From NCBI RefSeq assembly GCF_003704095.1, contig NW_020847347.1:124001-188000 (forward strand): DNA of 64,000 bases, written 5' to 3'. The translations under genes were made by a program, and so were the position numbers. Shown in pieces: positions 1-64,000 of this stretch (position 1 is the stretch's first letter; each line of letters starts with the position of its first letter). The notes beneath the pieces were generated by a model. The model saw nothing but the letters and a program-made list of their open reading frames with translations, was not told the origin of the DNA and made no database searches. This DNA comes from Pocillopora damicornis (Eukaryota).

Positions 1-2
1 AT

Positions 3-3000
3 ATGGCTGGAAGGATTTTTCTGAGGCAACTAATGTTATTTAACACCCTGAATTTTCTCACTCGTTTCGGTACTGCTGTAGAAAAGCTGGATGTCAACAT
101 TGCGGTGTTCTTTGACATGGATGACATCTTCCAGGAATATGTCTTCAAGTCGGCCGAACAAATGTTCCGATCAAGAAAAGTTGTAACTGGTAATGTGACT
201 CCTAATGAGTTCTTGTTGGAGATGCATTTTTCAAGGCCTAATTTAACCGATGTCTTTCCCCTCGAATATGGTTTGAGTGGTTTGTTTCCCAAGATTTCAA
301 ACATCACTTCTGACTCCCAAGGCGTAATCTTCGCCAATGTAACAAAAGATGGACTACTTTATTCCTCGCTTTTGGAGAGTTCCATGTTTCCATCAATTGG
401 GCTACTACAGAGCAGAAGGGCATTTCCCATCACACAGGTAAATTAAAAATTCATCTGTCTAGCTTCTTTGTTTCAACTAAACTCACCTTTGACGCCCGTT
501 AAGTGGTAATCTCAAGCGATTTTTCAATCTCTCCACTGATGTCAGCGAATTTCAATTTTTGGAATTTTTTTCATTACATAGGATATAAAAGCTTTATAAT
601 TTGGAAAAAATCTGTTAGCAGTTTGTTTCTTTTTTTAATTTATCTACCTTTCATCCATATAACCAGCCAAGTTAACATCACATTTGGGTCAAAAGGAATT
701 TAGAAATTCATCTCAGAATCTCGTCCCTCGCGGAAGCTCTTTTTCGCTCATCAGCAAAAGAGCGCGTAACGAACGCTAGGAACTTAATCAATATTTGGAT
801 ACTGCTGCTTTCACACTTTTGGATGATATTTACAAAATAAATACAATCGTTTTATTTAAATTTCATCGTTAATAAAAAAAATAAACATGCTTGAAAAAAA
901 TTGTTCGAGTAGATGCGATTGAAAAAAATTCAAAAATATTGTGCTATCAGATATCAACTTGGCTTAATAAATGAATTTAACCACTAGGAATACTGGCAAG
1001 AAATGAATATTTATACTAATGTTTATGTCTAATGTGATATCGTCAACGTGTGTTAGCGCCTGCCCATTTTAAAGCCGACAAGATCTTAGTGCCCCCTGCA
1101 ATCGCCTTGAAAAGCTACCTCATAAAATCTCGAGAAAAGGCCTAAAAAGAATTCTCCTTTTCCTTTCATTTTTTCGTTTTACGGAAACGATCAGTTATAT
1201 AACTTAGTTAATCTACCATTCAATGCGAAAATCCGAAGGATAGTCACTTTTGAATGACCAAAAAAAAAAAGAGGAAATTTCCGACAAAAAACATCTGCGG
1301 CTCGAAGTAATTTCGCCATCTATCTAGGGTTAATTAGACTAAAAATAGGTTGAATTAAATTTTCATATTCATTTTCAAAAGGCTAAAGAAAATATTCTTT
1401 CATATATTTAAACCTTTGAAACCTAATAATTCAGTGGGAAAGTAATCTAAAATTTAGATATTACATGTTTCAAAATATTGCTTGGCTTTTCATTAACATT
1501 TTTTAAGATTATGAATTTTGGGAAAAATTCATCTATTCTAAAGTCAGTTTTGCACCATAAAGGTAACAAAGCTGTCATTATTGTATCACGAATGAAAGCT
1601 TTCATGAAGAAATAGCTGGCGATAAAAGATAAGCACAATTCAAACAGAGATCAGACATATTAAGCTAGTAAACGAACGACAGGCGGTTAGCATAAGTTAA
1701 GGAAATCCTTTACAAAAATGATAAAATATGAATGAACCATTCCATTCCCGTCTGGTGACGAGCAGTTTAGAATTTACAGTTATTCAACAATAATTGTTGT
1801 TTTTTTTCTATATTGGAAGCTCATCGTTGACTTTCCTCATATATAGACGCTTGTTTCAAATGGTTGTGTGCTATCTAAGTAGCTCCCTTGTAGTTATTTA
1901 ACGAACGGCCATATTCATGTAGAGACAGTAATGTGTTCCATTGTGGTTCTCCAGAAAACATACCCCTTTATTTTACTGATTCGTAATCAAGACATTTTAT
2001 TAACAATTTTCATTTTTATTTGTGGCACTAGAGCAATTTAATTGTAAATCACTCCGGCTGATATGCTTATATGTATATCTGTTCTTTAGAGCAAATAGTT
2101 ATCCGACTGTGGCTGTTAAGCTTGAAGAAAACTTTGATGTTCGAAATAGTTTGCCTCGATTTCACTGCGAACAAGCCTCAGAAATGTTTCCGGTCCCCCT
2201 TTGCGGTAATAATTTAAAGGCAACACTTTCAACGCATCAGAAGCAAAACTAAACCCCATCACTGTGACATGACCAAAAGCGTTTTCCACTTTAGAATGGA
2301 ATCGCTTCCCCCTTTGTACAATATGGAGGAAACGTTCTGTGTTATCCCGAGGTACCCCCTTTATGCTATCCTATTCCTACATTTAGAGAGCTGCTGAAGA
2401 GCAACGGCTTTCGTAAACTTTCTTTGAACATGACTCTGAAATAATAATATTACGCTAAGAAATAAAAGTAAATGATCCAAAAGGTATTCAGTAATTGAAA
2501 ACACGGTGTATGCTAGCAGCTGCTTTTTCACGTATTGAATCTCTGTCTTCCACGTAAAAATCACCTTAAACGAGAACAACACCGAAAATATAGGTATGGT
2601 AAGAAAGAAAATCACCAAATTTAGGGAAAAAAAATCAACGCGGATTAGAATGGCTGGGGATGTAAAAGGTATACAAGGATTGAAACTTGAACAAATGTAG
2701 GCTGAATTTATCACTTCAGGTGCGCTGACAAATCGTGAAGTGCATCTATGGAAATCGTTTTTCGTTTGTTTGTTCGTTTGTTTCTTTGCTTTGATTGTTG
2801 GTCTGTTATTTTCAAAAGGAAAGTTCTGGCGGATTCACAAGAGTTGCAGCGCCATCAATAATGGAATATGCACAAGTAATGGTGAAAATTACGGAGAAAA
2901 TGGGCTGGAGGACCCTCAGTTTGGTGACATCAGCCACGTATGAGGGGCATGTATTTGCTGACGCTCTCAAACGCTTAGCTCAGGAAAAGAAATGGCGTGT

Positions 3001-6000
3001 ATTAACCTCATTATGGATTCAAGGAGACGAAAGTCTTCAAGAAATAACAACGGGACTTCTGCGCGTTATGTCAGCCAAATCGGATGTAATTATCGGGCAC
3101 GTTCGTGAAAAGAGCAACGACAATATGTTTTGGACGATTCAAAAGTTGCAAGCCATCGAGAATAGTAGCGTATGGCTCGTTACTAGGCCTACCACGTACG
3201 GTGTACAGAACATAAGTTCGATTCCAACTGGACTGACTCAGATCAGCTGCAAATTACCTGAGGTTGGACATGATTATGAGTTGTACGTAAAAGCATTGTA
3301 CGATTCTTTTGTCATGTTCGAAAGTGCTTTTAAAATTTCAGTGAGGACAATAAACAATGAGCGAAAACAGGTCCTGAACACTTCAGAGAAATACAAATTT
3401 CTGCGGAGAACGGCTATGATGTAAGTCAATGATCCATCTTAGAACTTGTAAAGTTTCTCTTTTTTTGGTTGTTTCATTTCACTCATTCATTGTGCAGATA
3501 CAGTTTAGCGCTGAGAGAGAGATAGCGTCGCTTCTCAGGAAGGAAGCACTGAACTAAGGGAAGTAGATGAGTGGGATAAGGGACGGATAGCTCCATTGAT
3601 GAGTTTGCAAAAGAATACTGTCTCCAAAGTGCAGCTGAGTAGGACCACGTCTCTGTGAGCGGTTCTCACAGAGATGTGGCGGTACTTGTCTTGTCAAATT
3701 ACTAGAGGTCACTTTCGTTTGAAAGATTTATGTATGGTACGTACAGAAAGCTAGATGAATCACTTCAATGCCAGGCAGTTCAATTTTTTTCCATCTTAAA
3801 CTGAACACTTTACCTCGACAATGTACAACAATAACCCAAACTCTAGTGTATCAGAAGTTTACGTAACCAGTCGTTGATTTGATCTTTTGTTCGAAAGTTT
3901 ATTTATTCATCTATCCTGGTTAATCATTCGTCAGGGGGATAGATCGCTCGTTCTTCTCTTTAATTAGCCCTCTTTCATCCTGTACTTTTTGTTCCTTATT
4001 TAGCCGTTTAAAGGATACTTACATAAGAGGTAGCAGCAAGCTTTTCAGAGCTCACGATTTATCAGAACAACACCATTCAGCCTTTGACATCTGGAATTTA
4101 AGGGAGGATCTCAATAGCAGGAAACATTGGCAACATGTTGGACTTGTTACAACAACTGGACTCGCATTAGAGCCCATTGCAAACCACAATGGTAACACCC
4201 TCCTTCCACCACTACATCCTAAGCACCCCGTCCTGCGGGTGCCTGTCGTCGAGTGGCCCCCTCTCGTGGTCTCAAAAGATCCAGCGTTGACGATGAGCCG
4301 CAAATCATGCGTTGGAAGAACTTTACCTTGCTATAAGTACTTAAGTGTCCAAAATTCTACGCAGACGACTAAGCAACTTCTTTGCTGCTATGGAGCGTCT
4401 ATAGACTTTTTGAAGTTTCTAAGAAGAGACCTCGGGTTTGATACGGAAATTTATTTCAATCTAGATGGGCGATACGGGAAGTTCGAACCCGTGAACAGCA
4501 CCTGGAATGGAATTATAAATGAAATTATCTCTGGCAAAGCGGATCTAGCTCTCGATGTGGCCGGAAACTTTGAAAGAGCAGGGGTAGTGGAATTTGCATA
4601 CCCTAGCATTGCATCAGCAATGAACATTTTGGTCAGGAAAGATCGCTCCTACAAGGAACAAGGTATAAGGTTATTTTGCAATGTAACCGGGTTTGCTTAC
4701 TTGCAAGAAAGTGTCCAGGCTCGATTTAAAATCAGATCAGTGCCGATATAAGTCGGGACTCAATTGGTCCTGATGTAACACAGTATCCAGTATGACATTG
4801 TTAGGAGTAAGTGAGAATACTTTCAGATAGTGTACTTTTTTATTTTTAATTTTTTGTCATCTTTTTTTTTTTTTGCAAAGAAACTCAATTGTGGAAATCT
4901 TTAAAAAATGTAATTTAAATACTTCTACTCTTTTCTCTATCAGTAAGCATCTGGTACTCTTGGCTGGAACCGTTCCGATATGAGCTTTGGATCGCTATCC
5001 TGGTGACATGTAACGTGATCCTGTTTGTAGTTTGGTGGCTTGACAGGAAGAGTCCAAAAGGATATTATGTCCTCCTCAAGGACAGTGACGAAGATGCTTT
5101 TACACTTCTAGGTAAGAAGCAAAGCAAATCCATATGGTTTTTAGCAAGGGATGGGAACGGGAAGAAAAAGATAAGGCATTTATCGCCCGGTAACCCTAGC
5201 CTGGGACATCTTTGTTGACGATTCGTACACTCTAAAATGTTTTTTCAACTTAAAAGAATGATGACTCGGGTCCAACCCGACTTATGATGACTCAGGTCCT
5301 AGAAGCTTTATACACAGCATAAGGGACTTTTCTCTCCGCTGGATGAGTGCACTCCTGAAAAGGACGGTTTTTGTTAGTGATGACCGACTTTCAGACAACC
5401 GAAGCAGGAGTCATCTTAAGGTCAGGTGTCTAAGTCAGAATAAAGTACCTTTACCTTAATGATGACTTCCACTTAGATTGGTTTGTCGAAACCCAAGTCA
5501 CCGTCACCGTCACCGTAAACGAATTCTTTTAGATGAGCCTTCACCCGGACGATCATGCTAACGCTATCGGGTTGATATCATTAACTGTGCTAAGACTTTC
5601 TTTCCAGACGCCATGAGTTATGTTTGGGGCGTGGCATTTAGTAAGGACATTGGTGCGGAAAAGACTCCACGCAGCAACAGCGCTCGTACCGTTTCCGCGG
5701 TTTATGCGTTACTGGCCTTGATCATGGTGAATACCTACTGTGCAAACCTCATGGCCTTCTTACTTGATGATCCATACAAACTGCCCATCAGTGGTGTAAA
5801 AGATGCCAAAGTAAGTGCCGTTTATCGAACCTTGTTCAATTGAGTATGAAAAGCATCAAGAATTGTAATGTGTTTGCTAGAACACGACCTCTAATTGGTT
5901 CAGGAAGCTTGCCTCACTATCTCCACCGATCAGAAGAAAAATGTATTTAAAACTTAATCAAACTCAGATTGCATTTTAGTTACTATTCATTCCCGACGTT

Positions 6001-8003
6001 AGACACCAAACGACATGATTCCCGTTTATGCCGGTTGCCGTTATTCCAATTGTACTCTCGTTGGCTCCTTGACTGTCCTGATCACATTGGTTCTGCTAAC
6101 TTACGCCCAATCGAAAAGCATTCGACTACTTTTCAATTTTTATGTGCAGCAAAATGCAGCTACTCTGACATTACAAAGACTGTAATTTCAGCTTGCGTTA
6201 AAAATAACCATCGCTATTTCCCAAGTTTATGACAGACTGAACTGATGAATTAGTTTTCCCAAAAGCGAGCGAGTTTAAACCACGATCTTGCTGTGAGAGG
6301 GCGCGAGGGATTTAGGTCTGTAAACATCCTATGGAATTTACCTTCAGTTAACATCGACGAGTTATTGCAAAAACTAATCTTAGCCTTAAGAAAGACGCGA
6401 AGCATTTGTCACCAAAAAGAACCGAAAAAAAGGAATTTGATGACATATGTAAAATTCGAGTCCCAATCAGTAGAGCTACAGATGCTCTGAAAAAAGAGCT
6501 ACGGACGTAATTTTTTCTACATCGTTTTTATTTTCTACAAAAAAAGGCTAAGGAAGGATTGCAATCCAAAGCACTAGTTCCAAAGACGTTTCAGTCCACC
6601 TCTGTCGTCTAATGTTATTCTCGTCTCATTTCAATAGCTCACCGAGAAGTCTCTTTACCCACCGGATGGTTTTAAACTCGGAGTCACACGCGGGAGTAAC
6701 GAGGAAGCATACTTCAAAAATCACGTCAAAGACTTTTTCAGGAAGATTTACCACGTTAACTTAAAAATACATCTGGTGGATGGTTTTCAGGCAGGGATAC
6801 AGCAGCTTACAAACGAGTATGTTTTAAGTAAATTATCATGTTTCTTGAACTTTTAGATCCGAGGGCTGGATATTCAAAACCAGACAACTTCTCATCGTGG
6901 TAGTTTGACAAATAACACACGCACAATCAATGAGTCCGCCACACAGCCAATGAGTAGTTACTCAATTAAACAAGACAGTGAGTCAGTCCGTAAATTGATC
7001 CGCAGCCATTTAGTCAATCAGTAATGCAGCTTGTCGTGCGGTCCATGAGTTTGTTTGCTAGTCAGTTAGAACTTGATCATTAATTCATTCAATTATTTCT
7101 GCAATCAGTCAGTAAGTCAGTCAGGGGTCAGCCAATCAGTTGATTGGTCGGCCAGACAGTAAGCCAGTGAGACAGTTTGACAGGCAGAGAAGCAGGTAGT
7201 TCATCACTAATTATGATTTGAAATAAGCTGCTCGTCAGTAAAGAATTTACTTAGTTCTACTAATTGCTGTTCGCAATATTTTCTATCTCAGCGAGCTGGA
7301 TGGACTTGTGGGTGACTACTTGTCTTTGAAGCAAGCTGGAAACAATGATGCGAACTGCAGATACAGCCTCGCTGGGGAAAACTTCTACAACTTTGGCTAT
7401 GGTTTTGTTTTCCCAAAAGGTTCACCATGGATAGAGGAAGCAACTTTGTCAGTGTTAAAGAACCAAGAGAATGGCAGTATTCAAGCTATTTTAGATTACT
7501 GGTTCAACAAGAAGGAATGTACCACGAAACCAGTGAAAGAACTTGGTCCCGAGAAATTTATTGGGTTATTTCTGCTTCTTCTCGGTGTAATTGGGTTCAG
7601 TATAATTTCTTTGATATCCGAGATGCTCATCATATTTGTGCTGGTTAAATTCGGACGTCACCTGGGTCCCATGGGAAAGTCTTTGACGCGCATGATCTTT
7701 AGTGTGCGCAAGGGAGAAGAAAACGACATTCATATAAAGTGGTTGCAGTTGTACAGGAGACATAAGAGCATGCGCCCAAACGAGGTACAATTCACTGAAC
7801 CTCATCACGATGTTTCGATTCGAAGAGCGAGCTTTTGTAACCTGAGCTTTGAGTATGCAAATGAGATGTTACCCTTTGATGAACAGTCGGTGTATCTTCG
7901 TAGAAGTCAGCTATTGGCAGTGGAAGATCTATCCCTTTCGGTTGGTGGGAATTCCGAATCAAATAACAATACCTCTGATAGAACAGAGAATTCGACGCTT
8001 TGA
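3..8003 (+). CDS. NMDA-type ionotropic glutamate receptor subunit (GluN-like), copy A, ~985 aa, 7 exons
   Basis: Exons 3-437, 2819-3420, 4004-4662, 4944-5111, 5608-5810, 6638-6816 and 7292-8003 join in frame (phases 0,2,1,1,0,2). Contains an NMDA-type Cys-rich S1 loop (PCYKY...CCYGASIDFL), WNGIINEIISGKADL, pre-M1 WLEPF, an M2 loop WGVAFSKDIG, M3 TYCANLMAFL (SYTANLAAF variant), S2 GYGFVFPKGSPW and M4. The ATG at 3 is followed by a plausible signal peptide. Confidence 0.93.
5340..5556. mobile_element. Degenerate inverted-repeat relic of a Penelope-like element end with decayed hammerhead-type motifs
   Basis: Left arm (GATGACCGACTTTCAGACAACCGAAGCAGGAGTCATCTTAAG) is an imperfect reverse complement of the right arm (CTTAATGATGACTTCCACTTAG...TGTCGAAACCCAAGTCACC). 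It resembles the element at 58140-58230. Family assignment is from recall, not a search. Confidence 0.5.
6940..7205. repeat. Degenerate (CAGT/CAAT)n simple repeat in an intron; similar tracts at ~10240-10360 and ~10640-10795
   Basis: Repeated TCAGTCAG and TCAATCAG tetramers. Confidence 0.7.
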
Positions 8004-9525
8004 GTATCAATAGATGATGTGGCTTTAGATTATACCACCACAAAACTGGCGAAATCATTGGGCAAATAGGCATCCCTTGTCACTTAGCACTCGTAGGGGT
8101 ACCGAAGTTAGTAGTACACCAACGAAGGCGAAAAAAATTAAAACTTCAATATCTGCCATGGCCGTATTGATAGGTTATACTAAAAAAAAATTTTAATTTA
8201 AGTCTTATGACAAGTCAAAATATAGCCTGGGAAATGAGTGACGTGCAGAAAGAGCATTAAGGCTATTCTTATCCTGATAATATAAGGACTACGCCCAACC
8301 CAGTGAAGTTAAGAGTTCAAATGGATAAGTGAGTAAAATGTTGTCCAAGCACATACGTTTCACTAATACCTTTCGTTTCAATTTGGTGCAATATTTGTAC
8401 CTCGACTAATTATGTGCGGGTCTCATAGCAAATACATGCGAAGGGAAAAGAGAGAAGAAAATGATCATCAGAAACAAGTTTACGTTGACATAAACGGCAA
8501 GAATTGAACTTTCAGTTGTGGAGCAAAAACAAAATTACATAAAATTGTCGCAAATGAGAGATCTTTCTGTATCTTTCCCAGGAGAACTCTCTCGGTCTAC
8601 ATGGAGTATAGGTGATTCTACAACCGTACATAACTCTGTCATAAAACTTGCAACACACTCAGTAAGAACGTCCCCCCGCCATGTGGAACATCAATTTTAC
8701 TGACATTTTTGGCCCAGTCAACACATGTTTCAAGACCATGACGCCTACCACACCAATAAATAAAATGGTTCCATTAAAAAATACGTACCATAGTATCTTC
8801 GCTTTGAACAAGTGTAGAAAACTGTTTCATTATATGAACTGTTCAGAAGTAAACATGATTAAGATGAAAAGTAGACTTTCAACTTTATAATTACAACGTA
8901 TGATTTTATACAACTTTGTATTATACCCATGTCTTTTTTACAGAATTGTTCTATGGTTCAAAGAAATAAAAGGAGAGGAAGTAAAATACAGCTATGCTGT
9001 CCCGTTTGTCCGTTACGGCCGTCAGGCTCTTTATTTAACATGCTTCTAAAAAGTAGCTTGTGCTGTAAAAATAAACAAACGCACAAAAGCTGATGGAACG
9101 ATTGTTACTCAAACGACTTACCCACAAGAACGCATTAGTAATAAACACATAAATAAATACTGACACACTTCAAGCTTTCACCCTTAGTCTGTTTTCACGA
9201 CGAATGTATGTAACAATAAAGTTGCATTTTAGCTCCACAACACATTCTTTACAGAGTCGACCAACTGTTGAAAACAATAAAATACATGGGGCAAGAGTTT
9301 ACTGAAACAAAAATTAATTAAAAAGTAAAACACAAGAGCTGGCTTCTTCCCGGTCCAGTGATTTTGCACCACGCGATGTAAAGTAGCCAATAGAATCACG
9401 CGGAAATTAATAGTGGGTTGCAATGTCACATAGACCATGGAAAACTAATCTATATTAACACATCAAATTCATCCATGATCTCCATTCCTTACATCTTCCT
9501 TTCTCACGTTGGTAAAAATGTAGAT

Positions 9526-12500
9526 TTAAGCCCAGGGATTCTTGTTTTGTTCAATTGAATCTGAGGGAAAAAATGGCATATTATTTAAATTGGTCTTTCA
9601 GTAAACTATCATCACATATCATATCCTTTAAAAATATAATATGTATCGAGAAATGAAAACTACGGGGGAGTTATTGAACTATCGTTCACACACCTTGTAC
9701 TAAGTCGTCGGCAGATTCTTCCACAAGGCTGTGTTTGTCAAAGAGACCTGGCAATTCGGGGACCGTGCTGGCCACAGAAGACTGAGATCTACGCATTGAC
9801 ACTTCCTGTGAACTGAGGTGAGAGTAAAATCAGAGAATCACTTGGACGACTATTCCAATCTAGGCACACAAATAAGCCTCTCTATCGACAAGTAAATACA
9901 TGAAAAACTCATTACAAACGTTGTTCTCTATTGTTTAATTTTACAGCGAAAAAACAGTTCGCCTCATCGTCCTTTCTTGGCCCTCTTCACATCGTGTAGA
10001 GAGTCTTTCTTAAATCATTATTGTTATTATTATCATTATTCTTTAGCGTTATGTGACAACCAAAGTACTAAGCAAAGACACAAGGCCATCAAACTTGGCT
10101 CGTTACTTTAGTTAAAAGTACCTCAGCTGTCGAAGCTCTTTACGAGAAACCCTAACAGGAGTAGAAGCTTGAGAAGGAACTCCCATTCCCTTTTCGGCGA
10201 GAGAATGCTTTAAGTTAATAGATAACAAAATGGAAGATATCAATCAATCAATCAATCAATTTGAAGTTCAGTTTGTCCGTACGTTGGTCCGTGAGTCAGT
10301 CAGTCATTTAGTCAACCAATCATTCAATAAGTCAGTCATTAATTCAAACAGTCAATCAGTTACTTATTGAGACAAGATAATTTGGTTTTATCAGATGAGT
10401 TGAAGATGTGAATTGGCCACCGTTCAGAGAACCTAAAGCCTATGTTCGAATGTTAGACCCTTTTAGAGCGCGGATTTGCTCTGACGAAAGGCTGAAGCTG
10501 GAACCTCAGCTTTAAAAACTCTTTACGGTGGACAATTCACATTATAAACTCAATTGATGAAACCAAATTATATTGTAATACGCCCCACCAACGCAGCACC
10601 ATAGTTTATTTAAAGACTTACCCTTATTATTCAGTTATTGAGACAGTCAGTGAGCAAGTCGATCAGTCAACAATCCAGTCTGTCGGTCAATCAGTCAGTC
10701 ATTTACTCAGTAAGTCAAACAGTCAATCAGGCACAAAGTCAGTCTGTCAGTCAGTGAGTAAAACAGTTATTTTATTAGTCAGTCAGTCAGTGGACAATAA
10801 GCTAACTAACCAACGGCAAAAAATTAAAAAATGTTAGAGAGTAACCAAGGAATTACAAAGCCAAAGAGGAAAACAAGACACCCAACGTAGGATACCCAAA
10901 ATGCAGGCCAAAAAGGAAGCCAACAGTCATTCTTACAAAATCACCAGGGGAATATTTACCTTCATACGGGAAACGTCTGTCGCTAATTGCTTGGTGTAGA
11001 CATCTGTACTTTTATGCTGAGCTTCCACTTCACTACTGGCCATAAAAACATCCGATTCAACACTGGTACCCATTCCAGACACCATCTTCTCTCGCAGTTT
11101 CTTTTTCAGGTCGCGGCTTGTTTTCTTGTAGTAATACAGATCTTTCTCCAACTGTTGGGCTCTATTTTCAAGTTCACTGCGATAAAAGAGAAATATTTGG
11201 TTTAGTTTACATGCTATCACAATTGTATCATTTTCTTTGTGTCCGTACGACTGCAGATCTTCATTTCACCCTCAAGACAGGACATAACCTTTTATCTACA
11301 TACAGTATTTTTCTACGTGAGCTATGGTAGACATCACTCTTGGCTGAATTACACTTCAACGCTATGCTTACATTATTTCTTTCAAACAAATGCGACAAAA
11401 CCAAACACAAATATTAAAAAACAACAAAAACAACTACACGGTATACCAGCGAAAAAGGGTGACTTAAATTCTGCATTTCAAACTAAATCAAATATGACCC
11501 GGATTGTTGTTACGTTTTTCAATAAGGTACCTTATTCTCTCATCTGGTGTCTCATTTAACTCAGCATCACGAAGTTTGTTCATTAAGAACTGTATCCTCT
11601 GTTCGTATTTCTTTTGATGCTCCACTAGCCTTCGGTCCCCTTTTATTCCAGCTTGCTGCAATCCACGACCTAGTTCACCAATGATCCGTTCTTGCTCGGT
11701 TATACGAACCTGGCGAAATTCAATGTAAAAAAATGGTAAGTAACATACTCGTGTTGCAAAGTAATCTACAAAATTTAATCTCAGATGGAAGCAAAACATT
11801 CTCACGGAGGGAGAGCCAGTTTTCGCTGTTCTATCCTTTTGCTGATTATGTATTTATTTTTCTCCGAAGAGGAAGACGAATTATCATCAGACTGCCTTTC
11901 ATACGTTACCCCATCGCTGATTCATTTATACTTACCTCCAAATCGCTACAATGCAGCTCCAGTTTCTTCTCACTTCCCCGTAACTCGACAACTTTCTCAA
12001 AGTATTTTGACAACAGGGCGGTGGCTTCCCTTTGTGAGAGGTTACTCAGCTTGTTCATCAGTCCTTCTCGGTCTTTGTCTGTAAGAAGTTTACCACCGTC
12101 CAATTCTTTTTGTTGGGTAGCAATTCCATCGTTTTTAAACTCGATCGCAGCTTCTAGCGCGTCGATACCTTCGTCTAATTCAATAAGCCTGGACAGAACA
12201 GAAGCATATCTCAATAGTGTTTGGTTTTGCTTCAACCAAAAAACCTCGGTATGATAAAAAATGACTTTGGTTGCTGTTAAAACGATCGATTGATCTTCAT
12301 TACATGAACCTCATGTCAGTCATGAGATTTTATTAGGATTACTCCCCAGAAGTGATATATATTTATTAACTCTCGTCACCTGTCAGCTTTACGGTGTATT
12401 GATAACGATTCTGAGAGCTAGGGGGTTTAAATATGTCTACTTTACCTCCTTTCTTCCTTTGGATCTAACAAGGAGCCTTCCTGTAGTTTCTGCTCCAAAA

Positions 12501-15500
12501 GTTCACGTTGTTTTAGAAGTTCATCTTTTGTTCTCTCCAAAGTTTTTGCACTTTCATTGCTCTTACTTTGACTTGAAGCGTCAGTTTCTAGAGAATAAAT
12601 TATGGTAAAATGATTATAGGCGTTTTGTGATAATTCAAATTATTAAAATGTTGTCTCACTCTTAGTACATTTAAGTGTCTAATCCCAGTCCGCATAGCAT
12701 AAAATCCTAACCTTGGCATATGTTGAACGGTACAAGTTCTTGCTTTATTTTCGCAATCAGTGATAATAGTGAGGAAATCGAGCAAACGAATAACAACAAT
12801 TGTACACTAGAATAAAGCCATGCATGGAAAACTTAAAGAATCCAAGTGGTATTCTGTGTGATGAAACAGATTGTCCCAGTTAAATAAAAAGGATCTTGAC
12901 CTTTCCGGCATTTCTGTCTTTTCTGTCACGACGGAGACGTCAATCGACTTTTAAGATAAAAGTAGTTCGATGATTCTCTGGTGAAGTAGCTCTAGGTGAT
13001 ATTTCGTATAAACCAGTAATTCAGGATTTTAACAAAGAATCCTACCGTCCACATTTTTCCCTTTTTGTTGGATCTGTTTGTCAACTTCTCCAAGTTGGTT
13101 AGATAGTCGAAGAATATCCTAGAGGATTCAAATGAAAATGATTTTATCATTAAGAAGGTGTCGGAGTCCACACGTTTATTCGAGTTGAACCCTTTAGTCC
13201 CTAAGAGTGACTAGCATCTAATTTCTCCTTACTATATCACCCCTGAATCAAACACGAAAGTCATGAGAATAGAGCAGATGATCACCAGCTAAAGCAGCTC
13301 TTGACTGTTAAACAGATTCTCCTTGGCAGCCTCTTTGGAAAATACATGGAAAACAGTAAGGAGAATATGCATACTGATGTTAGGGTGTAAAGGGTTAATG
13401 AAGTGGTTTAATTCACTAAACTATTTCTCTTCTCTGTGACTTAATAGTTTGAACAAGGAAGTGTCTCCTTAAAGAAAACATAAAAGTTAAAATGTGTTTT
13501 TTTTCTTACCTTGGTAAGTATCTGGCTAGAGCGTAGTTTCTTCATTTCCAGTTCACTTTTCTCGGCCAGCATGGCTTCTTTGTTTAGTAGGATGGCTTCT
13601 CTTTTCTTCAGCTCCTCTGCTAAAGCTTCCATGGCCTCCTTTCTCCTCAAAACTTTTTCGACTTCATTATCCAACCATTGACGGCGTTGCTCTAATTTTG
13701 CTTGTTCATCGCTGTAAACAGAACAGTAGACGTCCTGGGGGTATCATAATTTTTTGGTTTGGGGTAAAATTCAAGAGTAATCACCGCAACGATTAGGGAG
13801 CTCTGCGATCTCGCTCGTTCTTTAGTAGTACATTAAAATGTGGCCTGTCTGGGGCTTTGCCTAATAGGAATTAGTGAAAGAAAAGCTGGCCAGTGCTTGT
13901 TCAGAAGTGAACTCCTAACCCAATGAACCTTTCTCTGCAATACCGTATCTAGGAAGATTCGTACCTCTCCTTTTCTTCAGATCCTTGTTTGCCAACACTT
14001 CTAAGTCGCCGCTTAGCGGCTGCCACCTCTTCTGTTTTCCTTTTGAGTATCTTCTGCTGCTGGCTCATATTATCTTCAAGTTCCTTGATCTTGTGCTGTT
14101 GTTTCTGCATTTCTCTCTCCATTTTTATTTTCCTGTCAGCCTCTTCTTTAAGCTTCTTCTGGAGCTGATCCTGTTGATTTCTCATCCTGTCAATGTGCAC
14201 CTCGAGTTCCTGAACTTTCTTTTCCCTCTCTTCGTGCAGGGCGCCTATTTTTTCATTGTCCTATGGAATATTTAAAGAAAATGAATAAGAAAAAGGTTAT
14301 CTTTTTGACTAGAAATTTCGAAATGCAGACCCATGCATGATACAACTGACTCAGTTGCGAGACCAACTGTTCAAAAAAGTTCTGTCCAAAACCTTACGAA
14401 TGATCACATCGAAAAGAACCGATACCAAGCTACAAAAAGATGGGTAAGAGAGAGAACGCTATGGACGCAGCGGCCTAATGCGCTGCCTTGGTCTTCAAGG
14501 CGGTCCAGGTTCCAGTGCTGCTATCTCGAATGTTCCAGCTGTTTACCGAAGGAAACGAGAGCCATTCTCGTACATTTCATCTTACGAGTAGGCAAAACAA
14601 GATAAGCTCTCTTCTGTGTCTTTACGGTTGGAAAGAACGAAGAAGTGCCAAGTATAACATAGAATACTTGTAGCAGCTTAAACGTCCAAAACATAAGTCT
14701 TACCTTTTGCTTTCGTTTCAAAGCCTGAAGCTTGGCCTCCACCGCCTGCAACTTTTTCTTATACTCAGTTTCGACTTTTTGTTTCTCCGCGACTTCGTGA
14801 TTAGTTTTAGATTCGTATTCTTCCAGAGTTTTCTTACTTTCTTCCAACTCTTTTTTGGCTTTTTCCAACTCCTGTTTCATGGACTTTATTTTCTCGGAGT
14901 ACTGCTTCTTTGTGTCCTTGGCTTCCCTATCACTCTTGGCTAGTTCCTTGATCAACTCCTCTTTTTGCCTAAACATTTATAATCAAAACATCACACATTA
15001 AACAAAAGAGGCAAGAGGCAACTATACAGCTAATTTCTTTCAATAAGGAGAAGGATATAAAGGTTTTCATATAAAACGTGCACTGGCTACCGAGGAGAAG
15101 GACAACGAAGGGAAGAAAGGGAAGGAATAGAAAGATTGGGGAAAAAAAAAGAGGGGAAGGGAGGAGATTGAGAGGGAGAGAGAGGATGATGAAGTAAAGG
15201 AGGAGGATGACACGGAAAAAGAGGAAAACAAGAAGGATAAGGAGCAGCAAGAGAGGGGCGGTTGAAGACGCTGAAAGAAACGAAGTGGGGGGATGAGGAG
15301 GGGTGATGGGGAAGAGGACAAGGAAGACGAAGAAAAGGAGAAGGAGGAGAGAGAAGCGAGGGAAGGGATGGTTGATGGAAAAGTAGGAAGGGGGAAGGAG
15401 GGAAACGAAGAAAACGTGAATGTGAGGAATGGGGAAGATCAACTTTGAGCAACGGTACCTTATATTAATAGTTAAATCCCTCAGTTTTTGCTGGGCGGAG

Positions 15501-18500
15501 TGGAGTCTTAACTCTGATTGTTTCACTTCGTTTCCGATAACTTGAGTACTCGATCGCAATGCTTCAACTTCATTATGTTCCGCTGAGTCAGGTCTTGACC
15601 CTCTGCCCTTCGATTCTGCCAAATCTTTTGTAGAGACCTAACGCAAACGATTTCACGAACAAGTTTATTACAGCAAACGCATATACCATCTAAAGCAAGA
15701 ATGTGTGGAGGTAGAGGTGCAAATCTATGGAAAAGTATTTTGTTTGTTTACATGACAATGTTTTGTAAAATGAATATAAGTGCACAAAGCGTTTTTAAAC
15801 CATTCACCTTGCCGTTACCCAAGATCTTTAAAGTCTTTGATTGTTTAGGAACAGTCTCAGGTACCCGTGGTATTTTCGAGCTTTCTCTTTTCATATTCCA
15901 AGTCCTGCCCAATTCCCTGAGAATAAATAAATATTATTCTACGATTTAAAAACAAATATGCCGACCAATGTTAGAAAAAGCAAGTAAACAGAGTCAGAAC
16001 GAACTTTCTTGTGCATGTTCTGAGGCGAGCATGTCTCTCTCAATTTTGATGTAAACAGGATGAGATTGGTTAGCACAAAATGATCCCGGTCAATCAGTAC
16101 GTTACTAAAAATAAATCACACAATTCTACACTTAGCCTTCGCTTCCCTCTGGGTGAATTTTTTGTACCTTGAAGGTTCTTCATCCACCTCGTCTGCACTT
16201 TCACTGCTGTCTGACAAGGTGCATACAACCTCGTCTTCCTCCTCGTGTTGGCTGACTAGCAACTGACTGCGTGCTCTGAAATCTTGTATGACTCTGTCAA
16301 CTATGAACTAGACACGAAACAGAAGCAATCAAATTTCCTTTTTAGAACCTAAGGCAAGAAGAGTAAGAAATGGAAAGGCCTTTAACTTTCACAAGTGTAT
16401 GGCTCTCTTTCTTAAGGCAATACGGCACGTAGACTTAAAGTGTGGCAGGTAGGGGGAGTAGGAGTGATACAAGGAGACCTCTTTCCGGAAAAAAAATGGA
16501 TTGAGAACAATCTCCGCGCTTCACTACTGCTGATCTCGGTTTTGTTCAATCTCTTCCCTCGGGATTTTTTTATCTCAACGAACAGTATAGCTCGTTAATG
16601 CTTACCACAGGCGGGCTGCTGTGAACTTCTCTATCATTCATAGACGCCGTCCCATCTTCAACTAATGGCGCAGTATGAATACGTGTTCCTCGAGGACTGG
16701 AGAAGGCCATTTTGTCTTCTAAAAGAACAATAAATAAGCCCAGTAAACAGAATTAAACTTTACAGAAGGATAATCTAATCTGGTCGCACAATTTTGCTAA
16801 AAAAGCAGAAAAAAATTATCTCTTGAAAACTTCAATCGTACCTTGATGACCCCCTTGGTTAAGAAGGAGTTGATTAAGCTGGAGTTGTTGCTGGAATAGT
16901 TGATCTTCATGTTTTTTCAAGCGATTCTGCGCTTCTTGCAGTTGGTTGTTGAGTTTAAGTTTCTCTTCCTCGAGTTTATGCGCATGCTCCCTTAGAAATT
17001 CGATCTCCTTTGATTTCTCCGCGAATATTTCTTCATCACTTGACAAATCTTCCTTGTACTATGAAGGAAAGGGATTCGTGGTTTAGACCGGGAAATGGCA
17101 AGGCCGATTGGGAGGCGATAAACTTAATTTTACTACTTCATTGGCATAACTTTGTCTATCCTGAAGCCTTCAAAATCGTCACCATTACCTTGTTAAGTTC
17201 TTTCTTAAGCTGCTCTATCAGGTCGGCTTGTTGTTGACGACTGGTGTTTGGAGTCCAGATTGGTCTCGACCTAATCTGCTCTACAGCTTTAAGAAACCGG
17301 TCAAATTGGCTACACTGATTATTTGACATCACGCCGGCCTTGTGCAGAGCTTTTAATTGATTTAAAGCATCGGAAAGAAGCTGTTTGTATGTGTCACACG
17401 CTCCACGAGATCTTAAATAGGTAAAAAAAAAAAACTCTTTTTCATTGGCTCCACGTTTATATCGAAATACCTCACATTATGCTAGGAGGGGAAGTGGTAT
17501 CAAATCTAATTTAGTGCACAAATAGGATTTTAAAAAATTGAAATGCAGCAATATTTGGAAAATTATTTTTCGTAGTTCCTTACCTTTCTAATTCATCCTC
17601 TAGCGACTTGATTCGCTCGGCATCTTCTCCTGTACCGGCAGACCCAAAAGATGAACCACGGCGCCGTTGAAGTTCTTCACGGAGAGCCTACATCAAAAAG
17701 ACAACAAGAGTGAAGTGCCATGATTAACGCGAGCGAAACACACAGGTGTAACTTTAAGGTTCAAACCTTGGGAGAGAGGGACGGACTGGGGGCAGGAGGT
17801 AAAGTAACACCTAACAACAAGCGAAAACTGATTTTTGTCAAATATTGTACATTTAGCTGGCAGTATCTGGCTGACAAAGGCTTCTTCCTTTGATGCCATT
17901 ACATATTTGTGAAGTCTGAGAGCGAGCGCTTTTTGTGTCTTCATTAGATGTAGGTTACGTTAAATAACCCAACATGGTCTTGGAGTTCGCAATAGGATAT
18001 TTTGGGGTATTTTCTTAAAATTCAAGTGAATCAAATTCACCAACACACACACTGATATAAGATCACTTTACCTGTATCTCGCTTTGCATTTCTGCCAGTC
18101 TTGTATTCTGTGGATCACGATTAACCACTGGCTTGTTGCGAATGTTTCTAGCCTAAAAAGAAGGGAATATTGTGTGCGGCAATCTTCGCTTTACCTGACG
18201 TACCCATAAGTCTTAGTTTAGACTTAGTCTTGCCTTAGTTTCCTTTTCATTAGCTTTAAACTAAGGTCCAACATACTCACCCTCGTGGCATACTTTAAGG
18301 AATTCAAATTTTCCGCAAAGTCTGTTGCACAAGGACTGAGACACGTTATCATCAATGTTCTGGAATTGCCTCCCAAAGAATCTTTTAGCAGTCTTGTTAC
18401 CTTACTGTCCCTGTACGGAACATGGAGGACCTGAAATGGCAATCAAAAAATGTACCAAGGTAAAGTCGAAGGTTCACTTCCGGTCATGTAAGTTGTGCAG

Positions 18501-21500
18501 GTCAAATTCTGAATTCTTTCAGACTTATTGTCTGCGAAAAACAGGTTGACAGCAACGAGCCTTTTGAACTGGTCAAAGAATAGAACTTAAGAGTTTTCCT
18601 TACAAGAATAGGGTGGTGCTGGATTGGCACCGCGCTTCTGAGAAAAAACACTAATATCGAAAAAGTTAATCTCAGATGGACTTTAAAGGAGCCAGAATTA
18701 AGGGTATTGTAACTGGGAGCAAGCATCGCGGCTTGCAAACGAGCGACTCAATGAAGAAGACTCACTGGACGATGCACTAAGCACGACTTGACGTTGAAAG
18801 GCTAAATTATGATCATTAATTACTTTAATAGTTGCAGTTAACCCGTGAGCTGGTACCGAGTCAATAGGCCTCCATGTCTTGCATGAATACACCTTTCTAG
18901 TATCATAATACGTTTCTTCGCATACCTTCTTTTTGGAGTCCGCCAGAGCACTAATCACATTTCCCAGCGCTAACAAACCACTGTTAATGTACACAGACTC
19001 CTTGAACCTTTCACCGACGTTTCCTGTTCGATGAGCTCTCTCTGAACCAGCAAGATCAACGAAGTGGAACTTGGCATACTTGTAATCCGTGAAGTCTGAC
19101 AAATAATTAAGAGAAGTCAATGATTAGTCTTCAGTGCCCAGCTATCTATTAACAAAAGAGTGGAGATAGGCTAAAGAAAGCGCAGTGCCCAGCTATCTAT
19201 TAACAAAAGAGTGGAGATAGACTAAAGAAAGCGCAGTTTTATCATTTTACCAAGTTAGTAAAGATTGCTTAAAACGGAAATACGATCGAAAAAAAAAACA
19301 CACACGCAAACAAGGAAACAAAAAAATACCAAGACATGGGTTATAATAACTTTCTCTATAAGCAGTTGCCGATGTTGTAATAGGGGACTGGGTCCGAAAA
19401 GAGGCCATGAGGCGGTACCCAAACACGAGAGGCTTCTCGAGGCTAAACAGACGGTGGTGAGAGGTCTGGTGACTAGCTTTTATTGAAACACCTGCCAAGA
19501 CATAATTTATATACATACATACTAAATTTCTTACCCATGTCGCTCTTTTTCTCACTGTCCACATGCTCATCTTCAGCCAGAGGTTTTTGCTCTTTTTTTC
19601 AAGAAATCAAAGGACGCAAGAATGAGGATACGAATAACAAGTAATTTGTGAATGTGAAAAAATTAACGTCATAATCTCATAAATTTAACTCTTAATGTCA
19701 ATAACTAATCTTTAAATCCATATTAAGCTCAAAAAAGTAGTAATTTGAGGTATTTTTGTCAAAATACTCGCGTGTAAAAGCAAGAGCTCATTACATGATG
19801 GAGCAATGGAGGGATATGGGATAACCTAAGTAACAAACGTCCAAAACTTTTCGCGGCTCCGCTACTCGTTTTTGCAAGTGCATCGCTTGTCAACCTAAAA
19901 CGTTCATTAAAAGACCAGCTACCCAAGCTAGAGAGGAGATCCTTGTGTCTTTGTCTATGCATCTTTCCATTGAAAAGTGGGCTATACACCTGATTTGGGC
20001 TTTCCTCCTTCAATCAAAATCTATCGCGAACGCAACCTCGTTCCGAACGAATAAGATTGCTAAGTTGAAATTGCCAATTTTTCAACTTGTCACTTCGCCC
20101 TCTTCGCTGCTTAATACTTAGAACTAGACATCTACGTAAAAGTCAATGTCTTTTTAGACTTTTCTTTTACCAACATATAGAGTGAAAATCGTATGTGATC
20201 GGCTGGAGCGTTCATTCATATTCGTGGTGCCCACTTGCCGCCCAGCTGATCCTGAGTCCAGGCAGCTCATAACTTCATCTGCTGTGTTCACTGGCTGTTC
20301 AGTGGCTCCTACAATAACTGAAACAAGAGAGGAAAAATTCTGTACCTGATAGAGCCATTTTCATTTGCGAGTCAAGTGTAATTCGGTATTGCTCTGGCTT
20401 TGCTTTATTTCGCTCTGCGATTGGTCTAGAAATCTCGCGCCATTCCCTAAACCAATAAGATGCGAAACTAACACTAACCGTGATTTGGACACCCGCGTTT
20501 TCCCGCGCTTTTGGAAATTGCCTGTTTTTACTTTGAGTTCCAATGGTATTTTTCTATTTCGACAATCGAAGACAAAAAGCTTCAAATTTTTTGAGATGGA
20601 GAAACGAGATTTTTTTTGGCACAGCAGCCAGCAATTTATAAGAATGCTTTTATACTCAGCCTCCTTTCCAGTGACTTGCAGCAAGATCACTTACAGAGAG
20701 CAATTTTCATTTGAGTGAGGAAAATAATCCGAAATTGGTTTGTTTTGACTTTACCTCAGTCTATGATTGGTCCATAAAATTCACGTCACTCTTTCAACCA
20801 ATCAGATGCAATTATCCAAACCACTCGCGATTTGGTCTCTCACGTTTTCCCGCGCTTCAGGCAATTTTTCGGCTTTACTTTAAGTTCTTACTGACTTTTT
20901 AAGGTACCGGTGTTTCCTTTCTTCGTTAAAGCAGATGATTAAGTTTGGGGTATATAACAGCTAACTCTTTCGCTTCGTGCACGAAATTTGGTACAACAAA
21001 ACTCAACAACACTACGGCAGTAAGCCTTCTGCCAATTGTATCATAGCAGTACCTGTATTTCCCTTCTCATCCTCTCTGACATGAATATCTTTACTAGATG
21101 TATCCATATCGAGTAAATCTCTCAACTCCTCCATGTAAATCTCAACATAAGATACAGTCACAACAAACTCTGTTTTGTGTTTGTTTTCCTGTGGAAAAAA
21201 AACCTGGATATGAGTTATTTTGGGGATTATAGTGTTATCAACAGTTTTGAGTGAATAGATGACATCATTATGATCATGAAAATGATTACAGCTGTGGGTA
21301 AGTGTGAGTAAAATATTAATTTTTTGCCTGATACCTCCAGAGATGACACCTGGCTATAGATGGCAAACTGGTGGGGTTAAACGAACTTAAATCCTAATAA
21401 TTATAATAATCATCATCATCATCACCACCATCATCATCATCATCATCATTGTAATCATCATTATTAAGAACTGGATCTTTGGATAATGCAATTCAAGAGT

Positions 21501-24259
21501 TTTCATTGGCTTAGCCATCATGGGTTATGAGCCATTACACCATGCTCTAGTAAGTGTACACATCAAAAAAAGTTTACAAAATAAGGTTGGGAAGATTTAT
21601 CGATATTTTTGGGTGTTTTTTAAAATACTTATACCACTCACACTTGTCAGATACGAGGCAATTATACCCAACTCAGCCCTATGGACCATGTTGGCTATCT
21701 CTCATCTCATATCCAATGCACACTCCTGGAATAATTATTTTTATAATCCTAAAATCATAAATTTTTAACTTAATGTTTTACTTCATCATCTTTTCTTTAC
21801 CCATTACTCATGACAAGTCAAACATGGCAATAGATTCAAAATGGTGAAATAAGAACTATAAAAATTCCTTCCTTGAAGAATCAATTGAAGGTAAATAGAG
21901 CATGATGCTAGTTCACCAATGAAATATCAGTTATTTATGAAGTGATACAATCTCTATCTCTGTTGGAATGATAACCTTCTGAGCAAACAGGTGCCCTATG
22001 GTGCTTGCCCCTCACTGAGAAGATCTCCTAAAACAATCCACTTTTACTCTAAGGTTTAAATCCCTTAGAGAAAGGTATGACTAAAATCCTGTTACATGAT
22101 GCTTTGCAAACCCTTTTTGAAAATCCTGCATTTCCCTGTGCTAACATTTACCTCCATAATCTGAAAAAGTTGTTTAACAGCTCTAAGAATAATCCCATAC
22201 TGTTCTTCCAAAAGGCCAGCACTGTCAGTTCCACCAATTGTATAGGTCTTCCCAGAGCTCTGTCATACAAATAAACATTTAACTGATTGAAAAAGTGTTA
22301 GAAAACTTCTTCATTACATGTATGTACATGCTATTTCTTGGTATCTTAGGGTTTACCTTGTAAGAAACTATGGAGTTTCCTTAGTTTGTAAAGAAACTTT
22401 CACTAAAATTTTCCACCAGTACACTGTTTTGACTTCAATTTACACATGTATGTAATGGGTTCCTACACCAGAGATGGGCTTTATATTGATTACTTTACCT
22501 ATAAATATCAAATCACATTTACATGTACACATCAACCATGACTTTGCAGGACAATTTTGAGCTTACAGCTACAAGACTTGAGCACAGTAGCCTCAAGATT
22601 TACTAGTTGCTATTTACAAATTGCCTGCTATCATGATATTATATGTGGCAATAAAGCAACAAGAATGAACATTGCATCGCAACAGTACTCACAGTTTGTC
22701 CATAAGCAAACACAGTGGCATTATATCCTTCCATACAGCTTTTCACCAATGGTTCCACACACTTTTCATAAACCTCTGTCTGATGACAAAGATTAAAGAA
22801 CAACTCTTAAAAATCAACAACTTGCCATCTTCTATGAAATATTGAGTTTATTCTTGCATGGAAAAAGAAATAATCAGACATGAAGTATTTTTCCTCAACT
22901 TACCTGCCACATGCTTTTTTCCAAAACCCATTGTGAACTTCCTACATCAGCATTTATTACAAAGTTTGTTTGAAAAGCATTCCCATCTAAAAAAGAGCTC
23001 TTTAAATGAACACTCCCTGATGGAACTTAAATCATCCAAATGTGTCCCCCCTCTTTGGCATTTTTCTTTACCCTTCTTATTAACTCAAAAAGGACAAGAC
23101 TAAATCTACTGCAACTGGTACAACATATTCTGATAGATAGTTTATGACTCTTGTGTAATCTATCATTGGTGATCAGATCTTTTCTTCTGATTTTAGCCCT
23201 TCATTTACATCATCACCCAATTTCGCATGTTAGTTATATACACACAGTACAATAAACATGCACATTGTATTAATAATAAATTCATTACCTGACTTGCTTT
23301 TGGAGGGAACACGTAATCAAATGTGAATCCCCGGTCCTTTCCAAGGATCAATTGAGGCTTCTCTGGAATAAAGCGCACACACTGTGGGACATTGTGGACT
23401 TTCTCCTTGCCAACCAAAGGGCGTACCTGAGGGCATAACACAATGACATGCTTTGAAAAAAAATTGCTTAGATATTAACCCATTTGAAGGCCCCTGAACT
23501 GCTCCTTACTGCCCATGTATCTCTTCTGTAACAATGGCAAAATACTCTACACTTTTACATTTTTTCATCAAAGTGTGCCCAAGGCGTAAACATTGAAGGA
23601 TATCAAATGTCTTCTGATTATTCCCTAGATTTTAATGGCATATTGGTCACATGATGAGTGTAAACCAATTGCACATGAGAAAATATGTCTAATGATTGTA
23701 GTTAAATTGTGATGAGTTACTTAAATAAATCTTCACCAAGGCATTGCATTTATGGGAACTATTGGTAAATGTGACTACCCTGAATATTATCTACCTGCCC
23801 AAGTGTTTTATGTCTAAGTGGTAAAATATTCCAAAAAGTAATTGGGGGGTTACACACTTATGGGGAAAACATTTTCTTTGACTTTTTCAATTTCCATTTA
23901 CAGGTCCTAAGTTCTGACTTCGCAGTGACTCTCTCTCTGCTTCCAACCGAATGAGCCTTGTGTGACATCCAAAAGAACGGCTGCGAAGGATTTTAATGCT
24001 CAAGTAAATTACTTTCAAACACTATTCGATAAAATTAGCCGCCCACGATCTAAAAAATCCACAAAAGTGTTCTTTAGCAGACATGGGGATAAAATTAAAT
24101 TGTAGGATAAAATAAAATAAATGCAAGACCAACAATAACCCCCCTAACTTAAACGAGCCAATTAGAAATTTCTTAGTGATTGCCTAGATATGTCAGATCA
24201 GTGCGCTGATTTTCATAGCAACGTACCCGAACAGCAACTTTTACTGGAACTTCTGTCAT
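9526..24259 (-). CDS. KIF27: Kinesin-4 family KIF27/KIF7-like motor, ~1352 aa, 28 exons
   Basis: Exons from high to low coordinate: 24227-24259, 23289-23426, 22693-22779, 22152-22259, 21053-21188, 20171-20317, 19535-19591, 18926-19095, 18281-18430, 18072-18152, 17584-17687, 17189-17411, 16842-17058, 16606-16718, 16168-16307, 15808-15916, 15459-15637, 14704-14968, 13965-14260, 13510-13711, 13046-13118, 12446-12587, 11936-12188, 11531-11709, 10960-11176, 10122-10207, 9694-9812, 9526-9560. All are phase-compatible. Motifs: N-terminal [27 protein letters not shown]|[59 protein letters not shown], then a long coiled coil. Probably the pro-orthologue of both KIF7 and KIF27. Confidence 0.92.
10478..10620 (+). 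mobile_element. Penelope-type terminal repeat fragment with decayed minimal hammerhead motif
   Basis: GCT-CTGACGA-AAGGCTGAAGCT-GGAACCTC-AGC followed by CTTTACGGTGG, homologous to 50571-50670. The GAAACGTC core is mutated. Confidence 0.55.
13190..13394. mobile_element. piggyBac-type MITE; related partial copies near 45140-45330 and 46315-46400
   Basis: Termini CCCTTTA...TAAAGGG, with TTAA on the right and TGAA (degenerate target-site duplication) on the left. No coding capacity. Confidence 0.6.
15085..15440. repeat. Polypurine/polypyrimidine (GA-rich) low-complexity tract in a KIF27 intron
   Basis: About 350 bp, mostly G and A on the + strand. Confidence 0.85.
19132..19237. repeat. 51-bp tandem duplication (2 copies)
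   Basis: CAGTGCCCAGCTATCTATTAACAAAAGAGTGGAGATAG(G/A)CTAAAGAAAGCG at 19132 and 19183, one mismatch. Confidence 0.95.
20350..20900. mobile_element. Two copies of a dispersed non-autonomous repeat rich in GATTGG/CCAAT; relatives near 5850-6120 and 42640-42960
   Basis: Shared core GATTGGTC..AAA.TC.CG.CA.T....AACCAAT.AGATGC...CGTTTTCCCGCGC at ~20420 and ~20765. Confidence 0.55.
21408..21462. repeat. (CAT)n microsatellite
   Basis: ATC/CAT trinucleotide run. Confidence 0.85.
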
Positions 24260-25033
24260 TTTATCAAGTTCGTTGCGATCCAGTACTTTTGAATTCCATG
24301 AACACAATGCAATCAGTCAAATCTTCCCTCAAAAATTCCCTTTGTAATTTGGCGGTCAAACAGTCTGACATCCATGTTTGTTTATACCCAAGACTCAGCT
24401 GATCAGCGGTATAAACAAATAAGCTCAGTGAATGATGGGTAATAAAAACATGGCTGCCGAATTGAAACTGAAAGGGTTAGAGCTGTTTGGGAATTTTCAG
24501 CGCACTAAATCATAGAGCGCCTCGCGATTTGAAGCAACGCTTCAGTGATTGTTGCCATAGTTGAGCTATTTCATCCAGAGGCCATCGTATAGACATACGA
24601 AATAACTCCAAAGTGGGAACCCCGACAAGGTACAGATCGCAACATATCGGCAACCGCAGACACTTTGACGTCGCACGCAAATGACGGTATGTGAAACATA
24701 CAAAATACTTAATCATGCCAGATTTGATACTGCATATCTAGAAGAGGTATTTTTCAATACATTGTCATATTTTCTGTAGTAATTTCCGAGTTCTTTCCAA
24801 TGTTATTTTATTTCAATGATTTCTTTATTCTTTTTTTCGAAACTGAAAGAAATTACTTCGGGGATTTTTTAATAATTTACACTCAGATTTTTCCCATTTT
24901 CTTATTGAAGGTCTTTCGCTTTTGAACTCGACGTCTAAAAAGATCCTAGGCGAGCTTTCGTTTGCAGAAAGGAAAATCGAAGGAGGAAAGCAGTTCATAA
25001 CCCTTTGGTCCTTTAACAAAATTGCCTGCTAGT
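24260..25033. promoter_or_regulatory. Putative bidirectional promoter and 5'UTR region shared by KIF27-like and ADAR1-like genes
   Basis: Divergent start codons about 775 bp apart, locally CpG-richer sequence, and a YY1-like AAAACATGGCTGCC at ~24444-24457. Confidence 0.55.
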
Positions 25034-37686: not shown

Positions 37687-40330
37687 CACTAAATCAAATT
37701 AGTACTCTCCAATCTCGCATTTCACCATTTCAAAATTTCTATCGATTGGCTGTGAATAAATATGCTGCCCTACGGGCAAAAATTCTAAGTTCACCTAATT
37801 TCCGATGCCACATGAATAATTACTTGCAAACGAGACTTTATGACATAAATTTTAATCTGTATGAGAGCATAACCTTGAGTCTTCAGAAACGAAACAGAAC
37901 TAATATTCTTGGTATCGAGACAGACAATGACAAAATTCTCCAATGACGGGCTGGAAAGGCTTTTGAAGGTTTCAAGAATTTACTGTGTTGTTACAAAACC
38001 CACGGGATCTCCTTCTGTGTTCCTTCTGTCTGACGCAAAACATGCGAGGCGTAAGTTCGATTAAATTTGGCGTGCAAAAATAAAAAAGGTAATTTAAAAT
38101 ACTCGACATGATATAAAAACATTTTTTTAATATCAGGGGGATCACTTTCCCAGACCTTCTCGTTACTACAATATTAGGTATTACGCTTTGCCTCAAAAAA
38201 ATTTCATTTGGTTTTGACGTCCCGCTCTATTTACGTTCCTTGTGATATCGTCCTGTCACCATGGGCCCCGTTTAAACCGCTGATTTGATCTGCATCGGGA
38301 AAAGCTGCTATTAAACGGTGTAAATTCAACAGCCGTCAAATGAACTTCTTTTGTACTCAAACCAACGTCTCCAGTTTAGATCAATACCCATTTATTCAAA
38401 CCCCTTCATTCAAATTCAAATCAGACTTGCTTGAATAAGTCTTGTTTTAAAACAACAATTATTGAGCATTTTAATATCCAAATCAATAACTTGCGTGACG
38501 GCTATAAACAACATACTAGGTATCGCTTCAGTTGATAATCGCATCCTTGTAGAGTGGAAATTTTGATTTTTGTTTTCTCATATCAGGTGGTGCGGAAAAT
38601 TTGTTTACGTGTAGTAATTGAACTAATGCAGATTTATTTAACTTCCTGTATTTTGGTGGAAAATAATGGCATACAGTTCATTGCGATTGACAACCTTCTT
38701 GACATCACATCACTAGCAGATACCATTTCTTTTAAAATTGGATTCTTTACCGAGCATTTGAGCACAATCGTTTAACGGCATCTCGTGCTCCCTCTACGAA
38801 TATCAGAAATCTATAAAAATTACTCCATAATTTTATGAATTGGAAAAAAAATTATGCCGAATAAATAATGAGATAGTACCAAATATAACAAAACCTTTTA
38901 TACCAAATACGAGTTTCAATCGTCCAATTTAAAAAAAATGCATAAGCTTGTAAGAAAAATATATAGGAACAAATTTTGAGTATCAATGAACAAAATTCTT
39001 TTTTAGGTGAGAATTAAAGTCATCTTCTATGCAAATCGATCCAATTTTAAAGATTGCATGAAAAGGCGGCTAAAGATTAACGAAAAATTTTTAAACACGT
39101 TTGTTTTGAAAAAACTGCTGCGCGTCGAAGGACAAACCTCGCCAACCTCCTTCCTCTCGAACCGCCCCAAGACAACTATCATTTAGAAATAAACGAGGAA
39201 AGAAAAAGTGCTCCGGAGGTAAAACGACCCATGTTCAAGCCATCATTCTGGCCTTTTACAAACGACTTGGTTTGTTTAGAAACACAACTGGGACAAGCTA
39301 CTGTTGTAGCAAATCTGATCTATAATTCTATCACAGTTAGCAGAGAGAGTTTTTTTGTAAGCCGGCAAATATCAAAAGTGAAAACAGCGGTGTAGAAGGT
39401 TAGTTTGGAAGCTCCTGACCACTCACATCTTTTTTTTCTGCGACCACACGTGGTTACCAAATAAATGATTGGGAAGTTTAGATTGTTTAGAATAGTTCTG
39501 AATCTATAGAGATTAGCAGTGTAAGGTCAGAAAATTCATGACAATATGGTAAATCTTTGCAGTCGTTTTTTTCTTTAATTACTGCATTCTATTAACTACA
39601 ATAATGGTACCCTGGTAAATGATATTGGAAGGATTGCCAGGCATGAGCTTAAAGATTATTTTACAAAGAATTTCTTCGGGCGAAAATCATGCGGTTAAAT
39701 TTTAATATGTTTGTCTCTAAATTCGCGTAACTGGTTTGAATTTATTTATGACAAAGAAATGGAAAACTGCAGATCAGCACAGACTACAAAGGCCACCGAC
39801 CTGAAATGTGTGATAAGATCTAAAAGTTTAACGGCACTCTAATTTCCTAGGAGTTATTGGAAATGCGCGTGAGATGACAATATCGTACAGTGTATCAATG
39901 AAACCGGAGCCACCGAAACAAATAAGCAAAAAAGATGCAAAAGAAAAGAATAAAAAACAATCACCCACACGCAATTTAAATTTGCGAGCTTTCAGCCGTT
40001 TTCATGAATTGGTACTCCTACAACCCACTTGCAAGCTTTACGAATGCACTAAAAGCTTACTGATTTTAAAAAGTTAACCAACCCTGTAGTCCCATTCACA
40101 TCACTGGTCAAAGAGGCTAAGATCTTTTTTCGTACTCGATATTTAATTGGCTGGATTACAAGACACATCGGAGTATCTTGTCTTATTTCTGCCCTATGTT
40201 TTCGTATTGCATGATTGACCCTCAGTAAGTAGATCATCCCCTACTCTATAGAATCTGCTGCAAATCTGCGTAGAATTTACATAGTTCAACAGCCTAGCCC
40301 ACCACGAATCTCCCACAGCTCAGTTCAAGA

Positions 40331-40437
40331 GATTATAAACAGTTTATAATCCCTTGCTCAGTAATCTACCACCGTTCCGATTAGTACATCGGATCTTCGT
40401 ATGATCCGAAGTACTAATCGGAACGGTGGTAGATTAC
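40331..40437. repeat. Two adjacent palindromes: 10-bp perfect inverted repeat (40331-40351) and 35-bp-stem hairpin (40361-40437)
   Basis: GATTATAAAC-A-GTTTATAATC, then GTAATCTACCACCGTTCCGATTAGTAC(A)TCGGATC-TTCGTAT-GATCCGA(A)GTACTAATCGGAACGGTGGTAGATTAC with a single mismatch. Confidence 0.95.
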
Positions 40438-40980
40438 ACTCCTACAAGGAACACTCAGCTCGGAGTTCTTTCTTGCGACAGTTGGATTCATCCTCTTCTG
40501 AATGTCACACTACTAAAGGTGTCATTCTCTTGGCCGCCACTACAGCCACTGTAATTTTTATCGTCACTTAAACACAATCAAGTAATGTTCACAATCAATT
40601 TCACTCACACTATGCTCTGCACCTTATCAGTGATGCCCCCACCCCTCTTATTTGGTATGTAAAAAAAAGAAAGCCTGCCCTTAAAACATTAAAAAAGAAA
40701 AAAACCCTTGACTCTACATGATTCTCTGCACCTCCCACCAGTCGCGAAATTGGGATATGGGAACCCTTTATCAATGAAAGGCTGTAAAATTATACCAACT
40801 GGAGCTCCGCATTTATTGTTGGCTAAATCTATATTATTTACAGATAAAAAAAAATGTTTGATTTGTAGAGCAAGTCTTCTCTCTTGTTCCCGGAAATAAC
40901 TAATGTCGCAGTTTCTTCAAAGCATCATCGTTTTCTTTCCGCACAGACACGAACAACCTCCAGTCTGTCTCTTTGCAAAA

Positions 40981-43900
40981 CTATGGCGCGTGGAAGAGAC
41001 AGTTCAGTAACTCAGACACCAACAGAACATTGAGGCTGTTTCCTAGCAGGCGATATTGTTGTTTGATCGACAAAGACGAAGGGAAACCTGATAAAAGTAA
41101 ACAAAAAAGTGAATGACGGTATGTAAAGCTCCAAGTAACAATACGGCGACTTCAGTCCATAAGGGATCACAGTTTCTAAAATGGAAGGCAGTTGGTATTT
41201 GTATCATGTAAGTTAACCGACGACAAAAAAATAGGCGTAAAATGTATTCGGGAACCTATTAAAACAAGAAAGAGAGAGAGATGGTTGGCAAACTAATAAG
41301 ATACATAGCGAGCAATCAATAAGAAATGTTCTTGCAGGTATTCCGTCTAATAAATTATACTAGGATGAAGGCATGTAAATATAACGTTCCTTCGTTTCCT
41401 AAATCATTGACAATTTACTGCACTTTTTGTGAGTGCTTTGTGTTAGGTTTTGTATTCTGTTGTTGTCGCTGTTTTTTGGATGGGAAATAGAGACATAAGA
41501 TGCGTGTGCCATCATGATTGAAAGTAAAAAACAAATGATTGATAATACTCACGAAACTCGAAGGGGAAGCCATGCAGATTTGCCACCTCACGTGGGGTAA
41601 AATACCTCAATTTCAATATTGACAAAAGCTCTGCTTTTTGTTTATCATCTGTAAGATCCTGGTATCTTCTGAAGATATCTGAGTCCTACGAAGGATAACA
41701 AATGTCTGTTACATTGATACAGTCTTTCGTGATAGGAAGACGGTAACTTGGTCTGGATGCACCATAAACATCGTACATAAAGATCTTCGATCGCCAAAAG
41801 ATGACTTAGCTCTGTGTGGGAAACTGCCAATTTTGAAAGCGTTCGAATTACGAAAGAAACGATAGTTTTGTGTGTAATGTGATAATTGAAACGTCTTTCT
41901 TTTCCAGCAAACTCCTGCGCTAAAAATGAGTATACAAGAAAGTAAACAAAAAATCTTTGGACACGATTTTCGTGATAAACAAACATTAATTAACACCATT
42001 TAGTGTCTTTAGTTTCCCTTTGTCTCACTCCTACATGAGGAAAAGTCAATTCTCCAAAATCTTAATCAAACAATTCCATTATGATTTATTCCAATAACCC
42101 CATACTAAAATATTGCATTTCATAAGCATATGATGCATGACCTAAAGCATCGCGCTGAGAAGAGGAGAAGGGCAACCTATGAGAGGGAACACCATATTGT
42201 ATTGTATTTGAACAAATTCTGAGATTCAGTTCCAAGCGTTACCAAAGATTTTGTCCAAAATTGTGACCAAGTACGGTACTTGATTCGTGTGGGGCTATCG
42301 AAGTCACTGTTAAGGGTGAAATGTGTGGATACAAAATAACTGTTTCGTTCTTTGCTTTATCCTCTCTCTTTTCAGTTTCTTTCTTTAAGTTAAAATAGGA
42401 GGAGAAAGAAGTAACAGATGAAAAAAAATTTAAAGAAGAAAACTCACATCGATATTTGCCATTTTGAGCACTGAGCCAGTTCCTTCAGCATAATGTCCAT
42501 AACTATGCACAGGAAAAAAAGGGAGAAAAAAATGAGATTAATCGCAGTTTCAGCGAAAAGACGATGCATGGGGCATTAAACACGACATTTAAACTAAACA
42601 AAATACTATGGCCACTCCAAGTATACTTAGCATTCGAACCAGTTTTTCCGTACACCTTCAACCAGTTACATGATCTGATTGGCATGTAGAATGCATTCTG
42701 ACTGTGTGTCGTAAAACCAGAACCAAAGTTATCACAACGCCCGCTCACAACAAAAATAAATACAACAAGGACCCAATAAAACTCAAAGTAAAGACAAGCA
42801 AACTCAGTGACGCGCGGAAAAATGCAGGTTACCAAGCCGCTATTGGTTTATGTGTGGCACCGAGCTGATTGGTCGAAAAGAAAAAAGAGGTAAGTTTTCA
42901 AGACCAATCCAAGAGCTAAGTGAGGCAAACCTACGCATTCCCGGACTGCTAAAGAACAATTCAAGTTGATGGTCATGGTACGTGCTGGCTTTCCTTGTCT
43001 CTTTGCTTTTTGTGCTTGCTTTGTGTATTTGTTCCTTATAAAGATCTGAAAGTCAAAGGAAAATCTTGTAATTGTTGTGTTTAAAAACACTTACGCCTTT
43101 GTGAAGCAACAGGAACGCTCAGATTGAGGATTGACGATGTCTGTAAAGTAAAATAAGATAATAAACAGTTACAGAGCGTGGACAAGGCAGTAATATTTGT
43201 AAGACTGACATGTTATGTTTCTAGAAATTCATGCAAACAATGCATTCATAAGAAAGAGAAGGATGAAGAAAGATGATGGATGTATTAAGTGGCAGCTTAT
43301 ATTTTGAAGCTGAAAAGCTGAATAATTTGCGGTGAACATTGACATCTTCCCATGTGAAAAAAGGTTTCACCGATAAAGGTGTTTTCACGTATAGGCGGGA
43401 ACCTTTTGTAATCGATTTATGAAGACTTATTTTTATTGTAAGGTCATTAATTGATGAAAATTCACTGAAAACTGTAAAAAAAAACTATTCGGGCCAAACC
43501 GTTGATGCACTACGACCCATTAAATATCAGAGTTTGTCCCGGTCTCAATAGCATGAAAATCCTTGGTGTATACTGGTATGACGGGAATTGATGCTTCTTG
43601 GTTGCTTCATTCAATTCCCTTGTTGAACGTTATATTTGCTTGACCCTGCGAATACAATAATACCGACCGTCGCCGTGCTTGCGATAAGTCCGCTGCAAGT
43701 GAGTGTAATAATTTTGAGACTAAATCCACGTTAACCCATGATTTGCGTCATGATTTGTTTTTCTGAAGAGAGTAGTAACAGAAGACTATGTCTAGCTGTA
43801 ACATTAGGGACAGCCAGTTCTGGAAATGATTTCAGTTCTTTCTTTTCTTGAGCCCAGACAAAAGGCTAGATTAAGGTTGTAACTCCAGTTGCTGTTGTAA

Positions 43901-46900
43901 CAGCTGTGCTGTTCTTCTACATACTGTCATCCGCCTGAATAAGATGCCAGTCAATCACAGGTAAGCCTGAATAATTCGTTGCAAGTTGCGCCGACAGTTT
44001 GCCGGTTACTATTTATATTTCTGAGTGGAGAGAGCCTTTGTGAGAAGAAAGAAGAATTTGTACCTTTCCAAGAGCGAAACCCAGACTGCCCCAGTCAAGG
44101 CTCACTGCCGGACCTCTAGACTCGGATTCGAGCCCGTTGGCAAATGGGTATCCCACAGAACTTAAAAAACCGCTTTAACTAATCTTCAGTCATTACAGGA
44201 CGACGTTTTACTAAAGGATAAGCTTTGTCTCAATGTGTCATGCTCTTACCTAAAAGGAGTGCAAATTTACATAAAACCTTCTCCGGCAGAAGAAACTCTT
44301 CGAAGTAATTATCATCGTTACTATTCTCTAGGTAGTCACCAATTCGCCGACAATTTTTCAGCTCGTAAACTTGACTACTTGATTCCATTGCGAGTACTTC
44401 TGAACATCGTTCATTTCTTGTCCTAAAGCATTTCGAGCAGGCGGGGTTATGAGGTAATCTTTGATTCATTTCAACAGTGCACTCTGTCGCAGATGACTGC
44501 TTGTGATCATCCACATCTACTTCATACCCTGTTGTCATTGGGTCATTTCCACAACCACTGCATTGACAGTGACATCGATTTTCGGCATGGAGATACATGT
44601 CTGGAAAGCTCTCCATAATCTATCAAAGATAGAAAAACAAAGCTAGTCTTATTTGTCAACTGTCGACCAAAAAAAAAACCGTTACCGACTGTCAACTTGT
44701 GCCTCTAGTAGACATATTAGCTATGTAGGAGTGTGGTGAACGAGTTAAAATGGAGGCTATGGAGAAACATAAACAGCTGGTAGCAAGAACCGAATCGTAA
44801 CGTGAGACCTGTGTGCTTTGAGCTCCGTAACATAACCAGAGGTGGGTCTGTTCAAAGATTTTAGTCAAATCTTGTTGTAAATATACCGTATGTTGCTTTA
44901 ATGTGAAAAACTAACGTTCTAATATCAATTTTAGTATTCCAGAAAATGTCGCCATGGTGGTTAAAGCCTACATAAGTAGTTTGCAATCTGTTTACCTCAT
45001 TACGTGTTGGGAAGCAAAATCGAAGGGGTCTCCTCTTTGCCAAAAGATAGTACCTTAGACGAGAGTTGGGGATTCCGAACTGCAAATGTAACAGTGCAAC
45101 AATGTTATTAGATGTATACTAAATATACTTTACAGTTCTTTAATCCTTCAACTCCTACAAGTGACTAACATGTAACCTCTCCCTTTAATATCTGTATATT
45201 ATCCAGCAAACAGGTAATGAGAATACTCAAACTTATCAGGTAGAAGTTGTTATCATGATCTAACACCAAATTCTCATAACCAATTTACAGGGAAATGTGT
45301 TTGTAACCAGAGGGGAGAATAAAAAAGGTTACAAGTAGATGGCTCAGGTCGGGTCAGGGACTGGGGACTAAGGAGAAAGACAGGAGAATCGTGGAATACT
45401 AAAACATCCTGAGATAACTTTTTGCGTTAAGAGTTACTGGCTCTTGTCTACGTACTCAACACCAAACATTTTTAATGAGTTTGACATTTTTACACCCTCA
45501 TTATGGTACAAAAATAGCTTAAACATGATTTGAAAATACTGTCAGTAATTGAATACACCAAAAACTTTGGTCGGGCCTGATACAGAACTGAGCAAAAGTT
45601 GCAAAAGTAATGCAAACGATTGTTTAGTTCATAAACCCCTTCAGGCGGCTGACATGTCAGCTGATAATGTTCGCAGCTGAGAGATCGTCTGAAAAACGAA
45701 TATTTGGCCAAGAAGCAAAGATTCGAGGGCAAATGTGAAATTTTGAGGACAATCTCTAAGCAAACGAAATTTTCAGCCGACGACTACCAGCGAGCCAGAA
45801 GGGGTTTTATTTATCTTTTAACCCTGCCATTATTTTTCGTATAGCACGTTGACAGCAAAATTTTATGAAATTTGTTGTACTTTCCCGCGTAGCATTTGAG
45901 ATCAGCTTTCTAATGTCACTACCAAAATAAGTTCGTTTTTTCTGCAATGTAAAGTAATATAGATGAAAAAGTAAAACTCTTGAGCTGGCTTTCTTCTTTT
46001 CGACAGAAATAATCGAAGGGCAAACATCGACCTAAATGGCGATTGTTAACTTAAAGTCATAACTTCCCAGTGATTTTGTACCACGTGACAAAAGTTGCCA
46101 ATTTCCGAAGAAATTATTCATTCTTTTGGCATAAAACAATGCATACACTACCTGAACTGGAGACAATAAGAATTCCTATGGGAAAAAAAGGATGATATGT
46201 TGGCTGATATGATAATTACATGTTACCTGAGTATGCTCAAATATTAGAATTGTTTACCAAATTATTCAGCCTATGAAAAATAATCTAGATAGGTTATGGA
46301 CTTAACTTTAGCGAATCCTTTAACTCCCATGAGTGACCAAGACAGAATTTCTCCTCACAATATCGATACAATATAAATCAGACAAGTGATGGGAATACAA
46401 GAGAAAGAAAAGAGGTTCTGTAAATTATATTTTGGACTGGCAAAATGAAGTCAGTAAGTATTTATTATATGTGTACTTCTGAGTTCAAATAGAGGGCATA
46501 TATTTCACTTTGAAAAAACTTTGCATTTAGCTTGCTGTACAGTGACATATGGGCTGCTAAATTGACCTATTATAGCCCACTTACTTACTAAAAGACAACA
46601 GAGAAAAAACCATAAGTGAGTTGAATTTACGTTTTCAACCCAGTTGTTAACACTAAATTACCTGCTTCCTTTAAACCCACTAGCTATTCCATATGCCTTT
46701 TTCTTTTTACTTTAAACTTTAAGATGTTTCTTCTGTTAATTTGAGACCTGGCAGGACTAGGAACTTATTTTTGTTTCAAAATAGGTTTGCCAACTTCTAT
46801 GATTTTAGATGTATTAATACTCTAGTTTATTTACCATTATACAAAATAAGAATGCCTGTATATATGTACCTGATAATTATAACCACAAGTGTTTAGTGTT

Positions 46901-49900
46901 TCAAGAAAATACTCTCTGAAGAAAAAAAAAATAGTATGCCACGATAAACAACCATATCAAACAAAATAAACCACAATGCTTCCATACATGTAGGGGAAGA
47001 AGTGTAACTGAGTGGTTAGGGCACTGGTCTTGTAATTTGGTGCTCAAGCCCTCCATCCTGCTACTCACTGGACTTGTTCTTGGTTGCTACAAATTCAACT
47101 CCTTGGCTGTACTTTGTATATAGCCAACTGGTCAGTTGGGATATTTAAAACATTATCATCACGTTTATTTACAACATTTATGTCAATTTGTTTGTATTGC
47201 CCCTGCAAAGCCCCATTGTCAATTAATGTTATTATAATTATTATCATTAGTACTAAAGTATACTAGTAATTATCATTAATTTTAGAGTAATCTTTTATTT
47301 GCTCTAGTCTAAGAAAGCTGATAAATGGCAAGTCTCGATTGAAATTTTTCATTTTTTAAAATTTTCTCTCATATACATGTTAACACCATAGACATATAAC
47401 TTAATTTGATCATTCATTCGCTCAAAGGAAAAAGGCATTCAAAATTACCTAGTAATTACCTTGTATCTGAAGTTTCAAATCCTTTTACATTTTCCATTAG
47501 GATGTAGTCTGGCACTTTTGATAGTCTATCATTGAAAAAAAAAATAGTTACACAGTAGCCAGGCTACACTGAACATGCAGGCACTAACAATTTTGGAGGA
47601 TAGCTCTGCGTAATGACCTATATCCCACCAACATATTTCTTTTGGCAATTTTGTGTCACTGATTTTTAATCAAATAATCTTATTAAGCATACACATAACA
47701 ACTATATGAACTTACTGAGGTAGGAGTTCAAGAATGTGAAGAAAACTTCTTGATCTTGGATCACTGGATGCACCTTGAAGACCAACCCTAAAAGTTAAGA
47801 AAGCACCTCATGAATATTTCAGAAATAAAATACATTGTTTATCAGATCCCCCTAATCCCTAATCTACCAGAAAAGATCAAGTTGTGTATCATGGAAAGAA
47901 ACCACAAATTTATTACAAAAAGAACTGCATAAATACTAATGAAATATTAAATCCTTGCTGCTAATAAAACCTGAAAATTAACACATCTCATATCTAAACA
48001 GTTTGGCATTTTGAGTGCCAATTTTTAGGATTATATGGTTGAAACTCCAGATTCTCTTGTATGTCCATGTATGGTACATTTGCATTCATGTACAGTACAC
48101 ATACCTTGTAAATGGCTGACAAGGGGGTGACATCAGGAAAACATCAGCAGATAAACGATCCAGCTCCTTGACTGTAATGCCCTAAAAAAAATTAATGATA
48201 CACAGAATCTACTGTTCTTCTGTGAGGTACATAGATCGATTACAATGTAATTGTGGAGAGAAAATTCCTGAACTTAGTTTAGTTTCCAAAGTAAACATTC
48301 AACTGCAAATCCCTCATGCTTGACCTATAAATTAGGATTACCACCTTACAGATAATTTTCCATGCTCCTTTATCTTTTGAAGAGGGAAATGAAGGCACCT
48401 ACATTTGGTATTTTAAAGACAAGTTTATCATCATCTTTAAACAGCTATAACTCTATAAGACATCAGATAATCAGGAAAAGTCAGATATAAAATGAGGAAC
48501 TTCATTAATCTACCCCAGCAACTTAAAAACTTACTAAAAATTATGAATTAAAGCAATCTATTGCTTTTTCACACACTGCAGGCCTATTCTTTTCTGAGTA
48601 TCTAAAATGTGAGTGGAGTACACATCACTACTTTGGATAATTTTATACAGTGCTGCTTGCATGTACCACAGCATTTAACGTGCACTTGATGCGCCTGGGG
48701 GTACTGAAGTACATGTAAGCTGTACTGCATAAGCCTGGCATTTCAAAGATCTTAAACTGAAATCCACTGTCTTGGATATTTGATATCTAAAAATTTATTT
48801 TTCTCCTTTGGAAACAAACAAAGCCTAACCATAAGAAGCCGATCAGTTAGAGTTTCAGATGTCTGAAATAAAGCATCTTCATTCATCCTATCCAACTCGT
48901 TTGATTTTCTGATGCTAATGCACCTTGAAATCAACATACCAATCCCATAATACTGGAAATGTATCACTCTAAAGGTTACTTCTTGTGATTCATTGCAAAA
49001 ATATATCTAAAACGATGATTGGCTGAAATTTCTCTCCACTTCCTCTGGCACTTTCCAAGCATACAGAACATTTTACCACTTGTTATAAAATCATGCACAC
49101 TAACCTCTATATTCTTTTGCAGGAGTTTTGTGTCAGCAAAGTTTAATTGGTACACTTGATTTGCTGTGGTGTTGATCTCTAAGGCTGCATTTACTTCACC
49201 AGCAAACCCACATCCTGCAGGCATGAAAACAGGAACATTAAAGTTGTATTAGAGTGGAGATAGAACAACATGTAGCACATGTAGCAGTCACTTAATGTAT
49301 TTTAGCTCACCTGTAGAAAAAATTGTAATTACAAATAAAAGGCAACAGCACAAAAACCCTGGTCTGAAAGTCACATCTCAAAGAGATGTAAACAGAGAAA
49401 GGAAGCACAAGAAGCTTATCAGATATTCCAAGTGGTTTGAGAGAAAATTCTCTGAACAATTTACACGAAATGTTTTCCTTGTGTCCTATGCCTGAACGTC
49501 ACCAGATTTACTTGAGTGTAGATTTTGTAATTTATTTTATACTTTAAGCATCAAACGATCGCGATATGGTGAATTAAAACTGGTCATGATTACAATTGGA
49601 CACTTGAAAAATATCTTGTCAACATCTGATGATTCTTGCTTGACATTCATTCATTTTAATACACACAAGTATAAATCTTGAGTTTCTTCTTCCTTCTTTT
49701 CAATCCCTAAACACTTCTGCAGTTGTGAAGTTAACGTTTGATCAAGATGTTGTGAACGCTTTCATTTCGTCAACCATTGGAGGAAAACAGAGGAACTGAC
49801 TGACTGGAAGCGTGATGCGAGATGAAAACTACTGTGCCTGCAAATGTAAGAACCATTTTTGCCACAGCATGTTCATCTGAGCCAACAAAAAGAGAAGTGA

Positions 49901-50098
49901 CGATTCTGTTTTGATCAATTTTCTTAGAAGACGACACGAAAGGTGAGAGTTTCGAAATCACCTTAATTGATGGTGAGAACAGATTCAATAGTCGTTTTAA
50001 CATTACTGCTTTCTCTGAAATGTGTTACCTTTCAAAGCAAAGTGCATTCCACCGATTCCACTGTAAAACTCGACAACTCGAAGAGATTCGTCCGCCAT
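40981..50098 (-). CDS. TRDMT1: tRNA (cytosine-38-C5) methyltransferase DNMT2, ~419 aa, 13 exons
   Basis: Exons 50029-50098, 49105-49214, 48105-48181, 47716-47787, 47460-47525, 46870-46915, 46152-46175, 44996-45079, 44250-44619, 43095-43140, 42448-42502, 41553-41685 and 40981-41087. Motifs: I (EFYSGIGGMH), IV (MSPPCQPFTR), VI (ENVKGF), VIII (PNSRLRY), the DNMT2 signature CFTKAYGHYAEGTGS, IX (LRYFTPREVANLHGFP) and X (YRLLGNSLNV). Confidence 0.96.
46995..47145 (+). mobile_element. Degenerate tRNA-headed SINE fragment in a DNMT2 intron
   Basis: A-box-like GTAACTGAGTGGTTAGGGCACTGG followed by a non-tRNA body. Confidence 0.5.
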
Positions 50099-50102
50099 TT
50101 TG
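50091..50102 (-). promoter_or_regulatory. YY1-type motif (AAAATGGCGG) overlapping the DNMT2 start codon
   Basis: Plus strand TCCGCCATTTT matches the YY1 consensus CCGCCATNTT. Confidence 0.5.
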
Positions 50103-50570
50103 ATTTAATGTAGCCAGGCCTTACGTGCAGTTATGTACATGTCACGTAAACAACACAAGGTGTCCAAAAAAATCGGCAAAATGCCATTTAAACGTCAGCT
50201 TGTTTCCTATTCTTCATTTATTCATTTCTTTTCCTTTTCTTTCCGATTTGGTTTCGATTACGATATTTCATAAAATCATGCTTACATCTGAGAGCAGTTT
50301 GGTAAAATACGATGTTATGAAAATATCATTATCTTTGCCCGAAAATCATTCAGTTACATATGTTTCATTCTTTGGACCTCCAGATGTCCTCCCAAAAACT
50401 CACACTAACGGTGTTTGCGCCATTTTCTGTCAGTTCTTGGGATTAAGATAGATTAGATCCGATTCACCTACACATAGGGCATGGGAAACGAGTTTTAAGC
50501 CACTGAAATTAGGGACGTGCTTAAATCAAAAGCTCGCGAAGTTCGAGGCCTTCTCTCAATGTAATCAATC

Positions 50571-50604
50571 GCTCTGACGAAGGGCTAACGTTCGAAACGT
50601 CAGC
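50571..50604 (+). ncRNA. Minimal type-I hammerhead ribozyme motif (Penelope-like element type)
   Basis: GCU-[CUGACGA]-A-GGGC UAAC GUUC-[GAAA]-C-[GUC]-AGC. Stem I is GCU/AGC, stem II is GGGC/GUUC, and stem III is the palindromic ACGU. Predicted cleavage after C50601. Confidence 0.65.
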
Positions 50605-51129
50605 TTTTTTACCCTTTACGGTGGCTAATTTACGTTTTCAACTCAGTCGTTAACAATAAATTACCTGCTTTTCTCAATGTATATTTGTATCTTTGTGCAA
50701 TGTTACTCAAGCCAGTAAGACCTCCTCGGAAAATTTCAAAAACGTCTTAGCAAGGTTTTTGAAGTAACCTGGGTTCACCAAATTGTGTGAAGAACCACAG
50801 GCTACCCAGGCTCATGTCATGGAGCTTTTTAAGAAGAGAAACGGATTATCAACTCGTGATACTACGATATTTAGTTATATTTTGACAATTTAATCAACCT
50901 CCCTTGTCGCCTCGTTGCATTGTTTGTTGACATATCGGTTGTCATAGCTGCTAATTTTCTTTCAAGTACAGGTTGTCGATAACTCATTGAGCTGTGCTGA
51001 AACCTCTCAAATTAAAATAGTCAGTCAACGTTATAGCCAAGGCGAAGCAATTCCTGTCGAGCTACTAGTAACTAATAGAAAGTAGTGCCAAAATAAACCG
51101 GCTCAGTTTCAGAGACAATATCGATGAGA

Positions 51130-52620
51130 GACAACTCTGAAATTCTTCTCGTTTGCAACAGGGGGCCCGAGGGTGTTGCTCTGTTTTGTTTTGTTTTGTT
51201 TTTAATTCGCTTTGTTCCAATATAGCCAGTTTAAAATAATAGAACCTTTTATTTCAACTGGATTTCTTGAACTGCTGGGATTTATTGAAATGCAATCATG
51301 ATAACATATCCTCAAGCGTTTTCTATCAAAAAAAGAGTAATTAGCTAACCGACAGAGCCAATATCGTTATTAATGCCGCTTATGAAGAGATTACAAACTT
51401 GCTCTTATGCAAGAGGAAACAGTGGCCATGTTGAAGCCAACAGTAACCACGTTGAAGCCCACACTGACCTCGTTTGAAGTCATTTCCGAAGTATTTGGTC
51501 GTAAAACTAACTATCAAGCGTGTAAAAGGTTAGAATGTAGCTTGGTGTGGACACATTTCTTTAATAAAAGAAATATAAGAGAGAACTCTGTAAAAAAAAG
51601 GGTAATTAGCCAACCGACAGAGCCAATATCGTGATCAATGCCCTCTAGGAAGAAATTACAAACTTGCTCTTATGCAAGAGGAATAGTGACTTCGTTAAAG
51701 CCAACAGCAACCTCGTTTGAAGCTATTTTCGAAATATTTGGCCATAAAACTAACTATCAAGCGCGTAAAAGGTTGGAATGTAGCTTGGTGTGGACACATT
51801 TCTTTAATAAAAGAAATATAAGAGAGAACTCTGAACTACTTCCCGTTTGCAACAGGGTGTCCGAGGCTATTGCTCTGTTTTTTGTTTTTGTTTTTGTTTT
51901 TTTCTTTGTTCCAAATAGCCGATTTAAATAGAACCTTTCATTTAAACTGGATAACTTATACTTTCTTGAAATGCTTGAATTTATTCAAATGGAATCATGA
52001 TGAAGCGTTTTCTGTAAAAAAAGAGAGTAATTAGCCAACCGACAGAGCCAATATCGTGATCAATGCCTCTTATGTAGGAGGAAACAGTGACTACGTTGAA
52101 GCCAACAGTGACCTCGTTTGAAGTCGTTTCCGAAATATTTGGCCATAAAACTAACTACTCAGCGCGTAAAAGGTTGGAATGTAGCTTGGTGTGGACACAT
52201 TTCTTTGATAAAAGAAATATAAGAGAGAACTCTGAACTACTTCCCGTTTGCAACAGGGTGCCCGAGGCTATTGCTCTGTTTTTTGTTTTTTTCTTTTGCT
52301 TTGTTCCAAATATCCGATTTAAATAGAACCTCTCATTAAAACTGGATCACTTATTCTCTCTTGAACTGTTGGAATTTATTCAAATGGAATCATCATAAAA
52401 TATCCTCAAGCGTTTTTTGCAAGAAAAGGGTAATTAGCCAACCGACAGAGCCAATATCGTGATCAATGCCTCTTATGAGGAGATTATAAACTTCCTCTTA
52501 TGCAAGACGAAACAGTGACCACGTAGTACCTAACAGTCATCTCGTTTGAAGTCATTTCCGAAATACATTGCCGTAAAACTAATTATTCAGCGCGTAAAAG
52601 GTTGGAATGTAGCTCGGTGA
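51130..52620. repeat. Degenerate tandem array, ~400-425-bp unit, ~3.5 copies (one internally deleted)
   Basis: GTAATTAGC(C/T)AACCGACAGAGCCAATATCGT at ~51338, 51602, 52027 and 52430. AACTCTGAA...CGTTTGCAACAGGG at ~51133, 51826 and 52228. Confidence 0.9.
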
Positions 52621-52719
52621 ATATTTTTCTATATATAGTAGCTTTCAGAGAAGTCACGTCTCATAAAGTCGTTGAGTAAGAAAAAGGATCTCATTGCGAC
52701 CTAATATCTATTTACTGCC

Positions 52720-54725
52720 ATGGCCATCTTCTTAATTGGGCTGATTTTACTCGTACAATCTGATACAAATTTTGCCTCTGCCTCCAGACAAACAAATTTT
52801 TCCTCGTCGGGCCTTCAAAACCAGCTAGAGAGGAACAAACACTGTCTTAAATATGATTACGAAATTCAAGACACGCTTACCTCGACGAAGCCTCCGTTTG
52901 ACAACTACTTCAACATATCCCGTGCCGTTTATCCCTCAGAGGAGCTATCGTCTAAACTTATAAACATCTGGGTACATTTTACAAACTCTTCTACGAATCT
53001 TACTCAAGTATCCTTACGGAAGTTTATTTGGAGCCGCTCATGTTTGTATGTAAGCGACCGATATTTGAGCTTGCTAGCCATAAGTTTGTATTCGCTGGGT
53101 TCAATATGGCCGGACAGAAGACAAGAGATCCTACACATAACAATTCCTACATTTTGCAACTCAGAGGCATCAGAACAAAAACTCGTTCAATTTTTGTCGA
53201 CGGTAAGTCCAGAATATGAATCAAACTTTACATTAAGATTTTAGATATTGTAAGATTATAATAAGATACATATATTTACTACATACATTTCTTACAATGC
53301 AGGTCTCCTCACAAACTCTACCTACAGAACACTATTTACGCTAATTACAATACAGGCTACTCAGTTACACCGCCAACAGAACAACAATCTACTTATGTTA
53401 CTTGCCAAACAAACAGTTACTTACAGTACTTAAAATACGTTATACGAAACACTTTAAATCACTTGCAGTACAACATTCTATTTACGACACAGTTCACAGT
53501 TTTCTTCAAGCCTCGCTCTCGGAAAGCTGTTCGCATCTTTGAACAGATAGTGTTCGTGTAAATTTTCGCGCAAAATAGAGGCTATTTTTTATTTAAAAGT
53601 TTCCTTTATGGTTCTACCAAGTGTCAGTTGCTTTGTTAAGCAATAAATAATGATAGCTAAATGTCAGAGTATGTTATATAAATAAGCTATGATTTTGCAG
53701 GTTTTTCTTAAGTTTTTTCAACTGAATGCATGCTATTGTTGAAGGTGACGTTACAACTGTAATCGGAATTTTCATTTTAAGAAATGTTAGTATTCAAATT
53801 ATATTTAAAATGTAAATTAGATTACGGTGAAACAGGATGAAAAATGTCGAACTTTTCTTCTTTTTGATGATGACACGGAGATAGTTTATTGATGTCTCTT
53901 TTGTTTCTTTTTCTTTTTGTTTTGTTTCTGCAGCTCGAGGACATCGCTGTCATTCCAGCCCAACTAAATCCTGCTCTGAACCACGTCGAATGTGTTATGG
54001 AAGAAAAGCCTCCTGGCTTCGAGCTACAAAGAGCCAAAAAGATATTTCCTCACGTTTGTTGGGCATTTTGGTTTTTCTCTATAATTGCTGGATATTTTGC
54101 TACAGTTTTGTTTATTCAGCTGTTCCAAGAAAAAAAAAAGGATGTTGCGGTTAGTTCGACATTAACATTTTCAGTTACTCTCTTCTATGTAGGATTACTT
54201 TTTGGCATAATTGCGATTGTTTATAGCACGCGTAAGGGAGGATACAAAATGGTTTACCCTTTTATTTATTTATCTTCCATGGGATTAACATATATACTTG
54301 GTTACGTTTATTGCTGCGTCTCCTTAGAAGAAAAAAAGAAAAGGTGGAAGCTGGCGCATGTTTATCCAAGTAGCTTTGTAATGATTCACTCTATTCTATG
54401 GATGATGGTCGGAATGATAACAGAGCCTTACTGGGCTATCCCTGTCGTAACATTGCATGCGGCAGCAGTTTTCCTTTTCTACCTCCTATTGGGTTTTTAT
54501 TACTCAGATAGGGATTGGGATATCCGAGACAAAATTAACTTAACTTTGCTTTTCATTTTATTGATGTCGATTATATCCGTACAGGTCTTATTTTTTTTGG
54601 TCGTTAGCCACTTTTTTAGAGAAGGATTAATTTTCAGTGCTATCCCTAGTGTTTTGATTATAATATTAGGCTTTTGGTGTAAGAATTTCACACACTCGTC
54701 CCAAGAGCCAGCAAGTTCGCTTTAA
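52720..54725 (+). CDS. Uncharacterised membrane protein: signal peptide, ~190-aa Cys/N-glycan ectodomain, ~7 TM helices; ~424 aa, 2 exons
   Basis: Exons 52720-53202 (GTAAGT donor) and 53934-54725 (polypyrimidine + CAG acceptor), phase 0. Signal MAIFLIGLILLVQS, NxS/T sites, and seven hydrophobic segments in exon 2. Confidence 0.8.
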
Positions 54726-57354
54726 GTACACGGTGTAAATGCTAATAATTGCGAGCATTAATTTCTTTAAATTCTTAAGCAATCTGAAACGTTTACCATA
54801 GAAGTTAGCTTGAATCTTTCAGGATATTAGTAAAAATCCTGACCAAAACTTGTGGGCTCTGTGCTTTATGACACAGAGGAATGGGATGATGCAAAACTTA
54901 AGAACGAGTGCTCAGCCATGGAAATTTGCATAAGTATGCCGTTACGCCTCTCCAAATAAACCCAAGTCATAAAAATTGCTGGCTTAATATGGAAAAATTA
55001 ATTTATAAATATCGTAAAAGGGCTAAGTGTTTATTTTTGACGGAGAGATTCGGCGGGCGTCATTTCGAGTGCTGTTAGACTGCACTCTTGCTTCGTTGGG
55101 GAACCATAAGTTAACAATTATTTACCGAAGTGGGGGTGAACATTAGTGGATATTTACCGCGCCGCGAAATGGGAAGGAAATTATTCCTTACGTGCGATTT
55201 GCTCTCTTTGGCTGCTCGATGGTGAATGGTACTTGATATTGACTTCCGAAACTTTTGATCACGCGTTTTTTATGTACTTAAGACTGTTAATGGTAGGCTG
55301 AACATTATTATTTCCGTGGCTTGTCGTGACTCGCAAAAGTGATTAAAGATTTACAACGCTAGGAATGTCATTAATGGTGTCGTTTTTCTCGTAATTATGG
55401 TAATCACAGATAACATGTTGGAGTGTATTATATTTCAACCAATGAGCAATTTTTAAAGTTGTTCTGTTTCTTTAAAGAGCTACGTCGTGATATTTTTTAA
55501 GCCATTTTGAACGTCATTAGATTGAAGTCACAGAGAAGGGCCTCGGGAAAATAGTGCTCTAGCTAGCACACTAAACACTCAGGTAAGAAAATTGAAAGTC
55601 AAAGACAAAAAAAAAAGGCTCGAAGATGCCCATGGATATTTTAGACATCAAATGAAGATTTTGGATAAATTTTCAGTGGTGTTCGAGCTGCTGTGCGGTC
55701 TTCCTTAACAGGTTGTGGGTTGTGGGTGCGACCTTCAAGTTTCGTGTCTTATAAGACCGGCTTGGATAATTCTACTTTATTCCTTGTTCTTGACCATTAG
55801 TTTCATTCGCGTATCTAGTCAATGGCGCACTAAAGGTATCAGATACCTTACAACTAAATACATAATTTAAATTTCAAAAGATCAGAGCTTTGGTGTCTGA
55901 TAATTCCGTAACTGTTTGCAGTGCCCTGTTAGAATTTTGACTCGTTAGCTTTCCAAGTTTAACAACTGTTCAAGAATATATCGCGGCCCAAAGCCGTACG
56001 TTAATGGCAATGTTGCATTCTAAATATATGATGAAATCATCTGCAAATGAATATGCACTGATTAATTCGAATATTCAACATTTCCGCCCGGGCAACCCAT
56101 GGGGTATTTGACTCAGTGTCGCATGGGCCAGAGAGTAGGGACTTTGACAAGAGGCCCTTACGGGGTGTGGAATTTGAACCGGAAGGTCGAGCCTTTCCTG
56201 CAGAATACACGTGTTTTATCTTTTGATATGAACGAGTTTTAAGGTAAAAAGGTTGGTTTCGTGAGCGAATGGCTCAAAAGAAAAGCTCGACAAGAACTGC
56301 GCAAAAGTTGATTTGCTGAAATTATATTTGCTGAAAGTTTAAAAGCTTGAACTGTCAAATTAATTGCTGGTCAATAAGTAGAAAGTCACGGTCCCTAATC
56401 TTGCCTTTGTCATAAAATAGCTTTGAAAAAATGCTGTAAATTGGATGTCAACCTCTCTCAAACAGTATTAAATACATTTCATCGGAGACTTTGTACTCCA
56501 AAGCGCCAAAAAACTAATACATTATTCGTTTTTTCCTCGCTACTTTTTTAAAATATTTGTGTTTTGGAAGGGGCATTTGAGCATAAAATGCAGCCGTTGA
56601 TAGTGTATTTACACGCAATTTTAGTCCACGGGGATGGAAATTTTCACGTGTCACTCGCCTCTTGCGCCTTTCTATCAGGTTGATAAATGAGTGGCAAAGC
56701 GTTCACCATTTTCACTCCATGCCCGTTTGTCGAATCTTCTCTCATCTTGTCAGTGAGACCAAATATCATTTAAACACTCGAAGTGAAATATTCCACATCT
56801 ACGTGCGCCCATGTGATATTCTCTATAGATATCACAATCAGATGTAACGATACAGTATGCGAATAACGAAACGATTCTCAGAGGTGTGCTGCAGAAAGAG
56901 AAGCCTGGAAAAATTCACGCTTCATTTGAATGTGAGAAAATTCCCCCTGTGAGAATAACGGGCCCCTTACAATTTTCTGCGCTTTCAAGATGTGGCTGTG
57001 TACATCATTATTAGTAGTAGTAGCAAAAGTTACTTGCTAGTAACCAGGAAACAAAGGTTCGAATCCCGTTGAAGCGAAAATTAGTCAGGATTCTTTCAAT
57101 GCAATTTTGTTTTCAGTGCAGTTCACCACACGGAAAGTATCATTTCGCTACTTGGCCGTCATCTGCACTGAGGTCAACATCAAATTTATATCCCTGATTT
57201 AATTCTAAACGAAAACGTCCCTGCAATTGATTGGAAATGATTTGAACAGTAAAAACGGCACTAATTTATCGTCTATAAAGATGGAAAAGCAATTCACTTA
57301 TGGATTATTGTTCTGTTTTCTTGCAGCGGATTTTGTAGATATTCTCACCAGAAA

Positions 57355-59157
57355 ATGGCTTTTTTTTCTAGAGCATTCAAAAATCGAGATTGCGACGTGC
57401 CAGATTGTGTGTATCGCCTAAAATTTGAACGAGATAGGCAAAAATTAATTGCAGGAATTGCATGTGCTGTGGAAATTGACGTACCAGACGGAAAGGAATA
57501 TTATCTGCTTACTTGCAAGAAAATTATTTTGAAAAATGGGGAGCCACGTTTTTATGCTCATCAGTGGAGGAAGCCACTCTACCGCCTCAGGCGAAACGGA
57601 GACCTCGACATAAACGGTGAAAATTGTTTTTTAAAGCAAAATTTCTGCTTCCTGACTCCTCCCAATCACTGGAAACCGGATAAGAGCCTGAAGGTAAAAT
57701 CATGCGATGCGGGAGACAATCTCGATTGGATTAAATCGTTGATCATTGAGAATCGTCACATATACCGTGAAATAGAATGGGTAAAAGACAGTGAAACAGG
57801 TAAGTACAAGACTAAAGAAAATGAGGACTTAGAGGATCAAACATCACTGGGCTCCCCAGTTCTGTGGAAAGATCTTGAAACACAACGTTTTTACGTCATC
57901 GGCGTGGTTGACAAAGAAGAAGAAACCTTTTTGCCACGACTATTTGGGGCGGATGATCTGAGAAATCTCGGTAAGTTCGTTATAATATTCATTTGTTTTA
58001 ATTAATTAAAATATTGATCACCTTATAAGTCACCTACCGGCCTTTAGTCATGTTTGGTTTTAGATAAGGGTGTAGGAAAGTATTACCAGAGTAACTGGTT
58101 TGAGCCCCCGGTGTAACATTTGGTCGCGTACCCTGATTGTTTAGCTGACAAGAGTGCTGAAAAGCAATGTTTTCGGTGGTAATGACTGATGTTTGAACAA
58201 ACTTAGCGGCAGTCATCATCAGAGTCAAGACAGTCGAGTGTTTCTCTGGTTCGTGAAAGTTGATTGGCCAGTTTTGCCATGATGAAATTGGCTGAAAGGC
58301 TCAAGTGACGTGACGCACGTCGGTCTAATTGCTTAGTTTTGGTTATCGTTTGAATATGCTGGTAATTATCCTTAAAACATTTTTTTTTCAATCTAGCCCC
58401 AACCCAACTATTCCTTCACTACCTTTGCATTTGATAGGGTTTGACTTAATTTTTCTCTGTCTTGTACAGTTTATACCAAAGATAATATTCTCGTACATTT
58501 TTAGCGTGGACCTCTGGCTCGAGACCGCGCAAGCGGTCTTCGTGTTTTAATGTTAAACAAATTATTTCCTTCCTTATTTCTGTTACTGATTACGGGCAGG
58601 TTCCCCAGAGATAACTGAACATCCTCAAAGCGTCACGAAAAGGGAAGGGGAAGACGTAACATTATCTTTCGGCGCTATTGGAAATCCAGAGCCTGATATA
58701 TCATGGAAGAAAAATGGATCAACTCTAACGGACAATGACAAGATCAGTCTGTCTGATGACAAAAAGAAGCTGACTATAAAGAATTTGACAAAGGAAGATT
58801 GTGGAGTATATCAAGGTGTTGCGAGTAACACTTTTTCAGTTGTTAACTCCAGTTGTGCTATACTGGATGTTCAATGTAAGTATTGAATGCTAACCATCTC
58901 AGTTGTGTCTACAAAAAACTCTCGAATTTGACTCGTTCTTAACTGGGGTTAAACTGTTTAATTACAAGCTGCTCGTAGGCGGACAGGCCAAACTGGACAT
59001 AAATGCATTTAGTCTTTCGCGACATAATCTTCTTTCCTTTACTCACTTTTCCTCTGCAGATGATTACAAAAAAATCTCAAAGGTTTTAGCTGTCCTCCTC
59101 ATCCCGGCAGGGCTTTTCCTACTCCTTTTGATAACAGGCAAGATACATCTGGCGTAA
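57355..59157 (+). CDS. Uncharacterised protein: trypsin-like pseudoprotease domain + I-set Ig domain + C-terminal TM; ~329 aa, 3 coding exons
   Basis: Exons 57355-57970, 58600-58875 and 59060-59157, joined by phase-1 introns. The Ig exon, missed by the ORF track, reads GSPEITEHPQSVTKREGEDVTLSFGAIGNPEPDISWKKNG...LTIKNLTKEDCGVYQGVASN...ILDVQ. The last exon reads YDYKKISKVLAVLLIPAGLFLLLLITGKIHLA*. Confidence 0.78.
58140..58230 (-). mobile_element. Penelope-type repeat fragment with decayed hammerhead motif
   Basis: Minus strand TGACT-CTGATGA-TGACTGCCGCTAAGTTTGTTC-AAAC-ATC-AGTCA. Stem I (TGACT/AGTCA) is retained but the GAAA core is damaged. Confidence 0.5.
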
Positions 59158-60015
59158 CATGGAATAGATTGAGTAGACTTGAAACAAAGGCCAAATGAAA
59201 AAAGTGTTTTGATGATAAAAAAAAAAGAAAAAAAAGGCATTCTTTTGGTATATAGTCGTTTGCAAGAATAGCCATAATAATTAGATACTTTTAACTAAAG
59301 ATATGGGACGCCCGTCCGTTGTAAAGTGTGTGTGATACCATATGGCATGAACATTTTGAAGGCGGGTCTTAATTACTGGACCGCCGAAATTATAACCTGA
59401 ATTTCCGTTAAAAATTTAGTTTGCGAATTGCTGGAAATAACAAATCATCAGGAAAAGAAAAGAAACATTCCAAACTCTATAAAAGTCTAACAGACAGCGC
59501 ACTCCACACATTTGATTCATTTAATTGAATTCTAGTAAATCGTAGAGTTTTCCACCTATAAGGACTGATACAGTAAGGAAACTGAATGAAAAAACCTACC
59601 CTAGCCCACCTACGTATCCCCAAAAGTTTTTCGACCTTGCAGCTTCAGGCCAATCTGCAAAGCCCCCCAAATCAAAACCCGAAAAATGTCCATGCCACAT
59701 GAAACAGAGTAATTTGTTATGGGCAAGACACAATTGCTGTTGAAACGTTTGCTTTGGAGCAACTTGATGACTGTAAAAAAACGAGCCTTACATCAAAAAG
59801 CGTCTTTTATTAAATGGGCACCAACGATGGCCCCATGAATGTCCACGTTAACTAATCAAGAAGTTAATCTAAGGTTTGTTACCGAGGGTGATTTTACAAT
59901 AAAGTGTGATAAATACATCTGTTCCTGTATACGTTTAACTTTGCAACGACTCAATGAGATGGACAAGACACATCACATAGCTTATGCGCAGATCACTTCG
60001 AAGCTTTAATTACCC

Positions 60016-60115
60016 NNNNNNNNNNNNNNNNNNNNNNNNNNNNNNNNNNNNNNNNNNNNNNNNNNNNNNNNNNNNNNNNNNNNNNNNNNNNNNNNNNNNN
60101 NNNNNNNNNNNNNNN
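60016..60115. other. Assembly gap (100 N)
   Basis: Run of exactly 100 N, so the true distance and orientation across it are unverified. Confidence 1.
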
Positions 60116-61524
60116 TCAGATTGCAAGATTCGTTACCGTGCCCTCTAAAAAAACAATAAATGAAAATATCAGTTTATTATTGCCATTATATCAAAAAATG
60201 GTCGACACGCGATTTTGTCTCTTCAGTTGCTCAAAGGTGACTAGTTGTTTTAGTACAGACAATGATACAAAAAACGATTTTAACTCATTTATACTACCAA
60301 CAATGAAAATATTTATTTTAGGCGCAAATCCCGCCCGAGTTATAGGAGGTGAATAGCAAAGGATATATATTTAGAGTTTGAGTACCCAATCAGAGCGCGG
60401 CTTCGACGCTATCCATCGTTTCATATGTAACGTAAATTAAAACTGATGTAAATTGTTTTAAATGCCGCGACCAATATTGTTTGAGACTACGTTAAATTAC
60501 TCCAACCAATTTTCTGGTTCACTTTCGATGTCCATGACCTCTTCAACCTATGAAAAGGCACGAGATAATTAAAAAGATAGATAATAAAAGATTTGTCTAG
60601 ATCTGTGTCCCATGTTTATCACATATCGTCACCTTAATTAAGAACAAGTCTAGAAGTTTGCATAGTCAATCAGAGCGCGCCTTCGAAACTATCTACTGTT
60701 TTAGTATATACTAAATAAAGATAACCATCAGAGGATAGCCACGACAGTCAGGCACTCTCACAGTTGAGCTAGCCAGAAGACGCATCCGAATCTCCAGTCC
60801 CTAAGTCATTTACTAAATACACGTGATCTACTGTCACAAATACCTTCCGTCCCATTCCACCATGACCAGATCATGTTGTCGAGAAACGAAAAAATCTTGA
60901 ATAGCAAAAACTCCAATAAAGAATCAGGAGAAACTATGAAAAAAGGAGGAAACTTATTAAATGTCTATAAAATGTTAGTTTCACTATAATTAACATTACA
61001 ATCGAACCTCTAAAAGTCATAAGGGTTTAGTGGTTTTAAGGACCCCCCCAGAGAAAGAATATTGGCCGTGTATGGAGAAGTGACCAACCGATCATTATCT
61101 TTCGCCTTCAAGGGGATTGTGGTTGGAATTGAAGGATTGGCCCTTGATTTTTCGGCATTTTACTCAAGATCAGTGTTTCGAAATGCCAACTATATCTTTG
61201 TTTATGTCCCGTAACCGCAAAGGCTTACGATCATGCAGAAAGACATATAATCACTCGCAGAGCCAGTAAGCCACCAAGTAAAAAGATGAAATGATTGCTT
61301 CTGGCGCAGCTCTTATAATTTCCAAAGAAAGTGAGTCAAGGGTAAGATAGGACTACCAGTATCTTTTTATCATTTCACCAGCTTTTACATGTTTGAATGT
61401 TCACCGTGTTCAGTTTAAAGACGGATTTTAAAGGCTCCGTGTTCGGTTCCTACCACTGTATCCTAAATTAAAAATTTGAATTAATAATGCAATCTAATTG
61501 TTACTTAAGATGGCTAGAACTTAC

Positions 61525-64000
61525 CACATGCAATCTGGACTATGTTTGGGCCCTCCTCTACCCTTGTGCTCTCACCACACTGGTTTGTGGCAGTTACTTG
61601 GAATTCATACATTTTCCCGCTTTCTAAACCAACGACTTCATGTTGAAGCACGTCTCGACCACTTACTTTTCTTTCCCAGTTAGAACGTGAACCATCTTCA
61701 TTGACCTCTCTTTGATAGACTATATACTCTGTTATCACTGCACCATTGTCTTTAGGTGCTCTCCAAGTCAAGGTCACTCTGTCTTCAATTATTTCACTTG
61801 GATATTCTACAATTTTCACTTGATTGGGAACACCTGCAGAAAGGATGGAATCATCATCAACCTTTTCTGATCTATGTATTATCACTATCATAATCTTGGA
61901 TACTCAATATGCCTCGGAACCATTACTGACTTCTTTGCCAAACTGATTCCTTAAAAAATACCTCTTGCTGCAAACTGCAAATCTAACTATACGTAGAATA
62001 ATTTCCGGAAATATTGAATGAAAATTTTTTGAAAGAGTTTATAAACTATGCTTTTCACTCTGAGCCTCAATTAAGACAAAATTAGGCGTAGGTTAAGAGT
62101 CTTAGTTTAAAATATTTTACTATCTACGTCTTTGTGTATCAATAATGATTATCAGACAAAGGTAAAATACCTCGGGAATAACCTGATGTTATAAAGAGTT
62201 CTTTAAAGGGTAGTTTCACAAAGAACCAAGTACATGTTAGGAAAGTTCAACTATGGTTCAGTACCCTGATGCTTCCTGCTTTTTTTCAATTACTCACTGA
62301 AGAGCCACCCATCAGGTTTCAAATAGAGCGGAAGGCAGAGGGAATCATAAGCATTTTAAAAACACTTTCTCATTTACATTTTCAATCGTGAGAAAAAAAA
62401 AAGATAAGATGGCTTGTGTTTAAATGTTTTAAATTTTCCAAACATCAAGAAGAGTCCTCGTAACACCGGCGAACACATTATTATGCCACAACCCTTTCCC
62501 ATCCTATGCAGTGCAGATTCATGTATATAAAATATTCTTAATCTAATTTCATTTAGCTTTGTTAATTTCATTTAGTTGTAGTTTAAAGCCTCGTTTGAGA
62601 ACCTTACCCAACACTTTTACTCCGATTGTCGCGTCCTCTCCTTTTGGGCTCTCACCACACCTGTTTGTGGCAGTTACTTGGAATTCATACATTTTCCCGC
62701 TTTCTAAACCAACGACTTCATGTTGAAGCACGTCTCGACCACTTACTTTTCCTTCCCAGTCAGAACGTGAACCATCTTCATTGACTCTTCTTTGATAGAA
62801 TGTATAATGTGTTATCATTGCTCCATTGTCTTTAGGTGCTCTCCACGTCAACGTCAACCTGTCTTCAATTATTTCACATGGAGCTCCTACAAAATAGACT
62901 TGATCGGGAACACCTGCAGGAAGGATGCTAGCGATTAAATCCAACCTTTTTGGATACAAGTGGTTTCTTTTGACACTTGGGAATTATAAAGTTATTATAT
63001 GAGGGACTTGTTCGCCTGGTCGAGAGGTCTGAGTTTGGGACCTGGCTGGGTCAATGTGTGGTGTTCTTGGGCAAAACACTTTATTTTCACAGTGCCTCTC
63101 AACACTCAGGAATATAAATGGGTGCTAGCTAATTATAAATGTCAGGAAAGCCTGATGAGATTCTGGGGCAGTAACCCTGCGATGAATTTAAATTGGCAGC
63201 TCATCCAGGTAGTAATACGCTTTATGTTAAGGCAACCGGGATAAACTCCAGCTGAGCGGGCCAATCCGGGGAGGAGTGTCGAGGTCTGGACTTGTTTGCC
63301 TGTTCCTTAATGTCTAATAGACTCCCCGTATTATCACTTTATTTTATGTAATGACCATGGCCATTATTCGTATCATGATTTTTTGGTGTCCAAATTGAAA
63401 ATTTATCCCAGCGAGAAATGATCGGAGCGAAACCTTAAGAGTACTTTTTATGCTTATTGCAATGACGCCATGCTAACATGAAACCTTAATGATTGTCGGA
63501 CTATAATCTAAGTTATTTTAAGGAAGCATAATTATTAAGGATTTCAATACAGGTGATATCGTAATGGAGGGGGGGGGAGGGGGTTGGGAGGTTCCGTGTA
63601 TCCACTATAATCTAGAGCTTTATTATCACAGCTTTATGTCTGACGATAAAGGTAACTTGTCCTTTATGCGCAGAAAGACAGAATCATATACGTCATTTGT
63701 GGCTCTCCCTGAGTCATTATTTTCGGAGGAAAAGAAAAGGTAGACAATTGTTTCTAAAGCTTCTTACCACGAATAGGAAGTGAGGCGCTCTTGAAGAAAA
63801 TTGGGTAGTAAATGTTCTCTTCCTTACCAACCACTCCGACCACAAAGGTTTTATCGTTCTTATCAGAATATAGCACCGGTGAACCAAGAAAGTTTTTTCT
63901 GTCGAGGTCACGATCAACGGATAAAGAGTGATTCCCTGTGGTATTATCGTACAACCAATCAATAGATTGTGCTCGTTTTCCATCATCACTGAGAAAATAT
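61525..64000 (-). CDS. 5'-truncated paralogue: trypsin-like pseudoprotease domain + two fibronectin type III domains (C-terminus uncertain)
   Basis: Exons >64000-63768, 62608-62913 and 61525-61833, all flanked by phase-1 introns. The first reads SIDWLYDNTTGNH...NFLGSPVLYSDKNDKTFVVGVV and aligns with the 57355 gene. FN3 motifs LTWRAPKDNGA.IT.Y and GLESGKMYEFQVTATN.CGES. The next acceptor at 61462 gives GYSGRNRTRSL*. Confidence 0.8.
63005..63265 (+). mobile_element. SINE with conserved central domain (GGGCAAAACACTT...CAGTGCCTCTC...TATAAATGGGT); older reverse copy at ~43970-44150
   Basis: Central sequence resembles, from recall, the widespread tRNA-derived Deu/Nin-type SINE core. Confidence 0.6.

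What the first reader, a model, noticed from the sequence alone, without database searches (positions are those of the whole stretch)
57355..64000. Unrecognised modular family: dead trypsin-like protease head with swappable Ig or FN3 exons
Seen: two convergent genes share a homologous domain. IEWVKDSETGKY...SLGSPVLWKD...FYVIGVVDKEE aligns with IDWLYDNTTGNH...FLGSPVLYSD...FVVGVVGKEE, and both end in a phase-1 intron at the same position. One gene continues into an Ig exon plus TM, the other into two FN3 exons, all as phase 1-1 cassettes. Known: PA-clan Trypsin_2/FAM111-like proteases have the pattern LLT(C/N)xHV ... DFALL ... GxSGSPV ... VIGV. Here these read YLLTCKKII, NFCFL and TSLGSPV, so His, Asp and Ser become Lys, Asn and Leu, and the Ser-to-Leu change is shared by both paralogues. 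Inference: a lineage-specific pseudoprotease family diversified by exon shuffling, possibly an intracellular sensor, decoy or adaptor of innate immunity. I do not recognise it as a described family.
Basis: partly seen in the sequence, partly recalled or inferred. Interest (0 to 1): 0.8.

Follow-up and report, generated by a model that had tools for sequence, protein, structure and literature searches.

The report
Dead protease heads on swappable exons
A stony coral carries a small, unannotated gene family whose first exon encodes a trypsin-shaped domain with no catalytic residues, spliced to different tail modules (Ig, FN3, a death-like domain and probably NACHT), which makes it look like a binding head for intracellular immune or cell-death scaffolds.

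Summary
The two convergent genes share a roughly 200-residue first exon (30% identity, E 1e-8). A third copy lies just outside the window, and a fourth copy plus a fragment lie elsewhere in the genome.

With 54 family sequences, AlphaFold gives pLDDT 86. All 50 best structural matches are chymotrypsin-fold (PA-clan) proteases or pseudoproteases (Z up to 15.8). Pfam and sequence searches of the PDB find nothing.

A profile comparison with true Trypsin_2 domains of the same genome puts Lys56, Asn96 and Leu165 at the His, Asp and Ser positions. None of the diverse heads aligned has the catalytic residue at the His or Ser position, and the Asp position is not conserved.

RNA contigs confirm the head-to-Ig and head-to-FN3 splices at phase-1 donors. 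The Ig-to-TM splice, the FN3-to-FN3 splice and the 3' end of gene 2 are not shown.

Relatives are followed by up to three Ig exons, an FN3 exon, a death-like domain (spliced in RNA) or a phase-compatible NACHT exon.

Only 42 cluster representatives exist among 1.84 billion proteins; the members traced all come from unnamed metagenome or RNA assemblies, several from Tara coral samples.

Heads evolve fast (pairwise dN/dS 0.8-1.8 among close orthologues).

The assembly gap touches no claimed exon.

The scan had already noted the head-plus-death-domain member on other DNA of this genome.

Function is inferred, not shown.

The parts
57355..57970 (+). Gene 1, first coding exon: the pseudoprotease head (205 codons plus 1 base, phase-1 donor G|GTAAGT). 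A possible acceptor lies at 57326 upstream, so a 5' exon is not excluded.
   Evidence: ORF and sequence. PA-clan fold. RNA contigs lie on 57431-57969, and the joint 57970->58600 is seen in runs X1 and X3.
58600..58875 (+). Gene 1, I-set Ig exon, phase 1-1. Both canonical cysteines are replaced, by Phe and Gly.
   Evidence: Pfam I-set 1.1e-18. The acceptor is used in RNA contigs. Orthologues keep two, one or no cysteines.
59060..59157 (+). Gene 1, predicted last exon: a short linker, one hydrophobic helix, five tail residues and a stop. This is a tail-anchor-like C-terminus. The splice from the Ig exon is not shown.
   Evidence: Strong acceptor and phase-1 fit by direct reading. RNA contigs cover 59012-59204 unspliced. 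ORF and acceptor are kept in a 98%-identical relative. Contigs also read through the Ig donor, which would put a stop after three more codons.
60016..60115 (.). Assembly gap, lying between the two convergent genes or in the last intron of gene 2. It is outside every exon claimed.
   Evidence: It is the only N run in the window. Its flanks are collinear with the paralogous unit and with L043. Its letters were not read or filled.
61525..61833 (-). Gene 2, second FN3 exon, phase 1-1. Its donor G|GTAAGT demands a further exon, which was not found.
   Evidence: Pfam fn3 5.4e-11 and sequence. Runs X3 and X7 show depth in the 61501-61700 bin (table 2; pieces not listed). The candidate last exon at 59770-59610 is frameshifted in the gene 3 copy.
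62608..62913 (-). Gene 2, first FN3 exon, phase 1-1.
   Evidence: Pfam fn3 1.4e-9. X3 contig 22 lies on 62699-62914 and runs on into the last 30 bases of head 2 (compared).
63768..64000 (-). Gene 2, 3' part of the head exon. The exon continues beyond the window to the equivalent of 64356 and has a phase-1 donor.
   Evidence: The full 200-codon ORF was read from the genome (L002). It is 30% identical to head 1. Gene 3 is a tandem copy about 8.1 kb further on.

Best explanation
The window's last 6.6 kb holds two expressed genes, and a tandem third lies just outside it. They belong to a small gene family seen so far only in coral-derived assemblies.

Shown:
- The first coding exon encodes a roughly 200-residue domain with the chymotrypsin (PA-clan) double beta-barrel fold.
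- The positions of the catalytic His, Asp and Ser are Lys56, Asn96 and Leu165 in gene 1. They are non-catalytic throughout the family, so the domain is a pseudoprotease.
- The exon always ends in a phase-1 intron right after the domain. It is joined to symmetric phase-1 cassettes: an I-set Ig exon in gene 1, FN3 exons in genes 2 and 3, and a death-like domain in a fourth gene of the same genome.

Inferred from gene order and splice phase only:
- a C-terminal membrane anchor on gene 1;
- a NACHT NTPase exon behind a related head in another coral.

Inferred mechanism:
- The head has no signal peptide and starts at the protein's N-terminus, so it is cytosolic.
- It keeps the strands that line the old substrate cleft (GSP, VVGV) and uses the barrel to bind a peptide or protein rather than to cut it.
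- The variable tail decides where the head sits (membrane anchor, Ig/FN3 scaffold) or what it triggers (death-fold or NACHT oligomerisation).
- Fast, partly diversifying evolution and tandem duplication fit a role in immunity or another genetic conflict.

Confidence by part: about 0.9 for the fold, the dead triad and the modular family; about 0.4 for the binding-head-in-immune-signalling mechanism.
For: Homology. The heads match at E 9.6e-9 and 30% identity. Word searches found 28 orthologue ORFs. A full HMMER profile search of 1.84 billion representatives found 42.

Fold. Protein-language-model neighbours are all PA clan (0.97). The model from 54 sequences has pLDDT 86 and pTM 0.85. Foldseek returned at least 500 PDB hits at E<1e-3, and the top of the list is all trypsin-fold. 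VIA-align gives Z 15.8, rmsd 2.9 over 169 residues, and all 50 rows shown are trypsin-fold, including the known pseudoproteases protein Z, HGF and haptoglobin.

Triad. hhalign against seven true Trypsin_2 domains of this genome (P 0.008) aligns LLTCxxV with vlTxxHV, xFSF with Dlall and LGSP with SGxP. In the 28 close and 32 diverse heads aligned, the His position is K/N/R/D/E/S/G/Q, the Ser position is L/A/V/I/H/E/P/Q/R, and the Asp position is variable.

Splicing. The joint 57970->58600 is seen in two studies, and head 2 is joined to FN3A in one contig.

N-terminus. The mRNA contig of the death-type member has an in-frame stop upstream of its ATG.

Tails elsewhere:
- three I-set exons (L011);
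- two Ig exons (L026);
- an FN3 exon (L012);
- a 518-residue NACHT ORF whose acceptor and the head's donor are both phase 1;
- a death-like exon behind the fourth head of this genome, seen spliced in a close relative's RNA contig.

Rate. Pairwise dN/dS is 0.8-1.8 among close orthologues. Two comparisons have a bootstrap 95% interval above 1, and the ORFs stay open at dN 0.33.
Against: No experiment shows binding, location or lack of activity.

Pfam, PDB sequence searches and a profile-against-PDB search see no protease. The hhalign probability is low (4.8%), so the triad register rests on fold plus motifs.

The Ig->TM and FN3A->FN3B joints are not seen. RNA contigs read through the Ig donor into a stop.

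A possible acceptor upstream of the gene 1 ATG leaves room for a 5' exon.

In two samples of a close relative, a 414-base deletion removes the Ig acceptor and two thirds of the Ig exon. The Ig tail is therefore dispensable there, or that gene is decaying.

A gene-wide dN/dS near 1 is also what relaxed constraint gives.

The death-domain call for the fourth member fails Pfam and hhalign. It rests on a 0.89 language-model lead and a short BLASTP match (2e-9) to the start of an ORF with a recorded Pfam Death hit.

The head-to-NACHT link is gene order and phase only.
Confidence: 0.6

Rival explanations
1. The genes are young, lineage-specific duplicates drifting towards pseudogenes. The head is a relic of a once-active protease and has no present function.
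For: dN/dS is about 1 or above between close copies. A 414-base deletion removes most of the Ig exon in a close relative. The candidate last exon of gene 2 is frameshifted in gene 3. A head fragment with a stop codon lies elsewhere in the genome. RNA contigs are short and low in depth.
Against: More than 50 head ORFs of about 200 codons are open, down to 17-25% identity, with the same conserved core motifs. The ORFs stay intact at dN 0.33, where neutral decay would have introduced stops. Distant pairs give dN/dS 0.45-0.63. The heads are correctly spliced in polyA and random-primed RNA of two studies. The splice phase and position are kept across the family.
Confidence: 0.12
2. The proteins are secreted or type I membrane adhesion or recognition receptors. 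An unseen 5' exon supplies a signal peptide, so the head, Ig and FN3 parts face outward.
For: Ig, FN3 and a single TM helix are the usual parts of cell-surface receptors. The frame is open for 30 codons upstream of the gene 1 ATG, and a good acceptor lies at 57326. No RNA contig reaches the 5' end. A distant orthologue's Ig exons keep both cysteines.
Against: Every family member starts with Met at the same distance from the first strand. The mRNA contig of the death-type member has an in-frame stop before its ATG and no signal peptide. Only five residues follow the TM helix, which is a tail-anchor layout. The Ig exon here has lost both disulfide cysteines. Relatives carry death-like and NACHT partners, which are cytosolic.
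Confidence: 0.1
3. The head is still an enzyme. It uses other residues, for example the nearly invariant Cys37 or Thr53, or it acts on something other than peptide bonds.
For: Cys37 and Thr53 are conserved in 90% or more of sequences. The GSP and VVGV strands that build the cleft are conserved.
Against: No His or acidic residue is conserved anywhere in the domain. The residue at the nucleophile position is aliphatic in most members, and the residue two positions before it, where the GxSG motif has Gly, is never Gly. Cys37 and Thr53 are structural positions that active Trypsin_2 domains also conserve as G-S-G-F and L-T.
Confidence: 0.05
4. This rival concerns origin and is compatible with the main reading. 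The head was captured from an RNA-virus protease (sobemo-, astro- or picorna-like) or from a bacterial Trypsin_2 gene. It lost activity after being wired into host exons.
For: The best viral-library matches are compact S39/sobemo-like and astrovirus proteases at E 2e-6, slightly better than the PDB matches. The language-model neighbours are short bacterial Trypsin_2 proteins and S39 or 3C peptidases. The head is a single intron-free exon.
Against: Structural scores do not separate viral, bacterial and animal proteases (Z 14-16 for all). The HMMER profile finds no viral or bacterial relative among 1.84 billion representatives. The genome has its own intron-free Trypsin_2 ORFs that could equally be the source.
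Confidence: 0.2

Closest known systems
PA-clan (chymotrypsin-fold) peptidases of the Trypsin_2/HtrA/V8 type and the compact viral 3C, S39 and astrovirus proteases
   Same: They share the double beta-barrel (Z 14-16 over about 170 residues). The order and register of the three motif strands are the same. The size of about 200 residues is like the compact bacterial and viral enzymes.
   Different: His, Asp and Ser are absent at the catalytic positions throughout the family. There is no Pfam Trypsin_2 or Trypsin hit, even at E 1-10. The domain is used as the N-terminal module of multi-exon animal genes.
Known trypsin-fold pseudoproteases: haptoglobin, HGF/MSP, protein Z, azurocidin, arthropod serine-protease homologues, and the trypsin-like parts of Streptomyces umbrella toxins
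   Same: They have a dead or partly dead triad, and the barrel is reused for binding. Several of them are among the best structural matches (3f1s, 1si5, 4f4o, 8w20, 9oee).
   Different: From my own knowledge, not tested here: the animal examples are secreted S1A proteins with signal peptides, disulfides and activation cleavage sites. The coral heads show no signal peptide and no such cysteine pattern. They lack all three triad residues and are joined to Ig, FN3, death-like or NACHT modules.
FAM111A/B-like intracellular Trypsin_2 proteins
   Same: They are an intracellular animal trypsin-fold domain encoded without introns. This genome has such ORFs of 500-725 residues (L015-L018).
   Different: In those ORFs the protease domain is C-terminal, matches Pfam Trypsin_2 (E 1e-12 to 1e-25) and keeps the triad in most copies. 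hhalign against the heads gives only P 0.008.
Shuffled N-terminal effector domains of the expanded coral NACHT/NB-ARC repertoire (Hamada et al. 2013, as summarised in PMC4083563)
   Same: That system also shows lineage-specific expansion, tandem duplication and exchange of N-terminal modules in front of NACHT. One related head precedes a NACHT exon in compatible phase.
   Different: [quoted passage not shown] The window's own genes have Ig/TM and FN3 tails, not NACHT.
Bacterial conflict systems that pair death-like or CARD-like adaptor domains and STAND NTPases with trypsin-like peptidases (PMC8195603; PMC13236601)
   Same: The same three kinds of module appear together: trypsin fold, death fold and STAND/NACHT.
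   Different: In those systems the peptidase is treated as an effector or signalling protease (PMC8195603; its activity is my own reading). Here it is dead, it lies at the N-terminus, and the link is by exon splicing in an animal.

Membership tests
PA clan (chymotrypsin fold) superfamily | Two six-stranded beta-barrels with the cleft between them | tested here: met
   The model has pLDDT 86. VIA-align gives Z 15.8, 117 chains at Z>=8 and all 50 rows shown trypsin-fold. Foldseek found at least 500 hits at E<1e-3.
Active PA-clan serine or cysteine peptidase | A His-Asp-Ser (or Cys) triad at the canonical positions, and the GxSG oxyanion motif | tested here: not met
   Gene 1 has Lys56, Asn96 and Leu165. 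In the 28 close and 32 diverse heads aligned, there is no His or Ser at these positions, no conserved Asp, and no Gly two residues before the nucleophile position.
Pfam Trypsin_2 (PF13365) / Trypsin (PF00089) | A match to the family HMM above the gathering score | tested here: not met
   Heads 1 and 2, the fourth head and eight relatives gave no hit at E up to 0.1, 1 or 10, depending on the call. The same models hit seven other ORFs of this genome.
FAM111-like protease | A long intron-free protein with a C-terminal active Trypsin_2 domain | tested here: not met
   The head is N-terminal, about 200 residues long, dead, and followed by an intron.
Secreted S1A pseudoproteases (haptoglobin/HGF/SPH type) | A signal peptide, conserved disulfides and a zymogen activation site | tested here: not met
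   The N-terminus is not hydrophobic. The S1A cysteine pattern is absent. A related member's mRNA contig has an in-frame stop upstream of its ATG.
I-set immunoglobulin domain (gene 1, exon 2) | A Pfam I-set match; a canonical Cys-Cys pair | tested here: met
   I-set scores 1.1e-18. The HMM feature is met, but both cysteines are replaced here. Orthologues keep two, one or none.
Fibronectin type III (gene 2, exons 2 and 3) | A Pfam fn3 match above the cut-off | tested here: met
   The scores are 38.4 and 43.0 bits against a cut-off of 25.
Tail-anchored membrane protein (gene 1) | No signal peptide, a single TM helix within about 30 residues of the C-terminus, and the exon joined in the mRNA | tested here: inconclusive
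   The helix plus a five-residue tail fits, and the phase fits. The ORF is kept in a relative. However, the Ig->TM joint is not seen, and unspliced contigs cross both splice sites.
Death domain (fourth head gene of this genome and its RNA contig) | A Pfam Death match or a six-helix death fold | tested here: inconclusive
   Pfam gives no hit. hhalign against 13 coral death domains gives P 0.028 over 19 columns. The language-model neighbours are Death clusters at 0.89. BLASTP gives 2e-9 to the start of an ORF with a recorded Pfam Death hit.
NLR-like NACHT protein (relative in L013) | A NACHT NTPase domain in the same transcript as the head | not testable with these tools
   NACHT and NPHP3_N hits are on record for the 518-residue ORF 2.8 kb downstream. 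The donor and the acceptor are both phase 1. No RNA is available for that organism.

The most novel reading that the evidence does not exclude
The dead protease head is a bait: a cytosolic protease mimic. A pathogen- or symbiont-derived protease inhibitor or effector binds it as if it were a real host protease. Through the attached death-fold, NACHT, or membrane and scaffold modules, that binding is turned into a cell-death or immune signal. This would be an animal counterpart of the integrated decoys of plant NLRs, built by phase-1 exon shuffling and kept under diversifying selection.
Probability: 0.15. Interest if true: 0.85.

Novelty: new variant of a known kind. Interest (0 to 1): 0.62.

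Why it matters
Corals have one of the largest innate-immune and cell-death gene repertoires of any animal. Many of those genes carry N-terminal regions that no domain library recognises.

This finding gives one such region a fold and a defined boundary: one exon with a fixed phase-1 end. It also gives a family profile that other genomes can be searched with.

The finding adds a cytosolic, fully triad-less member to the short list of trypsin-fold pseudoenzymes. It also shows plainly how symmetric phase-1 exons let one head be tried out on Ig, FN3, death-like and NACHT tails.

If the head binds a ligand, the family offers a tractable way to ask two questions. What do coral death-domain and NLR-type proteins sense? 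Does fast evolution of the old substrate cleft track pathogens or symbionts?

Tried and rejected
- Sequence-only recognition failed. Pfam gave nothing on heads and relatives. phmmer and profile searches of PDB sequences returned only chance hits such as SYCP1, KPC beta-lactamase and FBXO4.
- The first AlphaFold run, with 28 close sequences, was poor (pLDDT 58). Its Foldseek hits already pointed to the trypsin fold but were weak. It was replaced by the 54-sequence run.
- The death-domain identity of the fourth member's tail was not confirmed by Pfam or by hhalign against 13 coral death domains. It is kept as 'death-like'.
- A candidate last exon for gene 2 (59770-59610, phase-1 acceptor, 53 codons) was rejected, because the 95%-identical copy in gene 3 has a 2-base deletion that shifts the frame.
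- A hydrophobic-tail scan of orthologous contigs found no convincing TM exon in the more distant relatives.
- The apparent fourfold excess of divergence in head 1 over the upstream non-coding DNA was not taken as proof of positive selection. The adjoining intron is even more divergent, and only three synonymous changes exist.
- The viral structure library did not separate a viral from a cellular origin.
- Cluster look-ups gave no names or accessions for any member.
- No complex prediction was sent, because no specific binding pair is claimed.
- The gap was neither filled nor read from the paralogous or orthologous copies. Only block coordinates and lengths were compared.

Full report
**Setting.** The window is contig C3982:124001-188000 of a 234-Mb assembly in 4393 contigs. 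RNA runs that hold the locus are labelled coral or marine metagenome. The closest foreign contigs are Tara coral-sample scaffolds.

**Anatomy of gene 1 (+ strand).**
- An ORF starts at 57355, and its exon ends at 57970 at G|GTAAGT.
- An I-set Ig exon follows at 58600-58875 (Pfam 1e-18).
- A short exon at 59060-59157 follows. It encodes a linker, one hydrophobic helix, five residues and a stop.

**Anatomy of gene 2 (- strand).**
- The head exon runs from beyond the window end down to 63768.
- FN3 exons lie at 62913-62608 and 61833-61525.

By direct reading, every internal boundary splits a codon after its first base.

**Gene 3.** Gene 3 is a tandem copy of gene 2, about 8.1 kb further on. It has the same head plus two FN3 exons. 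The duplicated unit reaches down to window position 59275.

**The gap.** The only N run is 60016-60115. It lies between the stop of gene 1 and FN3B, so no exon or junction of the finding crosses it. Its flanks are collinear with the paralogous unit and with a syntenic contig of a close relative. The interval there is about 375 and about 860 bases long, so the gap is probably longer than the 100 N written. I compared block coordinates only, and I neither read nor filled the letters.

**Homology and family size.**
- Heads 1 and 2 are 30% identical along their whole length (E 9.6e-9 in the genome search).
- Word-based searches found 17 orthologue ORFs for head 1 and 11 for head 2, down to 51% identity. 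All are head-only ORFs that read on into the intron.
- A profile of these, run by HMMER over 1.84 billion cluster representatives, found only 42 at E<=1e-3. Nearly all are single-exon ORFs of about 130-280 residues, several others are shorter fragments of 48-81 residues, and one is a 360-residue upstream read-through. Most full-length ones end in the Gly-Lys that a G|GTAAG donor gives.
- None carries a name or accession.
- The genome itself holds four heads and one broken fragment.

**Fold.**
- Pfam and PDB sequence searches are blank.
- Protein-language-model neighbours are all PA-clan peptidase clusters (0.97).
- With 28 close sequences AlphaFold gave pLDDT 58. With 54 diverse heads it gave pLDDT 86 and pTM 0.85, in the strand order of a double barrel.
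- Foldseek then found at least 500 PDB chains at E<1e-3, led by HAV 3C, HtrA1, TVMV/TEV, thrombin and elastase.
- An exhaustive alignment to 48,161 chains gave Z 15.8 (rmsd 2.9 over 169 residues). 117 chains reach Z>=8. All 50 rows shown are trypsin-fold proteins, among them the known pseudoproteases protein Z, HGF and haptoglobin.

**Triad.**
- The genome has genuine, intron-free Trypsin_2 ORFs. I aligned seven of their domains and compared that profile with the head profile.
- The score is weak (P 0.008, probability 4.8%). However, it aligns the three motif strands in one register: LLTCxxV on vlTxxHV, xFSF on Dlall and LGSP on SGxP.
- In the 28 close and 32 diverse heads aligned, the His position is K/N/R/D/E/S/G/Q and the Ser position is L/A/V/I/H/E/P/Q/R. 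The Asp position is variable.
- The residues conserved in 90% or more of sequences are Gly34, Cys37, Thr53, Gly166, Pro168 and Gly183. These are structural positions that active relatives also keep. No conserved His or acid exists.

**Splicing and expression.**
- Logan contigs of four RNA runs from three studies were laid on 57101-63100.
- Two contigs from two studies skip 57970->58600 (GT..AG). One of them has no mismatch.
- A third contig lies on FN3A up to its acceptor. It then continues with 119 letters whose first 30 are the reverse complement of the last bases of head 2 (compare).
- Both head donors are therefore used as predicted.
- Not seen: Ig->TM, FN3A->FN3B, anything after FN3B, and the 5' end of gene 1.
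- Contigs also run unspliced through the Ig donor, which would end the protein three codons later, and across the TM acceptor. The random-primed runs also cover intron 1, so pre-mRNA or DNA is present.
- A candidate last exon of gene 2 is frameshifted in gene 3 and was dropped.

**Tails in relatives.**
- Contigs around other heads show three I-set exons, two Ig exons and an FN3 exon.
- One head has a 518-residue NACHT/NPHP3_N ORF 2.8 kb downstream. That head's donor and the NACHT exon's strong acceptor are both phase 1.
- One head precedes large ORFs that end in TPR repeats. Another precedes an ORF with a recorded Pfam Death hit.
- A 396-residue product of an RNA contig joins a family head, through two short linker exons, to a C-terminal domain. 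Its mRNA has an in-frame stop upstream of the ATG.
- The orthologous head and tail exon exist in this genome on contig C4262.
- That tail looks like a death domain to the language model (0.89). It matches the start of the Death-annotated ORF (BLASTP 2e-9). Pfam and hhalign do not confirm it, so I call it death-like.
- This member is the one the scan had already reported on other DNA of this genome.

**Evolution.**
- A syntenic relative, about 98.6% identical in flanking DNA, has the same gene order.
- There a 414-base deletion, seen in two samples, removes the Ig acceptor and two thirds of the Ig exon. The TM exon keeps its acceptor and ORF.
- Because all cassettes are phase 1-1, head-to-TM splicing would stay in frame.
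- Nei-Gojobori dN/dS for heads is 0.8-1.8 between close orthologues and paralogues, with two bootstrap intervals above 1. It is 0.45-0.63 at long, saturated distances. FN3 exons give 0.3-0.9.
- Open frames at dN 0.33, together with a conserved core, argue against simple decay. The method is crude, though, and relaxed constraint cannot be excluded for individual copies.

**Reading.**
- Shown: a compact trypsin-fold domain without a triad, encoded by one exon with a fixed phase-1 end; it is expressed and spliced to Ig and FN3 exons here, and to a death-like domain in a sister gene; the family is small and unnamed.
- Inferred, cytosolic location: there is no signal peptide, the start codon position is conserved, a stop lies upstream in one mRNA, the Ig exon has lost its cysteines, and the partners are cytosolic.
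- Inferred, binding rather than cutting: this is by analogy with other trypsin-fold pseudoenzymes and from conservation of the cleft strands.
- Inferred, a role in immune or cell-death signalling: the evidence is the death-like and NACHT tails, death-domain exons 12-29 kb beyond gene 3 on the same contig, tandem duplication and fast evolution.
- The literature searches found the coral NLR domain-shuffling background (PMC4083563) and bacterial systems that pair death-like domains with trypsin-like peptidases (PMC8195603). They found no description of this family.

**Verdict.** The function remains a hypothesis. I rate it a new variant of a known kind (trypsin-fold pseudoenzyme; shuffled N-terminal modules of coral immune genes), with interest 0.62.

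Noticed in passing
window 58358-58771, compared with L043 8979-8985 and L044 8306-8312: Two Tara samples of a relative about 98.6% identical to the window carry a 414-base deletion. It removes the Ig exon's acceptor and its first 172 bases. The head and the TM exon stay intact, and because the cassettes are phase 1-1 a head-to-TM splice would remain in frame.
   Followed up: partly
window 58603-58877 (run X7): A high-depth polyA RNA contig joins the end of the Ig exon back to the start of an Ig exon (joint 58877->58603), with about 3% mismatches. It is probably a transcript with tandem Ig exons from a relative or paralogue (compare the doubled Ig exon in L026), or else a circular RNA.
   Followed up: no
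window 60116-60500: Directly right of the gap, many RNA contigs of very high summed depth end or branch with different continuations. A replaced segment lies at 60366-60690. This behaves like a dispersed repeat or transposon and may be why the assembly broke here.
   Followed up: no
G000 contigs C574, C2278, C2851, C3577 (L015-L018): These are intron-free ORFs of 500-725 residues with a C-terminal Pfam Trypsin_2 domain, a FAM111-like layout. One of them (L018) has Tyr in place of the catalytic Ser.
   Followed up: partly
G000:C3982:208858-209061, 210650-210901, 225423-225602 (12-29 kb beyond gene 3, outside the window): Three Pfam Death-domain exons lie on the same contig and strand side as the head gene cluster. 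The genome has at least 88 Death matches.
   Followed up: no
L002 2079-2060 and L003 2073-2054 (N-termini of heads 2 and 3): Both heads start Met-Gly-(Ile/Val)-Phe-Asp-(Gly/Ser), which fits the N-myristoylation pattern. More distant FN3-type heads do not share it.
   Followed up: no
window 53889-54725 (+) and 52720-53244 (+): A 278-residue ORF with several hydrophobic helices, and a 174-residue ORF with a signal-like start, lie 2.6-4.6 kb upstream of gene 1. Both are conserved in the syntenic contig L043. No link to gene 1 is shown.
   Followed up: no
G000:C1436:9526-9714: An isolated fragment of a head (profile positions 145-212, E 4e-8) has an internal stop codon and is probably a pseudogene remnant.
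   Followed up: no
L009 601-3802 and 10001-13229: In a Tara contig, the head-plus-death-like gene is itself tandemly duplicated; the copies are 74-77% identical in the head. A further death-like exon lies on the opposite strand.
   Followed up: no
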